A stretch of DNA of 64,000 bases from an uncultured virus (IMG/VR IMGVR_UViG_3300021139_000004) (taxonomy: Duplodnaviria; Heunggongvirae; Uroviricota; Caudoviricetes): IMG/VR virus record IMGVR_UViG_3300021139_000004; one strand, 5' to 3'. Below the pieces are notes generated by a model, which worked only from the letters and a program-made list of their open reading frames with translations, was not told the DNA's origin and ran no database searches. The position numbers were made by a program, and so were the translations under genes. This document shows positions 1 to 64,000 of the stretch, piece by piece (the first letter of the stretch is position 1; each line of letters begins with the position of its first letter).

Positions 1-180
1 TACGTTGCTGGTTCGCCTTACACGCCATTTGCTCAATTAACTGAATCTCAGGTGCAGGGATGGGTCACATCGGCTTTGGGTGCAACTCAGGTTTCCGCAT
101 TAGAAGCCAACATTGACCAACAAATCCAACAACAGGTCACACCAACATCGGTTAATCTGACGCCACCTTGGAGTGCATAA
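1..180 (+). CDS. 3' part of a small tail-fibre-associated hypothetical protein (5'-truncated)
   Basis: Open frame 1 (YVAGSPYTPFAQLTESQVQGWV...LTPPWSA*) ending TAA at 178-180; lies among fibre genes. Confidence 0.65.
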   Translation, partial: YVAGSPYTPFAQLTESQVQGWVTSALGATQVSALEANIDQQIQQQVTPTSVNLTPPWSA

Positions 181-219
181 TGGCAGTTTCAGCAGCAAAT
201 ATAGCATAAGGATAACTAA

Positions 220-765
220 ATGACAACGACCAATAACCTTTCTGTTTTAGCTAGAACTGCAAATACTCTTACGAGTGTTGGCTCTAACGGACAAGTGTTA
301 ACTTCTAATGGTTCTGCAGTTTATTGGGGCGCTGGTAATGGACCTGCATTTAGTGCATACCAGTCATCTGCACAATCATTAAGTTCAGCGACGACAACTC
401 TTGTGCAGTTCCAAACAAAAGAATTTGATACAAACTCAGCTTTTAATAATACAGGTTCAACAGTTGGTTCGGCACCAGCTTGGTCGTTTAATCCACAAGT
501 TGCTGGATATTATCAAATTATAGGAGGAATTGCGGTTAGTACTACACCTCAAGAAACTGTAACTTTCATTTATAAAAATGGAACAAGATATAAAAATGGT
601 ACTGACGTATCTGCAAGTTCAGGAAGTTCTGTAGTAACTTCTTTGGTTTATTTGAACGGATCTAGCGACTACGTTCAAATTTATGGTTACGTAACAACGG
701 GTCAAAATTTGGCAGCATCAATTAATTCCACTTATTTCCAAGGTGTAATGGTTAGAGGCGCATGA
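220..765 (+). CDS. Tail fibre-type protein with C1q/TNF-like C-terminal domain
   Basis: GQVLTSNG fibre motif followed by PAFSAY...FDTNSAFN...F.PQVAGYYQI...YFQGVMV; RBS AAGGA. Confidence 0.6.
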   Translation: MTTTNNLSVLARTANTLTSVGSNGQVLTSNGSAVYWGAGNGPAFSAYQSSAQSLSSATTTLVQFQTKEFDTNSAFNNTGSTVGSAPAWSFNPQVAGYYQIIGGIAVSTTPQETVTFIYKNGTRYKNGTDVSASSGSSVVTSLVYLNGSSDYVQIYGYVTTGQNLAASINSTYFQGVMVRGA

Positions 766-918
766 TGGCGGTAATTGGGAAATGATTCTAAAATCTGGTG
801 ATGTTGTGGATTGGCAACCGAATCAACCACATGAATTTATTGCTTTAGAAGATAATTCACGAATAGAAATATTGTAAAAGGCGGCGGTGTAGTTAATGAT
901 TACCAAACGAATAAATAA
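761..918 (+). pseudogene. Remnant C-terminus of a small cupin-like protein, apparent 1-nt deletion
   Basis: GNWEMILKSGDVVDWQPNQPHEFIALEDNSRI continues in a shifted frame as NIVKGGGVVNDYQTNK*; N-terminal half absent. Confidence 0.5.
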
Positions 919-934
919 TAATAAAAGGTAGAAA

Positions 935-1756
935 ATGACACAGGCATATCAATTAGGTGATCTTGGACAACTACTGACAGTTGATGCTGTCGGTAACAAT
1001 ATCACATTGGCTGCCAATAGTGTTGGTATTGGTAACAGCGCACCGACGACTAGATTGTCAGTCAACGGTACAACATACTTACAGGGTAACGTAACATTTA
1101 CACAGGGTATCGTTGATTCGACGGGCAGTCAGGGTACAGCCGGTCAAGTACTTACATCTAATGGTAGCGGTAACGTATATTGGTCAACTGTATCCGGTGG
1201 CGGTGGTGGTTCAGTAAACGTTGCTGCTCAGTATACATGGACTAATACACAGACGTTTACAAATACAATTACGTTTAGTGGTTCTATTGTAGCAAATACT
1301 ATCAATGCTACTTCTATTGTACTTTCTACAAATACTTTATCTATTGGAACTGCAGCATATCACGTTGCAAACGGCAACTTAGGTCTCGGTACTTCATCAC
1401 CAGCTGCGACACTCGATGTCGTTGGCACTGTGAATACTTCGAAAGCTAATACGCTTCAACAGACACTGACTTTTAATGCTACTCAGACTTGGGATACTTC
1501 ACTCGGTCAAATAGCTACAGTGACTTTGACAGCCAACGTAACTTTCTCTGCACCCTCTAACTTGAAAGTCGGTACTTATATTCTTCACATATATCAAGAC
1601 TCGACTGGTGGTAGAACTGCTACATGGAACTCGATATTTAAGTGGCCAGCTGGTGTTGCCCCAGTATTAACTACTAACGCATCAGCACATGACGTATTAT
1701 CATTCGTCTCAGACGGTACCAATCTTTATGGATCATTCTTACCTAATGTCAAATAA
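935..1756 (+). CDS. Tail fibre protein
   Basis: GIGNSAP / GNLGLGTSSPAATLDV fibre repeats, GQVLTSNG motif; C-terminal ~100 aa paralogous to the next gene. Confidence 0.7.
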   Translation: MTQAYQLGDLGQLLTVDAVGNNITLAANSVGIGNSAPTTRLSVNGTTYLQGNVTFTQGIVDSTGSQGTAGQVLTSNGSGNVYWSTVSGGGGGSVNVAAQYTWTNTQTFTNTITFSGSIVANTINATSIVLSTNTLSIGTAAYHVANGNLGLGTSSPAATLDVVGTVNTSKANTLQQTLTFNATQTWDTSLGQIATVTLTANVTFSAPSNLKVGTYILHIYQDSTGGRTATWNSIFKWPAGVAPVLTTNASAHDVLSFVSDGTNLYGSFLPNVK

Positions 1757-1790
1757 ATAACATAAATAGCCAACAGGGGAAAGTGAACCA

Positions 1791-2447
1791 ATGGCAGACG
1801 TCAATTTTAAAGTCAAAAATACATTAGTCGTTAATACGGCTTTTTCGGCAAATTCTACGGTCGTTAATCTAGGCAACGTTACGATCACACCAACCAATAT
1901 AACAATTGGTAATTCTTCTGTCAACGTTAGTATCAATTCTACTTCCGTATCTACAAATTCTGCTATTACAGTCGGCGTAGCTTCTATCAATACTACTGCG
2001 CTCGTTGCTGGAGCTAACGTTTATTTAGACACTTCTAAATTAAATCTTGGTAATAGTACTGTTTATGTTATAGCTAATTCTTCCGTCGTAAGTATGTCGA
2101 ACGGTATGTTTACCGGTACCATTTCTTCAGCACAAGCAAACGTATTATCTCAGACACTCGCTGACGGTACGACTATCAATTGGGATACTTCTGTTGGTCA
2201 AATAGCTTATGTAACATTGGGAGGCAATAGAACTATGGCTGCTCCCTCAAATCTTAAAGTAGGAACATATATATTACATGTGAATCAAGACGCCACAGGA
2301 AGTCGTACATTGACATGGAATTCTGTATTCAAGTGGACAGCTGGAGTTTCTCCAGTTCTTTCTACTGGTGCTAATAAAAAAGACATCTTTACATTTATGA
2401 GTGATGGTACAAACTTGTACGGATCATATCTACCGGACGTAAGGTAA
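1791..2447 (+). CDS. Tail fibre protein (C-terminal domain paralogous to 935-1756)
   Basis: N/S/T/V-rich shaft; shared WDTS.GQIA...APSNLKVGTYILH...SDGTNLYGS domain; CATAAATA upstream at 1761-1768. Confidence 0.7.
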   Translation: MADVNFKVKNTLVVNTAFSANSTVVNLGNVTITPTNITIGNSSVNVSINSTSVSTNSAITVGVASINTTALVAGANVYLDTSKLNLGNSTVYVIANSSVVSMSNGMFTGTISSAQANVLSQTLADGTTINWDTSVGQIAYVTLGGNRTMAAPSNLKVGTYILHVNQDATGSRTLTWNSVFKWTAGVSPVLSTGANKKDIFTFMSDGTNLYGSYLPDVR

Positions 2448-2451
2448 TCAA

Positions 2452-3897
2452 ATGTTTGTAGCCTTTATTCCTAGACCAACACAGATCGTTAACATATCTT
2501 CTGCTGCTAACAACGTTAATTTGTATACGCAGGCAAACAGTCCTACGTATCCGTTGAATCTATTAGCTTTTATCAACGCTTCAGTTGGTTCTTCTTCTAA
2601 TACGAATCCAGCTTTTAGAACTGGTACAGGTTGGACTCCGGGTACATGGCTCTATATTCAAAATTCAAACACGATCACTGGTGGTGTTGGTCCGACCGGT
2701 AATACCGGTTCTCCAGGTTCTCCGGGTTCTCCGGGATCGACTGGTTCTCCCGGTCCTGCGGGTTCTCCGGGTGCTACGGGTTCTACTGGTTCTACTGGTT
2801 CATACGGTTATGGAGGTGCCGGTGGTGCTGGTGCTTATGTAAATTATCAGGGTTGGGGGGCTAATTATCCAAGCGAACCAGTAAACGGTTATGGAGGTAG
2901 CGCAGCTTCTTCGGGTGCTCCGGGTGGTACTGGTGGTCCTGGAGGTACAGGTGGTGCAGGAACTCCCGGTGGTACTGGTGGTCCCGGTGGTGCAGGAACT
3001 GCGGGTGGATCTGGCGCGCCGGGAGGTAACGGCGGTATCGCTTTTCAAGCAGATACAGTATCGGGTCTTATTACTGTATTGAATAACACGACGACTATTA
3101 GTGGTGGAACTGGCGGACCTGGCGGTCCCGGCGGACCTGGCGGTCCCGGCGGACCTGGCGGTCCTGGTGGTCCAAGAGGTGCTGGTGGTCCGGGTGGTCC
3201 AGGTGGTCCAGGTGGTCCGGGCGGCATCGGAGGTGGTGGAGGCGGCGGCGGTGGCGGCGCTGGTTTCTATAACCCAGGCTTTTATTTACCGGGTTCTGCT
3301 TTAATGTATACGATCGCTGGATCTGGTGGCGGTGGTGGTGCAAGTTGGACTTCTCCAGGTGCTGGTGGGTCTGGTGGTTTTGTAACTATTCCGGCCTATA
3401 CGACTTATGCACCTGCACCAAAGGGTTGTTCACCGATAGCAACATATCATCCTGCGACTAATTATTATGCATCCGGCGGTGCGCCGGCTTCGGGTTCATC
3501 ACCGGGCGGTGGCGGCGCAGCTTGGGGTTATGGAGGTGCTGGTGGTGCTGGTGGTGCTATAAATGGTTCTGGAGGTAATGGTGGTAATGGTAACGCTCGT
3601 GCGACAGCTCACTATGCTCCTGCTCCTAAGGGTTGTTCTCCTGTCTTCACCGGTTATACTTACGATCTATACACAGTAGGCGGTGCTGGTGGTGCTGGTG
3701 GTGGTAACGGATCGACAGGACCTACTGGTCCTGTCGGATCACCGGGTTCACCGGGTAGTACAGGACCGACAGGACCTGCTGGTTCTCCTGGTTCGCCCGG
3801 TCCTATTGGACTTGCAGGATCACAGGGTCCAGCAATATCAGGCAATTCAAACATAGTTTACGTAAGCGCGGGTACACGTAACGGACCAATTAGCTAA
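2452..3897 (+). CDS. Glycine-rich, gp38-like receptor-binding adhesin with long (Gly-X-X)n tracts
   Basis: NSNTITGG / GGIAF...LNNTTTISGG / poly-G / GPAISGNSNI...GTRNG layout resembles T-even gp38 adhesins; follows fibre genes. Confidence 0.6.
   Translation: MFVAFIPRPTQIVNISSAANNVNLYTQANSPTYPLNLLAFINASVGSSSNTNPAFRTGTGWTPGTWLYIQNSNTITGGVGPTGNTGSPGSPGSPGSTGSPGPAGSPGATGSTGSTGSYGYGGAGGAGAYVNYQGWGANYPSEPVNGYGGSAASSGAPGGTGGPGGTGGAGTPGGTGGPGGAGTAGGSGAPGGNGGIAFQADTVSGLITVLNNTTTISGGTGGPGGPGGPGGPGGPGGPGGPRGAGGPGGPGGPGGPGGIGGGGGGGGGGAGFYNPGFYLPGSALMYTIAGSGGGGGASWTSPGAGGSGGFVTIPAYTTYAPAPKGCSPIATYHPATNYYASGGAPASGSSPGGGGAAWGYGGAGGAGGAINGSGGNGGNGNARATAHYAPAPKGCSPVFTGYTYDLYTVGGAGGAGGGNGSTGPTGPVGSPGSPGSTGPTGPAGSPGSPGPIGLAGSQGPAISGNSNIVYVSAGTRNGPIS
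3112..3165 (+). repeat. Three tandem 18-bp units GGCGGACCTGGCGGTCC(C/T) encoding (GGP)6
   Basis: Direct repeat read from sequence. Confidence 0.9.
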
Positions 3898-3908
3898 GGT
3901 AAAAAGAC

Positions 3909-4364
3909 ATGGACATTCACTACAAAATCATTAAAGTATTTCCAGAAGAACACTCTATAGTCGTTAGATTTTTTACTGACGTATTGACAGAAGAAAAGCT
4001 GTCTGTTGATCCAGATATTACTAATAAACTGTCTGATGGATCTCCAGAAAGATGCAGAACTGATTATAACATAAATCTTCCAGTACCTGCACCTGCTGAC
4101 GGCGAATTAGAAAAATACATTATGTTACATGCTCCGGTTCAGTGGTTTATAATGCATGAAAAAATTGCAGATCCAAATGTTGACACTTCACTTTCGCATA
4201 TTCAACCATTGATAAATGCAAAAGTTACAAAAACTATTGGACCCGAATCTACATCTATCACTCTACCTACACCTACGTCGATGGATACTAGTGGTGGTGC
4301 TATGTCAGACGATGATATTGCTAATCTGTTAAAGAAAGTAACGATCGATAAATCTACTAAGTAG
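3909..4364 (+). CDS. Hypothetical protein (possibly fibre assembly/chaperone)
   Basis: 151-aa ORF with RBS AAGG directly after the adhesin. Confidence 0.6.
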   Translation: MDIHYKIIKVFPEEHSIVVRFFTDVLTEEKLSVDPDITNKLSDGSPERCRTDYNINLPVPAPADGELEKYIMLHAPVQWFIMHEKIADPNVDTSLSHIQPLINAKVTKTIGPESTSITLPTPTSMDTSGGAMSDDDIANLLKKVTIDKSTK

Positions 4365-4366
4365 TT

Positions 4367-5455
4367 ATGAAATATAGTCAAAAATTAGTTGATGACATCT
4401 ATTATTATGATGGCGAAAACAACGTGTATGATAATAGACATGATCTTCTATTATCTACACGTTCTAAAACAAAGCTGTTCTATTATTATGATGACAAGTT
4501 TGATAAAGTAGAATGGACTAAAGAACCAATCGAAGATTTGCAGACTCTATATACTCGTAGAGCTCAACAAATTCGAGATCAATACGAATACGTGATATTG
4601 TGTTGGTCTGGAGGTGTTGACTCTACGACTATATTAGAAACTTTCTATTACAATAAAATTCATATCGATGAGATCTTATTAGTAGGTGCTTTTTCTCAAG
4701 ATTCGGCTAGAGGCGATGACTCAAATCATAACGGAGACATCTATCATAATGTATGGCCTACTCTAAAAACTTTAGATCTTCCTAATACTAAAATTACAGT
4801 CAAAGATTACTCATTAAACTTCGATAATCCTAATAATTTTTCATTGATCAAAGATTATTCTGATGATTATATGAAATTCTTAGGTCCAATGATTAGTGTT
4901 CACAATCTGTTTTGGTATGATCTTAAAAAGTTTGTCTTACCTAATAATGAAAAAAAAGCATGTTATATCATGGGGTCCGATAAGCCTAGATTGAATATTG
5001 ACTCTTTTAAAAATAGCTTTTTTACTGAATTCAACGATGCTTCAGTAACAGACTACGGGGCAAACTTTAAAGATGAAAACTTAGAACGAGTTAATTTTTA
5101 TGCTCATCCAGATGCTGAAGCTATTATAAGAAAACAATTACATATTTTATTAAAGTTCTATATTAAGAACGTACAAATTGAAAAAAATATGACTCATGAT
5201 GATTTTCAAAAACATTATATCACGATCGTGAATACTTTGATGTATGATTTGAAAAATCCTTTAAGACACAAATCTAAAAAATCTGTAATAGCTTGTATCA
5301 GTGAGAGAGATAACTTTATAGTCAATAAGCAAGATTCTGAAATATATAAATTGTTTAGAAACAATCTTCTTAAGATCGATAAAAGAATAGCTTACAAGAG
5401 ACAAGCTTTTCAAACGAAAAGATATTATATCACGGAAAGATTATCAACCCCATGA
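4367..5455 (+). CDS. PP-loop (adenine nucleotide alpha-hydrolase-like) protein 1
   Basis: RAQQIRDQYEYVILCWSGGVDS motif. Confidence 0.75.
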   Translation: MKYSQKLVDDIYYYDGENNVYDNRHDLLLSTRSKTKLFYYYDDKFDKVEWTKEPIEDLQTLYTRRAQQIRDQYEYVILCWSGGVDSTTILETFYYNKIHIDEILLVGAFSQDSARGDDSNHNGDIYHNVWPTLKTLDLPNTKITVKDYSLNFDNPNNFSLIKDYSDDYMKFLGPMISVHNLFWYDLKKFVLPNNEKKACYIMGSDKPRLNIDSFKNSFFTEFNDASVTDYGANFKDENLERVNFYAHPDAEAIIRKQLHILLKFYIKNVQIEKNMTHDDFQKHYITIVNTLMYDLKNPLRHKSKKSVIACISERDNFIVNKQDSEIYKLFRNNLLKIDKRIAYKRQAFQTKRYYITERLSTP

Positions 5456-5919
5456 TGTATGTTTTCTATTTTCTTTTGTGGACATTTGTGGTATACTGTA
5501 TGCACAGAATAGTGCATGTACTTCCTTATGTCAATAAGATTCATAGTGATCATCATAAACAAGTTTCTCAGGCCACGATACGTGGATTACATTGGACTAA
5601 CTTATTTTTATATTTTGACAGTTGGAAAAGTACAGCAGATCAATGGATTACTGAAGTCATTCCTACTATAATTTTAGCTTGGATGACAGGGCAATGGTGG
5701 CTATTTGGTTTTTATTATATTTGGGCAGCATTGATTCAAGAATCAATTGAACACAATCCTAAGTTTAATTTATATCCATTCATAACGAGTGGACAATGGC
5801 ATCTTATTCATCATAAAACGCCTTCTAAAAACTATGGTGTGTTTTTTCCTATTTGGGATATGATATTTGGTACATGGCAGGGTTTAGATGGCGACATACA
5901 AAAATTGGCTAACAAGTAA
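5452..5919 (+). CDS. Fatty-acid hydroxylase/sterol desaturase family membrane di-iron enzyme
   Basis: His boxes HRIVH, HSDHH, HLIHH and NYGVFFPIWDMIFGT; hydrophobic segments. Confidence 0.85.
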   Translation: MMYVFYFLLWTFVVYCMHRIVHVLPYVNKIHSDHHKQVSQATIRGLHWTNLFLYFDSWKSTADQWITEVIPTIILAWMTGQWWLFGFYYIWAALIQESIEHNPKFNLYPFITSGQWHLIHHKTPSKNYGVFFPIWDMIFGTWQGLDGDIQKLANK

Positions 5920-6778
5920 CATTGTAGAACGTAAAGATACTGGTATTGACTTAAAAGTCACATTGACAAAGATCGATGAATGGGAACTAGATACTTCTTT
6001 CGAAGAAGCTTCTATCAATGTAGTCAAAACTATCACCAATTTGAACAAACCTCTTTATATTGGTCTTAGTGGAGGTTTAGATTCAGAATATGTTTGTCGT
6101 ATATTTGATGAAGAGTATGTCCCATATACACCAGTCGTAATAGAAACGCCGGGTAATCAATTAGAATTGAGTTATGCTTATAAGTTTTGTAAAAAATATA
6201 ATAAAGAACCCGTCATTATAAAAAAGACAGAAGCTGATATGCTTCATCATTACTACGATGAAATTCTAGTAAAATGTTCTGGTTTTGGTCATAATTCAGT
6301 CGCGATGTATATCATAGGTCAATATGCAAAAGATAGAAACGGCATATTTGTAATGGGTGAACATCTGATCGATGAAAAAGAAAAAGGTGGATTCAATGTA
6401 GGTGCCAACGAGTGGGATTTCTACAATGATCTTATATTAGGTGAAGATAATACACACTACTTCTTCAATTATACACCTGAAATAAGTTATGCTATGATCA
6501 GAGATTTTCCAATCTATAAAGATATACAGAAGTGTAAGTCTGAATTGTATGGTCTTGAATATAGACCAAAAATGATATATCAGTATAGTGACAAATATGT
6601 ATCCACTTTAAGAATTTTGAGACATAGCAAAGTGTTGCCTCACAATCCTAACTTTACTTTTGGTGATAGAGATACATATCTAGATCTATTAAAATCTATG
6701 AGAGATAAAGATGGAAGAACCAAAAGTAACGATAGACGAAGAAAACAAACTCGTAGAGTCAAAACAAAATCTGCGTGA
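5888..6778 (+). CDS. PP-loop protein 2 (divergent)
   Basis: LYIGLSGGLDSEY motif. Confidence 0.65.
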   Translation: MATYKNWLTSNIVERKDTGIDLKVTLTKIDEWELDTSFEEASINVVKTITNLNKPLYIGLSGGLDSEYVCRIFDEEYVPYTPVVIETPGNQLELSYAYKFCKKYNKEPVIIKKTEADMLHHYYDEILVKCSGFGHNSVAMYIIGQYAKDRNGIFVMGEHLIDEKEKGGFNVGANEWDFYNDLILGEDNTHYFFNYTPEISYAMIRDFPIYKDIQKCKSELYGLEYRPKMIYQYSDKYVSTLRILRHSKVLPHNPNFTFGDRDTYLDLLKSMRDKDGRTKSNDRRRKQTRRVKTKSA

Positions 6779-7616
6779 GCTTAGAGCTAACAGCGCTAAA
6801 TGGGCATGGGAATCAGATGTCTATACAGATTTTGAACAGACTTATGGCAAGTATTTGTTACTTCCGTTTGCTATACCTATCATTCAACCAAAAAGTATGG
6901 ATAGATTTTTAGAATTTTTCTTTACTAAATCAAAAGATGCGGTAAAGATAAAAGCAGATATGTTAAGTGATGAAGCAACAAAAAGATCATGGTCACCTTA
7001 CCGTCAAATAACAAGCGTATCTGGTAAACATTCTGATATTTGGTCTGATAATCAACAACCGGAAATCTATACACAGTTTCCTGAACTTTTTGAACAGATT
7101 CATGAATACATGCCTTTTATAGATCGACCAGATTTTAAATGGTTTATGTGGTCTGCTAATAAAGACGTGCCTGCACACAGAGACTATGGATCACAAATCG
7201 ATGCGCCGGTTGGCATCAGAATAATGTTGTATGATGATAATCCCGTCCAATCTCTTAGCTTAAAAGTCGATCCTATTGATAAACCTGACTATAAATCTGA
7301 CTACTATCCAATAGTATATCCGAAAGAAGAAACTAATACTTTTGCTTGGAATAATTTAAGACAGAAGCATGCAAGTTTCTATACCAAAGGACATAGAAAG
7401 ATTCTTATGATTGTTTCAGCCAAAGAAGTATCAAGGATCGTTAGTACAAAAGAAAACAAAAAGAGACTCAATCAATACGTAGACTTATTGGATAGAAGCA
7501 TCTCAAAATATAAAGACTACGCAGTAATCGATACAGACAATGATTATAGAGACTATTTGGCATTCGATGGGACAGAACCTATAAATAAAGTCATGAGTCA
7601 CGGAGAAACGAAATGA
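6711..7616 (+). CDS. Hypothetical protein, possible cupin/2OG-Fe(II) oxygenase fold
   Basis: VPAHRD plus distal FAWNN...KHAS could form a HxD...H triad. Confidence 0.45.
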   Translation: MEEPKVTIDEENKLVESKQNLRELRANSAKWAWESDVYTDFEQTYGKYLLLPFAIPIIQPKSMDRFLEFFFTKSKDAVKIKADMLSDEATKRSWSPYRQITSVSGKHSDIWSDNQQPEIYTQFPELFEQIHEYMPFIDRPDFKWFMWSANKDVPAHRDYGSQIDAPVGIRIMLYDDNPVQSLSLKVDPIDKPDYKSDYYPIVYPKEETNTFAWNNLRQKHASFYTKGHRKILMIVSAKEVSRIVSTKENKKRLNQYVDLLDRSISKYKDYAVIDTDNDYRDYLAFDGTEPINKVMSHGETK

Positions 7617-8014
7617 CTGCTAACGTACACCAATACTTTTATAAGACCGCCAATCAATCATGGAATGACGTAAAATCGACGGCAAATACAACTCAGACTG
7701 ATGCATGGAAAGCTTGGCAAAACAACGTAGTTCAGGCTTATCCAGGTTTTATTGCCGTACTTTCAGATGAAAATATCGATGCTAATACGATGCGTAAGAC
7801 ATGGTCATTGGCTAATGATTCTGTGGCTAAAGCTTTTTGGAATACGACTCATGATGCTAACAATTCTTATTATGCAGCCGTATTATCAGAAATTATCAAT
7901 ACACCATCTTTCGAAAAACATTATTTTAAAGTGACAGTCGAGTATCAAGACGGTACAGAAAAAACACTGATCAATCCACTACCTCAAGCAAATATTGCAT
8001 CTTCTAATACATAA
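7613..8014 (+). CDS. Hypothetical protein
   Basis: 133-aa ORF, RBS GGAG, ATGA overlap with previous gene. Confidence 0.65.
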   Translation: MTANVHQYFYKTANQSWNDVKSTANTTQTDAWKAWQNNVVQAYPGFIAVLSDENIDANTMRKTWSLANDSVAKAFWNTTHDANNSYYAAVLSEIINTPSFEKHYFKVTVEYQDGTEKTLINPLPQANIASSNT

Positions 8015-8020
8015 TGATTT

Positions 8021-9283
8021 ATGCCCTTACATCTTATAGGAAAAGCAAACAGACAACAGATAACGAGTGTTGGCAATAAGTTATCTTTTAGTCATTTGCA
8101 TTGTGGATATTATGTTTATAATAATAAGATGTATATAGATCGAGAAGATCTTCTTGATGATATGCTTATAAGCGAAGATGATAATAGAGTATACTTTTAT
8201 TTCAATGAAGATGTATTCAATTATATTGATTGGACTATTGAACCCGATATTTCTTTAAAAGAACTCTATAGATTAAGAGCACAACAACTTCGTGATACTT
8301 ACGACTATCTGATTTTGAGTTATTCTGGGGGTTCTGACTCTCATGAAATACTGATGACTTTTCTAGAGAATGATATTTTTATAGATGAAATTCAAACAGT
8401 ACATCATTATTCTCTCATAGAAAAAGTCGACCGTGCATTCTTAAAAGGTAATAGTAATCTTGCAACATTACTAGAATTTGAAATGGCTGTCTTGCCAGTA
8501 TTACAAAAAGTAGTTGAAAAAAGTCCAAAAACAAAATTAAAATTGATAGATGCTTCTGATTATACAGTACAAAATGCTGTTAAAGAAAAGAAGTTTTCTT
8601 TTATGGGTATAGATGGTAAAAAAATAAATACGACTTTTATAACGCAGACTACTCCGTTTGTTAGAACTTTTTATCAGCATCATTATAATAATACTAGAAC
8701 AGATCTGCCAACAAAAGTAGGGTTTATTAGAGGCACCGATAAACCTAACTTAAAAATGAATAAAAATAGATTGAAGTTTGCTTTTACTGATGTGACTATG
8801 CACGGAGCAAAGCTAATCAATAAAAAACAAATAGGTGATGTCTATACGATTGAAAACTTTTATTGGAATCCTGAAATACCACTTATTCCTATAAAACAAT
8901 CACATGTCATTAAAAAAGCATTAGAAAACGATGCTAATTTTTATGCTATGTTCATGCTTAATCAAGACAAGTCAGCTAAGCATGTTGAATTCAATATGAA
9001 GGGACATCCGAGCGATTATTATTTCACAAGAAAATATAACAGATACATATATCATTATTGGAACGATCAATTTTATCAAGCACCTAAAAAAATAACAGAA
9101 TCGGGTGAATTATTGATTCTAGATAAACTTTTTAATGATACGACATATAGAGAAGTACTAAAAGAACAACAAGATTACACGTTTAAAAAGTATAATAAAA
9201 TAGACGATAAGAAGCTCATAAATAGAACGATCATTTCTAATGTATATGATGTAGGAGAATTGAATGTTACGTGGGATAATTAA
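8021..9283 (+). CDS. PP-loop protein 3
   Basis: RAQQLRDTYDYLILSYSGGSDS...IFIDEI; RGTDKP; ENFYW. Confidence 0.75.
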   Translation: MPLHLIGKANRQQITSVGNKLSFSHLHCGYYVYNNKMYIDREDLLDDMLISEDDNRVYFYFNEDVFNYIDWTIEPDISLKELYRLRAQQLRDTYDYLILSYSGGSDSHEILMTFLENDIFIDEIQTVHHYSLIEKVDRAFLKGNSNLATLLEFEMAVLPVLQKVVEKSPKTKLKLIDASDYTVQNAVKEKKFSFMGIDGKKINTTFITQTTPFVRTFYQHHYNNTRTDLPTKVGFIRGTDKPNLKMNKNRLKFAFTDVTMHGAKLINKKQIGDVYTIENFYWNPEIPLIPIKQSHVIKKALENDANFYAMFMLNQDKSAKHVEFNMKGHPSDYYFTRKYNRYIYHYWNDQFYQAPKKITESGELLILDKLFNDTTYREVLKEQQDYTFKKYNKIDDKKLINRTIISNVYDVGELNVTWDN

Positions 9284-10169
9284 AACTATTATAGGACTGA
9301 TGATGATCAGTCCTGTTTATGCTACTGAACAAGTAGAAATCATAACTAGTATTCCTGTAGCCGGATCTGGAGGACAGATCGGTGCAGGTATCACACAAAT
9401 TCTTAATAAAGTTCAAACAGAACGAGAATATAAGTTTGTAGTTAGCCCGGGAGCACAGGGTGATACTTCTGCACTAAAAGCTATAGCAGACGCAAAGACA
9501 CAAAATGTCGTAATGTTTAATGGCATTTCAGTCACTACAACAAATAGACTTCTGAATGTTAATCCAGGTTTTGATAGAGATAAAGACTTTATTCATACAG
9601 TTGGCATAGGTAAAAACTATTATGCTGTGATGGTTAGTCAAGATTCTCCTATTAAAAATATCGATGATCTTGTGAGTTCAATCAAAAATAAACAAGAGTC
9701 TTATTTTTCTACTACTCTGACTGCTCCAGGATCTGTCATTTTGAACGACATTTTCATGAAGAAATATAGTCTAGAAAACAAAATTAAAACCATCAACTAT
9801 AAGACTCCACAAGAAATTATTTTAGCACTAAATAACAAAGAATCAGACTATACAATCTTTACTATTTCAGATATGATCAATCTGAAAGCGATCTTAGTAT
9901 CATCGGAAAACAGGTTAATTCAGTTTCCTGATGCTCCGACTGCTAGACAGTCTGGTTTTGATGCATTCTCGTTGTCTTCTATTTTAGTTTTCTCTATTCC
10001 TAAAGAAAGAGAAGCTTTTGAAAAAACATTCGAAGAAGACATGAAAAAAGTATGTGCTGATCCAGACTATGAACGCGTAGCTAATATAAGAGCACCATAT
10101 AGATCCGAATGTATGTCGCCTGTCGATACTAATAAGACTATCGACAATGAACTTAGGACGATAAGATAA
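9264..10169 (+). CDS. TctC/Bug-like periplasmic substrate-binding protein
   Basis: Signal peptide (..SPVYA), VEII...PVAGSGG, VVSPGAQG, V...DSPIKNIDDLV, S.ENRL..FPDAPT. Confidence 0.7.
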   Translation: MLRGIIKTIIGLMMISPVYATEQVEIITSIPVAGSGGQIGAGITQILNKVQTEREYKFVVSPGAQGDTSALKAIADAKTQNVVMFNGISVTTTNRLLNVNPGFDRDKDFIHTVGIGKNYYAVMVSQDSPIKNIDDLVSSIKNKQESYFSTTLTAPGSVILNDIFMKKYSLENKIKTINYKTPQEIILALNNKESDYTIFTISDMINLKAILVSSENRLIQFPDAPTARQSGFDAFSLSSILVFSIPKEREAFEKTFEEDMKKVCADPDYERVANIRAPYRSECMSPVDTNKTIDNELRTIR

Positions 10170-11450
10170 ATGTTTACCGATAAAACGTTCTGCACTCTTC
10201 CTTGGTCACATATTCAAATCAATACCACTGGTAATTTTAAAGTATGTTGTTTCACGGGTGATCCAGAAAAACATATCGGTGAACACGGCATTTCTACAGA
10301 CGATGATGGTAATGTCATGAATATCATGACACATTCTCTAGAAGATGCAATGAATAGTAAGATCCATAAAGAAATAAGACTGCTGCAGTCTATGGATCAG
10401 AGACACGGCGCTTGTAGAATGTGTTGGGATAAAGACGATGCTAATGTTGAGTCTATGCGCACGCTACAAAATAGAAGAAACATTGGTATAGACGGCTTTA
10501 TATTTAGAGACGAAGCCGATTCTCGTATGTCGTCAGACGGCACAATTAAAAACATTCCAGTTTCTTTAGACATTCGTTTTGGTAATCTTTGTAATGCAAA
10601 ATGCATTCACTGTGAACCTCTCTATAGTACACTTTGGTACGAAGACGTAGAAGCAGTATGGGGTACTAATAAGTTTCGTGTAGGTCCTGAGACATACGAA
10701 ATTAGAAAAGAAAACGGTATCTATAAAGCAGATCTTAAAAAATGGTGGGAATCTGAAAACTGGTTAAAAGAATACGAGAAGATCAAATATCAGATTAGAG
10801 AACTTTATATTACCGGTGGTGAACCAATGGTAGTTCCATATCACGCCGAATTTCTTGATAGATTGATAGCTGATGGTGTTGCTGGTAATATAAGACTTGG
10901 ATACGATACAAATCTTCTTGCGGTAAATCAGAACATCATTTCAAAGTTTAAGCACTTTGGAAGTACGATGATCTCTGTAAGTACTGACGATATAGAAGAG
11001 AGATATGAGTATATCAGATTTCCTTCGAAGTGGGATAAGCTCCAGCGCAATATGCAGTTGATGAAAGAAAATAACATCAAGATAGATAGAGTTTCTCTAT
11101 GTGTCGGCATATATTCAGTACATTCTTTGTTTAGAATGGTTCCCTTTTATAGTGATTTGGGGTATAATATAATCAGACAACGTATCTTGAATTCGCCGGT
11201 CATGTTTGATATGAAGTGGTTACCCAAAAAAGCTAAATTAGAAACCATACAAAAATACGAAAACTCTAATATCGGTAGAGACAACTATCAGATGACGACA
11301 GGTTATCTTTATAATACGTTGGATATTCCGGAAAATCCAAAGATGTTATCAGCCTTTGTACAGCGTATGAATAAGTTCGATGAGATTCGTAAATTAGACT
11401 GGAAGAATACATTCCCTGAAGTAGCTGAAATGGTTCAAAAATATATATGA
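10170..11450 (+). CDS. Radical SAM protein with N-terminal Twitch/SPASM-like Cys domain
   Basis: CNAKCIHC triad, TGGEP, N-terminal CTLPW...VCC...CRMCW. Confidence 0.9.
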   Translation: MFTDKTFCTLPWSHIQINTTGNFKVCCFTGDPEKHIGEHGISTDDDGNVMNIMTHSLEDAMNSKIHKEIRLLQSMDQRHGACRMCWDKDDANVESMRTLQNRRNIGIDGFIFRDEADSRMSSDGTIKNIPVSLDIRFGNLCNAKCIHCEPLYSTLWYEDVEAVWGTNKFRVGPETYEIRKENGIYKADLKKWWESENWLKEYEKIKYQIRELYITGGEPMVVPYHAEFLDRLIADGVAGNIRLGYDTNLLAVNQNIISKFKHFGSTMISVSTDDIEERYEYIRFPSKWDKLQRNMQLMKENNIKIDRVSLCVGIYSVHSLFRMVPFYSDLGYNIIRQRILNSPVMFDMKWLPKKAKLETIQKYENSNIGRDNYQMTTGYLYNTLDIPENPKMLSAFVQRMNKFDEIRKLDWKNTFPEVAEMVQKYI

Positions 11451-12643
11451 AATTAAGACATGCACATACTGGTCATTATCTGTATAAAGACCGTATATAT
11501 GTAAAAAGAACAGATGTTTTAGATGAGATGATTCGAACAAGAGATTATTCTGGTCGAATGTCTTTCTATTTCAACGATGATGTGTTCGATTCATTGAGTT
11601 GGCATACTGAAATAAATGTTAGCTTAGATAAGCTCTATACGTATAGAGCACAACAACTCAGAGACAAATACAAGTATCTAATTTTAGCTTTTTCTGGAGG
11701 AAGTGATTCAGTACAAGTTCTGAATACTTTTCTTAAAAACAATATTTTTATAGATGAAATCATAACGTGTCATCACTCAGATCTAATCAAGAATATAGAC
11801 GAATCAGTTCTTTACAATAGTGAAGAACTATCTACTTTCTTAGAATACAAATATGCAACGACACACTATCTTAAAAAGATCAAAGAACAAAGTCCCAATA
11901 CTAAAATAACCACTTTAGATCTGTCTAATTTTCTATATGAACAACTGGTAAACAAAAAGTTTGGTCACATGGGCGGCGATCAAAGACTGACACATACAAA
12001 CAGTCGTGTTTTTGCCATATTTCCACGTTCTTATATGCATGCCATAACACTCAATCTTATAAATCGTGATACAGCAGGAATGGCCTTGATAAGAGGTGTA
12101 GATAAACCCATCTTAAAAATTAGAAACGATAATCTATTCTTCTTATTTAGTGATATTACTATGCACGGTGCAAAGCACTTTAATACGGGTGAATTAGATC
12201 ATATATTTTCTTTTGAAGATTTTTTCTGGTCAAGAGATATGCCACTTATACCCATAAGACAGTCTCAAGTTATCAAGAAAAAATTAGAGATGGATAAAAT
12301 GTTCTATATGAATTTCTGTTTCTTCAATGAAGACATAGATCGTTATTATCTAGAAAATAGAGACGGTCATAGTAGTGGTGGTGACTTAGAAAGACTTTAT
12401 AGTAATCTCATTTATCCAGATCATAATCCACTTTTATTTGCTGCACCAAAACCCAAGAAGAAATCTCCAGAATTCACATTGATGGAAACTGTTGTAGGTA
12501 GACATTTTGGTAAAGATTTCTTAAATGAATTGAGACAAGAAGCATATCAAAAATATGATAAGATAGTTTATAAAGATCAACTCAATAAATTCATTTATTC
12601 TAAGAAATATCATCTTGGTAAAATAGAACCTGAATGGAGTTAA
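11447..12643 (+). CDS. PP-loop protein 4
   Basis: RAQQLRDKYKYLILAFSGGSDS...IFIDEI; RGVDKP; EDFFW; close paralogue of 8021-9283. Confidence 0.75.
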   Translation: MKLRHAHTGHYLYKDRIYVKRTDVLDEMIRTRDYSGRMSFYFNDDVFDSLSWHTEINVSLDKLYTYRAQQLRDKYKYLILAFSGGSDSVQVLNTFLKNNIFIDEIITCHHSDLIKNIDESVLYNSEELSTFLEYKYATTHYLKKIKEQSPNTKITTLDLSNFLYEQLVNKKFGHMGGDQRLTHTNSRVFAIFPRSYMHAITLNLINRDTAGMALIRGVDKPILKIRNDNLFFLFSDITMHGAKHFNTGELDHIFSFEDFFWSRDMPLIPIRQSQVIKKKLEMDKMFYMNFCFFNEDIDRYYLENRDGHSSGGDLERLYSNLIYPDHNPLLFAAPKPKKKSPEFTLMETVVGRHFGKDFLNELRQEAYQKYDKIVYKDQLNKFIYSKKYHLGKIEPEWS

Positions 12644-12644
12644 A

Positions 12645-13571
12645 ATGTTAAAGAAGTTATTGCTTGCATTGATGATAGTGACACCGGCTTATGCTGGTCA
12701 ACAAGTAGAAATTGTAACTAGATTTGGTCCTTCTACTTCGTCTGGCAGATTTGCTATAGAAGCTATGAATATGCTCAATGAAATGCAGAAAGACTATGAC
12801 TTTAAAGTTTCAGTGATCATAGGTGCTAACGGTGAAGCTGCTGATCAGAGAGCTTTAGTTATTGGAAAAACACAACCGATTCTGTTATGGAATAGTTCTT
12901 CTTCTTATACTTTTAACAGATACTTTGTCGGTAATACGTATGATAGAGACAACGATCTAATACCACTTCAAGGAATGGCAAGCGTACCGTTTTCTATTCA
13001 GGTCGCTCCCGATTCACCTATAGAAACTTATGAAGATTTTATTAAGTTTGTCAAGTCTAAGCCCGTAGTTTATATGGGAAACACTGCTAGTTCAAGTTCT
13101 GTTAATCTTTTAAAAGCTATTCTTGTAAAAACTAATAAGATCGATAACATAAAAGACTTGGTCTATGAAAAGCCGTTTGATATTACTAGGGCTGTATTGA
13201 CAAAAGAAGCTGATTTTACTATCTTTAATCCAGCAGACGTGGTAGGTTTAAAACAACTAGTGACGAGTAGTCCCGATAGAACGTTTAAATATAGAAACGT
13301 ACCTATTGGTAAAGAAGTAAACATGCCTGATTTTATATATACTTCACAGACTCTGGTATCAGTACCAAAAGAACAAAAAGAATTTGGCGAGAAGATTCAA
13401 CCTCTTCTCGCCAAGATATGTTATGATCAAAGATTTTCTGATATCGTAGAAAAGTCTAATTATTTTTCAAGTTGTTTAGGTCCTAATGGCATGAAGAAGA
13501 GAATAGTCGAAGAGATGAAACTTATTGAAAAATACAAAGACTCTTTAGATTTGACACCCGGTCCTAAGTAA
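12645..13571 (+). CDS. TctC/Bug-like periplasmic substrate-binding protein
   Basis: Signal peptide (..TPAYA), VEIVTRFGP, IGANG, VAPDSPIET; paralogue of 9264-10169. Confidence 0.7.
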   Translation: MLKKLLLALMIVTPAYAGQQVEIVTRFGPSTSSGRFAIEAMNMLNEMQKDYDFKVSVIIGANGEAADQRALVIGKTQPILLWNSSSSYTFNRYFVGNTYDRDNDLIPLQGMASVPFSIQVAPDSPIETYEDFIKFVKSKPVVYMGNTASSSSVNLLKAILVKTNKIDNIKDLVYEKPFDITRAVLTKEADFTIFNPADVVGLKQLVTSSPDRTFKYRNVPIGKEVNMPDFIYTSQTLVSVPKEQKEFGEKIQPLLAKICYDQRFSDIVEKSNYFSSCLGPNGMKKRIVEEMKLIEKYKDSLDLTPGPK

Positions 13572-14178
13572 ACTTTGGACCGATAACCCATACTACCAAA
13601 GACTTACGAATACCAGAAGTCACCGGTTTTACTCTATGAGTCATAAAGGAAGGGAATAAAATAGCCCTTCCTTTTTTTGTATCTACGTCTATGGGTGTCT
13701 CTTGATTACCATCGCATACTTGAAATTCGCCGCCCTCGTAATCATCATTTAGTTGCAATGTCAATGAAAGCTTACGAGTTTCAGCCATATTTTCTGTCAT
13801 TTGGCCCATAGCCATATCCATGTGCCAATCATAACGACCTAATTCTTCTGATCTATAGACAGTATATTGAAACGAATCATAACCGTTCAAATCAAAACCA
13901 TAATACATCTCGTTGATACTTTGAATAACAAAATTGAGTTTATCAAAGATCCACATAGTTTCTGGATTTCTACCGAAAAACTTAACGTCTGACTTTCTGA
14001 CTTTTTCAGTAAGTTCTTGATCTCCGGAAAAAGTAGTACCTCTTTCAAGTTGTTCTTGTTCACAATATGTCTGAATGGCTTCTAGTTCACCTTCAGTAAA
14101 AGCATCGTCCCAATAAGTCCAAGGATGAGTAAGTCTAGCTCTTGTATGTGGATCATTATAGATCGTTGTGTATTTCAT
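13564..14178 (-). CDS. 2OG-Fe(II) oxygenase, PKHD/prolyl-4-hydroxylase type
   Basis: YDWHMD, RKLSLTLQL, YEGGEF, FPSFMTHRVKPV, RKSLVVW. Confidence 0.9.
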   Translation of the reverse strand: MKYTTIYNDPHTRARLTHPWTYWDDAFTEGELEAIQTYCEQEQLERGTTFSGDQELTEKVRKSDVKFFGRNPETMWIFDKLNFVIQSINEMYYGFDLNGYDSFQYTVYRSEELGRYDWHMDMAMGQMTENMAETRKLSLTLQLNDDYEGGEFQVCDGNQETPIDVDTKKGRAILFPSFMTHRVKPVTSGIRKSLVVWVIGPKFT

Positions 14179-14863
14179 TTCTGAAGATTCTCCAGTTAGA
14201 TGTTGGTTGAATTCCTGTAGGTCTAGGCATGTTTTTTCTGTAAGTAAAAATAATGTCTCCTGCTAGACAAACTCTCTTTGTATATAGATCACTTACGTGT
14301 TTGCAACCGGTATCTCGTTCTTCAGTACCATACCCGACTGTATAGTGATTCAGAGTTGAAGGAAATATAAAAAGATCACCCTCAGACGGAACAAATGTGT
14401 GATCGTATTCGTTCCATCTATTAGTTTCGTTAGCATTGAACTTGATCATGCCATAATAAGGATCGTTGTTATGAGGAGGCGCATTACAGAAAACCAATGG
14501 CTTTTCTAGATTTTCTGGAATGTTTGTGTAGTAAGTAAAAGAAAGTTGAGCGTCTTCATGATTATGAAAAGGAGTGTGTCTTTCTTTAGTAATGTTCATC
14601 CATGTCTTGATGATATTGATATCGAATATCTCAGGATCAATACCGATAGCTCTGACATACTCTGCAATCATTTCACTGATGTAAACAAATAGAGGTGCAT
14701 AGGCTTCTTCATGATGTATATTGACATGACCGGTAAATTCGCTCGAGAACCCATCGATCGTCATATACTTCATTAACTTATTCATAAATATGGGTTTGAA
14801 CTCGTATGCATTTGGATATTGATCCTGAATGATTAGAGTAGGAAAGATTGCGTGTTTAATCAT
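14156..14863 (-). CDS. 2OG-Fe(II) oxygenase-like protein (TIGR02466 type)
   Basis: FPT, WMN, HNH, SFTYY, EGDLFIFPSTLNH. Confidence 0.8.
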   Translation of the reverse strand: MIKHAIFPTLIIQDQYPNAYEFKPIFMNKLMKYMTIDGFSSEFTGHVNIHHEEAYAPLFVYISEMIAEYVRAIGIDPEIFDINIIKTWMNITKERHTPFHNHEDAQLSFTYYTNIPENLEKPLVFCNAPPHNNDPYYGMIKFNANETNRWNEYDHTFVPSEGDLFIFPSTLNHYTVGYGTEERDTGCKHVSDLYTKRVCLAGDIIFTYRKNMPRPTGIQPTSNWRIFRNEIHNDL

Positions 14864-15819
14864 CGTTTATCCTCGTTCAACTTTTTAAGTCTTTCTTTCA
14901 TATCTTCAGAGATTGAACTCTCATACTTTACTAATTTTAAAGCTTCTTTATAGTCTATAAGATTGACTTCAAAATTCATCTTTTTAGCTTCGATCAAGTA
15001 GTCTTGATCGTTTACGGCTTTGATGAATGCTTCTCTTAGTTCTTTTGCTTTATTTTCTGGAATTCCTGGTGGAGCGACAAATGGTCTTAACAAAGCATAT
15101 CCTGCTTCTACAACAGACAATAATTTTTTGTCATCTTCTGATTTTACCATTTCTGCTAGTGTTTGTACATCTTTATATTCAGGATGTCTTGTAGTTCCAT
15201 TTCCGAACTGTATATAAGCTTTGATGCCAGATCCTGGTTCTAACCAATAGGGCTTTTGTGTCTTGATGCCAATAAGATTATAGACAACAGTGTCTACTTC
15301 TCTATTTTCAAATGCTAATCTTGCGGCTCCTGTTGTAGCATATCCTGTCACTATCTTAGCATCTAGATGTGCCAATTCTTTAACCAAAAATGCAGGATTC
15401 ACACCCATATAGTTTTCTGAACCGATTATTTCGGGTTCATATACGTTACACCATACAATGACTGCATCTTTTCTGCCGTCAGCATTTGATCCTAACCATG
15501 TGAATTTTTCAGGATCAAACATGACGTTTTGATCGCCCAAGACACCGATGAGCGAGATCTCTTTATAGAGGGTACCGATGACTGTGCCATCTTTTGGAGC
15601 TACATTATACAGATAGTTGGCAGCTACGAGACTAGCAGCACCCGGCATCGCTTGGATTACTATGTCTGGATGATTGGGTAAATACTTAGAAATATACTTT
15701 CCTAAAATACGTGCATTTATATTATAACTATCGTTCTCAGAAGGCACGATTATTTTAAGTGTGTCAGCCATAACGGGCGTGACTATTAGACTAAAAGCGA
15801 TCAAAATCGCGCGAAACAT
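14860..15819 (-). CDS. TctC/Bug family periplasmic substrate-binding protein
   Basis: Start MFRAILIAF with RBS GGAG; LKIIVP, MPGAASLVAANYLYNVAPKDG, FVAPPGIP. Confidence 0.85.
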   Translation of the reverse strand: MFRAILIAFSLIVTPVMADTLKIIVPSENDSYNINARILGKYISKYLPNHPDIVIQAMPGAASLVAANYLYNVAPKDGTVIGTLYKEISLIGVLGDQNVMFDPEKFTWLGSNADGRKDAVIVWCNVYEPEIIGSENYMGVNPAFLVKELAHLDAKIVTGYATTGAARLAFENREVDTVVYNLIGIKTQKPYWLEPGSGIKAYIQFGNGTTRHPEYKDVQTLAEMVKSEDDKKLLSVVEAGYALLRPFVAPPGIPENKAKELREAFIKAVNDQDYLIEAKKMNFEVNLIDYKEALKLVKYESSISEDMKERLKKLNEDKR

Positions 15820-15855
15820 AATAGATCTCCATAAGATAAATAACAAAGACAAACA

Positions 15856-15863
15856 TATTTATA
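15856..15863 (-). promoter_or_regulatory. T4-type late promoter TATAAATA driving the minus-strand operon
   Basis: TATTTATA on + strand, 36 nt upstream of the minus-strand ATG. Confidence 0.65.
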
Positions 15864-15873
15864 GGGCTCAAAA

Positions 15874-16614
15874 ATGGTCGCAATTGCTTCAAGATCAGAC
15901 TTTAAAGAATATTGCTTGAGAAAGCTCGGAAAGCCAGTGATCGAGATCAATGTAGATGACGATCAGGTAGAAGATCGTGTCACTGAAGCTATTAGCTACT
16001 ACTGGGACTATCACTTCGACGGTGCAGAAAAGACTTATTACAAGTATCAAATTACTGCAGCGGACATCAATAACAAGTACATTACTATGCCGGACAACAT
16101 CATCGGTGTAGTCAATATGTTCCCTGTAGGTCAGGCTCTTAATACTAACAACCTCTTTAACATTCGCTATCAGATCGCATTGAACGATCTATATACTCTG
16201 ACATCTGTCAGTATGGTGCCTTACTATATGGCACTTCAACACATTCAGTTTCTTGAGCAGTTTCTAGTCGGTCAACAACCGTTAAGATACAATCGTATCA
16301 TCGGCAACTGCTATATCGACATGGACTGGACTATCGTTAATGTCGGCGACTATCTAATTTTAGAATGTTATCAAGTCGTAGATCCTGAAGTTTTCAATAA
16401 GGGTTATAACGAGCGTTGGCTTCAAAACTATGCCACAGTCTTGATTAAAGAACAGTGGGGCACAAACCTTAAAAAGTTTGATGGCATGCAGATGCCCGGC
16501 GGTCTCAAATTCAACGGTCAAAAGATCTACGATGAAGCGCGTCAAGAACGTGCTGCTATGGAACAAGAGATGATTTCTGGCTTCAGTATGCCTGTTCACG
16601 ATATGATCGGATAA
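15874..16614 (+). CDS. gp13: Neck protein gp13
   Basis: YCLRKLGKPVIEINVDDDQ, WG.NL.KF.G..MPGG; synteny. Confidence 0.95.
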   Translation: MVAIASRSDFKEYCLRKLGKPVIEINVDDDQVEDRVTEAISYYWDYHFDGAEKTYYKYQITAADINNKYITMPDNIIGVVNMFPVGQALNTNNLFNIRYQIALNDLYTLTSVSMVPYYMALQHIQFLEQFLVGQQPLRYNRIIGNCYIDMDWTIVNVGDYLILECYQVVDPEVFNKGYNERWLQNYATVLIKEQWGTNLKKFDGMQMPGGLKFNGQKIYDEARQERAAMEQEMISGFSMPVHDMIG

Positions 16615-16616
16615 CA

Positions 16617-17339
16617 ATGGCAACCAATTTCTATTTCAATAACTTTCAGGCTTCAGGTGAACAGTCTCTACTCGAGAATCTGATCATTGAAGCTATTAAG
16701 ATGTACGGAGAGGATATGATCTATATCCCACGTAACATCGGAAAGTTAGACCAACTCTATACTTCAGACGATCAGTCATATTATAAGCAGACTTATGATA
16801 TCGAGATGTATATTAAGTCTGTCGACGGCTTTTCGGGTGATGGTAACTTCATGTCTAAGTTTGGTCTTGAAATTAGAGACCAAGTCATATTTTCAGTTTC
16901 ACAGAGAATCTTCTCTCAAGAAATTGGCGCTTATACTGCTCAAGTTCGTCCAAACGAAGGCGATCTCATCTATTTCCCACTTAATAAGAAATGTTTTCAG
17001 ATCAAGTTTGTCAATAAGTTTGAGATGTTCTATCAATTAGGAACATTACAGACATGGGAAATGACATGTGAATTGTTCGAATACGCAGACGAGTTGATGG
17101 AAACTGGTATTCAAGAGATCGATTCATTACAGACAAAATATAGCACTAATGAACTAGACTATGCATTGAGAGATACTCTCGGCAATCTATTGCAAAATGA
17201 AAACGGTGATTTCATCATGAATGAAAACTATAATCTTGATACTATCATCGGTACAGGAACTAACGACGTTATGGCTAATGAATCAAATGGATTTATTGAT
17301 TTTAGTCAGGTAGATCCGTTCAGTGAGGGACACTTCTAA
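16617..17339 (+). CDS. gp14: Neck protein gp14
   Basis: EAIKMYG, SKFGLEIRD, RPNEGDLIYFP, FYQLG. Confidence 0.95.
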   Translation: MATNFYFNNFQASGEQSLLENLIIEAIKMYGEDMIYIPRNIGKLDQLYTSDDQSYYKQTYDIEMYIKSVDGFSGDGNFMSKFGLEIRDQVIFSVSQRIFSQEIGAYTAQVRPNEGDLIYFPLNKKCFQIKFVNKFEMFYQLGTLQTWEMTCELFEYADELMETGIQEIDSLQTKYSTNELDYALRDTLGNLLQNENGDFIMNENYNLDTIIGTGTNDVMANESNGFIDFSQVDPFSEGHF

Positions 17340-18169
17340 TGTTCGGTCAAAACTTCTACTTTTCTACTATCAGAAAATATGTCACACTATTTGGTACGCT
17401 GTTTGATGACATCTCAGTTATCAGAACAAATAGTAATGGTGATTTGACTGCTGTCATTAAAGTACCTATCACTTATGCACCAAAAGAAAAGATGCTAGCT
17501 CGTGTGACTCAAGATCCAGCGATAGATCGTCCTACAGCTACTCCTACTTTACCCTTTATGTCATTTGAAATGACAAATCTTGCTTATGATTCAGCTAGAA
17601 AGCTGAATACAGTAGGTCGTATCACGACAGCCAATGGTCAGTCTAATAACAATTACAAATATCAATACAATCCAGTGCCCTATAATATAGGATTTAGACT
17701 GTACATATATGTCAAAAATCCAGAAGACGGTACGAAGATAGTTGAACAGATCTTACCATTCTTTACGCCGGACTTTACGACTACACTCAAATTGATTCCT
17801 GAAATGAGTGTGACTATGGATGTTCCGACTATCATGAATAGTATTTCACAAGAAGACACTTATGATGGTAACTTTTTACAAAGAAAAGCTATCATTTGGA
17901 CTCTTGATTTTACTATGAAGGGTTATATCTACGGACCAGTTAAGAAGTCTCCTATCATTCTTTTCTCGAATACTGTCTTCTATGTTCCTACAGGAAATGC
18001 TGCTTCTGGTGTAAATATAACAGACTATTCATCTTATGTTCATATTCAACCGGGTTTGACTGCTAACGGTCAACCCACATCAAATGCATCATTATCTATA
18101 AGTCCCTATGACATTTTGGCGACTGATGATTATGGTTATATTATAACAGAAGGCGACAGTGATACATGA
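17339..18169 (+). CDS. gp15: Tail sheath stabiliser/terminator gp15
   Basis: FGTLF, VPITYAPKEK, EQILPFF, WTLDF. Confidence 0.95.
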   Translation: MFGQNFYFSTIRKYVTLFGTLFDDISVIRTNSNGDLTAVIKVPITYAPKEKMLARVTQDPAIDRPTATPTLPFMSFEMTNLAYDSARKLNTVGRITTANGQSNNNYKYQYNPVPYNIGFRLYIYVKNPEDGTKIVEQILPFFTPDFTTTLKLIPEMSVTMDVPTIMNSISQEDTYDGNFLQRKAIIWTLDFTMKGYIYGPVKKSPIILFSNTVFYVPTGNAASGVNITDYSSYVHIQPGLTANGQPTSNASLSISPYDILATDDYGYIITEGDSDT

Positions 18170-18591
18170 CCGCAAACAATGATCCGTTAGGCAAAGCGCT
18201 TAACCTGACACCGTTTAATACGGATAACGCAGTAAAATCGATCGTAGCAAAAGCACATGATGATAGTGCTAAGAATGATTTTGAATTAGCAAGAGCTAAC
18301 ATTCATGAAGTCATTCAGAACGGATTGAGTGCTATCGATAAGTTATCTCAGATTGCAGATCAGAGTCAACATCCCCGTGCTTTTGAAGTCTTGAGTACAC
18401 TCATGAAAACTATGTTGGATGCCAATAAAGACTTGCTCGAACTTCAGAAGAAGATCAGAGAGATCGATGCAGCAGATGCACCATCAAATGAACAGGCACA
18501 ACAGGTGACAAACAATCTTTTTGTTGGATCTACAGCCGACCTTCAAAAAGTTATTCAGGATATGAAGAATGGTGGATCTAAGCAAGCTTAA
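18166..18591 (+). CDS. gp16: Terminase small subunit gp16
   Basis: HPRAFEV, NNLFVGSTADLQK. Confidence 0.92.
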   Translation: MTANNDPLGKALNLTPFNTDNAVKSIVAKAHDDSAKNDFELARANIHEVIQNGLSAIDKLSQIADQSQHPRAFEVLSTLMKTMLDANKDLLELQKKIREIDAADAPSNEQAQQVTNNLFVGSTADLQKVIQDMKNGGSKQA

Positions 18592-20212
18592 GGGTTATAA
18601 CGGTAATAGAAATCTCAAGAAAGCTAACCAAGCCATTGAGTGGACTCCCGAACTTGTTTCAGAATACATAAAGTGTTCTGAAGACCCGATCTATTTCATA
18701 GAAACTTATATGAAGATCATCAACATCAACGAAGGTTTGGTGAGCTTCAAATTATATGACTATCAAAAAGAGATGGTCATTGCTATGAAAGAGAATCGTT
18801 TTAATATCATTGCTACTGCTCGTCAGGCAGGTAAGTCTACCGTTACTTGCGGATTCATTCTATGGTACATCATATTTCATACTGACAAGACAGTTGCTCT
18901 ATTGGCTAACAAGGGTGAAACTGCTAGAGAAATTCTGGGTCGTGTTCAATTAGCTTATGAACACTTGCCTCGTTGGCTTCAGCACGGTGTCAAAGAATGG
19001 AATAAAGGTTCATTTGAACTAGAAAACAATTCGCGTGTTATTGCGGCAGCGACTTCTAAAGACGGTATCCGCGGTTATTCTATCAACTTACTATTCATCG
19101 ACGAAGCTGCATTCATTGAGAACTGGGAAGACTTCTTTACTTCGGTCTATCCTACTATTTCTTCTGGTCTTGAGTCTAAGATAGTTTTAGTGTCTACACC
19201 AAACGGACTCAATCACTTTTATGCACTATGGGTTAATGCAAAAGACAATAAGAACGGCTATCATCCGATCCAAGTCATGTGGAATGCGGTTCCCGGACGA
19301 GACGAGAAGTGGAAGCAAGACACTCTAGCTTCTATGAACTTCGACACAGAGAAGTTTGAACAAGAATACTGTGTCGAGTTTATGGGTTCTTCTGGTACTC
19401 TTATTGCTGGTTGGAAGCTAAAAGAACTCGTACCTCAGATGCCTATCTTTAAAGAGAACGGTGTCTATCAATACGAACAAGTACAAGCTAATCATGCTTA
19501 TGCTATCATAGCGGACGTTTCAAGAGGCAAGGGTCTTGACTATTCAGCATTTCATGTGATAGACGTGACACAGATGCCATATAAGCAGGTATGTGTCTAC
19601 AGAAACAATACTATCACCCCATTAGACTATGCAGCTGTGATTCATAAGACGGCTAAGACTTATAACAATGCAACTGTCCTTGTTGAAATCAATGACATAG
19701 GTGAACAAGTTGGGCAGTCACTCAACTATGACTATGAATATGAAGGCGTCTTACAGACTGAAAGCGCAGGTCGTGCTGGCAAAAGAATCACACAGACTGG
19801 TGGTCCCGGTGTCGACTGGGGTATCAGAACTACTAAGATAGTGAAAAATTCAGGATGTTCTATCTTAAAACTTTTGGTAGAACAGAATCAACTTATCATT
19901 AATGATTTTTATACGATTGAAGAACTGGCCACTTTCTCGAGAAAGGGCCAAAGCTATGAAGCTGAAGAGGGTAAACACGATGACCTTGTAATGGGTTTAG
20001 TTTTGTTTGCATGGCTCTCAGATCAACAGTATTTCAGAGAATACACAGACATAAATACTTTACATAAACTTCGTGAAAAGACAGAAGACGAGATCATGGA
20101 AGAGATGCTTCCTATAGGTTTTGTCGTAGATGGCCGCGAAGAATATAGAGAAGAGCTCGAATTGCCCTCCAGCTGGATGTTTGTCTCTGATATAGAGAAT
20201 GAGTTTTTATAA
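18569..20212 (+). CDS. gp17: Terminase large subunit gp17
   Basis: RQAGKST Walker A, LFIDEAAF Walker B, STPNG, HDDLVM. Confidence 0.97.
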   Translation: MVDLSKLKGYNGNRNLKKANQAIEWTPELVSEYIKCSEDPIYFIETYMKIININEGLVSFKLYDYQKEMVIAMKENRFNIIATARQAGKSTVTCGFILWYIIFHTDKTVALLANKGETAREILGRVQLAYEHLPRWLQHGVKEWNKGSFELENNSRVIAAATSKDGIRGYSINLLFIDEAAFIENWEDFFTSVYPTISSGLESKIVLVSTPNGLNHFYALWVNAKDNKNGYHPIQVMWNAVPGRDEKWKQDTLASMNFDTEKFEQEYCVEFMGSSGTLIAGWKLKELVPQMPIFKENGVYQYEQVQANHAYAIIADVSRGKGLDYSAFHVIDVTQMPYKQVCVYRNNTITPLDYAAVIHKTAKTYNNATVLVEINDIGEQVGQSLNYDYEYEGVLQTESAGRAGKRITQTGGPGVDWGIRTTKIVKNSGCSILKLLVEQNQLIINDFYTIEELATFSRKGQSYEAEEGKHDDLVMGLVLFAWLSDQQYFREYTDINTLHKLREKTEDEIMEEMLPIGFVVDGREEYREELELPSSWMFVSDIENEFL

Positions 20213-20215
20213 ATA
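20208..20215 (+). promoter_or_regulatory. Late promoter TATAAATA upstream of gp18
   Basis: Exact T4 late consensus. Confidence 0.8.
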
Positions 20216-20259
20216 TCGCAGATCTATAGCATACATTTTCCACTGGAAGGAGAAATCAA

Positions 20260-22401
20260 ATGCCTTTTCAACTTAGCCCAGGCGTTAACGTTACTGAGAT
20301 CGACCTGACAACGGTCGTTCCTGCAGTCGCTACATCAACGGGCGCTATTGCCGGTGTCTTCAATTGGGGACCTGTCAATGAACGCGTTCTAATCGATAGC
20401 GAAACAAAGCTTGTCAATACTTTTGGTAAGCCTAATTCAAACAACGCCGAAACATTTTTCACAGCAGCAAACTTCTTGAGCTATACTAATAGCCTATATG
20501 TCGTGCGTACTGCTAATACTACAAATGCTTTAAATCCAAACACTGGTACAATGTCTGCTGTAGCTAACAACGGTGCAATTCTCAATCAGGCAAATGAAAC
20601 AGTAATCAATCATCATGATTTTGAATTAAGCTATAATCTAGCAGCAGGTATCAACACATTCGATGCGAATACTCGCTTCGTAGCACGTTGGCCAGGTGCT
20701 CTTGGTAATTCATTAAAAGTATCGATGGTCGATGCCACATCACAGTACATTTCAACTGTTTATATGGATGGCGGTCAGGTAAACAGCACTTATGCTAATG
20801 CTTCATTGACTTTCACTACATCTATTGGTTCTAATGCTATCATCATTACATGTACATCTACTCAGGGTAACGTAGCAGCAAACGTAGCAGCTTCAAATGC
20901 TTATCTCAACTATGCTGTAACTCAGTTCGCACAGTCTGATTATCTAACAATAGGCAATTCTTCTATCGGCACTGCATATATGCAGTTTGCTGGTAACAGC
21001 GCGATGTCTACAAATTCTACGACATCTTATTGCACGATTTACACTTATGACAACTATATGTTGAATCAGCCTTACATCGCTAATACGACACAAAATACAA
21101 CATTAAACCATCTTTGGGAATACTTTGATGTAATCGGTACACCTCCTGGTCAAACAGATTATCAAGCACAGTTTGGTAATACTTCTGCTCAAGATGGTGT
21201 TCACGTTGTAGTCGTTGATAGACTAGGTAAGTTTACTGGTGTTCCAGGCACAGTGCTTGAAACATATCAGAACTTATCTCGTGCTACAGATGCTAAGACA
21301 GTAGGCGGTCAATCAAATTACTACCAGACTGTAATCAATCAGAATTCACAGTATGTTTGGTCAGTTCGTGATCGTACTAATGCACCTTCAAATACTGCAG
21401 TCAATTTGGCAAATTCTACTTCTGCTAACGTTGCTCGCTATATCTTTAGTGGTGGCACAGACGGTTATTCAGAACAGACAGCTCCATTGTATGTTTTAAC
21501 TGATGGTTATGACATGTTTGCTTCTGCAGAAGACGTAGACGTTTCATTGATTCTTCAGGGTAAACCAACAAATGGTTCTGCAGTAGTCAATGGTATGACA
21601 GTTTCTAACTTCCAGTTAGCTAACTATCTCATCGATAATATCGTTGAAGATAGAAAAGATTGTGTAGTTTTCATTACTCCAGACGACGGTGCAGTAACAT
21701 CTAACTATGGCAATGAAGCTACAGCTCTTGTTAACTGGAGAAATGCAGTACATAGCAGCTCTTATGCAGTAATCGATTCTGGTTACAAGTATCAGTACGA
21801 TCGTTATAACGATGTATATCGTTATATTCCTACAAACGGCGATATTGCTGGTCTATGTGCTCGTACAGACAGCACACGTGATCCTTGGTGGTCACCAGCC
21901 GGTCTAAACCGTGGTCAGATCAAGAACATTGTAAAACTACGTTACAATCCAACTAAATCTGACAGAGATCTATTGTATCCAAACGGCATCAATCCGGTAG
22001 TAACTTTACAGGGTCAAGGTACTGTACTCTTCGGTGATAAGACTGCACAGTCTCATCCATCAGCTTTCGATCATATCAATGTTCGTCGCTTGTTCATTGT
22101 TCTTGAAAAAGCTATCGCTACTGCAGCTAAGTTTACACTGTTCGAATTCAACGATGAGTTCACAAGAGCACAGTTTAAGAACTTGGTTACACCATATCTT
22201 CGTGACGTACAGGGTCGTCGTGGTATTACAGACTTCTTAGTAGTTTGTGACGCTACAAACAATACGCCAGAAGTTGTTGATACTAACCAGTTTGTTGGAG
22301 ACATCTATATCAAGCCTGCAAGATCTATCAACTACATCCAGTTGAACTTCGTTGCGGTTGCTACAGGTGTTCAATTCTCCGAAGTCGTCGGACAGTTCTA
22401 A
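20260..22401 (+). CDS. gp18: Tail sheath protein gp18
   Basis: LSPGVNVTEIDLT, WWSPAG.NRG, INVRRLF, IKPARSINYIQLNF. Confidence 0.97.
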   Translation: MPFQLSPGVNVTEIDLTTVVPAVATSTGAIAGVFNWGPVNERVLIDSETKLVNTFGKPNSNNAETFFTAANFLSYTNSLYVVRTANTTNALNPNTGTMSAVANNGAILNQANETVINHHDFELSYNLAAGINTFDANTRFVARWPGALGNSLKVSMVDATSQYISTVYMDGGQVNSTYANASLTFTTSIGSNAIIITCTSTQGNVAANVAASNAYLNYAVTQFAQSDYLTIGNSSIGTAYMQFAGNSAMSTNSTTSYCTIYTYDNYMLNQPYIANTTQNTTLNHLWEYFDVIGTPPGQTDYQAQFGNTSAQDGVHVVVVDRLGKFTGVPGTVLETYQNLSRATDAKTVGGQSNYYQTVINQNSQYVWSVRDRTNAPSNTAVNLANSTSANVARYIFSGGTDGYSEQTAPLYVLTDGYDMFASAEDVDVSLILQGKPTNGSAVVNGMTVSNFQLANYLIDNIVEDRKDCVVFITPDDGAVTSNYGNEATALVNWRNAVHSSSYAVIDSGYKYQYDRYNDVYRYIPTNGDIAGLCARTDSTRDPWWSPAGLNRGQIKNIVKLRYNPTKSDRDLLYPNGINPVVTLQGQGTVLFGDKTAQSHPSAFDHINVRRLFIVLEKAIATAAKFTLFEFNDEFTRAQFKNLVTPYLRDVQGRRGITDFLVVCDATNNTPEVVDTNQFVGDIYIKPARSINYIQLNFVAVATGVQFSEVVGQF

Positions 22402-22428
22402 TAAATAAGAGGACAAGGAGTAAAACAA

Positions 22429-23025
22429 ATGGCTTCAGGTTTCAATATTAGTACATTCAAGTCAAGAGGTCTTACATCAGGTGGTGCAAGACCTTCCCTC
22501 TTCGAAGTGTATTTAACTATCCCGCCTTTCGTAGCAGCAGCTACAGGTTCGGATACAAAGTTCCGCTTTACCTGCCGTGCTGCTCAGCTGCCGGCAGCAA
22601 CGATCGGTACAGTCAACGTGCCTTACTTTGGTCGCACTATTAAGTTAGCTGGCGACAGAGTATTCGCTGACTGGACAGTAACAGTCATGAACGACGAAGA
22701 TTTCTTAGTTCGTTCTATGTTCGAAAAGTGGTCAAACGAACTCAACAAGCTTCAAGCTAACGTTCGTCAAACATATAACAGCGAAGCTGACTATAAAGCA
22801 GTTCTCAATGTTATTCAGTACAGTAAAGATGGCAACGTGATTCGTTCTTATGACATCATCGGTGCTTTCCCGACAACAGTAGATGCGATCACTCTAGACT
22901 GGGATACAACAAACCAGATCGAACAGTTTGGCGTAACATTCTCTTACGATTACTGGTTGCCGACAGAGGGTACTGAACTGGTTAACGCGTACTATGGTGA
23001 CGCAACCAGCCCAGTATCTACCTAA
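22429..23025 (+). CDS. gp19: Tail tube protein gp19
   Basis: GGARPSLF, GR.IKLAGDR.F.DW, F.VTFSYDYW. Confidence 0.95.
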   Translation: MASGFNISTFKSRGLTSGGARPSLFEVYLTIPPFVAAATGSDTKFRFTCRAAQLPAATIGTVNVPYFGRTIKLAGDRVFADWTVTVMNDEDFLVRSMFEKWSNELNKLQANVRQTYNSEADYKAVLNVIQYSKDGNVIRSYDIIGAFPTTVDAITLDWDTTNQIEQFGVTFSYDYWLPTEGTELVNAYYGDATSPVST

Positions 23026-23046
23026 TATCCGATATTGGTTATTGAT

Positions 23047-23072
23047 GGGGGAGCTCGTCTCCCCCTTTCTTT
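23047..23072 (+). terminator. Intrinsic terminator after gp19
   Basis: GGGGGAG-ctcgt-CTCCCCC followed by TTTCTTT. Confidence 0.75.
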
Positions 23073-23085
23073 GAAAGGAAAATAG

Positions 23086-24846
23086 ATGGCAGAATTATTC
23101 GGCTACGAGTTTAAACGTAAAGTAAAAGAAGACATATCACCGTCGTTTGCTCCTAAGGATCAAGAAGATGGTGCCGTTGTCGTTGCCGCGGGTGGATCGT
23201 TTGGCACTTACGTTGATCTCGACGGCACAGTTCGTACAGAAGCTGAACTCGTTACTAAGTATCGTGAAATGGCATTACAACCAGAATGCGATAACGCAGT
23301 AGACGAAATAGTAAACGAGATGGTCGCTTTAGACGAGAAAGAACTCGTTAAGATCGACCTAGACGAATTAGATATTCCTGACAATATCAAAAAAGCTATT
23401 AGAGAAGAGTTTAAGAACTGTCTTAATCTTCTTGATTTCCGTCGTCATGCTTATGAAATCATGAGACGTTGGTATATCGACGGTCGTCTATACTATCATA
23501 AGATCATCGACGAAAAAGATCCTAAAGCTGGTATCAAAGAATTACGTTACATCGATCCTCGTAAGATTAGAAAAGTACGTGAAGTCGTAAAGAAGAGAGT
23601 TCGTGGTGGTCAACAGGGTGATCCTGTCATGACTAAGACACAAAACGAATACTATATCTTTAACGATAAGGGCTTCAACTACGGTAATAAAACAGTTGGT
23701 CCTGCTACAGCTGGCTTAAAGATCGCGAAAGATACTATTCTTCATATCACTTCTGGTTTGACTGATACTAATGGCACTATGATACTTTCGTATCTACACA
23801 AAGCTATTAAAGCTCTCAATCAGTTACGTACTCTTGAAGATGCGCTCGTTATCTATCGTATCGCGCGTGCTCCAGAACGTCGTGTTTGGTACATCGATGT
23901 CGGTAACTTGCCTAAGATGAAAGCCGAACAATACATTAGAGACATGATGGTTAAACATAAGAATCGTCTGATCTACGATGCTGATTCTGGTAATATCAGA
24001 GACGATCGTAAGTTCATGACCATGTTAGAAGATTATTGGATAGCACGTCGTGAAGGCGGTAAGGGTACGGAAGTTACTACCCTTGCTGGTGGTCAAACAC
24101 TCGGCCAGATGGATGATGTTCTCTATTTCCAGAAGAAGTTTTATCAGACACTAAACGTGCCTGTCAACAGACTTAATTCTGACGCTTTGTTCTCGTTGGG
24201 TAGAGCTACCGAAGTTTCGAGAGACGAGTTAAAGTTCGCTCGTCTTATCAATCGTCTCAGAGGTAAGTTTGCCGAAATCTTTACTAAATTGCTTGAGACT
24301 CAACTCGTCTTAAAGCAAATCATGACGATCGAAGACTTTAATAATATTGCAGCCGACATCAAGTATGACTTTGCTAAAGACAACTACTTTGCAGAATTGA
24401 AAGACGGCGAGCTTATGGATAACCGTATCAATCTTGCTCGTAACATGCAAGATATGGTCGGTAAGTATTATTCACAAGAATGGTTACGTAAGAACATTCT
24501 TCAACAGTCTGAAGATGACATCAAAGAGATGGACGATCAGATCATTGAAGAGAGTGAATCCGGTGATCCTCGTTGGATCAATCAACAAGTCTTACAAAAT
24601 GAACAGATGGAGCAACAGCTTAATATGCCTGTTGGTCCAGACGGTAATCCAATTCAGGGTGAAACAGATCAACAACCTGCATCTGGCGATGATGACGTAG
24701 CTGTCACACCAGAAACAGATGAAAAGACAAAGAAGCTACAGAGTGCTAAAGCAACGTATGATCTATTGTCACAGAAGAGAAATAGATCACTTTCAGACGA
24801 AGCAAAGCTTAAATCTGCAGCTCAAATTCTAGCTAAGAATAAATAA
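23086..24846 (+). CDS. gp20: Portal protein gp20
   Basis: WYIDGR, YRIARAPERRVWYIDVGNLPK, MLEDYW. Confidence 0.97.
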   Translation: MAELFGYEFKRKVKEDISPSFAPKDQEDGAVVVAAGGSFGTYVDLDGTVRTEAELVTKYREMALQPECDNAVDEIVNEMVALDEKELVKIDLDELDIPDNIKKAIREEFKNCLNLLDFRRHAYEIMRRWYIDGRLYYHKIIDEKDPKAGIKELRYIDPRKIRKVREVVKKRVRGGQQGDPVMTKTQNEYYIFNDKGFNYGNKTVGPATAGLKIAKDTILHITSGLTDTNGTMILSYLHKAIKALNQLRTLEDALVIYRIARAPERRVWYIDVGNLPKMKAEQYIRDMMVKHKNRLIYDADSGNIRDDRKFMTMLEDYWIARREGGKGTEVTTLAGGQTLGQMDDVLYFQKKFYQTLNVPVNRLNSDALFSLGRATEVSRDELKFARLINRLRGKFAEIFTKLLETQLVLKQIMTIEDFNNIAADIKYDFAKDNYFAELKDGELMDNRINLARNMQDMVGKYYSQEWLRKNILQQSEDDIKEMDDQIIEESESGDPRWINQQVLQNEQMEQQLNMPVGPDGNPIQGETDQQPASGDDDVAVTPETDEKTKKLQSAKATYDLLSQKRNRSLSDEAKLKSAAQILAKNK

Positions 24847-24859
24847 TTGGAGATGAACA

Positions 24860-25111
24860 ATGACTGACACACAACACACTATACAAGATCTGATCTCAAC
24901 TGCTTATGAACAAAAGCCAGTCGAATTTCAGGATACATTCAACGACTTGATGCTGGACCGTCTTGCGGCAGCAGTAGACGCTAAAAAGTTGGAAGTAGCC
25001 ACAACGATGTTCGGTGATCAAGCAGGCAGCGAAGACTATGCAGATGTAAACGTAGAAGTTGATGCGGTCGAAACAGAACAAGAGGAACAGCAAGATGGCG
25101 AAACCGCTTAA
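24860..25111 (+). CDS. Probable prohead core protein (gp67-like)
   Basis: Small acidic ORF between gp20 and gp21. Confidence 0.6.
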   Translation: MTDTQHTIQDLISTAYEQKPVEFQDTFNDLMLDRLAAAVDAKKLEVATTMFGDQAGSEDYADVNVEVDAVETEQEEQQDGETA

Positions 25112-25994
25112 AGATATTCTAAAGCAAGCTCATGATAGAATCAAGGGCGTGCACGCTGCGCAGACATCTGCTGGCTCATTGGGTAAAGATCCGGGAGTCG
25201 ATTATCAACCTAAGTCGGGTGACGAAGATGAATTCGTTGCTAAGCATAGTGTTGAAAGATGGGATGAACCAGAAGGTAATCCTGATCATAGCAAGAACGT
25301 AAAGTATTCTTTAGACACACCACAAAATTCTCGTATGGGTAATAATCACGAAAAGTCAAAGAAAGATTATTTCGTTCCCGTAAAAGAATCAGAAGATGTT
25401 AAGTGCAATCACACACCTAAGGGTAAAATGTGCCCTGTTCATGGTATGTTAGAGTGCTGGTCAGCGAAGCCAATTAAAGAAGTATCAAAAGTAAATGAAG
25501 TACTAACAAAGTCAACGACAGCTGGCGAAACAATTCACGATTTCGTTCATTCAAAGAATCCTAAGTTTGCTGGTAAGTCAAAAGAGAAGCGTAAGCAAAT
25601 GGCTCTCGCTGCTTACTATGCAAAGCAGAACGAAGAAGTTAAAGAAGATCTCGCTATGCCTCTTCTTGGTTCAGTGCACGGTTCTTCAGATATTGCAAAA
25701 TATAAGACAGACGATACGGGTGCAGAGATCGATATGGTTCGTACAGAACTAAAAGCGATCGCTAATAAGACTATGCACATGCTTTCAAATATGCCAGCTG
25801 ATAAACACATTGAACCTTGGGTTCAAGCTAAAATTGCTGCTGCTAAAGAAATGATCGGTGCAGTACATGATTATATGGTATACAGCGATCATGAAGAAAA
25901 TGAAACAACTGATACACCAATGCAGATGCCTTCAAATCCTTCATATTCAGCACCAGATTTTTCAGCAGATGTTAATTCAGGAGTTAATGTATGA
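25095..25994 (+). CDS. Probable internal head/prohead core protein
   Basis: Charged, K/E-rich; motif IHDFVHSKNPKFAGKSKEKRKQMALAAYY; position between gp20 and gp21. Confidence 0.55.
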   Translation: MAKPLKDILKQAHDRIKGVHAAQTSAGSLGKDPGVDYQPKSGDEDEFVAKHSVERWDEPEGNPDHSKNVKYSLDTPQNSRMGNNHEKSKKDYFVPVKESEDVKCNHTPKGKMCPVHGMLECWSAKPIKEVSKVNEVLTKSTTAGETIHDFVHSKNPKFAGKSKEKRKQMALAAYYAKQNEEVKEDLAMPLLGSVHGSSDIAKYKTDDTGAEIDMVRTELKAIANKTMHMLSNMPADKHIEPWVQAKIAAAKEMIGAVHDYMVYSDHEENETTDTPMQMPSNPSYSAPDFSADVNSGVNV

Positions 25995-26257
25995 CCGAAT
26001 TTGTAAAATCAATTGGCACAGAACAATTTTGTAATTCTACAGCAAATACTATTAGTGGTGCTAGATTTGTTCGTCTGTTAAATTCAAATACAACTACAAC
26101 ATTTCTTATTACTCGTGCAAATACTACTGCCAATGTAGGAACATTTACAATAGGTGCAGGACAAACTGTAGTAACTGAAAAGTATTTCACAGAAACATTA
26201 GTTGCAAATACAGCGACTAATGTTATCTTTGCTGCACCAGTAGCATTTAAGGGATAA
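25991..26257 (+). CDS. Small hypothetical (virion-region) protein
   Basis: 88 aa, overlapping stop/start in the head operon. Confidence 0.65.
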   Translation: MTEFVKSIGTEQFCNSTANTISGARFVRLLNSNTTTTFLITRANTTANVGTFTIGAGQTVVTEKYFTETLVANTATNVIFAAPVAFKG

Positions 26258-26261
26258 TAAG

Positions 26262-26930
26262 ATGAAACTCATCACCGAACTCTATGAGAATATGGAATAC
26301 ATCACCGAAGCAAAAGAGAGCGGTGAAAAAGACCATTATATCAAGGGTATCTTTTTACAAGCTGGTATCAAAAATAGAAACGGTCGCATATATCCATTAA
26401 ACATTATGGAAAATGCAGTGAATCGTTATGTAAATGATGTAGTAAAAAATAATCGTGCATACGGTGAATTAGGTCATCCTCAGGGTCCATCTATCAATCT
26501 TGATCGCGTTTCACATATCATAACAGAACTTTATCGTGACGGTGATAACTTCATCGGTAAAGCAAAGTTGACTGATACTCCAATGGGTAATATAGCTAAG
26601 GGACTTTTAAAGTCTGGTGCTAATCTAGGTGTGTCTTCACGTGGTATGGGTACTCTAACACAGGGTAAAGACGGCGCGATGGTAGTAGGTGAAGACTTCC
26701 ATCTTGCTACAGCCGCCGATATCGTAGCCGATCCTTCAGCCCCTAATGCTTTCGTTAAGGGCATTATGGAGAACGTAGAATGGATCTATGATCCAGTCAA
26801 GGATACATGGCACGAAGAAAAATTACATGAAGTCAAGAAAACAGTTCATAAGATGTCAAAAAGACAGCTAGAAGAGAGCCAATTGCGTATCTTTGAGAGC
26901 TACGTAGAATCTTTGACATTTAAGAAATAA
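26262..26930 (+). CDS. gp21: Prohead protease gp21
   Basis: NRNGRIYP, GELGHP, GVSSRGMG, DIVADPSAP. Confidence 0.96.
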   Translation: MKLITELYENMEYITEAKESGEKDHYIKGIFLQAGIKNRNGRIYPLNIMENAVNRYVNDVVKNNRAYGELGHPQGPSINLDRVSHIITELYRDGDNFIGKAKLTDTPMGNIAKGLLKSGANLGVSSRGMGTLTQGKDGAMVVGEDFHLATAADIVADPSAPNAFVKGIMENVEWIYDPVKDTWHEEKLHEVKKTVHKMSKRQLEESQLRIFESYVESLTFKK

Positions 26931-26934
26931 AACG

Positions 26935-26942
26935 TATAAATA
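26935..26942 (+). promoter_or_regulatory. Late promoter TATAAATA upstream of gp22
   Basis: Exact consensus. Confidence 0.8.
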
Positions 26943-26971
26943 CTAGTAAATTCCATAGGGGAGACCTTTAA

Positions 26972-28018
26972 ATGACTGATCAAGTAAAAAACGAAATTGA
27001 AGAAGGCACAATGGCTGCCGACTCTCTACATCCTGCAGCACGTCCAGTAACGGACGATCAAAAGTCAAAGTTCGAATATATCGCTCACATGATCGGCGCA
27101 ATGCATGCAATGCGTAAGGAAGATCTTGTTAAGTGGTTTAACGATCAGCAACATGTTTTTGGTCCTGGTAAAGACCACGGCGTAGGCGATAAGTCTGGTT
27201 CAAATCAATCTTCTGTTGATATGCACGCTTCTTATGCTTCACACTCAACTGGTCCTAAGACAAAAGATCCTATGCCAAAGCTTTCTGTTAGAGAAGATGT
27301 TGAAGAACTATTTGTTGGTTCAGATCTTTCAGAAGAATTCAAAGATAAGGCATCTACACTTTTCGAAGCTGCTATTACAGCTCGTGTAATTGCAGAAACA
27401 GCACGTCTTGAAGAAGAATTCGAAAAGAATCTTGAAGTAGCTGTTTCAGAAATCAACGAAGAACTTACAACTAAAGTTGATTCATATCTCGACTATGTAG
27501 TTGAGCAATGGATGGAAGAAAATTCAGTAGCTGTTGAATCAACACTACGTAACGAAATTATGGAAGAGTTCATTGGTGGCTTGCAAAAGCTCTTTACAGA
27601 ACACTACATCAACATTCCTGAAGATAAGGTCGACGTTCTCGAATCACTAGCTGATAAGGTAGAAGAACTCGAAGCAAAGCTTAACGAACAGTTTAATGAA
27701 AACATTGAGCTCAAGAAAGCTTTCGTAGACGTAGAAAAGAATCAAGTATTCGAATCTTATGTTGGTGAGCTAGCACTTAGCCAGCAGGAAAAATTCAAAG
27801 CTCTCGCTGAGAGCATTGACTTCGACGGCGACGTCGAAACATACGCCAAGAAGCTTTCCATCATCAAGGAAAAGTACTTCGCCAGCGAGAAGACTGCACC
27901 TGTTTCAACAAACATCGAAGAAGAAACTTTCGAAGCTGGTGAAACAGTAACTGAGACATTTACTGATCCTTCAGTAAACAGATACGTGCAAGCTATTTCT
28001 AGAACTCTTAAGAAGTAA
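26972..28018 (+). CDS. gp22: Prohead scaffold protein gp22
   Basis: LSEEFK.KA.TLFEAA, VDSYLDYVVEQW; coiled coil between gp21 and gp23. Confidence 0.93.
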   Translation: MTDQVKNEIEEGTMAADSLHPAARPVTDDQKSKFEYIAHMIGAMHAMRKEDLVKWFNDQQHVFGPGKDHGVGDKSGSNQSSVDMHASYASHSTGPKTKDPMPKLSVREDVEELFVGSDLSEEFKDKASTLFEAAITARVIAETARLEEEFEKNLEVAVSEINEELTTKVDSYLDYVVEQWMEENSVAVESTLRNEIMEEFIGGLQKLFTEHYINIPEDKVDVLESLADKVEELEAKLNEQFNENIELKKAFVDVEKNQVFESYVGELALSQQEKFKALAESIDFDGDVETYAKKLSIIKEKYFASEKTAPVSTNIEEETFEAGETVTETFTDPSVNRYVQAISRTLKK

Positions 28019-28062
28019 TTCTTAATAAATAATATACAACCAGAAACAAAAAGGAGACAAAA

Positions 28063-29496
28063 ATGTTTCTAGCTGAGGAAATCCAAAAGAAATGGGCTCC
28101 GGTCCTCGATCACGAGGCACTTGGTGCTATTAAGGACCAGAATCGTCGTTCAGTAACTGCTGTTGTTCTTGAAAACACAGAGCGTGCTCTTCGCGAAGCT
28201 GGTGCACACGGTCAGTTCCAGACTCTTACAGAATCACCATCTGCTGCTTCTGTAGTACCTGCCAACTATATGGGTGGTTCGTCTTCAACAGCGGGTTCAG
28301 GCGGTATCGATACATTCGATCCTGTATTGATCTCACTCGTTCGTCGTGCGATGCCTAACCTTATCGCTTACGACATTGCTGGCGTTCAGCCAATGACAGG
28401 CCCAACAGGCTTGATCTTCGCAATGCGTAGCAAGTACAATAACCAAGGTAACGGTACTTCTTCAACTTCTTATTCTGGCAACCAGGGTAACGAAACTTTC
28501 TACAACGAAGTTGATACAACATTCTCAACTGTTCCTGGCAACAACACAACTCAAGCTACAAGCTTTGGTTCAGGTAACAGCACAACTTCTGCATTCACAG
28601 GTACAATTCCTGGTGCAACAAACACTTCACCACTGTCAACAACTTATGCCTATAACACAGGTACAGGTATGTCAACAGCACAGGCTGAAGCGCTTGGCAC
28701 ATATCAGAACACTGACTTCGCTCAGATGGCCTTCTCAATCGAAAAGGTAACTGTAACTGCTAAGTCACGTGCTCTCAAGGCAGAATACACAATGGAACTT
28801 GCACAAGACTTGAAGGCAATTCATGGTCTTGACGCTGAGACAGAACTTGCAAACATTCTTTCGGCTGAAATTCTAGCAGAAATCAACCGTGAAGTTGTTC
28901 GTACAGTTAACATCACAGCTGTTGCAGGTGCTCAGGACAACACAACAACTGCTGGTGTGTTCGACCTCGATACAGACTCTAACGGTCGTTGGTCAGTTGA
29001 AAAGTTCAAGGGTCTTATGTTCCAGCTTGAACGCGAAGCTAACCAGATCGCTAAGCAAACCCGTAGAGGCAAGGGTAACATCCTCATCTGTTCATCAGAC
29101 GTTGCGTCTGCTCTTCAGATGGCTGGTGTTCTCGACTACACTCCTGCTCTTAACAGCAACAACCTTCAGGTTGACGATACAGGTAACACTTTCGCAGGTG
29201 TTCTCAATGGTCGCCTCCGCGTTTACATTGATCCTTATGCGATCGGTGGTAACTATCTCACAGTTGGCTATAAGGGTTCTTCAGCGTTTGACGCTGGTCT
29301 CTTCTACTGCCCATACGTTCCGCTCCAGATGGTTCGTGCAGTTGATCAGTCAAGCTTCCAGCCTAAGATCGGCTTTAAGACACGTTACGGAATGGTTGCA
29401 AACCCATTCGCAGAAGGTCTTAACAAGGGTTCAGGCGAGCTTCTTCTGTCAACAAACAAGTACTATCGCCGCGTGATCGTTAATAACCTGATGTAA
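28063..29496 (+). CDS. gp23: Major capsid protein gp23
   Basis: GVQPMTGPTGLIFAMR, SRALKAEYT.ELAQDLKAIHGLDAE, FYCPYVPL. Confidence 0.98.
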   Translation: MFLAEEIQKKWAPVLDHEALGAIKDQNRRSVTAVVLENTERALREAGAHGQFQTLTESPSAASVVPANYMGGSSSTAGSGGIDTFDPVLISLVRRAMPNLIAYDIAGVQPMTGPTGLIFAMRSKYNNQGNGTSSTSYSGNQGNETFYNEVDTTFSTVPGNNTTQATSFGSGNSTTSAFTGTIPGATNTSPLSTTYAYNTGTGMSTAQAEALGTYQNTDFAQMAFSIEKVTVTAKSRALKAEYTMELAQDLKAIHGLDAETELANILSAEILAEINREVVRTVNITAVAGAQDNTTTAGVFDLDTDSNGRWSVEKFKGLMFQLEREANQIAKQTRRGKGNILICSSDVASALQMAGVLDYTPALNSNNLQVDDTGNTFAGVLNGRLRVYIDPYAIGGNYLTVGYKGSSAFDAGLFYCPYVPLQMVRAVDQSSFQPKIGFKTRYGMVANPFAEGLNKGSGELLLSTNKYYRRVIVNNLM

Positions 29497-29538
29497 AATA
29501 TATATTTTTATAAAAAGACGGTTTCAAGCCGCAAACTT

Positions 29539-29565
29539 AACGGGGCCTTCGGGCCCCGTTTTTTT
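29539..29565 (+). terminator. Intrinsic terminator after gp23
   Basis: AACGGGGCC-TTCG-GGCCCCGTT followed by T run. Confidence 0.9.
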
Positions 29566-29641
29566 ATGTACAACTATAAAAAATACTGTATAATAGCTTA
29601 CAGCAGCTGTGATAAATATCTAGAACAAACTGGAGATATGC

Positions 29642-30166
29642 ATGTCTGCCGTCGATAATACGCCTGTCAATAAGAACTTTCTTAGTCCGCTGAACTTTAA
29701 GTTCTTGCTGAAAAGAGCTCCTCATATCAATTTCTTTGTTACGAAAGCTAACATTCCGTCTATCTCGATTCCACAGATAGACATTCCAAACATGTTTGTT
29801 CCTATTCCAACGACAAGAACACACTTGACTTATGGAACGTTTGGCATCACTTTCCAAGTAGACGAAGATCTGACAAACTATATGGAGATTCATAATTGGA
29901 TTCGAGCTCTTGGTTTTCCAGATAACTTCGATGAATACTCAGCTTTATCAACTGTTCCTCAGTATACTGGTGAAGGATTGAGATCTGATCTTGGTCTAAT
30001 CATTTTAAATTCAACTAAGACTCCAAACTTTGAATTCTCTTTTAGAGATGCCTTTCCTACATATCTCTCAGACGTTACTTTCGATACGACTATGCAAGAT
30101 GTCCAGTACGTTACAGCTAGCGCAGAATTTGCTTATACAATGTACGATGTAATCCCACCTCAGTAG
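29642..30166 (+). CDS. gp3: Tail tube terminator gp3
   Basis: NFLSP..FKF, VDEDL.NY.EIHNWI, F.DAFPT.LS. Confidence 0.88.
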   Translation: MSAVDNTPVNKNFLSPLNFKFLLKRAPHINFFVTKANIPSISIPQIDIPNMFVPIPTTRTHLTYGTFGITFQVDEDLTNYMEIHNWIRALGFPDNFDEYSALSTVPQYTGEGLRSDLGLIILNSTKTPNFEFSFRDAFPTYLSDVTFDTTMQDVQYVTASAEFAYTMYDVIPPQ

Positions 30167-30195
30167 TTTACAAACTGTCATTGTTATGATATAAT
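30167..30195 (+). promoter_or_regulatory. Early sigma70-type promoter TTTACA-N17-TATAAT
   Basis: Matches T4-like GTTTAC -35 and TATAAT upstream of uvsY. Confidence 0.7.
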
Positions 30196-30217
30196 GTAAA
30201 TTATTTGTGAGGGAAAT

Positions 30218-30649
30218 ATGAAACTTGAAGAGATCTATGAAGAGTGGAATAAAGATTCTGAGATCGATAAAACAGAACTCGGTGATGAAGCACTAAAGAT
30301 TCCAAAACTACATCATAAGTATTATCAGATCTACACTACTGAGCGTATGATCTTGCGCAAATATGAAAATGATTTTAAGCAGCTTAAACTAGCTAAGTAT
30401 GAATTCTATACTATGGGTCCGAGCGAAGAGACTCCGTCTAGTTGGAGACTTCCACCCAGAGGTATGATCTTGAAAGCAGACGTTCCGATGTATATGGAAT
30501 CTGATAAAGAAATAATCGATATGTCTCTCAAGATTGGTATTCAGCAAGAAAAAGTTGAACTCTTAGAGTCTATCATCAAGAGTCTAACGAATAGAGGCTT
30601 TCAAATAAAGTCTGCTATCGAATGGACCAAGTTTACGATGGGTGCATGA
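30218..30649 (+). CDS. uvsY: Recombination mediator UvsY
   Basis: W..DS.ID, IPKLH.KY, RGFQIKSAIEW.KF. Confidence 0.9.
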   Translation: MKLEEIYEEWNKDSEIDKTELGDEALKIPKLHHKYYQIYTTERMILRKYENDFKQLKLAKYEFYTMGPSEETPSSWRLPPRGMILKADVPMYMESDKEIIDMSLKIGIQQEKVELLESIIKSLTNRGFQIKSAIEWTKFTMGA

Positions 30650-32124
30650 CAGACATAATAGAGATCACAAAACTAGACGAAACGTTTAACAAGATTACTT
30701 GTGAACCGGGTATAGCTTATGAACTGAACGAGTACTTTACATTCGAAGTACCCGGAGCAAAGTTCATGCCCGCTTATAAGAATAAGTTTTGGGATGGTAA
30801 GATCAGACTCTACAACGTCATGACTGGTACATTATATGCTGGTCTAAATTCTAAAGTAGAAGAATTTGCTAAGAGTAGAAACTATGAGATAGAATATAAG
30901 TCAGACTTTTCTCAAGAAGAGTTTTCATTAAAAGAAGCTCATGAATTTATAGATAGTCTTGGTATACCAAGTAAATATGAAAGAAGAGACTACCAAGATG
31001 AAGCTTTTGCTTATGCTGTTCGTAATAAACGCGCTCTTATGTTATCACCAACTGCATCAGGCAAATCATATATAATTTACTTACTTGTGAGGTACTATGA
31101 AAACTATCTTAGGGACAACGGCTTCCGCACTCTTATTATTGTGCCAACTACTTCTTTGGTGCATCAGCTTGCCAGCGATTTTATTGACTATGGTTATAGT
31201 GATCCCAGCAACATTCATAGAGTATTTGCAGGACAAGATAAGAAAACAGATCATCCTATTGTCATATCGACATGGCAATCGATTTACAAACTGGACAAAA
31301 AGTATTTTGACTCGTTTAGCGTTGTAATAGGCGATGAAGCACATTTATTTAAAGCAAAATCTCTTATATCGATTATGTCTAAGCTTAGTAGCTGTGTATA
31401 TCGTTTTGGTTTTACAGGTACTCTGGATGGATCTGAAACGAACGAACTCGTGCTTCAAGGTCTCTTCGGCAATGTTAAGAGAGTTACAACGACCTCAGAA
31501 CTGATAGACAAAAAGTATCTTTCTGATTTTAAGATCAAGATCATCGTGCTTAAGTATTCTGATCAGACGAAGCAAAGTCTAGCAAAATCAGACTATCAAG
31601 CAGAGATGGATTTTCTTGTAAGAAATCAATCACGTAATAAATTCATAAAAAATCTTACACTTTCTTTGAACGGTAATACACTTTTACTGTTTCAATTTGT
31701 TGAAAAGCATGGTAATATACTATATGACATGATTAAAAATAGCACCGATAATCCGGTGTATTATGTACATGGAGGAGTTGACGGTGATGACAGAGAAACT
31801 ATCCGTAAGATCGTGGAAAAATCAACATCCAGTATTATCATCGCTAGCTACGGGACTTTTAGTACCGGCATTAACATTCGTAATTTGCATAACGTTATAT
31901 TTGCTAGTCCTTCAAAATCCAAAATAAGAACGTTACAGTCTATAGGTCGTGGTCTACGCAAATCAGACACTAAAGATATAGCAACACTTTATGATATTTC
32001 AGATGACTTAACATGGAAGTCAAGGAAGAATTTCACTCTGCTTCATTTGGCAGAAAGAGTAAAAATCTATAACGAAGAAGGGTTTGACTACAAGATTTAT
32101 CAAGTCGCTCTAAAGGAATTATGA
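30646..32124 (+). CDS. uvsW: DNA helicase UvsW
   Basis: WDGKIRL, SPTASGKS, DEAH, QSIGRGLR. Confidence 0.95.
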   Translation: MTDIIEITKLDETFNKITCEPGIAYELNEYFTFEVPGAKFMPAYKNKFWDGKIRLYNVMTGTLYAGLNSKVEEFAKSRNYEIEYKSDFSQEEFSLKEAHEFIDSLGIPSKYERRDYQDEAFAYAVRNKRALMLSPTASGKSYIIYLLVRYYENYLRDNGFRTLIIVPTTSLVHQLASDFIDYGYSDPSNIHRVFAGQDKKTDHPIVISTWQSIYKLDKKYFDSFSVVIGDEAHLFKAKSLISIMSKLSSCVYRFGFTGTLDGSETNELVLQGLFGNVKRVTTTSELIDKKYLSDFKIKIIVLKYSDQTKQSLAKSDYQAEMDFLVRNQSRNKFIKNLTLSLNGNTLLLFQFVEKHGNILYDMIKNSTDNPVYYVHGGVDGDDRETIRKIVEKSTSSIIIASYGTFSTGINIRNLHNVIFASPSKSKIRTLQSIGRGLRKSDTKDIATLYDISDDLTWKSRKNFTLLHLAERVKIYNEEGFDYKIYQVALKEL

Positions 32125-32660
32125 TGGAAAGTAAACCAAGAAAAAAAGTTCATTATGTAAACAATAAAGATCTATATGCGGCTATGGTCGATTATAAAGA
32201 TCGAATGAATAAAGCTGCAGCAGAAGGTAAAATACTCCCTCAAGTTCCCAACTATGTTGGTACTTGTTTCCTTATGATATGTAACAAGTTAGCTACAAAA
32301 CCCAACTTTGCTAATTATTCATATAGAGAAGAGATGATAGCTGATGGTATTGAAAACTGTGTAGCTGCTGCTCATAGCTTTGATCCTGCAAAATCAAATA
32401 ATCCTTTTGCTTATTTTACTCAAATTGCATGGAATGCTTTTATTAGACGAATACAAAAAGAAAAGAAACAGTCTTATGTAAAGCATAAGAACTTTGAACA
32501 CATGAACATCTTTGGTGACTTAGCAGAAGAAGTCAACACTGGTGAAAAAATTCATAATGAATACTCGGAAGAATTGATCAGAAACTTTGAAGAAAAGCTA
32601 GTTAAAAATTCTAAGAAAACCAAAGTCGGTATCGAAAAGTTTATAGAGGATACACCATGA
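32121..32660 (+). CDS. gp55: Late sigma factor gp55
   Basis: HYVNNK, NPFAYFTQI.WNAFIRRI.KEKKQ. Confidence 0.93.
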   Translation: MMESKPRKKVHYVNNKDLYAAMVDYKDRMNKAAAEGKILPQVPNYVGTCFLMICNKLATKPNFANYSYREEMIADGIENCVAAAHSFDPAKSNNPFAYFTQIAWNAFIRRIQKEKKQSYVKHKNFEHMNIFGDLAEEVNTGEKIHNEYSEELIRNFEEKLVKNSKKTKVGIEKFIEDTP

Positions 32661-32842
32661 AAAACCTTCATCTAGTTCCTATCGTCGTTCAGGACATCGC
32701 TGAAAAGATGTTGATTCGACCTCATAAAAATGAAAATAGCATTTATATTACACGCATGGAAGCTATTCGTGATTTCTGTAATGATGCTCTGCGACAAGTA
32801 GAAACGAAAATCTCAGCACAAAAGAAGTTTGTTCGTAAATGA
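32657..32842 (+). CDS. Hypothetical protein
   Basis: 61 aa, coupled overlaps both sides, RBS GAGGA. Confidence 0.65.
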   Translation: MKNLHLVPIVVQDIAEKMLIRPHKNENSIYITRMEAIRDFCNDALRQVETKISAQKKFVRK

Positions 32843-33897
32843 AGTTAGCTATTATTACTGATACACATTGGGGTGTTCGTAATGACAATATTGCATTTAT
32901 GGACAACAGCAAGAAGTTTCTAGATGATATTTTTTTCCCATATCTGGATCAACACAATATTACCACTATATGTCATCTGGGCGACTTGGTTGATAGGCGT
33001 AAGTATATTAACTACAATACTGCTCTCCGCCTTAGGCAAGATTTTCTTGATCCCATTTCTGAGCGTGGTATCAGTCTACACATTATTGCTGGCAACCACG
33101 ATACTTATTTCAAGAATACTAATCGAATTAATGCTCTCGATGAACTAGTAAGAGATCGTTACAAGTTCAATGTGTATGATCAGATTCCTAAAGAAATAGA
33201 TTTTGATGGTTGCATAGTATTAATGCTACCTTGGATTTGTGATGAAAATAGAGAAGTATGTACTAATAAGATAAGGACAACAAATGCAACGATCGTTATG
33301 GGACACCTTGAACTTGCAGGTTTTGAAATGTATAAGGGAAGCATGGTTTCTCACGGAGACGATGCTTCTATCTTTGATCGCTTTCACTCTGTTATTTCTG
33401 GGCACTATCATCACCGCTCCTCTAATGGTCATATCTTTTATTGCGGTAGTCACGGTGAATTTACTTGGAGCGATTGGAATGATCCTAAAGGATTTCACGT
33501 CTTGGATACTGAAACGGGCGAACTAGAGTTTATTAGAAACCCATTTACAATGTTCGAAAAAGTGTGGTATAATGATGCTGAAGACGATCCTCAATCAAAA
33601 GATCTAAGCTATCTGAAAGGCAAGATAGTAAAAGTCATAGTCACTAATAAGTCTAATCCATATTTGTTTGATAAGTTCATCGAACATATAGAAAAGATAG
33701 GTTGTTTAGAGATGCAGATCGTAGACGATCATTTAAACATGAATCTAGAAGCCGATGACGATATCGTAAATGAAGCAGAATCGACTATAGACATCTTTAA
33801 GACTTACATATCTAATATGGAAATTCAGAACGTAAACAAACAAAAACTTGAAAATACTATAACAGATCTTTATAACGAAGCATTAACCATAGAATGA
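32839..33897 (+). CDS. gp47: Recombination endonuclease gp47 (Mre11-like)
   Basis: DTHWG, GDLVD, GNHD, SGHYH. Confidence 0.95.
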   Translation: MKLAIITDTHWGVRNDNIAFMDNSKKFLDDIFFPYLDQHNITTICHLGDLVDRRKYINYNTALRLRQDFLDPISERGISLHIIAGNHDTYFKNTNRINALDELVRDRYKFNVYDQIPKEIDFDGCIVLMLPWICDENREVCTNKIRTTNATIVMGHLELAGFEMYKGSMVSHGDDASIFDRFHSVISGHYHHRSSNGHIFYCGSHGEFTWSDWNDPKGFHVLDTETGELEFIRNPFTMFEKVWYNDAEDDPQSKDLSYLKGKIVKVIVTNKSNPYLFDKFIEHIEKIGCLEMQIVDDHLNMNLEADDDIVNEAESTIDIFKTYISNMEIQNVNKQKLENTITDLYNEALTIE

Positions 33898-33946
33898 GGT
33901 ATTAAAAATTGATTAAAAGCTTTTTTATGTTTTTCTGGGACTATAA

Positions 33947-35656
33947 ATGATTCTACTCAAGAAGTTGCGTTGGAAGAACATACTCAGTACCGGTAATGTC
34001 TTTACTGAGATTGATCTAAATAAATCAGATAATACTTTGATAGTCGGTGAGAACGGGGCTGGTAAATCTACCATCCTCGATGCTCTTACGTATGTACTAT
34101 TTGGCAAACCCTTTCGTTCTGTAAAGAAGGGTCAACTTATCAATACTATCACTCGTAAAGATGCTGTAGTAGAGATTGAGTTTTCTATCGGACGTAATCA
34201 ATATATGATTCGTCGTGGTATGAAGCCAAACGTCTTTGAAGTTTATCAAAATGATACTATGATCAATCAGTCTGCAGAGATGCGTGACTATCAAGAGTAT
34301 CTTGAAAAACATATCTTAAAGCTGAATATCAAATCATTTTGTCAAGTAGTTATCTTGGGTTCTGCATCGTTTGTGCCATTTATGCAGCTTACGATGGCGC
34401 AGAGACGTGAGATCATTGAAGATCTTTTAGATCTGCAGATCTTTACTACGATGAACTCTTTGCTTAAAGATCGTATATCTGCAAACAACGAGGAAGTATC
34501 GGATGCGAATACGGAACAAAAAATTATCTTGGAAAAAATTAACATGTTCCAAGAACATTTGGCCGAGAAACAGAATAATAATGAAAAGATCATTGCTGAC
34601 AAAATTGAGCGAATTGAAGAGACGAATCAGAAGATCAATGAGCTAGATCAAAAATACTGGGAACACAACAAACAAATTGAAGACTTAAAAGAATTGACCG
34701 AAGAGGAAGATCTTATTGATAAGAAGATCAATAAACTTTCTCAATTAAGACATAAAATCGAAGCTAAGCGTGCACTACTATTAAAAGACATTCATTTTTT
34801 TGAAGAACACGATGGTTGTCCTACATGTAAACAAATGATCGATGAAACTTTTAAGACAGACACTCTTAATAGTAAAAAGACTGAAATCGACGAGATCGAT
34901 GCAGGTCTTAAAGAATTGATTACTCAATGGGGTACAGAAAACAATAAGCTTCAAGAAATAATGAAGCTTGGTACTCAGATCAATAATCTCAGTATGGAAC
35001 AATACAAAATTAAGAGCAATATAGATGCTCTTATCAAATACAGAGATCAACTTGAAAAAGAGATCAAGCAGATAAACGAAGTTCATACGATAGATGAAGA
35101 AACAAAACTAGTAGAACTTGAAAAAAGTTTAAACAGTTCGACTGAAAAACTCACGCAAGTGTTGGAACAAAAGCAAGTCTACTTGGCTGCATCTGCGCTG
35201 TTGAAAGACGGTGGTATCAAATCAAGGATTATCAAGCAATATGTCCCAGTCATTAATAAGCTTATCAATAAGTACTTGTCTGCTATGGATTTCTTTGTTC
35301 AGTTTGAGCTCGATGAGGAGTTCAATGAAACAATCAAATCTAGATTTAGAGACGAATTTTCTTACGCTTCGTTCTCAGAAGGCGAGAAAATGCGCATTAA
35401 TCTTGCTATCTTGTTTACTTGGCGTGCTGTGGCTAAGTTGCGTAACTCTGTCAGCACTAATCTTCTCATTATGGATGAAGTAATGGATTCTTCTCTCGAT
35501 ACGAACGGGACAGAAGAATTCTTAAAGATACTTCAGCAGTTTACAAAAGACACAAATACGTTTATAATCAGTCATAAGACAGATCAGCTAGTTGACAAGT
35601 TTGAATCTGTGCTTAGATTTGAAAAGAAGCAAAACTTCAGTAGGCTTGCATCATAA
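33947..35656 (+). CDS. gp46: Recombination ATPase gp46 (Rad50-like)
   Basis: GENGAGKST, CPTC hook, FSEGEK, MDEVMDSSLD. Confidence 0.96.
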   Translation: MILLKKLRWKNILSTGNVFTEIDLNKSDNTLIVGENGAGKSTILDALTYVLFGKPFRSVKKGQLINTITRKDAVVEIEFSIGRNQYMIRRGMKPNVFEVYQNDTMINQSAEMRDYQEYLEKHILKLNIKSFCQVVILGSASFVPFMQLTMAQRREIIEDLLDLQIFTTMNSLLKDRISANNEEVSDANTEQKIILEKINMFQEHLAEKQNNNEKIIADKIERIEETNQKINELDQKYWEHNKQIEDLKELTEEEDLIDKKINKLSQLRHKIEAKRALLLKDIHFFEEHDGCPTCKQMIDETFKTDTLNSKKTEIDEIDAGLKELITQWGTENNKLQEIMKLGTQINNLSMEQYKIKSNIDALIKYRDQLEKEIKQINEVHTIDEETKLVELEKSLNSSTEKLTQVLEQKQVYLAASALLKDGGIKSRIIKQYVPVINKLINKYLSAMDFFVQFELDEEFNETIKSRFRDEFSYASFSEGEKMRINLAILFTWRAVAKLRNSVSTNLLIMDEVMDSSLDTNGTEEFLKILQQFTKDTNTFIISHKTDQLVDKFESVLRFEKKQNFSRLAS

Positions 35657-36225
35657 TGTTCGAAACACTAGTAGTAGATGACATCGTAGATATACACGTG
35701 CAAAGATATTTGCACGAAAACATCATGCGAACTGCACAATGGAAGTTTGTAAATGATGTCACTGGTGTAGAAAATCAAAATTATCCATCACATGGATTCG
35801 TTCATCTCATGAAACATCCGCATCTTGAAAAGAGTGTAGGATTGTATCCTCTCATGGATAAACTGATGCCAGCTATGGAAAAAGCTATTGGCATACCAGT
35901 CAACGATCAAACAAATTATCACAATCGTATTTTTCTACAGCTTCCATTAGCTGAACAGTATAGAAAAGATCACAATGGTATTCATGTAGACTTACCAGCC
36001 GATAAGCCTCATATTGCTTGTGTTTATTATGTTAATGGAAGCGATGGCGATACTATCATCTATGAAAATGTAATAGGTGGAGACAATACCAATATAGTAG
36101 AACACAAGAGAGTTACGCCAAAACGTGGTCGTATAGTATTCTTTGACGGTTCTCGCTTTCATTGTTCTTCTCAACCGACTAGAAACTATCGCTGCATTAT
36201 TAACTTCGATATTCTGAAGGATTAA
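35656..36225 (+). CDS. 2OG-Fe(II) oxygenase
   Basis: IHVD, YYVN.SDG.T, FDGSRFHCSS.P, RCIINF. Confidence 0.8.
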   Translation: MFETLVVDDIVDIHVQRYLHENIMRTAQWKFVNDVTGVENQNYPSHGFVHLMKHPHLEKSVGLYPLMDKLMPAMEKAIGIPVNDQTNYHNRIFLQLPLAEQYRKDHNGIHVDLPADKPHIACVYYVNGSDGDTIIYENVIGGDNTNIVEHKRVTPKRGRIVFFDGSRFHCSSQPTRNYRCIINFDILKD

Positions 36226-36227
36226 CT

Positions 36228-36704
36228 ATGGAACTTGTAAAAGCTGACGATCCCATTCTTACGACGCCGTGTCAAGATTTTGATTTTGAAAATCCTCCCT
36301 TTTGGCCCGTAGAATTTGCTAAAGAACTAGTAAAGTTTATGTACGACAACAATGGTATTGGATTGGCTGCTAATCAAGTCGGCGTTCCGTATCGTGTGTT
36401 TGCTATGAGAGGTCATCCAGAAAACTTTGTATGTTTCAATCCTCGCATTGTAGAAAAGAGTGAACAACTAATTACTCTAGAAGAAGGATGTCTATCATAT
36501 CCTGGTCTTCTAATAAAGATCAAACGACCACAACACATTCGTGTTCGTTATCGTATGCCTAATGGTGAAGTAGATACTAAGACATTTACTGGTATGTCTG
36601 CTCGTATCTTTCAACACGAGTTAGATCATCTTGATGGTAAGTTGTTCTTTGATAGAGCCAATCGCTATCATAAAGAACAAGCATTTAAAAAGTGGAAGAA
36701 ATGA
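36228..36704 (+). CDS. def: Peptide deformylase
   Basis: GIGLAANQVG, EGCLS, QHELDHLDG. Confidence 0.95.
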   Translation: MELVKADDPILTTPCQDFDFENPPFWPVEFAKELVKFMYDNNGIGLAANQVGVPYRVFAMRGHPENFVCFNPRIVEKSEQLITLEEGCLSYPGLLIKIKRPQHIRVRYRMPNGEVDTKTFTGMSARIFQHELDHLDGKLFFDRANRYHKEQAFKKWKK

Positions 36705-37255
36705 ATATATTTTATGTTGATCATGATCCTGTGAAAGCTGCTGAAGCTCTAGTAGATAAACATGTTGTGAAGATGATTCTTGAGTCTGCACAACTTTTGT
36801 CGACCGCTCATCGTGTTATTGATGGTGAAGAAGTAACTGGTGTAAAAGTTAATATTGAAACTGGTAAAGTTAGAAAAACAAAAGCTTGGATACTATCTGA
36901 TAGTCGAGATAATGTCTTATACTCGGCAACTCATATCAATCATCCATCGGCTGTATGGTGTCGTACATCTATCGAGAATTATTCTTGGTTAGTCGAACAC
37001 TTTTTTGCATTGATGAACGAATACATGCATCGCTATAAAAAAATACATTCTTGCAATGGTGAGATTAGTTACATGCTTCAATCTCCTCCTCTTGGTCTCA
37101 AAGCTTGGGAATGGACCGAGATGCCAAGTTGTATGGCAGAAGAATACAAGATTTCAAATGATTCATGTACAAATTATCGAAACTATTATAGAATAGGAAA
37201 ATCAAAGCTACATAAGTGGACTAACCGAGAAGCTCCGGAGTGGATAAATGAGTAG
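36701..37255 (+). CDS. Pyrimidine-dimer DNA glycosylase/endonuclease V-like protein
   Basis: MNIF, DKHVVKMILESAQLLSTAH, HINHPSAVW. Confidence 0.65.
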   Translation: MNIFYVDHDPVKAAEALVDKHVVKMILESAQLLSTAHRVIDGEEVTGVKVNIETGKVRKTKAWILSDSRDNVLYSATHINHPSAVWCRTSIENYSWLVEHFFALMNEYMHRYKKIHSCNGEISYMLQSPPLGLKAWEWTEMPSCMAEEYKISNDSCTNYRNYYRIGKSKLHKWTNREAPEWINE

Positions 37256-37646
37256 AGATTGGGTAAGAGATATTTTTGGCATGCATAACCATTATAAGCA
37301 GCATGCCGCTTTTGATAATATGGATGCCGAGAAGCTTAAGAAGTTTCTTGAATTTCGTATTAACTTTCTTCAAGAAGAATTAGATGAGATGAAAAATGCT
37401 AAAAACGCAGATGATGTTGTGGATGCTCTTATTGATCTATGTGTTGTGGCTATTGGTACTCTTGATGCTTTCAATGTAGATGCATATAAAGCATGGAATG
37501 AAGTTCTCGATGCTAACATGAAGAAAGAAGTCGGTATCAAAGAAGGTCGTCCTAATCCTCTTGGATTACCGGATCTTATGAAGCCAGCTGGTTGGACTGC
37601 ACCTTCACATATTGGTAATGAAGGTAAACTCAAGGAGATCTTCTAA
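37248..37646 (+). CDS. All-alpha (MazG-like) dNTP pyrophosphohydrolase, candidate dCTPase/dUTPase
   Basis: LQEELDE, VDALIDL, V..ANM.K, L.KP.GW. Confidence 0.8.
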   Translation: MSRDWVRDIFGMHNHYKQHAAFDNMDAEKLKKFLEFRINFLQEELDEMKNAKNADDVVDALIDLCVVAIGTLDAFNVDAYKAWNEVLDANMKKEVGIKEGRPNPLGLPDLMKPAGWTAPSHIGNEGKLKEIF

Positions 37647-38098
37647 TGTCTAGAGAATCTGATATATTAAAACTTGGTGCTTTGGGTGAAGCTTTAGTCA
37701 AAGATACGTTCGAATGGTTAGGTCTTCAAGTATATATGAGTGAAGATCGTTATGATACTGTCAAAGACATGATCGTAGACGATGAAAGTATTGAAGTCAA
37801 GACACTTACGCCGATCAAGAAATCAAATTCATTTTGTATGCAACAGAGTCAATGGAATAAGCTTGATAATGTCGATAGACTATTCTTCATTGAAGTGCCT
37901 GACTATGGAAATCCAATTATCATATATGAAGCTGTCAAAAAATACTATTTTACAGATTCATTTAATGATGGTATAATGAGAAGATTCTATCCAAAACAAA
38001 ACATGCGTATTTTTCGAATTCTTCGAGATGAAGAACTTGAAAAACAATTTCGTAACTATTCTGACTCAACATATCTAAAGAGAGGTCCAAATGACTGA
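37646..38098 (+). CDS. Putative PD-(D/E)XK nuclease
   Basis: GE...D...IEVKT pattern. Confidence 0.5.
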   Translation: MSRESDILKLGALGEALVKDTFEWLGLQVYMSEDRYDTVKDMIVDDESIEVKTLTPIKKSNSFCMQQSQWNKLDNVDRLFFIEVPDYGNPIIIYEAVKKYYFTDSFNDGIMRRFYPKQNMRIFRILRDEELEKQFRNYSDSTYLKRGPND

Positions 38099-38525
38099 AC
38101 GTCACTCAGTAGAAGTATTGCGCGAATGCATTGATTTGCAGAACGCAAAATCAAACGACTATCAAAATCCAAATTCACGTATCAAGCAAGCAGACTATTA
38201 TCCGAACGGTGTGGTTACTATTCATGACATCATGCATGCTAAGATGCTTCGTATTAAGTCTGTCATGGAAGCTATGCAGTTTGATCCTGAATATCAACCC
38301 AACTTTGAATCACTCGAAGACTCAGCTAAAGATCTAATCAATTATGCATCTTTCTTTGTATCTTATCTTCGCGGTGCAATCGATGGTCAAGAACCAGATC
38401 ATGATTTCTTAAATCGTCGTGTATATGGTCCAGTTCCTACTCCAGCAGTCACAGCCGTTCCACCTAATCCGCCTGCATTTGTAGTTACTATTCCTAACAC
38501 GGACACAACACATGCTTCGTCGTAA
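38091..38525 (+). CDS. Nucleotide-modification-associated (Nmad1/DUF1599-like) protein
   Basis: KSNDY...K..R...ESLEDS..DLINYA. Confidence 0.6.
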   Translation: MTERHSVEVLRECIDLQNAKSNDYQNPNSRIKQADYYPNGVVTIHDIMHAKMLRIKSVMEAMQFDPEYQPNFESLEDSAKDLINYASFFVSYLRGAIDGQEPDHDFLNRRVYGPVPTPAVTAVPPNPPAFVVTIPNTDTTHASS

Positions 38526-39189
38526 TTATGTCAAACAGATCCGCGAAGAGTTCATTTATCTAAAGCAATCTGAACTCTACGTGACTGATAAGACTGGTGT
38601 GAAGATGTTAGAAATCCGCGGCGCTTCTTTTGTCGCGGATGAACCATCTATTTTTGGTACTGTCAATCAAAGCTATGTCGATCGTGAATTGGCTTGGTAT
38701 CAATCGCAGTCTCTTAATGTTAACGATATTCCTGGTGGTCCTCCGGCTATCTGGAAACAAGTCGCTGACAGCGATGGATTGATCAACTCTAATTATGGTT
38801 GGTGTATCTGGTCAGAGGACAATGGATCTCAATATAAAAATGTTCTTAACGAGCTTCTAAAGAATCCTGAGTCTCGTCGTGCTACTATGATCTATACACG
38901 TCCACAGATGTGGAATGACTATAATCACAGCGGTCGTTCTGACTTCATGTGCACTAATGCTGTACAGTATATGATTCGTTATGGTAAGCTTGATGCTGTA
39001 GTACAAATGCGTTCGAACGATGTCGTGTTTGGTTATAAGAACGACTATGCATGGCAAAAGCATGTACTCGATACTCTTGCAACTGATCTTTCAGAGACAG
39101 AAGGCGGTATCGATGTAGTACCTGGACAAATTCACTGGAATGTAGGTAGTCTTCATGTATACGAACGACACTTTGACTTGGTCGAATGA
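38512..39189 (+). CDS. gp42: dCMP hydroxymethylase (T4 gp42-like)
   Basis: DKTGVK, INSNYGW.IWSEDN, SRR..MIYTRP, SDFMCTN.VQY, MRSNDVVFG..NDYAWQ, WNVGSLHVY.RHF as recalled for T4 gp42; Asp at the cytosine-specificity position. Confidence 0.9.
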   Translation: MLRRNYVKQIREEFIYLKQSELYVTDKTGVKMLEIRGASFVADEPSIFGTVNQSYVDRELAWYQSQSLNVNDIPGGPPAIWKQVADSDGLINSNYGWCIWSEDNGSQYKNVLNELLKNPESRRATMIYTRPQMWNDYNHSGRSDFMCTNAVQYMIRYGKLDAVVQMRSNDVVFGYKNDYAWQKHVLDTLATDLSETEGGIDVVPGQIHWNVGSLHVYERHFDLVE

Positions 39190-39679
39190 TAAGCTCGACA
39201 CTTGGGACATTCGCTACCTGTCTTTAGCAGAACAGGTAGCTTCTTGGTCTAAAGATCCAAGAACACAAGTGGGTGCTGTTATAGTCGGTAGTAAGAAGCA
39301 GATCTTATCACAGGGCTATAATGGCTTTCCACGTGGTATCGAAGACTCTGAAGATAGACTCAACGATAGACCTACAAAGCTTAAGTTGGTCGTTCATGCT
39401 GAAATGAATTGCATTTATAATGCATCGTTTTCTGGTGCATCTTTACAACACTCTACTTTGTATGTCTGGGGTTTGCCAGTTTGTTCAGAATGTGCTAAGG
39501 GTGTTATTCAAGTTGGTGTGAAGAAAGTCTTTATGTGTCATCCAGTCGACATTGATGATAAATGGAAACAATCATCAGAAGACACATTTGCTATGTTTAA
39601 AGAAGCAAAGGTAGAATATCATGTCAATACCTTTATCAAAGATAGTGAAAACGTACGAAGTACCAGATTTTATTCCTGA
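39155..39679 (+). CDS. cd: dCMP deaminase (start uncertain)
   Basis: SKDP.TQVGAVI, GYNGFPRG, HAEMN, PVCSEC. Confidence 0.92.
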   Translation: MYTNDTLTWSNDKLDTWDIRYLSLAEQVASWSKDPRTQVGAVIVGSKKQILSQGYNGFPRGIEDSEDRLNDRPTKLKLVVHAEMNCIYNASFSGASLQHSTLYVWGLPVCSECAKGVIQVGVKKVFMCHPVDIDDKWKQSSEDTFAMFKEAKVEYHVNTFIKDSENVRSTRFYS

Positions 39680-40067
39680 TCATAAGAGTCATCCCGATTT
39701 TCTAGTAGTTGGTCTTTCACCATCAACAAAAACAAAACCGTTTAAGAACGGTACTTTTGCACGTCTGTTACTATGGTTTGCTATAGTAAATCTTCCTGAA
39801 TGGGATTTCTGTAATGTTATTTCAGAAGTGAATAGTACTAATATCAAACTATGTGATGAAACAAAAATACGAATTAAATGTGCAAATCGTAAGAAGATCA
39901 TAGCTCTCGGTAATGTAGTCTCCCGTGTATTGACTAAATACAAAATCCCACATTATAAGATCGATCATCCCTCTCCTCGTAATCGTAAGTTAAACGATAA
40001 AAAATACGAACTAGAGATGCTCAATAAATTGAAAGTTTATTTAGATGGAAATGACGGCGTACTATGA
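39621..40067 (+). CDS. Uracil-DNA glycosylase superfamily protein
   Basis: VVGLSPS, FCNV, IIALG, HPSPRN. Confidence 0.7.
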   Translation: MSIPLSKIVKTYEVPDFIPDHKSHPDFLVVGLSPSTKTKPFKNGTFARLLLWFAIVNLPEWDFCNVISEVNSTNIKLCDETKIRIKCANRKKIIALGNVVSRVLTKYKIPHYKIDHPSPRNRKLNDKKYELEMLNKLKVYLDGNDGVL

Positions 40068-41196
40068 TGAATATCTTCGATATTATGATCTAGCTAATAG
40101 ACAACAAGCTTTATGTAATCTTGGTACTAAGCCGTATATAGAATCCAATATGGGTGATGACTTACTCGAGCATGTCGAGCTATATGATGTGGTCGAAAGA
40201 AAATATGCCGGATTCTCTCAAATCATCAACGACGTATTCTATGGTTGGACGCCAGAACATCCATACTGGCATAAAATGTCGATCGGTTTACACACGACTC
40301 AAAGATCGACAGTAGCAAAAAATTGGACTGGAAAACACTCCGACTTTTTATTACCCGAATGGCTGTATGTTTTTATTGTTCACCGAATCTGTGGTTCGGG
40401 GATCAATTACTCGTTCAAGCCTTCTGGTTACTATAACACTATTCTTTTCAATCTATATAGATGTAAAACGATCGAAGAGATGGTTCTGATGATTAAGAAC
40501 TATCCAGTATCTTTCTATACTTCTGTTGGTTATCAGTTTCCTCAATTTCCAAAGTTGCCAGCTGGATCTGATTATAAAAAGGGTGGTGACTATTATCTTG
40601 GTGAATTTGCACCCAGACTTGCAAGAGATCTTTCCAATTATCTTGAAAATGGTGGTAAGAAAGATCTACGTGAGATCGGCAGTTTTATGCTTGATTGGAA
40701 TACAAAGAACGGTCTTAAACAGTATCGCTTTCAATATGCCGCTATCGTAGCTGATATTGCCGATTGGTATCCTCAATTTGTTAATAAAGAAAGTCCTTTC
40801 TATTATGGCTCAAATGCTGTAGAATGTATCTCTTATTTGGCGATCAATACCAATAAACAGAAACAAGAACTCTTCTTAGATTCTGTTATGGAAAAAATCT
40901 ATGAAGATACGAATGCATATCCATACAACGCAGAAGACGTTTGTTGTGATTTCATTCGCTGGGTAGAAAACTATATAAAACCGGGTGCCGACTACGATCA
41001 TCTAAATCGAGATAATATCTGGTCTTCTTGTAAGATTAAAGATCATCCGTTCGGTAGACAAAAAGCTATGTTACAGCTTGGTCTTATCAGTTCATTTAAT
41101 ACGTTAAATGTTCATCCAGCTGATAGCTATATCTTAGATATGGTAGGCATGAGTGTCGTCGAATATAAAAGGCGTGTCAATGAACTGGTTAGCTGA
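40045..41196 (+). CDS. Putative amino acid:DNA transferase (aGPT-Pplase/HhH-like) 1
   Basis: DDLL...YDVVER, F...AIVADIAD...YYGSNAVEC, AEDVCCDFIRW resemble aGPT-Pplase motifs (D.IL...NV.R, D...GPGA..GL, E..LCE..K). Confidence 0.6.
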   Translation: MEMTAYYDEYLRYYDLANRQQALCNLGTKPYIESNMGDDLLEHVELYDVVERKYAGFSQIINDVFYGWTPEHPYWHKMSIGLHTTQRSTVAKNWTGKHSDFLLPEWLYVFIVHRICGSGINYSFKPSGYYNTILFNLYRCKTIEEMVLMIKNYPVSFYTSVGYQFPQFPKLPAGSDYKKGGDYYLGEFAPRLARDLSNYLENGGKKDLREIGSFMLDWNTKNGLKQYRFQYAAIVADIADWYPQFVNKESPFYYGSNAVECISYLAINTNKQKQELFLDSVMEKIYEDTNAYPYNAEDVCCDFIRWVENYIKPGADYDHLNRDNIWSSCKIKDHPFGRQKAMLQLGLISSFNTLNVHPADSYILDMVGMSVVEYKRRVNELVS

Positions 41197-42172
41197 AACA
41201 ATAATTGACAAAACACACGATATAGTATATAATAATCTTTCTGAAGTCGAGCTAGACGAGAAGGAAAAACCTACTCGTAGCTGGATGTGGAAATGGTCTC
41301 AAGAAGAGAGAACTCAAAAGTTCTTCGAATTCTGTCGCGCGTACGATAAACGTGAAGACTCTCTTCTTCGAGACAACTATCAACAGTTTTCTCATCGTCT
41401 TCATTGGCACGAGTGTCCGTTTGTAGATGAAGTAAAGAATATCACTGATCCTAAAACTGTCTTAGAAGCATGTCTCATCTTTTCTTTTACTAACGAGCAT
41501 TGGCTTACTTTTCGTGCATGGAGAGACGGTGGCATTGAAGCCATGAAAGAAAGATTTGCTACTGAACGTCATGCTCGTTCTGATCTATTTCAGATCTACT
41601 ATCCAAAAGATACTGATGTTAAAGAGTGGTTGACTAAAGTTCCTACACAAGCTGCAGAAGAGATGTATCATACTCTTATCGAGAAGAACAGACCGTTCAC
41701 GATGATGGAGTATGCTAAGAAACTCAATCAATACTTCGTAGAAAAACAAGGATTTCGTAATGCGATGTATCCGTGTAAGAACGCAGCTAGACATATTGGT
41801 ATGAGCCATCCAGAATGGGTTGATCCTGAATCTTTCCTTCATGGAGGTACTGGTTTCTTCGATGGATTGAGTCAAGTATTTGACTGTCCTCATTACATGA
41901 GTAAAGCTAAATATGATATAGCAGAAGATGGAAGATATGTACCAGTCAATGCAGCGGGTCAATCATTCTATGAAAAGATGCTCTATCTTTACGAACATCA
42001 AGACAATCCTATTCATACACAAAAGTATCTCAACTTAGAAGATAAACTTTGCTTCTTTTATAAGCATATCGCTATTCGCAACGGCGTTAAACAGACCACG
42101 AAACAGATTCCCTATGATTGGGTTTATCCTACAAATTGGTCTTTAAAAACTGGTAAATATGACACACAATAA
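41180..42172 (+). CDS. Putative amino acid:DNA transferase (aGPT-Pplase/HhH-like) 2
   Basis: FFEFC...REDSLL, HGGTGFFDGL, LEDKLCFFYKH. Confidence 0.55.
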   Translation: MNWLAETIIDKTHDIVYNNLSEVELDEKEKPTRSWMWKWSQEERTQKFFEFCRAYDKREDSLLRDNYQQFSHRLHWHECPFVDEVKNITDPKTVLEACLIFSFTNEHWLTFRAWRDGGIEAMKERFATERHARSDLFQIYYPKDTDVKEWLTKVPTQAAEEMYHTLIEKNRPFTMMEYAKKLNQYFVEKQGFRNAMYPCKNAARHIGMSHPEWVDPESFLHGGTGFFDGLSQVFDCPHYMSKAKYDIAEDGRYVPVNAAGQSFYEKMLYLYEHQDNPIHTQKYLNLEDKLCFFYKHIAIRNGVKQTTKQIPYDWVYPTNWSLKTGKYDTQ

Positions 42173-43061
42173 TCATATCATTGACGGCATAAACAAAGAC
42201 GTTGGCTTTATGTCGCCTCAACAAGCAAAAGATTATTATCTTTCTTTAGCAGATGGATGGGTTCCTTATAATCCAGATCCAGTAGTTATCGAACATGAAG
42301 GTGTTCGAGTAGTAAGAGATGATCTTATAGTTGGTACAAAAACTCGTGCTGGTGATCTATTAGCTTCTAAGATAAACCATAAAACACTAGTGTATTCACA
42401 ACCACGCACGGGTTTAGCAGGCGTATCATTGCTTGATGTAGCTAAACATCATAACAAAGATATTATACTATTCATGCCGTCTTCTAAACGCGTCTCTCTA
42501 CATCAAGCGTGTTGTATAGAACAGGGCGCTATTCCTATGTTTGAACGTATCGCTGCGATGCCTATTCTAAACATGTATGCTAAAGAATGGGCAGACAAAA
42601 ACGATGCATTCTTTATTCCTCTCGGTCTACGACACGAACTAGCTACAGCGGGTATAGTTCATGCAGCTTCGAAGATCGATGAACCCGATGAAGTGTACGT
42701 CGCTATCTCTACTGGTGTTCTTTCACGTGCTCTTCAGATTGCTTGGCCAAACGCTAAGTTTCATTGTGTTGCAGTAGCACGTAATTTAAAAGCCGGTGAA
42801 CTTGGACGAGGCAATGTTATATCAGAACCGTTGCCGTTTGTTAAACCAGAAAAAGACTTACCACCGTTTCCTACAGTAGCTACGTATGATGCTAAAGTAT
42901 GGAAATACATTCCTAAAAATACTAGTAAAAACATTCTTATGTGGAATGTAGGCACTGAACCAGTACTAAATGATGAAACGATCTATGATCGTATAGATTC
43001 TTATCGTGATTGGAAGAAAAATGACAGCTCTCCTAGCAACTCCATTTATAACTATAGCTAA
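42159..43061 (+). CDS. PLP-dependent enzyme, fold type II
   Basis: VRDDL..GTKTR (PLP lysine), FIPLG, AISTG, YDAKVW, WNVG. Confidence 0.8.
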   Translation: MTHNNHIIDGINKDVGFMSPQQAKDYYLSLADGWVPYNPDPVVIEHEGVRVVRDDLIVGTKTRAGDLLASKINHKTLVYSQPRTGLAGVSLLDVAKHHNKDIILFMPSSKRVSLHQACCIEQGAIPMFERIAAMPILNMYAKEWADKNDAFFIPLGLRHELATAGIVHAASKIDEPDEVYVAISTGVLSRALQIAWPNAKFHCVAVARNLKAGELGRGNVISEPLPFVKPEKDLPPFPTVATYDAKVWKYIPKNTSKNILMWNVGTEPVLNDETIYDRIDSYRDWKKNDSSPSNSIYNYS

Positions 43062-44088
43062 ACAACTAACATCACATCGTGCTGCACAGGGTGTGATCTA
43101 CGCAGATCAACTTAAACAAGCCGGTGTAGATGTCTATGTTAATATGACGCTCGATCGTTATAAGTATGACTTCAATGAATACGACGAGCTATATGCTTAT
43201 CATGGTAATGATTGGGGTGGAACTGTAAATCTATTTGGTGGTCTTAAGGGTTTTCCATACACACTGAACTTTGTAAACTTTTCTCGTTTCAAGGGTAAAG
43301 TGCATTCACTCGTAATTCCGTTTCCAAACTACTACGAACAGTTGAAACCTCGTTATGACAAGTATGTCGCTGAAGGTAAAGAGATCGATCCAAAGTGGCA
43401 TGCTGTCGATTGGGACAATTTAAAGCGAATGGAACTTGAATCTGATGTAGTCGTACCAAACGATTTGATTAAGTATCCTCGTATTAGTATTGGCGATTCA
43501 CATGCGATTTGTATGTATCGTCCTAGCTGGCAAAATATCTCTATACCGTTTAAGACTCTTCATGGTGCTTTGAAACAAGGACTCAAATCTTTTATTCCAG
43601 CTGGTAACTATGAAACGATTGAGTTTTATTTTGGTAACATCGATATTAGACATCATCTTCTTAGACAAGAAGATCCTATAAAAGCTACAGAAACATTGAT
43701 TCAAGAATATATGAATCAATGCAAACAGATCGCAGCTGATTATAATTGTAAAGTAGTAGTCTATGAACCGTTGCCAATAGAAAATGAATCACGTAGTTTG
43801 CCAAAGACTGGTTACTATAAGGGAACACCGTTCTTTGGTTCTTGGCAAGAACGCGATAATATCAGAAAACATTTTAGAAACGAATTGATTTCGAATCAGA
43901 CAGAAAATGTTACGGTATTTAAGTGGGTAGATAAGCTCATCAATCAAGCTGGTGAGTTAGACTTTAAGTACATGGAAAAGCCTCATTCAGTACATCTCTC
44001 TCGCGAGTTTTATCCGCATTGGCAGGGTCGTGAATGGAGCGGTATAAATATGACACAAACAGCAAGTCTTGAGGCATTTTTTATATGA
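43021..44088 (+). CDS. Protein with C-terminal SGNH/GDSL-like domain
   Basis: IGDSH, FGNIDIRHH, HSVHL blocks. Confidence 0.5.
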   Translation: MTALLATPFITIAKQLTSHRAAQGVIYADQLKQAGVDVYVNMTLDRYKYDFNEYDELYAYHGNDWGGTVNLFGGLKGFPYTLNFVNFSRFKGKVHSLVIPFPNYYEQLKPRYDKYVAEGKEIDPKWHAVDWDNLKRMELESDVVVPNDLIKYPRISIGDSHAICMYRPSWQNISIPFKTLHGALKQGLKSFIPAGNYETIEFYFGNIDIRHHLLRQEDPIKATETLIQEYMNQCKQIAADYNCKVVVYEPLPIENESRSLPKTGYYKGTPFFGSWQERDNIRKHFRNELISNQTENVTVFKWVDKLINQAGELDFKYMEKPHSVHLSREFYPHWQGREWSGINMTQTASLEAFFI

Positions 44089-45287
44089 AACATGCGACTG
44101 TAATTCCGCTTATAGGTGGTGAAGTATTAGCGTCAACACAAGTTTTTGGTTCTAGACCAGATTATATTCTAAGTTATAAAGCTTTCGAAGCAAACGAAAA
44201 ACATCTTCTCAATTATTGGAATCATGAAGTTCCGTATCATGTACTAGATGATGGCGTTAACACTCATCATGAACAAGTAGATGTCGTATCGAGCGTGTGT
44301 CCATGCGCTGGACTTTCTATGTTTTCACTCTCTTATGGCGAACACAATCAAAATAACAAATGGATGATCGAGACTGCCAAGTATGTTCTTGGTACCATGA
44401 AACCAAAAGTTTTCTGGGGAGAAAACGCACCAGCTCTTGCAGGTAAAGTTGGTACACCTATTCGAGAACAACTGATTCAGATCGGTAAAGAAAACGGATA
44501 TACGATGACTCTGTATCGTACGAAGAGTCTTCTACACGGTGTACCACAAGTCAGAGAACGTACGTTCTACTTCTTCTGGAGAGGTAATAAGACACCAGTT
44601 CTTAACTTTTATAATAGACCATACGATAAGATCGAAGACGTAATCAATAACGTCAAATCTAATACTATGATGGAGCCGATCAATAAGAAGACTCCGTCTA
44701 AAGATCCATACTATCGATACGTGCTTGAAGCTATTCATGGTGGAATTTCTCATCGTGAACACTTCGATAGTTTAGATATGAATTCGATGACTCTACGTTA
44801 CTTAGATGTTAAAAAGTTGATCGAACATCATGGTCATACTTATCAACAAGTCGGAGAGTGGATGGCACAGAACGGCTATGAAAAAGAAGTCGAAAAGTGC
44901 AAAAGAATGTTTACAAAATTGGAAAAAGGTGGTAATATAATGAGGCGTGGGACGATCATACCTAAAGATCATCTTGGCGCTTTTGTTGGTCATTATCCAA
45001 CAATGTTGACTCATCCCTACGAAGATCGCTATATCACTTATCGTGAGGCACTCAGTATTATGGGAATGCCTGAAGACTACGAATTGCTAGATCCTTCTAA
45101 TAGCTACAATCACATCTGTCAAAATGTGCCAGTAAGAACGGCTGCTGATATGGCCACTGAAGTGAAAGCGGTCTTAGATGGTCAACGAGATTATGTCGAT
45201 TCAGATCTAGTTTTCCAGTACAATTCAGATCGTACGACCGATATAAAAAATAATAAACACACTTACTTGATGGAGTATATTTCATGA
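44085..45287 (+). CDS. DNA cytosine-C5 methyltransferase homologue with atypical SAM-binding motifs
   Basis: CPCAGLS (IV), ENAP (VI), QVRER (VIII), R..T.RE...IMG.P (IX); motif I IPLIGG, motif X QNVP. Confidence 0.8.
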   Translation: MKHATVIPLIGGEVLASTQVFGSRPDYILSYKAFEANEKHLLNYWNHEVPYHVLDDGVNTHHEQVDVVSSVCPCAGLSMFSLSYGEHNQNNKWMIETAKYVLGTMKPKVFWGENAPALAGKVGTPIREQLIQIGKENGYTMTLYRTKSLLHGVPQVRERTFYFFWRGNKTPVLNFYNRPYDKIEDVINNVKSNTMMEPINKKTPSKDPYYRYVLEAIHGGISHREHFDSLDMNSMTLRYLDVKKLIEHHGHTYQQVGEWMAQNGYEKEVEKCKRMFTKLEKGGNIMRRGTIIPKDHLGAFVGHYPTMLTHPYEDRYITYREALSIMGMPEDYELLDPSNSYNHICQNVPVRTAADMATEVKAVLDGQRDYVDSDLVFQYNSDRTTDIKNNKHTYLMEYIS

Positions 45288-45622
45288 CAAAAAAAGTTGA
45301 TGATGAAATTAATCGTGTGCTTGCAAGAATGGATGCGCGTAATATCAAATATAAGTTCAACGAAGAGAATCTACTTACAGAACTTAAAGCATATATAGAT
45401 GGTACCTACACATCCCACTATGTCGGTACTGACAACATTCAAGCATTTGAGTTAATTGCAGCAGCAGGTCACGGTGTTGGCTTTACCATTGGTGACATCA
45501 TCAAGTATGCTTCACGTTATGGTAAAAAGGGTGGACATAATCGTGCAGATCTTTTGAAGATCCTTCACTACGCTATTTTAGCACTATATGTGCATGACAA
45601 GGAGATTGGTAATGGAAATTAA
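45284..45622 (+). CDS. DUF3310-like protein
   Basis: HY...IQAFELI, G.IIKY..RYGKK, DL.K..HY. Confidence 0.75.
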   Translation: MTKKVDDEINRVLARMDARNIKYKFNEENLLTELKAYIDGTYTSHYVGTDNIQAFELIAAAGHGVGFTIGDIIKYASRYGKKGGHNRADLLKILHYAILALYVHDKEIGNGN

Positions 45623-46484
45623 GTTAGACTTCGAACAACTTAGAAAACAAAAACTATTCGTAGCTACACCGATGTATGGTGGTCAATGCGCGGGTATGTT
45701 TGCGAAGTCGTGTACAGATCTTTCAGCATTTTGTGCTGTTCATGGTATTCATTTACAGTTTTATTTTCTGTTCAATGAATCTTTAATTACTCGTGCTCGT
45801 AACTATTGTGTCGACGAGTTTATACGTTCTGGTGCAGATCATTTGATGTTCATCGACTCCGACATTGGATTTAATGCTCAAGACATCATCGCTATGATGG
45901 CTCTTCAATCACAAGAGCCTGATAAGTATCATATCATCGGTGGTCCTTATCCTAAGAAGTGTATCTCATGGGAAAAGATCAAGCGTGCTGTAGATAAGGG
46001 TGTTGCTGATCAAGATCCAAATGTTCTCGATGCTTTTGTCGGAGACTTTGTTTTCAATCCTAAGGGTAATCAAACTTCTATTCAAATCACAGAACCATGT
46101 GAAGTTCTTGAAATTGGAACTGGTTTTATGATGATTCATCGCGCTGCGATGCAAAAGTTTTATGATACGTATCCTGAATATATGTATCGTCCAGATCACG
46201 TTCGTACTGAATTCTTTGATGGATCACGTGAGATCATGATGGCTTTCCAAGCTGAAGTCGATCCTGTATCTAAGCGTTATCTTTCAGAAGACTATTGGTT
46301 CTGTCAAAAAGCACAACAGGCTGATATTAAGACATGGCTCTGTCCGTGGATGAGACTACAGCACGTTGGTAGTTATATCTTTGGCGGATCATTAGCTGAT
46401 CTTGCATCTATCGGTGCATCAGCGACTGCAGATCCATCCGCGTTGGGTGGTAAGCGAAAAGAGAATCGCAAGGAAAAGCGATAA
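45612..46484 (+). CDS. GT-A fold glycosyltransferase-like protein
   Basis: VATPMYGG, ESLITRARN, FIDSDI, GTGFMMI, LSEDYWFC. Confidence 0.75.
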   Translation: MEIKLDFEQLRKQKLFVATPMYGGQCAGMFAKSCTDLSAFCAVHGIHLQFYFLFNESLITRARNYCVDEFIRSGADHLMFIDSDIGFNAQDIIAMMALQSQEPDKYHIIGGPYPKKCISWEKIKRAVDKGVADQDPNVLDAFVGDFVFNPKGNQTSIQITEPCEVLEIGTGFMMIHRAAMQKFYDTYPEYMYRPDHVRTEFFDGSREIMMAFQAEVDPVSKRYLSEDYWFCQKAQQADIKTWLCPWMRLQHVGSYIFGGSLADLASIGASATADPSALGGKRKENRKEKR

Positions 46485-46512
46485 TTGAATAACCTACACT
46501 ATGGAGTAAATT

Positions 46513-47178
46513 ATGCAAAACATTAAGTTGGAAAATCGCACATCTCAAATTATCAAGAACTTTTCTTCAATCAATCCGTCTCTTATGTTTAGGCCCGGTA
46601 ATGTATTGAAGACTCAGTCTCCGACATCTTCTGTCTTGGCTATTGCTACGATCGATCAAAACTTTGAATCGCAGTTTGCAATCTATGACGTCGCACGACT
46701 TCTTGGTGTTATGTCTCTCTTTAAGGATCCAGAGCTGCAGATCGACGAGAACTTCCTTATCATCAAGGATAACAACAACAAGCGTGTTAAGTATACATTT
46801 GCTGATCCTGCTGCTATCATCGCTCCAAAGGCTGACGTTCAGGTAGCTTTGCCTGAGACTCTTGCAACTATTCGGATCACTACAGATCAGTTGAACGATG
46901 TTCTTCGTGCTGCTGCTCTTCTTAAGCATCCTAACGTTGCACTTATTGGTCGAGACGGCGAAATTACATTGTCAACTATTGACTCATCAGGTAAGAGCAA
47001 GGATACATACGATATCACTGTCGGACAGACAGATAGAACTTTTAGTATTATCTTTATACTCGATACAATGAAGCTGATTCCCGGTGACTATGATGTTACT
47101 ATCACCAAGGGTATTGTCCATTGGCGTGGTGATCGTATCGAATACTATACGGGAGCAGAAACTAACTCCACTTTCTGA
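46513..47178 (+). CDS. gp45: Sliding clamp gp45
   Basis: KNFSSINPS, FAIYD...LL, KLIPGDY.V; synteny. Confidence 0.9.
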   Translation: MQNIKLENRTSQIIKNFSSINPSLMFRPGNVLKTQSPTSSVLAIATIDQNFESQFAIYDVARLLGVMSLFKDPELQIDENFLIIKDNNNKRVKYTFADPAAIIAPKADVQVALPETLATIRITTDQLNDVLRAAALLKHPNVALIGRDGEITLSTIDSSGKSKDTYDITVGQTDRTFSIIFILDTMKLIPGDYDVTITKGIVHWRGDRIEYYTGAETNSTF

Positions 47179-47205
47179 TTTGTTTTTTTATTATGGAGTA
47201 AGTGA

Positions 47206-48141
47206 ATGCTTGAACAATTTTTGTGGGTAGAGAAGTATCGTCCAAAGAAGATCGCGGATACGATACTTCCTACAAATCTGAAAGCGACCTTTCAACAGTT
47301 CGTTGATCAGAAGAATATCCCTAATCTTATCTTGTCTGGTACGGCTGGCGTGGGTAAAACCACGGTAGCCCGTGCTATGCTTGAAGAGTTGGGTTGTGAT
47401 TATGTCGTTATCAATGGATCTATGAATGGCAACATCGATACACTCAGAAATGACATCCTCCAATTTGCGTCTTCCATCTCTTTCTCGGGTGGACGTAAGT
47501 ATGTCATTCTTGACGAGGCAGATTACCTCAACCCAAACTCTACCCAACCCGCACTGCGAAACTTTATGGAAGAGTTCTCCGCAAATTGTGGTTTCATTCT
47601 CACCTGCAACTTTGTCAATAGAATTATTGAACCGTTGCATTCTAGGTGCTCTGTCGTAGACTTTAAGATGTCTAAGCAAGACATGCCTCGTCTTGCTGGT
47701 CAGTTCTTAAAGCGTGTAGAAGGTATTCTTATTGCAGAAGAAATTACATACGATAAAGCAGTAGTCGCTGAAGTTATCATGAAACACTTCCCTGATTGGC
47801 GTCGTGTTCTCAATGAGCTTCAACGATATGCAGCTACGGGTAAGATCGATAGTGGTATTCTTATCAATCTTGATGAAGAAGCTTTCAAACAACTCGTTGG
47901 TTTGTTGCGTGACAAAAACTTTACGAGCGTGCGTAAGTGGGTAGATGCTAATACTATCGATCAGACTTCGATATATCGAAAGTTCTATGATACTGCTGCA
48001 TCTTTCATGACTACTGAGGGTGTAGCACAAATGATCTTGCTTTTGGGCAAGTATCAGTATCAAGCTGCATTCGCTGCAGATCCAATTATCAACTTCACGG
48101 CTTTCTTGATTGAAGTCATGACACACTGTGAGTTTGAATAA
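47206..48141 (+). CDS. gp44: Clamp loader large subunit gp44
   Basis: WVEKYRP, GVGKTT, DEADYL, LHSRC. Confidence 0.96.
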   Translation: MLEQFLWVEKYRPKKIADTILPTNLKATFQQFVDQKNIPNLILSGTAGVGKTTVARAMLEELGCDYVVINGSMNGNIDTLRNDILQFASSISFSGGRKYVILDEADYLNPNSTQPALRNFMEEFSANCGFILTCNFVNRIIEPLHSRCSVVDFKMSKQDMPRLAGQFLKRVEGILIAEEITYDKAVVAEVIMKHFPDWRRVLNELQRYAATGKIDSGILINLDEEAFKQLVGLLRDKNFTSVRKWVDANTIDQTSIYRKFYDTAASFMTTEGVAQMILLLGKYQYQAAFAADPIINFTAFLIEVMTHCEFE

Positions 48142-48518
48142 TGGCTTACGATTGGCGATACGAGAACAGCATCAACTTTACAAAAGATTATCAGGATCCA
48201 GATAACAATGAATACAAGTATTCTGCATGGCGTACTAATTCTTCATTGTCATATTTTCCTGATACTGTGCTCTATGCCAATGAAATGAACATGCTTCATC
48301 ATTTAGATGATAAGCTCCAGTATGACTATCTCTTCTTCTCCATCAGGCAGAAGAAGAGATTCTTCAAGAAAGACAAAAAGCACGAAAAAGATCATAACCA
48401 TGACTTAGTTCAGGGTCACTATAAATACAATAACGAGAGGACTAGAGAAGCACTCAAACTCCTAACTGACGAACAGCTCGATATTATAAGAAAAAAAGAA
48501 GAAAAAGGTGGCACATGA
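48141..48518 (+). CDS. gp62: Clamp loader small subunit gp62
   Basis: LSYFPDT..YANEMN, LQYDYL; synteny. Confidence 0.88.
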   Translation: MAYDWRYENSINFTKDYQDPDNNEYKYSAWRTNSSLSYFPDTVLYANEMNMLHHLDDKLQYDYLFFSIRQKKRFFKKDKKHEKDHNHDLVQGHYKYNNERTREALKLLTDEQLDIIRKKEEKGGT

Positions 48519-48913
48519 ACTTAATAGATTCACTAGTTGAAGTGAAAATAGCAGAAGAAGAAGACTTCCTAAAAATCAAAGAAACTCTTACTCGAATTGG
48601 GGTAGCGTCTCGTAAAGATCAAAAGTTGTATCAGTCATGTCATATCTTACACAAACAGGGTAAGTACTACATCGTACACTTTAAAGAGCTCTTTGCATTA
48701 GATGGTAAACCTTCTGACTTTACTTCAGAAGATAAGGGTAGAAGAAATACCATCGCTCAACTTCTAGAAGAGTGGGGTTTAATCAAAGTAGTAGAACCCG
48801 AAAAGATCGTAGATCCTAAAGCACCTATGAGTCAAGTTAAGATTCTACCACATAAAGAAAAAAACAATTGGATTCTTGAAGCAAAATACAATATTGGACG
48901 AAAGAAAAAATAG
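48515..48913 (+). CDS. regA: Translational repressor RegA
   Basis: FLKIKETLTRIGVAS, LYQSCHILHKQG.YYIVHFKELF. Confidence 0.96.
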   Translation: MNLIDSLVEVKIAEEEDFLKIKETLTRIGVASRKDQKLYQSCHILHKQGKYYIVHFKELFALDGKPSDFTSEDKGRRNTIAQLLEEWGLIKVVEPEKIVDPKAPMSQVKILPHKEKNNWILEAKYNIGRKKK

Positions 48914-48914
48914 T

Positions 48915-49268
48915 ATGTTTAAATTCTTTGGTAAGAAGCTAGAAGATAAGACTCTAGCTGAAGTGAAGTTGGATCAAATTAGAGAACTTTTGTTCCCACC
49001 ATGCGATGAACATATCGACAGAGACGGTCAAAAATATCATGTTGACTACTCTGCCGATATGAATTTAGATGCAGCTTTAGTTGATCTCGAAGAGGGGCAC
49101 AACGATGAAGCTACTAGAAACACTATTAAGAAAGTCTCAGCAAGGATCTACGCAGTTCGTAAGATCCTTGATTCGTATGCTGAAATAACTGACGCTCATT
49201 ATTTGATCGTCGATGATATGTCGGAGATTGAAATTGAAAAAATTCAAGCGTCAGATAGAGAATATTGA
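48915..49268 (+). CDS. Hypothetical protein
   Basis: ORF immediately after regA. Confidence 0.6.
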   Translation: MFKFFGKKLEDKTLAEVKLDQIRELLFPPCDEHIDRDGQKYHVDYSADMNLDAALVDLEEGHNDEATRNTIKKVSARIYAVRKILDSYAEITDAHYLIVDDMSEIEIEKIQASDREY

Positions 49269-49452
49269 CAAGTTTATTCAAGCTTTAGAAGAGATGATCG
49301 ATGCCCGCGATGATATGTGGGAAGAAGAGCAACATCATAATTGGCGTCAGCAAGAAGATATACGTGAAAAGCGATATCTGCCAGCTCGAGATTTGTTGAA
49401 AGTAGCTTTGACTAACTTTATCGTTGAAGTTATGGAGGATGAAGAGGAATAG
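49213..49452 (+). CDS. Hypothetical protein (start uncertain)
   Basis: Acidic ORF filling the gap in the operon. Confidence 0.5.
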   Translation: MICRRLKLKKFKRQIENIDKFIQALEEMIDARDDMWEEEQHHNWRQQEDIREKRYLPARDLLKVALTNFIVEVMEDEEE

Positions 49453-49455
49453 ATT

Positions 49456-50088
49456 ATGGTTGATACACTGACACAGCTACAATATTTTTCTAGTCATGTG
49501 TATAAAATTGAAAAACCAGAGTTCTTAGATGCTGTCAAACAGATAGCTAATAAAGAATTATGGAAATTAAAAGTTACCGATAAGATGGATCCAGTGATTC
49601 AAACATCGACTTTGAATGATCCTACTTTAGATGATTTTGGTAGTTACATAGCTCAGACTTCATGGAATATCCTCAATGAACAGGGATATGCCATGAATAA
49701 TTATAACACTATGATAAGCGAATTATGGGCACAACAGTTCAACATGTATGGACATCATGATGAACACATTCATAGTGGTGGATCACAAATATCTGGATTT
49801 TATTTTTTAGAAGTACCGAAAAATAGTAGTCGAGTTATTTTTCATGATCCCAATCATTCAAAACGACAGATCAGTCTGCTTGAAAGAGACGATAGAGTAA
49901 TTACTCCAGCTTCGATAGCATTGAATTATGAAGTAAAACCGGGTGAACTTTTTCTGTTCAATTCTTGGTTGCCTCATAGTTTTGTACCTAATGCATCTTC
50001 TTTGCCATTCAAATTCATTCACTTCAATGTCATAACGATTCCCGCACATAATCATCATGTGTGTCAACCCGCAGCTGAAGTGATATGA
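49456..50088 (+). CDS. 2OG-Fe(II) oxygenase-like protein (TIGR02466 type)
   Basis: HIH, SGFYFL, FHDP, FNSWLPH. Confidence 0.8.
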   Translation: MVDTLTQLQYFSSHVYKIEKPEFLDAVKQIANKELWKLKVTDKMDPVIQTSTLNDPTLDDFGSYIAQTSWNILNEQGYAMNNYNTMISELWAQQFNMYGHHDEHIHSGGSQISGFYFLEVPKNSSRVIFHDPNHSKRQISLLERDDRVITPASIALNYEVKPGELFLFNSWLPHSFVPNASSLPFKFIHFNVITIPAHNHHVCQPAAEVI

Positions 50089-50306
50089 AAAAATATCTCA
50101 TTCGATTCAATCAGACTAAGGGACAACAGGGAAGAGGCACACACGAGCACGCGTGGCGTGTTTTTGAAGGAGAGAAGGAATATCTCTTTAAGCACTTGAA
50201 GATCGAAGTCCCGGTGGATGATGAACAGACCGGCGATGTCTGGAACATCCGATGCTACGGCACCTTGACAATAGACAGGGTCACGAGCACGGCAATAATA
50301 ACATAA
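50085..50306 (+). CDS. Hypothetical protein
   Basis: 73 aa, ATGA overlap. Confidence 0.65.
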   Translation: MKKYLIRFNQTKGQQGRGTHEHAWRVFEGEKEYLFKHLKIEVPVDDEQTGDVWNIRCYGTLTIDRVTSTAIIT

Positions 50307-50370
50307 CCATAACAAACTGTGACATTTTTATCACACGTCTTGGTATCTTATTGCCAAGATGCGTTTTTTT

Positions 50371-50399
50371 GTGTACTTACTCGGCAGGCTTGATATAAT
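50371..50399 (+). promoter_or_regulatory. Early promoter GTGTAC...TATAAT
   Basis: Same motif family as 30167, 52031, 52629, 61825, 63483. Confidence 0.6.
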
Positions 50400-50451
50400 A
50401 GGATCATCAAATGGGGAATGGCTCCCTGGGAAACAACAGGAACTTGGCAAT

Positions 50452-50559
50452 ATGACTTCTAGTGACATCTTCTTAGCTTTATCACCCTTCTTGGCTTTGG
50501 TAACCGTGATGGCTATAGGCTTTGGTTTTGCACACTACTTTGACGTGAAAGGTCAGTAA
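50452..50559 (+). CDS. Small membrane protein
   Basis: 35 aa with one hydrophobic helix, RBS AGGA. Confidence 0.5.
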   Translation: MTSSDIFLALSPFLALVTVMAIGFGFAHYFDVKGQ

Positions 50560-50560
50560 T

Positions 50561-50779
50561 ATGATGGAATTCAGCAACTTCGAAGCTTCACATGAAGCAC
50601 TCATCAACGCTAGCATTATACCTACAGAAATTGAATGGGCTGGCGGTACTTTGTTTCTTACATGCACTGAACCAGAAGCACGTAAGATGTATCACTTATT
50701 TACAATGATGCACGGCGTTGGCAACGTTATTGTGAATCGTTTGCTTGGTACTGACGAATACGCTTTTGACTTTGTATAG
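50561..50779 (+). CDS. Hypothetical early protein
   Basis: ORF with RBS AAAGG. Confidence 0.6.
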   Translation: MMEFSNFEASHEALINASIIPTEIEWAGGTLFLTCTEPEARKMYHLFTMMHGVGNVIVNRLLGTDEYAFDFV

Positions 50780-50789
50780 GATGTTTGAT

Positions 50790-50975
50790 ATGAATAAGCC
50801 AAGGTATATGGATTGCGTTAATGTTGCGCAAGAAATTCGTAACATTTTGCTAAATGCGAAAGAGTTTGGCTATTCAAAGTCAGACTTAGAAATTGAGATT
50901 GAAGAACTTGCAGATAAGATAGATGATGATCACTGCGAGTATATGACTCAGCTTTATGTTAAAGAAGAGGTTTGA
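50790..50975 (+). CDS. Hypothetical early protein
   Basis: ORF with RBS AGGA. Confidence 0.55.
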   Translation: MNKPRYMDCVNVAQEIRNILLNAKEFGYSKSDLEIEIEELADKIDDDHCEYMTQLYVKEEV

Positions 50976-50976
50976 T

Positions 50977-51252
50977 ATGATTATAGATGAGTATGACTTT
51001 GAGAAAACAGCTCAAGCTGTCTTTATTATGAATCCTTCGGCTCAAGAGCTCTATAGCGATTGGCAAGAACTACGCTCTTTCATGGTTTCGATGGCGTATC
51101 GTAATGGTGACAAAACAACATCTTTCAGTACTGGTGGGTTTCAGCTGACCTTCTTCAAAGATAGTGATGGCGAGAATCACTGTCGTGCTTCGGTCTGTGG
51201 TTCAGTAGCTTTGCAATATGCTGAGAAACATTGGGATTTTGCAAAGAACTAG
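50977..51252 (+). CDS. Hypothetical early protein
   Basis: ORF with RBS GAGG. Confidence 0.6.
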   Translation: MIIDEYDFEKTAQAVFIMNPSAQELYSDWQELRSFMVSMAYRNGDKTTSFSTGGFQLTFFKDSDGENHCRASVCGSVALQYAEKHWDFAKN

Positions 51253-51253
51253 A

Positions 51254-51535
51254 ATGGTATGCGCAATGAACAAAAGACAACTTACACTCAAGAACATGAT
51301 TGACTCTGGTATCATTCCTACAGTGGTTGATACTACGTCAATTTGGAAACAAGATGAAGATGAGATCCCCTTTCATTGGGGCGATATCGAAGTCATTGGT
51401 TACGGTAAAACATTCCGTGAAGGCAATAAAGACGGAGATGTTATTGATGTTCATCGTCAATACACTGGACCTAATAAGATCAATCTTGAAGGTACGGGCG
51501 AGATGACTAGAGGAATGTGGAGCAGGAGAGACTGA
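51254..51535 (+). CDS. Hypothetical early protein
   Basis: Tightly packed ORF. Confidence 0.55.
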   Translation: MVCAMNKRQLTLKNMIDSGIIPTVVDTTSIWKQDEDEIPFHWGDIEVIGYGKTFREGNKDGDVIDVHRQYTGPNKINLEGTGEMTRGMWSRRD

Positions 51536-51536
51536 T

Positions 51537-51866
51537 ATGAGATATTCGACTAACTATCGTGTTACAGTACAAAATCTCAATGATCCTCTAATTAGTAAGC
51601 TCAAGCTTCTTACTAAGATCTTGAATGCTAAACAGAAGGTCGACGAACTCGAAGGTAAAGTCAAGTTTTCGTATTGGGGTAAAACCAAGTATGCCAAGCG
51701 CTTTCGTTTCGTCATTCGTGGTAGACTCGGTAAAAACAACCCTCATGCACATCTTTATCGATACGGTGGACCTCTATATCGTCGTTGCGCTCAAGACATT
51801 CGTCTAGAACACTCGCAGCGCTACGATCTGTATATTCAGGACTATATGCAACCTTTGAAAGGTTAA
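51537..51866 (+). CDS. Hypothetical basic protein
   Basis: RBS AGGAG. Confidence 0.6.
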   Translation: MRYSTNYRVTVQNLNDPLISKLKLLTKILNAKQKVDELEGKVKFSYWGKTKYAKRFRFVIRGRLGKNNPHAHLYRYGGPLYRRCAQDIRLEHSQRYDLYIQDYMQPLKG

Positions 51867-51869
51867 GCT

Positions 51870-52058
51870 ATGAATACCCTTATAGAATCTCTAGTCGTAC
51901 GTTACGAGCGCTCTGTAAAGTTACTCGAAGCTTACAACCAAGATATTGATAACCTGTCTCTTCTTGAGAAAGGTTATGCTCAAGGCATACGTGAAGAAGT
52001 TCAATTTCTTGAGCGCCTGTTAGATAGCTATGTACAAAAGCCTTTAGAGGCGGTATAA
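51870..52058 (+). CDS. Hypothetical protein
   Basis: RBS AAAGG. Confidence 0.55.
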   Translation: MNTLIESLVVRYERSVKLLEAYNQDIDNLSLLEKGYAQGIREEVQFLERLLDSYVQKPLEAV

Positions 52059-52059
52059 T
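52031..52059 (+). promoter_or_regulatory. Early promoter TGTACA-N17-TATAAT
   Basis: Motif read directly. Confidence 0.65.
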
Positions 52060-52080
52060 AATATCAAATCGGAGTTTGCC

Positions 52081-52440
52081 ATGACTATGCATCTGTTACC
52101 AGCCTTTGTCACGACAACGAATACAAATCAGAGAAAGGCCAAGCCTAAGCAGCTTGACCAGCACGATGTATGGCTGCTTAAGCGTGGTCTGCATCCAGAA
52201 CAGATTCGTCTCAAAAAGATCGGCGATCCTAACTGGAAACAGGCATACGTAGAATCTTTGTGTGTCGATCGATCTAACTATCAGTCAGCAGGCATTGGTA
52301 CTGGTAGTACGCCACGTCAGGAACCAAAAGTGTACAGCGGTGAACGCAAGCTTCTGGGTATTGCTACGATGCACAAGTCCAACATGGTGCCTGTGTTTGC
52401 TAAGCAAGACGCCGAAGATATCGCTAAGATGCGGAGATAA
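52081..52440 (+). CDS. Conserved phage hypothetical protein
   Basis: C-terminal GIATMHKSNMVPVF...DIAKMRR; RBS GGAG. Confidence 0.7.
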   Translation: MTMHLLPAFVTTTNTNQRKAKPKQLDQHDVWLLKRGLHPEQIRLKKIGDPNWKQAYVESLCVDRSNYQSAGIGTGSTPRQEPKVYSGERKLLGIATMHKSNMVPVFAKQDAEDIAKMRR

Positions 52441-52442
52441 CG

Positions 52443-52619
52443 ATGCAACAGATCGAGATCCAAGCACAAGACAAGTCTGGTGTGTGGAGAACTTACCACA
52501 TTACCATGAACGATACACAACGAATTCTTAGTGAGATGAAGTCGCTTCAGTCTCGCTATCCGGAGTTTCGTATCCGAGCCGTTGAACAGGGTACGAATCG
52601 AGTCGTAGACATTCTTTGA
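52443..52619 (+). CDS. Hypothetical protein, 58 aa (not in ORF track)
   Basis: MQQIEIQAQDKSGVWRTY...RVVDIL*, RBS GGAG. Confidence 0.6.
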   Translation: MQQIEIQAQDKSGVWRTYHITMNDTQRILSEMKSLQSRYPEFRIRAVEQGTNRVVDIL

Positions 52620-52628
52620 AAAAAGCGG

Positions 52629-52657
52629 TGTACAACGACACCACAAAGTGGTATTAT
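52629..52657 (+). promoter_or_regulatory. Early promoter TGTACA-N17-TATTAT
   Basis: Motif read directly. Confidence 0.6.
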
Positions 52658-52709
52658 ATAGAAATTGGTAATACACCAATCTGAAATCAAAACATGGAGA
52701 AGTGAATAC

Positions 52710-52961
52710 ATGACTAATACTAAGACACAAGCACTCGTCGAGGCTTTCAAGTCCGGCAAGGAACTTACTGCTGACCAGATTTCTACTAAGTTCGGTCTCA
52801 GCAATCCTACTGCTTCGATCACTGGCCTTCGTAAGGCTGGCTATGCGATCTATCTCAACAACCGTAATGGCGTTGCGAAGTATCGTCTTGGTACACCTAC
52901 ACGTAAGATGATCGCTGCTGGTTACGCAGCTCTCGGTGCTGAAGGCGCTGGACTCGTTTAA
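52710..52961 (+). CDS. Small winged-HTH DNA-binding protein
   Basis: LTADQI..KFG..NPTASIT.LRK.GY.I; RBS GGAG. Confidence 0.65.
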   Translation: MTNTKTQALVEAFKSGKELTADQISTKFGLSNPTASITGLRKAGYAIYLNNRNGVAKYRLGTPTRKMIAAGYAALGAEGAGLV

Positions 52962-52969
52962 ATAAATTC

Positions 52970-53025
52970 GCGAGAGAGAAGAAAAAACTTCTCTCTCGCA
53001 TAAATAACACGCTGTTTGAAATAGT
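52970..53025 (+). promoter_or_regulatory. tRNA-operon leader: 12-bp hairpin, CATAAATA, boxA-like GCTGTTTGAAA
   Basis: GCGAGAGAGAAG/CTTCTCTCTCGC inverted repeat; boxA-like motif at 53011-53021. Confidence 0.5.
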
Positions 53026-53322
53026 TAATGAGACGCTTCGGCGTCTTTATTAGTCTACGCTAGACGTAGATAATGAAGGCGTAGTCGTGTCTCTTCATGG
53101 ATACATCAGAGCCCGAAGTGTGCGCGCAATTCTAAGCACGGAGGTAGGCTCATCAATATACTGCTATAGACCGGATGATGCAGTTGAGAGCGGCTAGACA
53201 GCTGGTGTATCTCTGAAGAGATAACATCTCTACGTTGATCGTGGCAGTATGGCACTGCCGGTGTAGCGCCCGCGGAGATGGCGGGAGAGCAGGTGAGCAA
53301 TCACCCAACAGAACAAATGCCA
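53026..53322 (+). ncRNA. Large structured non-coding segment of unknown class
   Basis: Multiple hairpins including C(UUCG)G and GCAA tetraloops; no credible ORF. Confidence 0.55.
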
Positions 53323-53329
53323 GATATAT

Positions 53330-53413
53330 GGAGGTATGCGAGCAAGGTGCTCAAACGGTCTTGAAAACCGTGCCACCGCAAGGTTGATGGTTCGATTCCT
53401 TGTACCTCCGCCA
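53330..53413 (+). tRNA. tRNA-Ser(UGA)
   Basis: Cloverleaf, long variable arm, CCA. Confidence 0.9.
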
Positions 53414-53417
53414 ATAC

Positions 53418-53493
53418 GGACCGTTAGCTCAGTCGGTAGAGCAGGAGACTCTTAATCTCTTTGTCGCAAGTTCGATCCTTGCACGGTCTACCA
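53418..53493 (+). tRNA. tRNA-Lys(CUU)
   Basis: Cloverleaf, CCA. Confidence 0.95.
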
Positions 53494-53498
53494 TATAA

Positions 53499-53575
53499 TG
53501 GCGCATAGCTCAGTTGATTAGAGCACACGACTGATAATCGTGAGGTCGATGGTTTGAGTCCATCTGCGCCAACCA
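53499..53575 (+). tRNA. tRNA-Ile(GAU)
   Basis: Cloverleaf, CCA. Confidence 0.92.
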
Positions 53576-53577
53576 AT

Positions 53578-53653
53578 GCTGTCTTGGTGAAGGTGGTCCT
53601 CACGCTAGTCTGAAGAACTAGAGAACTCTGATCGTAACAGAGAGACAGCACCA
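53578..53653 (+). tRNA. tRNA-Phe(GAA), atypical T-loop
   Basis: All four stems pair; T-loop ATCGTAA; CCA. Confidence 0.85.
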
Positions 53654-53661
53654 TAGTTTAT

Positions 53662-53737
53662 TTCCCGATAGCTCAGTTGGTAGAGCAAGCGATTGTTAAT
53701 CGCTCGGTCCGTGGTTCGAGCCCACGTCGGGAAGCCA
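53662..53737 (+). tRNA. tRNA-Asn(GUU)
   Basis: Cloverleaf, CCA. Confidence 0.95.
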
Positions 53738-53740
53738 TTT

Positions 53741-53801
53741 CGGGAGTGTTTGGATGGAAACACCAAACAGTAATCAGAGGTCACACTCTGACTCCCGCCC
53801 A
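53741..53801 (+). ncRNA. 61-nt tRNA-like mini-RNA ending NCCA
   Basis: 7-bp CGGGAGT/ACTCCCG stem plus C-CCA; two internal hairpins. Confidence 0.55.
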
Positions 53802-53805
53802 GTTT

Positions 53806-53880
53806 GGTCCGTTAGCTCAGTGGAAGAGCAACTCCTTTACACGGAGAAGGTCGGCAGTTCAACCCTGTCACGGACTACCA
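53806..53880 (+). tRNA. tRNA-Val(UAC)
   Basis: Cloverleaf, CCA. Confidence 0.92.
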
Positions 53881-53884
53881 TATT

Positions 53885-53973
53885 GTGATGTGTCTGGTCC
53901 CAGTCGCCTGGAATGGGATAAAAGTTTGTAGCGAAAGTTGCCCTCTACAAAGGGACGTTGCCAGACACATCAC
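53885..53973 (+). ncRNA. Structured RNA of unknown class
   Basis: Perfect 13-bp closing stem GTGATGTGTCTGG/CCAGACACATCAC with two internal hairpins. Confidence 0.6.
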
Positions 53974-53982
53974 TATCATATT

Positions 53983-54058
53983 GGGGGCGTAGCTCAGTTG
54001 AGAGAGCGGTTGCTTTGCAAGCATCAGGTCGTCGGTTTGATCCCGTCCGTCTCCACCA
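53983..54058 (+). tRNA. tRNA-Ala(UGC)
   Basis: Cloverleaf, G3:U70, CCA. Confidence 0.93.
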
Positions 54059-54059
54059 A

Positions 54060-54158
54060 GTAAGGTTGTGGGTGTCAGTTTATCTGACTAGCCTTACAAA
54101 AACCCTCAAGGATAGTCGCTTAATAGACTCGCGGGATACCACGGTCAGTATCCCACCA
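54060..54158 (+). ncRNA. Structured RNA, possible pseudoknot, ending ACCA
   Basis: GTAAGG/CCTTAC, GTCAG/CTGAC, GGGATAC/GTATCCC stems. Confidence 0.5.
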
Positions 54159-54164
54159 TTATTC

Positions 54165-54240
54165 GCCCGTATAGCTCATCTGGTAGAGCAGTTGATTTGT
54201 AATCAACAGGTGGTGGGTTCGAGTCCTGCTGCGGGCACCA
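54165..54240 (+). tRNA. tRNA-Thr(UGU)
   Basis: Cloverleaf, CCA. Confidence 0.95.
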
Positions 54241-54246
54241 TTTTAT

Positions 54247-54320
54247 AGCGCGGTAGAGTAACAGTAATTCACTAGCCTCATAAGCTAGAGATGGGGGTGC
54301 AATTCCCTCCTGCGCAACCA
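54247..54320 (+). tRNA. tRNA-Met(CAU), initiator-like
   Basis: 1:72 mismatch, A11:U24; lacks the three G:C anticodon-stem pairs. Confidence 0.85.
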
Positions 54321-54323
54321 GTT

Positions 54324-54446
54324 TCGATGAGCAGTGTTGTGATGCGGCTAGATTCACTGAGGTGTTCTAGCGAGGTCGGGGAAGCAGAGCTTCATAACCT
54401 TGGTAACCCGAACGCTGAAAAGGATAGCGCTGTCCGTCCTCATCGA
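54324..54446 (+). ncRNA. Structured RNA of unknown class
   Basis: TCGATGAG/CTCATCGA closing stem then T run; several internal stems. Confidence 0.55.
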
Positions 54447-54455
54447 TTTTTTTCT

Positions 54456-54531
54456 GGCTCGTTAGTTCAGTTGGTAGAATACTCGCCTGTCACGCGAGAG
54501 GTCAGGGATTCGAGCTCCCTACGAGTCGCCA
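54456..54531 (+). tRNA. tRNA-Asp(GUC)
   Basis: Cloverleaf, CCA. Confidence 0.93.
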
Positions 54532-54537
54532 TATTAT

Positions 54538-54611
54538 TGGGGATTAGTTAAGTGGTATAACAGCGGACTCTGACTCCGTTATCCGAGGTTCGAATCCTTG
54601 ATCCCCAGCCA
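54538..54611 (+). tRNA. tRNA-Gln(CUG)
   Basis: Cloverleaf, CCA. Confidence 0.93.
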
Positions 54612-54628
54612 ATTAAAGGATTTGCAAT

Positions 54629-54835
54629 ATGACTGACGTAATCGTTCAATATAATTATGATATGAAACAACATACTCGTGTTGTTCGTAATGTTGATACT
54701 GTTAATGACGTGTTTGATTTGTTTGAACACAATTATCCAGAATATCGCATCTATCGTATTATGGAAATGGATACAACCATATGGTATGGTCAACCAACTC
54801 CTAGTGATCCAAGAATAGAATATATTGGTGCATGA
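54629..54835 (+). CDS. Small hypothetical protein within the tRNA cluster
   Basis: AT-rich 68-aa ORF with RBS AAAGGA; stop lies in the tRNA-Cys 5' end. Confidence 0.55.
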   Translation: MTDVIVQYNYDMKQHTRVVRNVDTVNDVFDLFEHNYPEYRIYRIMEMDTTIWYGQPTPSDPRIEYIGA

Positions 54836-54901
54836 GTCAGATGGTAAGTCGCAGGTCTGCAAAACCTTGAGAACCCAGTTCGATTCTGGGATGCACCTCC
54901 A
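54827..54901 (+). tRNA. tRNA-Cys(GCA)
   Basis: Cloverleaf, U73, CCA. Confidence 0.9.
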
Positions 54902-55023
54902 AAGCTCGAGATGATGGTAGATACCGTGGACCACTGTTATTAGTGCACGACCTGTCAGGGGCGTGGTTCCGGTCACAATTCTATCTCATTTGCGCCCAAT
55001 ATCTGTGCGGGTGATCAATTTTA

Positions 55024-55098
55024 GCGGGTATAGCACAGCGGTAGTGCGTCACGTTGCCAACGTGAAGGTCGTCGGTTCGATCCCGACTACCCGCTCCA
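55024..55098 (+). tRNA. tRNA-Gly(GCC)
   Basis: Cloverleaf, U73, CCA. Confidence 0.95.
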
Positions 55099-55175
55099 GT
55101 TCCGATAGCTCAACTGAATAGAGCACTGGTCTACGAAACCAGAGGCTGAAGGTTTGAATCCTTCTCGGAACACCA
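55099..55175 (+). tRNA. tRNA-Arg(ACG)
   Basis: Cloverleaf, CCA; no spacer from the previous tRNA. Confidence 0.92.
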
Positions 55176-55179
55176 ATAT

Positions 55180-55254
55180 TCGGATGTAGCTCAGTGGTAG
55201 AGCTTCTGCCTTCCAAGCAGAATGTCGTGGGTTCGACCCCCATCGTCCGCTCCA
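55180..55254 (+). tRNA. tRNA-Gly(UCC)
   Basis: Cloverleaf, U1:C72 mismatch, CCA. Confidence 0.9.
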
Positions 55255-55259
55255 ATAAT

Positions 55260-55336
55260 GCCCGAGTAGTCCAATTGGCAGAGGCGTCCGCCTTAGAAGC
55301 GGAATGTTGGGGGTTCAAATCCCTCCTCGGGCACCA
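55260..55336 (+). tRNA. tRNA-Leu(UAG), short variable loop
   Basis: Cloverleaf of 77 nt, CCA. Confidence 0.88.
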
Positions 55337-55337
55337 T

Positions 55338-55413
55338 GCTACCTTAGTGTAATTGGTAAGCACCCGAGTTTGTGGTACTCGGAGTTCTAGTTCGAATCTA
55401 GGAGGTAGTACCA
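55338..55413 (+). tRNA. tRNA-His(GUG), A73 and no encoded G-1
   Basis: Cloverleaf GCTACCT/AGGTAGT-A-CCA. Confidence 0.9.
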
Positions 55414-55419
55414 AAGTTT

Positions 55420-55510
55420 AGGAAGGCTGCAGAGACGGTGGTTCTGCGACAGACTGTAAATCTGTTCCCTAAGGGTAACACTGGGGGTTCGAATCCCTCC
55501 CTTCCTACCA
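55420..55510 (+). tRNA. tRNA-Tyr(GUA)
   Basis: Cloverleaf, long variable arm, CCA. Confidence 0.88.
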
Positions 55511-55514
55511 ATTC

Positions 55515-55590
55515 GCCGATGTAGCTCAGCGGTAGAGCGAATCGCCTCATACGCGACAGGTCGCTGGTTCAAATCCAGCTTTCGGCACCA
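55515..55590 (+). tRNA. tRNA with CAU anticodon (elongator Met or Ile2)
   Basis: Cloverleaf, CCA. Confidence 0.9.
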
Positions 55591-55748
55591 TTGATGAACC
55601 ACAAGACACAAAAATACTGAAAGGGAATTGGTTACCTGAGTAGAGTATCTGGAAGACTTGTGCCTTCGGGTTTGATCTAACCAGTCAAGTTCGTACGTCG
55701 AAGGGCGCTGTAGTCGAGCAGCAGGCAAGGTGTGGAGAACACCATCGA
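55591..55748 (+). ncRNA. Structured RNA of unknown class, possible loop-loop pseudoknot
   Basis: CACAAG/CTTGTG, CCTTCG/CGAAGG, GCTGT/GCAGC, GGTGT/ACACC stems; TGGTTA/TAACCA. Confidence 0.55.
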
Positions 55749-55758
55749 CAACTATTAT

Positions 55759-55835
55759 CGGAGATTAGCGCAGTCTGGTAGCGCATCTGCTTTGGGAGCA
55801 GAGGGTCGCAAGTTCGAATCTTGCATCTCCGACCA
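55759..55835 (+). tRNA. tRNA-Pro(UGG)
   Basis: Cloverleaf, CCA. Confidence 0.96.
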
Positions 55836-55849
55836 TCATAGGAGTATGC

Positions 55850-55966
55850 ATGAAATGGTACGATAAATATACTATGATCATCGATAATATCAACAAGTTG
55901 ATATGGCTATCTTTGATGATTCACTGGATTTTGACTGATATTAAATTAACGGATCTTGTAAAGTAG
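55850..55966 (+). CDS. Possible 38-aa hydrophobic peptide
   Basis: RBS AGGAG; MKWYDKYTMII...LVK*. Confidence 0.35.
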   Translation: MKWYDKYTMIIDNINKLIWLSLMIHWILTDIKLTDLVK

Positions 55967-55969
55967 AAC

Positions 55970-56725
55970 ATGAAAAAAATAGCGCTCTTTATGAATCATC
56001 CACAGTGTTCAAGACAATGTTGTAGTGGTATAATAAAGTCGTTATCTTCTAATTACACTTTCAAAATCTTCACTAAAGAATCTAATATAATCGAAGTATT
56101 AAACAACGCTGATGCTGTCTTTTTTCCGGGCGGCATCGGCGATGCTGATTCTTACGACAAGTTTTTTCGTAGAAAAGCCGGTAATGCTGTAGCAGACTTT
56201 GTTCAAAATGGTGGAAAATATATTGGTGTCTGCATGGGTGCTTATTGGGCAGGTTCTAGATATTTCGATATCTTACAAGATGTAGATGCAGTACAATATA
56301 TCAAACGTCCTGATGCAGACATTCGTAGATCTTATGGTACAGTTGCAAACGTAATTTGGCAAAACAAATGGAAAAAAATGTTTTTCTATGATGGTTGTGC
56401 TTTGATTGGTGATCAATCAAAGTTTACGACCTACGCTCGTTATGTCAATGGTGATCCGATGGCTATCATTCAAGACAATATCGGTATCATTGGTTGCCAT
56501 CCTGAAAGTCAAGAGTTCTGGTATGATAAACCATACGAGTATATCAAACAGCATTGGCACAAGGGTGAACATAATAAACTTTTGTTACGATTTGTAAACG
56601 ATTTGATGGTGCCTTCGTCTAGCGGTTTAGGACATCGCCCTTTCACGGCGAAGATCACGGGTTCGAATCCCGTAGGCACTGCCATAATGGAGAGTGGGCA
56701 GGATGGTAATGCAGCGGTTTGCTAA
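55970..56725 (+). CDS. BPL_N / class I glutamine-amidotransferase-like protein
   Basis: FPGG.GD, YIGVCMGAYWAG, GCHPE; reading frame runs into two tRNAs. Confidence 0.8.
   Translation: MKKIALFMNHPQCSRQCCSGIIKSLSSNYTFKIFTKESNIIEVLNNADAVFFPGGIGDADSYDKFFRRKAGNAVADFVQNGGKYIGVCMGAYWAGSRYFDILQDVDAVQYIKRPDADIRRSYGTVANVIWQNKWKKMFFYDGCALIGDQSKFTTYARYVNGDPMAIIQDNIGIIGCHPESQEFWYDKPYEYIKQHWHKGEHNKLLLRFVNDLMVPSSSGLGHRPFTAKITGSNPVGTAIMESGQDGNAAVC
56608..56684 (+). tRNA. tRNA-Glu(UUC)
   Basis: Cloverleaf, CCA. Confidence 0.95.
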
Positions 56726-56774
56726 ACCGTACAACCGCAAGGTTGAATTGGTTCGATTCCAATACTCTCCGCCA
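56689..56774 (+). tRNA. tRNA-Ser(GCU)
   Basis: Cloverleaf, long variable arm, CCA. Confidence 0.92.
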
Positions 56775-56777
56775 TAT

Positions 56778-56851
56778 ATCGGTGTCGTATAATGGTAGTA
56801 CAAGGGTCTCCAAAACCTTTAGCGTGGGTTCGATTCCTACCACCGGTGCCA
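56778..56851 (+). tRNA. tRNA-Trp(CCA)
   Basis: Cloverleaf, CCA. Confidence 0.92.
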
Positions 56852-56868
56852 ATTTAAATGGGTGTTGA

Positions 56869-58068
56869 ATGAAAATAGGTATTATTGGTGCAGGAACTGC
56901 TAGTGCAGTTTCTCTTATTTCGATGTTACACGTATTTCGTGAAAGACGATTTAACGATTATGAGATAGTCTGTATTGCAGATCCTAAAATTCCTATCACA
57001 CACGTAGGTGAAAGTTTAAGTTCTTTGATCTTGCTTAAGATGATCGATGTATTAGATTTTGATCTCGTCGATGATCTGATCGAAATTGATGGAACTCTTA
57101 GAATTCAAAGTAGAGCTTTTTGGGAACGCGCTAACGGACACGACTTTAAAGTCAAATATGGTTTACCGGGTTTACACGTCAATAGTGAAAAGTTCAGCAA
57201 GTTTGTAATCGATAGGATATTAAAACTCTATCCTAACGTGTCTATCGTTTATGACAACGTAGAAAAAATAATTGATACAGATGACGGCGCTACTCTATTT
57301 CTCAGTGATAATAAGAGTGTCGATTTTACTTTTGTCATCAATTGTACTGGTACTCCAACCGCAGAAGAACTCGCTAAAGATTACGAAGTTCCGGAATTCA
57401 TTTCTGTCAACGCTGCGATCTTATATCCTGACTTCAAAAAGTACGACGAGATGTTTACATCGTCTTACGTACACGACAATGGTTGGATGTTTGGTGTACC
57501 TCTTCAACACAGAAAAGCTTTTGGTTACTGCTATAACAATAATATAACTTCGAAAGAAGAAGCGATCAAAGATTTTTCAGAGATCAAAAACATAGACGCT
57601 TCTACATGCAGAAGTTTTGAATGGTCACAATACTATCGTAAAAAAATAATCGAGCGCAGTGTACTTTATCTTGGAAATAAATTATATTTTCTAGAACCTC
57701 AGCAGGGTTTGCCCTTACATTTTTATGGAATGATGATCACTGCATTTACCAATGAATTGTTTATGCCTAAAGATATAAACACTATTAGAGATGAGTTTAA
57801 TAGATACTACAGGTTCAACATAGAAAACGTACAAGACTTGATCGCTCTTAATTATTCAGGTGAATGTAATATCGATTCTAAGTTTTGGAACTATGTAAAA
57901 GAACCCGCTAGACAGAGACTGAAAAACTCTGAAGTGTTTCAAAATTGGCTATCTACTTGTGAAAAAGAAAACAAGCTTATACCCTTTTGGTTCTTTGATG
58001 AAAAGATGATTAAAGCTTATATTGAAGGGTATAAGATTGATTTGGGAGAATTAAGATGCAGTTCATGA
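56869..58068 (+). CDS. Flavin-dependent tryptophan-halogenase-like protein
   Basis: IIGAGTA, VGES, GWMFGVPL..R...GY, GN...FLEP. Confidence 0.8.
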   Translation: MKIGIIGAGTASAVSLISMLHVFRERRFNDYEIVCIADPKIPITHVGESLSSLILLKMIDVLDFDLVDDLIEIDGTLRIQSRAFWERANGHDFKVKYGLPGLHVNSEKFSKFVIDRILKLYPNVSIVYDNVEKIIDTDDGATLFLSDNKSVDFTFVINCTGTPTAEELAKDYEVPEFISVNAAILYPDFKKYDEMFTSSYVHDNGWMFGVPLQHRKAFGYCYNNNITSKEEAIKDFSEIKNIDASTCRSFEWSQYYRKKIIERSVLYLGNKLYFLEPQQGLPLHFYGMMITAFTNELFMPKDINTIRDEFNRYYRFNIENVQDLIALNYSGECNIDSKFWNYVKEPARQRLKNSEVFQNWLSTCEKENKLIPFWFFDEKMIKAYIEGYKIDLGELRCSS

Positions 58069-58634
58069 ATTTGTGGGCAACACCCGTAGCTTTATTTCAA
58101 CATCCAGATTATGAATCTATCAATGCAGAGATCATGCAACACGAAGAGCTAAGAGGGTGTAACTTCTTAGCTAAGAAAGATGTTTGGGATTACGTAGATC
58201 AAGTTCCAGCTCTTCGTACTCTGTATGACTGGATGCTAGATTGCACAGCGAAATACGCCGAACAATGTTTTGATTTAGAATATGATCCATCATTCTTTAT
58301 GCACGGTCATGGTTCAATCAACTACAGAGGCAAGGGTAACGAAGCGATGATGCACACACATCGCTTGACTACAGTCGTCATGACATACTACGTGAGTGTT
58401 CATGATAACTGCGGCGACATTCGCCTCTTAGATCCTCGCAGCACACTGGGATGGATAAGTAAGAATGTAGCTAAACCCTACAATCAGTATACACACAGTC
58501 CTCAAAATGGACAGCTTATCATGTTTCCCGGTTGGGTAATGCACATGGTAGCTCAGAATCAAACTGACAAAGAAAGAGTCGCTTTGACTTCCAATGTGTA
58601 TCTGAAAGAAGAGTTTAAAGATAAGGTGTATTGA
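58056..58634 (+). CDS. 2OG-Fe(II) oxygenase-like protein (TIGR02466 type)
   Basis: HTH, TYYV, LDPR, FPGWVMHMV, R. Confidence 0.8.
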   Translation: MQFMNLWATPVALFQHPDYESINAEIMQHEELRGCNFLAKKDVWDYVDQVPALRTLYDWMLDCTAKYAEQCFDLEYDPSFFMHGHGSINYRGKGNEAMMHTHRLTTVVMTYYVSVHDNCGDIRLLDPRSTLGWISKNVAKPYNQYTHSPQNGQLIMFPGWVMHMVAQNQTDKERVALTSNVYLKEEFKDKVY

Positions 58635-59104
58635 TCATGAAAAAGTTTATTGTGTTAGACGATGTACTAGACGAAGAAACAAGAATCGCTGTTCGTGATT
58701 TTAGTTATGGACCAGCACTACCGCAGAAGTGGTATGATTATGGCGTAAGCCCAATTCATGAAAAGATCATCGACGTAGCACGAGATTATTTCGATCTCAG
58801 TGATACGATTGGTTATGAGATGTGGTGTAATCAGCGTGCAGTTGGTTGGCACTACGATCATGACGAAGTAAAGTCAAAAGAAAATAATACGTTCGTGTTT
58901 CCTCCTGTAGCTATCGCTTACTATGCTGAAGTAGCTAATCTTGAAGGCGGAGACTTCGTATCAGAAACTCATCGCATAACACCGATTACGAATCGTATCA
59001 TTATGTTTTCACCCGGTCTTTATCACGGCGTGTATCCATATTCAGGTATTCGTAAAGCGATCAGTATCAATCCTTGGTCGTACAAGATTGAAAACAAGAT
59101 TTAG
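58631..59104 (+). CDS. 2OG-Fe(II) oxygenase
   Basis: WHYDHD, LEGG, NR...F...YHGV, R. Confidence 0.8.
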   Translation: MIMKKFIVLDDVLDEETRIAVRDFSYGPALPQKWYDYGVSPIHEKIIDVARDYFDLSDTIGYEMWCNQRAVGWHYDHDEVKSKENNTFVFPPVAIAYYAEVANLEGGDFVSETHRITPITNRIIMFSPGLYHGVYPYSGIRKAISINPWSYKIENKI

Positions 59105-59178
59105 CGGGTATAGCTCAGAGGTAGAGCTTCAGTTTTCCAAACTGACTGTCATCGGTTCGATCCCGATTGCCCGCTCCA
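59104..59178 (+). tRNA. tRNA-Gly(UCC), second copy
   Basis: Cloverleaf, U73, CCA. Confidence 0.95.
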
Positions 59179-59189
59179 AAGGATAAATT

Positions 59190-59927
59190 ATGTTCACATT
59201 TTTTCATCGTAAAAAGAAAATTGTAGTCGATTGTCTGACTTGTCTTCCGGCAGCGTATGAATATACGCCTATCGTTAGAGCATCTAAGACGATCCCGGAC
59301 TGGTGGAAGAAGTTAGAACACGTAGGTCCTCTTAAAAAAGAAAACGGTGTCTATGACATCGAAAATAACATGAAGAACTGTTACGGTTTTGTAGAGCTTT
59401 ACAAAAGAGGTGCAGTCATTGAAAACTGGTGTGACATCTATCTGAATGTTTCACAAGAAGGTTATGAATACTACAAGAGTTATGGCATAGCACCCCAGCA
59501 GCATCGAAGAGAAGAATACAAGGGTGGATTTGAAAACTATCATCATATAAAGTTGATAAGCCCTTGGCACTTCAGAGAAAAGACTGGAATGCATTTTCTT
59601 TTCATGGGTGCAGAATGGGCAATCGAATATCCAGTAAAAGTTTTACCGGGTGTCGTACAGTATCGAGATAATTGCGGTACTCATATTAACATGATGTTAC
59701 CAAAGTATCATGAATCGTATGATTTTACACTCAAATTGGGTCAACCTCTAGCGCATATCATTCCATTAAATGATGATGTAAAGGTCGAGTTCAAAAATCA
59801 TCTTCTTACTGAAGAAGAACTCAAAAAAGAAATGAGATTTGGTGGTCTTTCATTAGATGGTATGAGAGGCGTTACAGACATCGTAAAACGAAACAACGCA
59901 CGTAAGTGTCCGTTCGGTTTTGGATAA
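59190..59927 (+). CDS. Hypothetical protein
   Basis: 245 aa, RBS AAAGGA; PDWWK, MKNC.G, KLISPW, G.PL.H.IP, ends KCPF. Confidence 0.7.
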   Translation: MFTFFHRKKKIVVDCLTCLPAAYEYTPIVRASKTIPDWWKKLEHVGPLKKENGVYDIENNMKNCYGFVELYKRGAVIENWCDIYLNVSQEGYEYYKSYGIAPQQHRREEYKGGFENYHHIKLISPWHFREKTGMHFLFMGAEWAIEYPVKVLPGVVQYRDNCGTHINMMLPKYHESYDFTLKLGQPLAHIIPLNDDVKVEFKNHLLTEEELKKEMRFGGLSLDGMRGVTDIVKRNNARKCPFGFG

Positions 59928-59994
59928 ATAGAGCATGATCATTTCGTTATGTTTCTGATGATTGAAAAATCACCAATTCATAACGGAGTCTCTA

Positions 59995-61824
59995 ATGAAA
60001 AGAATTTTAGTAGCCCTACTCGGGCTATGTGCATTCGCGCATGCTGCCGTTGCACAGAACTTACCGGCCGGTTCTCTAGGTGCGGTAACTAACAATACCC
60101 CAAACACATGGCAGACATATAGCTATACGTTTACACCATCATCTTCTGGTGCAAACTATATCGGATTTGCATTTCGTCAAGATCCTGCATTCTGGACTTT
60201 CGATAACGTAACTTTGACTGCTTCTGGTTCGACTACAAATCTTTTAACGAACGGTGGATTTGATACTGGTGGCCAGTTTAGTGTAACGACAAACAACGGT
60301 GTCAGTTCGATTCAGGCTCCAACAAACTGGGGTGTATGGTATCAAAACGGAACTTATCCTGCAGCCGCAGGTACTTGGACTGATATAGGCGGAACTCATG
60401 GAGGTGTATGGTATGATGGTGCTGTTGGAACATTTGATGGTATCTATCAGGGTGTGGTTCTACAAGCAGGAACGACTTACACAATATCTTTTCAAGTTTC
60501 TGGGAACAGTACTGCTAATAGTAGTTCTATTCAACTTGGCGTATATGGTGGCGCTTGCGCAACTGTAAGTATCGCTGCAACACAGTGTACGATTCCTGCA
60601 GCTGCTGGATTTACGACGCTTGCAACACCTGCTCAGGGTGCAGCAGCTGGTAATCCTAATCCTACTCCTACAGTAGTAAGCACAGCGCCCGGACCATCTA
60701 CAGTTACACAGACGAGTGTAGCAGGAACGACTACTACTTCTGTTTCTAGCACACGCGGTGTATCTACAACAGTAGTAGCTATATCAAACGCTGCTGCTAG
60801 ATCGACAAACAACATCAACGTAACAAGAACTACTGTGACTACAGTTACTACTCCCGTAACGACAGTCACTACACATACGACTCCTATCGTCGTCTCGACT
60901 ACAACAGTTCCAACGACAGTGACTACATGGAGTGATAATTCTACGACTACTACTAACGGCACACCAATCGTAACTACTAATACGACAAATCAAGTAGTTG
61001 CATCTACTTCTGTGACTAACGATGTACAGTCAAGTACTGGTACTCAGTCACAATCAGTAAGTTCAAGTGGTGCACAAAACGCAGTCAAGTATCGTAACAA
61101 CAATCCATTCATCGTCGATGTATTGAGTCAAAAAGATGGAACATGGATTAGTCCTACAGCTAGCTACTACAAGACAGTAGGAAGTATGGCTGCTGGTGGC
61201 GTATCACTCGGTTATCAGTGGACAGTCGAAAACAACTCGTTCGGTGTAGCGTTTGCTTACAACAACGCTAAGAGTGGCGGATTAGTCGGTAGCGACGTGC
61301 AAGCATCAACGTATGACGGCAACGTCTATGCTTTAAGCAAGCAAGAAGATGTTTGGATCAAGGGCACTGTAGGTTACGGCTACGGCGACTACACAACCAA
61401 CACATCGATTCCGCTGTTCGCTCTCTATAATTCTGGTAAGATCAAACAGAAGACATATTATGCAGATCTAACTTTGTATAGTGCTGCAGACTATGCAGGC
61501 TTTCGTCCACTCATCGGTGCAACAATCGTAAAATCTCAGATCGATTCTACTTCTGTCGGTACACCACTCTTAGATACGACAAGCGGCGTATCATCGAGCA
61601 CGACTGTAAATCCATATATCGGAGTCAGATATGACTTTACTGACAACGTGGGTATTGAAACAAGAGTGACACAGACAAAAGATTTCAAGACAGTCGGTGG
61701 TATACGAGCAGTTGCCAAGACTGAAATCTATGATGGTGTATTCTTGGATGCTGGAGTCGGATTTGATAAGGGCAACGGTTACACAGCAGCTGCTGGTACC
61801 ATAGGTCTTAAGATCGCTTTTTAG
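59995..61824 (+). CDS. Autotransporter-like outer-membrane protein
   Basis: Signal peptide, beta-sandwich passenger, Thr/Val-rich stalk, amphipathic beta-strands, terminal Phe. Confidence 0.7.
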   Translation: MKRILVALLGLCAFAHAAVAQNLPAGSLGAVTNNTPNTWQTYSYTFTPSSSGANYIGFAFRQDPAFWTFDNVTLTASGSTTNLLTNGGFDTGGQFSVTTNNGVSSIQAPTNWGVWYQNGTYPAAAGTWTDIGGTHGGVWYDGAVGTFDGIYQGVVLQAGTTYTISFQVSGNSTANSSSIQLGVYGGACATVSIAATQCTIPAAAGFTTLATPAQGAAAGNPNPTPTVVSTAPGPSTVTQTSVAGTTTTSVSSTRGVSTTVVAISNAAARSTNNINVTRTTVTTVTTPVTTVTTHTTPIVVSTTTVPTTVTTWSDNSTTTTNGTPIVTTNTTNQVVASTSVTNDVQSSTGTQSQSVSSSGAQNAVKYRNNNPFIVDVLSQKDGTWISPTASYYKTVGSMAAGGVSLGYQWTVENNSFGVAFAYNNAKSGGLVGSDVQASTYDGNVYALSKQEDVWIKGTVGYGYGDYTTNTSIPLFALYNSGKIKQKTYYADLTLYSAADYAGFRPLIGATIVKSQIDSTSVGTPLLDTTSGVSSSTTVNPYIGVRYDFTDNVGIETRVTQTKDFKTVGGIRAVAKTEIYDGVFLDAGVGFDKGNGYTAAAGTIGLKIAF

Positions 61825-61853
61825 TGTACAAACTCTCTCCATCGTGGTATAAT
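61825..61853 (+). promoter_or_regulatory. Early promoter TGTACA-N17-TATAAT inside an RBS-sequestering inverted repeat
   Basis: CTCTCTCCATC (61833-43) / GATGGAGAGAG (61862-72). Confidence 0.7.
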
Positions 61854-61874
61854 CTTTACATGATGGAGAGAGAA

Positions 61875-62102
61875 ATGCAAGTTATTCAGTTTCCCCTACA
61901 ACAGCGTAACGCTACTATCGTCAACGGTGTGGCTACTCAGAATCCGCATAATCGTGCCAAGTATCTCAATCTGATCGAACGATTCTTGCTTCCTGATGAC
62001 TATCAGGAAATCTTGAACGCTATCGAACATCCATTACTCTATGCTGCTTTGGAGCCTCAACTCCAGAGGATCTTAGACTATTACCTCAGTTACGATCAGT
62101 GA
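61875..62102 (+). CDS. Hypothetical protein
   Basis: RBS GGAG. Confidence 0.6.
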   Translation: MQVIQFPLQQRNATIVNGVATQNPHNRAKYLNLIERFLLPDDYQEILNAIEHPLLYAALEPQLQRILDYYLSYDQ

Positions 62103-62105
62103 TCG

Positions 62106-62113
62106 TATAAATA
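62106..62113 (+). promoter_or_regulatory. Late promoter TATAAATA
   Basis: Exact consensus upstream of the ArfA-like ORF and tRNA-Lys. Confidence 0.7.
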
Positions 62114-62137
62114 ATCTTACTTTAACAAAGGTGCGCT

Positions 62138-62266
62138 ATGACTAAGCAGGTTACAATTCGTAATCCAATCGCTAAGGCTCTTCAGAGCCAGTCTTTCCGC
62201 GCGCGTATCGTTGCCCCTAAACGTGGCAAGGGTTCATACAAACGTCAGAGCTTCAAAAAGTTCTGA
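62138..62266 (+). CDS. ArfA-like alternative ribosome-rescue factor, 42 aa (not in ORF track)
   Basis: MTKQVTIRNPIAKALQSQSFRARIVAPKRGKGSYKRQSFKKF; RBS AAAGGT. Confidence 0.7.
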   Translation: MTKQVTIRNPIAKALQSQSFRARIVAPKRGKGSYKRQSFKKF

Positions 62267-62273
62267 GGTTATT

Positions 62274-62350
62274 GGATCCTTAGCTCAGTAGGTTAGAGCA
62301 GCGGTCTTTTAAACCGCAGGTCCTGGGTTCGAATCCCAGAGGATCTACCA
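62274..62350 (+). tRNA. tRNA-Lys(UUU)
   Basis: Cloverleaf, CCA. Confidence 0.96.
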
Positions 62351-62372
62351 ACTATTTTGTAGGATTTTTATT

Positions 62373-62468
62373 ATGAATTTACGTGAATTACTATGGGTGA
62401 TTGTTATGTGTAATTCCATAGCTATCGCGGCGTCAGTGATCGTCGTGAGTTGGAATTTTTGGAAGTGA
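62373..62468 (+). CDS. Possible 31-aa membrane peptide
   Basis: RBS AGGA; one hydrophobic helix. Confidence 0.4.
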   Translation: MNLRELLWVIVMCNSIAIAASVIVVSWNFWK

Positions 62469-62496
62469 ATATCGTTAACAACTAAGGAGCAATAAA

Positions 62497-63054
62497 ATGC
62501 AAAAGACTATCGTATCGGCGCTCGCTCTTCTTGCGTCGACAGCAGTGGCTTCGGCTACTGATCTGCCAAGCAAGACGAAAGCACCTGCTGCACCAGTCGC
62601 TGCACAGTCTTCAACAGACTTCTATGCTGGCGTTAATGCAGGCGGTGACTTCGATAAAGCACGCGTCTATTCTGGTGGTGCTGTTGCTGGCTGGAACGTC
62701 CTTCCGTTCCTCGCAGTAGAAGGTACATACGACCTTGATCGTCCAAGCGACAAGATTAAGGGTGCTTCAAACTGGCAGAACACTGTCGGCGTGAACGCTG
62801 TACCACAGTACAAGATTCCCGGTCAAGACGTTACCGTGTATGCACTCGGTGGTGTTGGTTACCGTTGGAATAGTGTAGCTACCGTTGCGGATCATTCCGT
62901 TTATAACTTCGGTGCTGGCGCTAAGTATGAGTTCGCTAAGAATCTCGAACTCGACGGTCGTTATCGTCGCATCGACGCTATCGAAAGCAAGTATCGCACG
63001 ACTGCAAATCCTGCAGAAGACCGTGCAACACTTGGTGTAAACTACAAGTTCTAA
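62497..63054 (+). CDS. Omp25/Omp31/RopB-like outer-membrane beta-barrel protein
   Basis: Signal peptide plus ATDLPSKTKAPAAP, FYAGVNAG, terminal GVNYKF. Confidence 0.85.
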   Translation: MQKTIVSALALLASTAVASATDLPSKTKAPAAPVAAQSSTDFYAGVNAGGDFDKARVYSGGAVAGWNVLPFLAVEGTYDLDRPSDKIKGASNWQNTVGVNAVPQYKIPGQDVTVYALGGVGYRWNSVATVADHSVYNFGAGAKYEFAKNLELDGRYRRIDAIESKYRTTANPAEDRATLGVNYKF

Positions 63055-63479
63055 TGATGTACGAGGTTAGAAACGCTGTAAGCGATGACCTCAATGACAT
63101 TATAAGAATAGAACAAACGTTTGGCGCAGAGGCATTCTCAAAGAGAACTCTGCGCCAACAACTAAAAAATACAATCGTCTTAAAAGACGAAGAAGTTCTC
63201 GGATACTGTATCTTCTTCAAATTCAAACACTCAGCAAGAATATACAGCATCGCTGTCGATGAAAATCATCGACGCAAGGGTCTTGGTAAGATACTTCTCA
63301 AAGAAGTCGAGAATCGTTGCCAAGAAATGGACATTGCCAAGCTTACGCTTGAAGTTGCCATCGATAACATAGCAGCACAACACGTGTATTCTCTTATGGG
63401 ATATACCAAGATCAAAGATCTATCAGACTACTATGATCTTGGTAGACACGCTATCAAATTATCCAAGAATCTAAAATAA
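63054..63479 (+). CDS. RimI-like GNAT acetyltransferase
   Basis: IYSIAV...RRKGLGK.LL, LEV..DN.AA...Y...GY, YY. Confidence 0.85.
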   Translation: MMYEVRNAVSDDLNDIIRIEQTFGAEAFSKRTLRQQLKNTIVLKDEEVLGYCIFFKFKHSARIYSIAVDENHRRKGLGKILLKEVENRCQEMDIAKLTLEVAIDNIAAQHVYSLMGYTKIKDLSDYYDLGRHAIKLSKNLK

Positions 63480-63482
63480 CTG

Positions 63483-63510
63483 TTTACTTTTCTAGCCATC
63501 TTGATATAAT
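63483..63510 (+). promoter_or_regulatory. Early promoter TTTACT-N16-TATAAT
   Basis: Preceded by G (GTTTAC, T4-like -35). Confidence 0.6.
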
Positions 63511-63539
63511 AGTCATATTGGTTGAGAGGAGTCTTTGTA

Positions 63540-63764
63540 ATGTGGACAGACGATGACATCATCGAATATGAAGCTGCTTTGACTACGCAGGAACGTTTGA
63601 CTCTAGATGCTATGAAGCAGTTCAAAGATTTTGAACGAGTTAAAAACTACGTAGCACGGATGACACATGGTAACTATGATCCACACTACGTGGCTTCGAT
63701 CTACTACAATCCAGACGCTTACTTCGATGCGTCTGACTTGGAGATATATAATGAACACATTTAA
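63540..63764 (+). CDS. Hypothetical protein
   Basis: RBS GAGGAG. Confidence 0.6.
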   Translation: MWTDDDIIEYEAALTTQERLTLDAMKQFKDFERVKNYVARMTHGNYDPHYVASIYYNPDAYFDASDLEIYNEHI

Positions 63765-64000
63765 TCTAGCACTGACAAAAAACTTTACAAAGTTGACACT
63801 CATTACGATTGCATCTTTGTCTAGCACTCTCGGTCTTCGAACTGAGATGGCTATCATCTTTGGCGATATCGGTCTAGCAACGTGGCTTGCTATTGGCTGG
63901 GTATTTGTCATCATCATCGTCTTGGCTTACTACAAGTCAAAGCAAGACGTCGAGTTGATCTCTTTTCGTGAATATGAAAAAAATCGTGTATTGGCTGGTT
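63751..64000 (+). CDS. Membrane protein, 3'-truncated by the window end
   Basis: RBS GGAG; open to the end; hydrophobic segments. Confidence 0.55.
   Translation, partial: MNTFNLALTKNFTKLTLITIASLSSTLGLRTEMAIIFGDIGLATWLAIGWVFVIIIVLAYYKSKQDVELISFREYEKNRVLAG

Follow-up and report, generated by a model that had tools for sequence, protein, structure and literature searches.

The window, a stretch of 64,000 nt from an uncultured virus of the Caudoviricetes (IMG/VR record IMGVR_UViG_3300021139_000004), belongs to a T4-like myovirus and carries 25 tRNA genes, including one for tRNA-Lys(CUU), as predicted with ARAGORN. The best cultured relatives of its capsid protein (62-67% identity) are phages of Stenotrophomonas, Sinorhizobium, Pelagibacter, Methylophilales, and Synechococcus, and the OMP gene of the window had no match among plasmids. 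Close to the end of the window, the plus strand holds a compact series of features. The motif TATAAATA, which resembles a T4 late promoter and may act as one, lies at 62106..62113, 24 nt 5' of an ATG, followed by the ribosome-binding site AAAGGTG, read from the sequence at 62127..62133, 4 nt 5' of the same ATG. The start codon opens an ArfA-family gene of 42 codons (62138..62266 in the ORF list; product MTKQVTIRNPIAKALQSQSFRARIVAPKRGKGSYKRQSFKKF), ending in a TGA stop at 62264-62266. A stem-loop at 62241..62270, composed of a 9-bp core (62245-62253 paired with 62258-62266) and three outer pairs, places this TGA within its 3' arm. The gene for tRNA-Lys(UUU) (anticodon ttt), with its CCA encoded, begins 7 nt past the TGA and occupies 62274..62350 (ARAGORN; Rfam RF00005, 75 bits).

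The 42-codon ORF is a real, conserved gene of the ArfA family, adjoining the tRNA gene. The sequence-only reading had proposed such an ORF, and its existence is borne out by the ribosome-binding site, kept as AAAGGTG or GGAGGTG among relatives, by the conservation of the ORF itself in IMG/VR and metagenome relatives (74-100% identity), by purifying selection (dN/dS 0.24-0.43 in five deeper pairs of six, the sixth pair, L009 and L010, being almost identical at 0.88), and by its Pfam score. The proposed likeness to ArfA was likewise upheld: the ArfA profile PF03889 matched the ORF with 30.7 bits (E 2.1e-7), above the gathering threshold of 25.5, over profile positions 15-41 of 44, and the best PDB matches in a sequence search with the 42-aa protein were E. 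coli ArfA chains. Below E 0.1 the search returned six ArfA chains only (E 0.026-0.076), with query residues 8-37 aligned without gaps to residues 13-42 of the 72-aa chain. Taken pairwise, the protein matches E. coli ArfA only weakly (E 0.026). The ArfA family call for this protein is already known, since the precomputed Pfam assignment of its cluster is PF03889 and JGI names the cluster ArfA; the gene is therefore not hidden, as had been supposed. No family was matched in an NCBIfam search with the 42-aa protein, and PHROGs gave only two weak matches, both to families of unknown function. A DNA-pattern scan of viral contigs recovered four contigs, all of them among the known relatives, and the scan of metagenomes added one further contig that differs little from L010. 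A Megablast search of cultured phages with 60000-64000 returned no match, and the nearest related virus record (30 kb, 18% complete) had no ArfA match.

T4 late transcription employs a gp55-type sigma factor together with the gp45 clamp, and the window encodes a gp45-type clamp and a Sigma70_r2 (sigma-70-region-2) protein, the latter at 32121-32657. The motif TATAAATA is not enriched across the window (7 copies observed, 5.58 expected; 31/100 shuffles reach 7), and all seven copies sit 3-87 nt upstream of the start of a same-strand ORF. It is kept in three lineages, being present in L008, L009, L010, and L047; it is absent from L011, L140, and L141, and sigma-70-like hexamers, read by eye, stand in its place in L142, L147, and L162. 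The late promoter and ribosome-binding site first proposed for this gene thus fared unequally: the AAAGGTG site stands and the motif recurs in three lineages, but its loss or replacement in other relatives weakens the promoter assignment.

Folding of 62120-62273 yielded a z-score of -4.33, with none of 200 shuffles as stable. The core pairing was retained in all 45 cells across five sequences, and L011 keeps the stem through two double-sided (compensatory) and two one-sided changes. The sister clade also has a stem at the stop, built from different sequence, and stems or terminators lie over the ORF end in the bacterial members L030, L035, L038, L040, and L041 and in phage XM05. The conserved stop-enclosing stem-loop is a new detail of this locus. 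For E. coli, a review on ArfA describes a stem-loop in arfA that gives rise to non-stop mRNA, a regulatory element at the same position. In arfA genes regulated in this way the stem-loop falls within the ORF, and the rare product of full length has a hydrophobic tail. Translation of the ORF confirmed the previously noted own stop and missing hydrophobic tail, yet the stop lies in a conserved stem-loop, whereas gating of the E. coli type operates through non-stop mRNA. The constitutive activity that had been deduced is accordingly unproven, because the stop codon is held by a conserved stem-loop, where bacterial arfA has its regulatory one.

The position of the gene directly 5' of tRNA-Lys(UUU), another element of the sequence-only reading, was corroborated by ARAGORN. 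No terminator-like site was detected in a scan of 61500-63600 on the plus strand. Exact-match contigs were found in lake-water metatranscriptome libraries (four RNA libraries, 61000-63500 compared), and one 218-nt contig, spanning 62098-62315 with no differences, bridges the ORF and the tRNA; RNA-library contigs may include carried-over DNA, so that this bridging contig does not amount to proof of a single transcript. Of the 80 viral ArfA loci compared, 9, all from one phage clade, have tRNA-Lys(UUU) 6-24 nt downstream of the ArfA gene, and a tRNA neighbour occurs at none of the 31 bacterial and none of the 7 cultured-phage loci. Within the nine-locus clade, protein identity falls to about 58% and the loci carry 1, 2, 4, or 8 tRNAs. 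The adjacency is most plausibly a small operon conserved within this one clade, rather than an established functional pair. ArfA does not need the tRNA, as the remaining 71 viral loci, all 7 from cultured phages, and all 31 bacterial ones have no tRNA nearby.

ArfA genes are annotated in other phages of Alphaproteobacteria, namely g10 of Citromicrobium phage vB_CbaS-RXM (PMC8953757) and gp30 of Pelagibacter phage HTVC027P (PMC12753301), in both cases as an annotation only; HTVC027P gp30 is reported as highly expressed both early and late (PMC12753301). A profile of the short forms matched 833 cluster representatives at E<=1e-3, 73 of them at <=1e-10, mostly of 35-100 aa. Of 201 Pelagibacterales genomes sampled, 103 contain a short ArfA gene with its own stop at E<=1e-3, and 49 of these 103 exceed the cut-off. 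In SAR11 these genes are chromosomal and lie among housekeeping genes; one product, WP_435090250.1, is named ArfA by NCBI, and a SAR11 genome carrying the short ArfA also encodes RF2 with the SPF motif. A published survey, by comparison, lists arfA in 0 of 2,376 Alphaproteobacteria genomes (PMC11633108, Table 1). The earlier statement that ArfA is found mainly in beta- and gamma-proteobacteria agrees with reviews, but it is outdated by the presence of chromosomal short ArfA in about half of the sampled Pelagibacterales.

Comparison with the residues that the ArfA review names as functional revealed retained as well as altered parts. The basic C-terminal segment is kept, with G30-K-G-S-Y34 and R36 aligning with G35-Y39 and R41 of E. 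coli, and G30, G32, S33, Y34, K35, and R36 are invariant among 17 short forms; in the review's account, this segment (K-G-K-G-S-Y-x-R) sits in the mRNA entry channel. The RF2-contacting segment is also kept in sequence (F20=F25, R21=R26, and A22-R23-I24-V25 in the place of Q27-R28-V29-E30), the review naming F25 and the Q27-E30 beta-strand, including R28, as functional. The position of E. coli A18, by contrast, is occupied by K13 rather than by a small residue, and the SAR11 and phage forms have K or R there; E. coli ArfA(A18T), as the review reports, binds and recruits RF2 yet cannot activate it. The N-terminal segment is five residues shorter, the conserved N being preceded by 8 residues here and by 13 in E. 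coli ArfA, and positions 1-14 of the Pfam profile are unmatched; in E. coli ArfA, the N-terminal 14 residues become ordered with the RF2 switch loop. Overall, the 42 residues correspond to ArfA residues 6-47, and the review gives only 46-48 residues as ordered in ribosome-bound ArfA, the last 17-18 being dispensable. A complex prediction of the 42-aa protein with a SAR11 RF2 (L056:1063-2040:-), run without controls, scored 0.13 and 0.19, with 0.32 as the mark.

The reading that we favour, with a probability of roughly 0.6, is that the phage gene specifies a minimal ArfA-type rescue factor, probably forming one transcription unit with tRNA-Lys(UUU). From its conserved parts, the protein would be expected to direct its basic KGKGSY-R tail into the mRNA channel left empty where a ribosome has run to the 3' end of a truncated message and stalled, while the F-R-x-R-I-V segment would add a beta-strand to release factor 2; release factor 2 would then hydrolyse the peptidyl-tRNA, and ribosomes would be freed without ssrA-tagging. 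The presumed setting is the infected cell, in which phage infection and RNA processing would leave many broken mRNAs. Under this reading, ribosome binding, RF2 dependence, rescue activity, the time at which the gene is expressed, and its co-transcription with the tRNA are what we infer. The lysine at the A18 position, the shortened N-terminus, the negative NCBIfam search, and the weak pairwise match to E. coli ArfA count against it. A complete relative (167,756 bp) contains no SmpB gene and no RF-1-domain gene, so ArfA would be the only recognisable rescue factor of the phage.

The same parts of the protein could have been turned to a different effect, with an ArfA-derived peptide occupying the mRNA channel or RF2 and thereby blocking host trans-translation or modulating termination, instead of rescuing ribosomes. 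In favour of this, both the tail that binds the channel and the segment that adds a strand to RF2 are conserved, but the A18 position carries a lysine and the N-terminus is shortened; in E. coli ArfA, as the review describes, the A18T substitution leaves recruitment of RF2 intact and abolishes its activation. The SAR11 chromosomal genes, however, share both the K/R at this position and the short N-terminus, and a rescue inhibitor is hard to explain in SAR11 because about half of the sampled genomes carry these genes, in a housekeeping neighbourhood; we therefore regard this alternative as highly improbable. Another proposed role involves the partner tRNA. tRNA-Lys(UUU) is the target of PrrC- and PARIS-type anticodon nucleases. 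The sequence-only reading accordingly saw the two genes as a counter-defence pair, in which the tRNA would replace host tRNA-Lys cut by PrrC or PARIS and ArfA would clear the stalled ribosomes. The pair does stay together in 9/9 clade loci, despite the divergence of the protein and differing tRNA neighbourhoods, the partner tRNA is tRNA-Lys(UUU) in every one of them, and in the window the pair stands apart, its nearest tRNA neighbour being tRNA-Gly (59104-59178) at a distance of about 3 kb, and the main tRNA block ending about 5.4 kb away. On the other hand, ArfA works, following the review, on ribosomes with an empty channel and not on those awaiting a missing tRNA mid-message, so that an extra mRNA-cleavage step must be assumed. 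Most ArfA loci lack a nearby tRNA altogether, a phage set of 25 tRNAs that also includes tRNA-Lys(CUU) is what codon supply would lead one to expect, and no defence or anti-defence gene was identified among the genes neighbouring the pair. A counter-defence role thus appears very doubtful.

An unlikely but more far-reaching explanation takes the unit of promoter, arfA, hairpin, and tRNA-Lys as a phage version of arfA non-stop gating that relies on tRNA processing. RNase P would cut at the 5' end of tRNA-Lys, 6-8 nt behind the stem-locked stop, the stop-holding hairpin would be cleaved or nibbled, and part of the arfA message would become stop-less, so that, as in E. coli, untagged ArfA would accumulate mainly under saturation of trans-translation; among its clients would be phage genes whose reading frames enter tRNA genes before any stop, and it would allow the products of these genes to be made untagged. 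The conserved stem enclosing the arfA stop, the stem of different sequence in the sister clade, and the stems or terminators over the ORF end in bacterial family members and phage XM05 are in line with such gating, as is the E. coli arfA stem-loop, from which, according to the review, non-stop mRNA results. Two real genes of the window, ORF A and ORF B, moreover run up to the 5' end of a tRNA before any stop codon is complete, a feature seen in 3/3 lineages. Among 80 loci with relatives of one of these stop-less genes, ArfA-profile matches occurred at 2/4 stop-less loci and at 1/76 others (Fisher p 0.0056), and ArfA was present in 3/7 loci with at least five tRNAs as opposed to 0/73, but both ArfA-positive stop-less loci are members of a single clade, which makes the Fisher values overstate how independent the loci are. 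The stop-less loci L069 and L089, furthermore, show no ArfA over 6.5-10 kb downstream, and transcripts left unprocessed would terminate 4-39 codons into the tRNA. At arfA itself the stop is intact, and the stem, at only 9-12 bp, is short for RNase III. No U-tract lies behind it, the terminator scan flagged none, and a plain hairpin that protects the 3' end or insulates the tRNA explains it equally well. A literature search found no printed link among phage tRNA processing, non-stop mRNA, and ArfA.

Should the phage ArfA work as a rescue factor, phages of Alphaproteobacteria would bring their own RF2-dependent rescue factor into the cell. Since SAR11 chromosomes commonly carry short ArfA genes that end in their own stop, ArfA-type rescue may also matter in this group, which is among the most abundant bacterial groups on Earth, and the survey picture of ArfA distribution is incomplete. 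The 42-residue protein, being equal to the ordered core of E. coli ArfA, is well suited as a minimal construct with which to find out what in ArfA is needed to activate RF2. The stop-enclosing hairpin beside a tRNA raises the question of whether tRNA processing is coupled to mRNA fate in phage tRNA operons; if gating through tRNA processing were true, it would represent a bacterial-virus counterpart of mitochondrial tRNA punctuation, equipped with a dedicated rescue factor.

Among known systems, mitochondrial tRNA punctuation resembles the window in that ORF A and ORF B meet a tRNA stop-less, and differs in that arfA keeps its stop. ArfT of Francisella is a small basic release-factor-dependent rescue factor and is a functional analogue only. 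The same holds for BrfA of B. subtilis, likewise small and basic, which a review figure legend presents as drawing a release factor to non-stop ribosomes. RXM g10 and HTVC027P gp30 are closer, both being small members of the ArfA family that phages infecting Alphaproteobacteria encode with their own stops, but they are longer (58-60 aa), share only 12-15 of 30 core residues with the window protein, and have no tRNA within 1.5 kb. The short ArfA proteins of SAR11 and other Pelagibacterales match it in size (37-43 aa), in having their own stop, in the absence of a hydrophobic tail, and in the motifs NP-I-A-K/R-x-L and PKKGKGSYKR; they show the highest core identity (16-20/30), a ranking biased by the selection of this set through a peptide pattern. 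Unlike the window gene, they are bacterial, have no tRNA within 3 kb, and mostly lack a significant stem at the stop. E. coli ArfA (YhdL; PF03889), for which ribosome-bound structures are available (5MGP, 5MDV, 5U4I, 5H5U, and 7OJ0), has in common with the window protein the GKGSY-R tail, the F-R-x-R strand segment, and an 11-residue spacing from N to F. The E. coli protein has 72 aa, whereas the window protein ends after 42 aa at a stop codon of its own, lacks a hydrophobic tail, carries NP[IV]AK-L in place of the gamma-type DNAL-A helix motif, and is phage-encoded beside a tRNA gene; its size nevertheless equals that of the core that is ordered and active in E. coli ArfA.

The 42-codon ORF at 62138..62266 (plus strand, TGA stop) is a real, conserved ArfA-family gene of a freshwater T4-like phage. 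It is preceded on the same strand by an AAAGGTG ribosome-binding site, read from the sequence 4 nt upstream of the ATG, and by the T4-late-promoter-like motif TATAAATA, located by motif search at 62106-62113; 7 nt after the stop, a tRNA-Lys(UUU) called by ARAGORN and Rfam occupies 62274-62350, also on the plus strand. The sequence-only reading had placed ORF and tRNA within 62106..62350, and the translation of the listed ORF, hereafter the window protein, agrees with the peptide it quoted. The ORF recurs at 78-100% identity on four contigs of IMG/VR and one from a metagenome, and a wider scan of viral contigs added one ORF at 74% identity together with a sister group at 58-69%. The ribosome-binding site is kept among close relatives, and dN/dS of the ORF was 0.24-0.43 in five deeper pairs out of six compared, the remaining pair (L009 and L010, 0.88) being almost identical and hence uninformative. 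A 218-nt RNA-library contig spans 62098-62315 with no differences, which records presence in an RNA library and is not proof of transcription.

The surrounding DNA is a portion of a T4-like myovirus genome, encoding structural and packaging proteins (tail sheath, portal, major head protein, large terminase, gp15- and gp19-like proteins, prohead protease), replication and recombination proteins (UvsY, gp46/47-like nuclease subunits, clamp, clamp loader), several 2OG-Fe(II) oxygenases and 25 tRNAs. Further translation and expression genes are a peptide deformylase (36228-36701), the RegA translational repressor (48515-48910) and a gp55-like sigma-70-region-2 protein (32121-32657). No close relative at the DNA level was found among cultured phages, and the phage's capsid protein shares 62-67% identity with its counterparts in Stenotrophomonas, Sinorhizobium, Pelagibacter, Methylophilales and Synechococcus myoviruses; a relative in IMG/VR, G604, is complete, measures 167,756 bp and bears direct terminal repeats. 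Neighbours of the ArfA gene include a 620-aa protein rich in Thr/Ser whose start resembles a signal peptide (59962-61824), a 185-aa OmpA-like outer-membrane beta-barrel protein (PF13505; 62497-63054) and a GNAT acetyltransferase (63054-63479). Four lake-water metatranscriptome libraries hold exact-match contigs for parts of 61889-63108, and these contigs cover the beta-barrel gene.

The phage encodes the parts of T4-type late transcription, and three lineages keep TATAAATA 32-35 nt upstream of the ATG. The window shows no enrichment of the motif, yet each of the seven copies precedes an ORF start on the same strand by 3-87 nt. Upstream of ArfA it is absent from the tRNA-Lys-linked loci L140 and L141, and sigma-70-like hexamers were read by eye in L142, L147 and L162; in the window, a sigma-70-like site at 61825-61853 could supply readthrough from the upstream ORF. 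ArfA is accordingly only a candidate late gene.

Phage ArfA is already known as an annotation, and the window gene adds another member. One member of its cluster bears the JGI name 'stalled ribosome alternative rescue factor ArfA', NCBI already names a SAR11 (Pelagibacterales) protein ArfA, and, in the available portions of two phage reports, the label is an annotation without functional test for g10 of Citromicrobium phage RXM (PMC8953757) and for the ArfA-domain protein gp30 of Pelagibacter phage HTVC027P, expressed early and late (PMC12753301). With E values of up to 10 admitted, tblastn against cultured phages gave 19 records, the majority of them weak and all but two Microcystis phage records from phages of Alphaproteobacteria; the ORFs of Cr30, RXM, CRP-212, HTVC027P and XM05 measure 41-60 aa, have their own stops and share a common motif. 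In Roseobacter phage CRP-212, the 41-aa ArfA-like ORF (L003:1492-1617) lies in another reading frame within the annotated 3.6-kb gp38 CDS, which may reflect either an annotation error or a genuine overlap. A profile of 17 short forms matched 833 cluster representatives at E<=1e-3. One ArfA-profile match (L117:8113-8259, E 8.5e-10) retains an NPIAKDL helix motif with the GKGSY tail replaced by SKLRKPPKHKERY, and could represent a diverged family branch.

A pattern-based scan with one genome per species found 31 bacterial loci, 18 of them from Pelagibacter/Pelagibacterales, eight from Gammaproteobacteria and five from MAGs of other Alphaproteobacteria or Proteobacteria. The gammaproteobacterial ORFs span 60-81 aa; those of SAR11 span 37-43 aa with their own stops at 16 of 18 loci, no start codon being located at the other two. 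Chromosomal short SAR11 genes are found among the genome-contig loci L012-L033 (e.g. L017:3001-3123), and on a complete Pelagibacter chromosome the gene is flanked by a response regulator and a PfkB kinase, with nth and dapB near; that ORF and five other SAR11 ORFs tested passed the Pfam cut-off. Of 401 Alphaproteobacteria sampled, 10 had a match to the Pfam ArfA profile PF03889 at E<=1e-3, 8 of them exceeding the cut-off; of 201 Pelagibacterales sampled, 103 had one at this level and 49 exceeded the cut-off. The 103 include the unpublished genome G512, without which the count is 102/200. These counts conflict with Table 1 of a survey based on nucleotide profiles, which lists arfA in 0 of 2,376 alphaproteobacterial genomes (PMC11633108), and with the statement, in the available part of a review, that ArfA is restricted to some beta- and gammaproteobacteria; they also make the sequence-only description of ArfA as mainly beta/gamma-proteobacterial outdated. 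Over a 30-residue core, identities to the window protein were 16-20 for SAR11, 16-17 for other alphaproteobacterial forms, 12-17 for cultured alpha-phages and 13-14 for Gammaproteobacteria, a ranking biased by the selection of the bacterial set through a peptide pattern.

The region 62120-62273 folds at -49.2 kcal/mol (z -4.33), with none of 200 shuffles equally stable. In its 3' stem-loop (plus strand), 62245-62253 pair with 62258-62266 as a 9-bp stem extended by three outer pairs, and the TGA falls within the 3' arm; since the stop codon sits in this conserved stem, the constitutive activity previously proposed is not established. All core cells (45/45) are paired across five aligned sequences. 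In the close relative L011, six arm positions differ and every pair is kept, through two double-sided and two one-sided changes; the observed covariation was reached by 18 of 500 column shuffles and is the signal of one lineage. The sister group forms a stem of other sequence, pairing R-S/C codons with A-A codons; this stem reaches as far as the first base of the stop codon in L147 and L162, falls 1 nt short of the stop in L142, and is weaker in L140. Among the eight folds, seven had z between -1.8 and -4.7. In L142, L147, L162 and L163 the ArfA protein terminates in -VAA or -IAA, an ending that resembles the C-terminus of the ssrA degradation tag, and the Ala-Ala codons supply the 3' arm of the stop-codon stem.

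Elsewhere, Pseudoalteromonas and Algibacillus have long stems running across the ArfA stop and Erythrobacter phage XM05 has a strong one around it; no significant structure was found there at most SAR11 loci or in phages Cr30 and HTVC027P. A Rhodospirillales MAG (L030:2977-3120) has a terminator in the ArfA frame, with a strong stem and U-run right before the stop, which is the classical non-stop design; at L016 and L032 the frame continues for 40-50 further codons. The E. coli arfA stem-loop gives rise to a non-stop mRNA through termination or RNase III cleavage (PMC8012679). The window stem is short, is followed by no U-tract and was not flagged in a terminator scan, so the simplest reading is that it protects the mRNA 3' end once RNase P frees the tRNA, or insulates tRNA folding.

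The tRNA-Lys(UUU) begins 6-7 nt past the ArfA stop in all four close relatives, and in the wider scan ArfA was followed by this tRNA at 6-24 nt in 9 of 80 viral ArfA loci (L137-L142, L147, L162 and L163), the other 71 having no tRNA within the examined flanks of up to 1.5 kb on either side. The nine loci represent one clade and its sister group, share the motif AKALQS...GKGSYKR and carry 1, 2, 4 or 8 tRNAs in differing neighbourhoods; no tRNA was found near ArfA at seven cultured-phage or 31 bacterial loci. Given this absence outside one clade, the pair is a stable unit of one phage lineage and not a property of the family. The window also encodes a tRNA-Lys(CUU) in its main tRNA block. That ArfA and tRNA-Lys(UUU) act jointly against anticodon nucleases, as the sequence-only reading proposed, draws its sole support from their synteny, but no link of the pair to such nucleases was found and ArfA is known to act on ribosomes whose mRNA channel is empty, not on those awaiting a tRNA mid-message; we consider this counter-defence role very unlikely.

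Phage ArfA might alternatively free proteins from stop-less messages punctuated by tRNAs, together with self-gating by its hairpin. The glutamine-amidotransferase-like ORF A (frame 55970-56725), which has thousands of relatives, including counterparts in L049 and L050, contains no stop ahead of tRNA-Glu (56608-56684), and the last base of the TAG of ORF B (58631-59104) is the first base of tRNA-Gly (59104-59178). In two other lineages both ORFs abut a tRNA at 0-1 nt without a stop, the first stops falling 4-7 codons into the tRNA; ORF A lacks a stop before the adjoining tRNA in 3/3 lineages, with first stops 4-39 codons inside tRNA genes. No stop at all precedes the tRNA in the ORF B relatives L052 and L053, the ORF B relative in a Synechococcus phage (L054 CDS 383-889) has its own stop at the same point, and most ORF A relatives have one two or three residues further on. 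A WRVG end occurs in 15 of 120 ORF A relatives listed, and in L069 and L089 it is the translated 5' end of tRNA-Ser(GCU). Four of 80 viral loci with ORF A relatives are stop-less. ArfA-profile matches at two of these four, against 1 of the 76 others, favour the proposal, and matches also occurred at 3 of 7 ORF A loci with at least five tRNAs against 0 of 73 others; however, both positive stop-less loci belong to one clade and ArfA was not found in the examined DNA of the other two, so release from such messages, taken together with self-gating by the hairpin, is improbable and stays a minority reading.

The membership of the window protein in the ArfA family was borne out by the profile search that the sequence-only reading had proposed: PF03889 scored 30.7 bits (E 2.1e-7), above the curated Pfam cut-off of 25.5 bits, with residues 12-38 aligned to positions 15-41 of the 44-position profile. 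NCBIfam gave no match to the window protein and PHROGs two weak families of unknown function, while all six PDB sequence matches with E <0.1 were E. coli ArfA chains, aligning phage residues 8-37 with E. coli 13-42 without gaps. A review (PMC8012679) describes E. coli ArfA as follows: a short helix of residues 15-24 sits at the decoding centre, RF2 is held by F25 together with the Q27-E30 strand, and the C-terminus occupies the mRNA channel; no more than 46-48 residues are ordered, and the 72-residue protein can do without its final 17-18. By the PDB alignment, the 42 residues of the window protein correspond to ArfA 6-47, the ordered active core, with F20=F25, R21=R26, R23=R28, I24~V29, G30-K-G-S-Y34=G35-Y39 and R36=R41 kept (phage=E. 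coli). These conserved contact residues suggest that the window protein would perform RF2-dependent rescue. Judged by its sequence, it belongs to the ArfA family, with its N-terminal part reduced: relative to E. coli ArfA its N-terminus is 5 residues shorter, and K13 takes the position of A18, where the A18T substitution blocks RF2 activation in the E. coli protein (PMC8012679).
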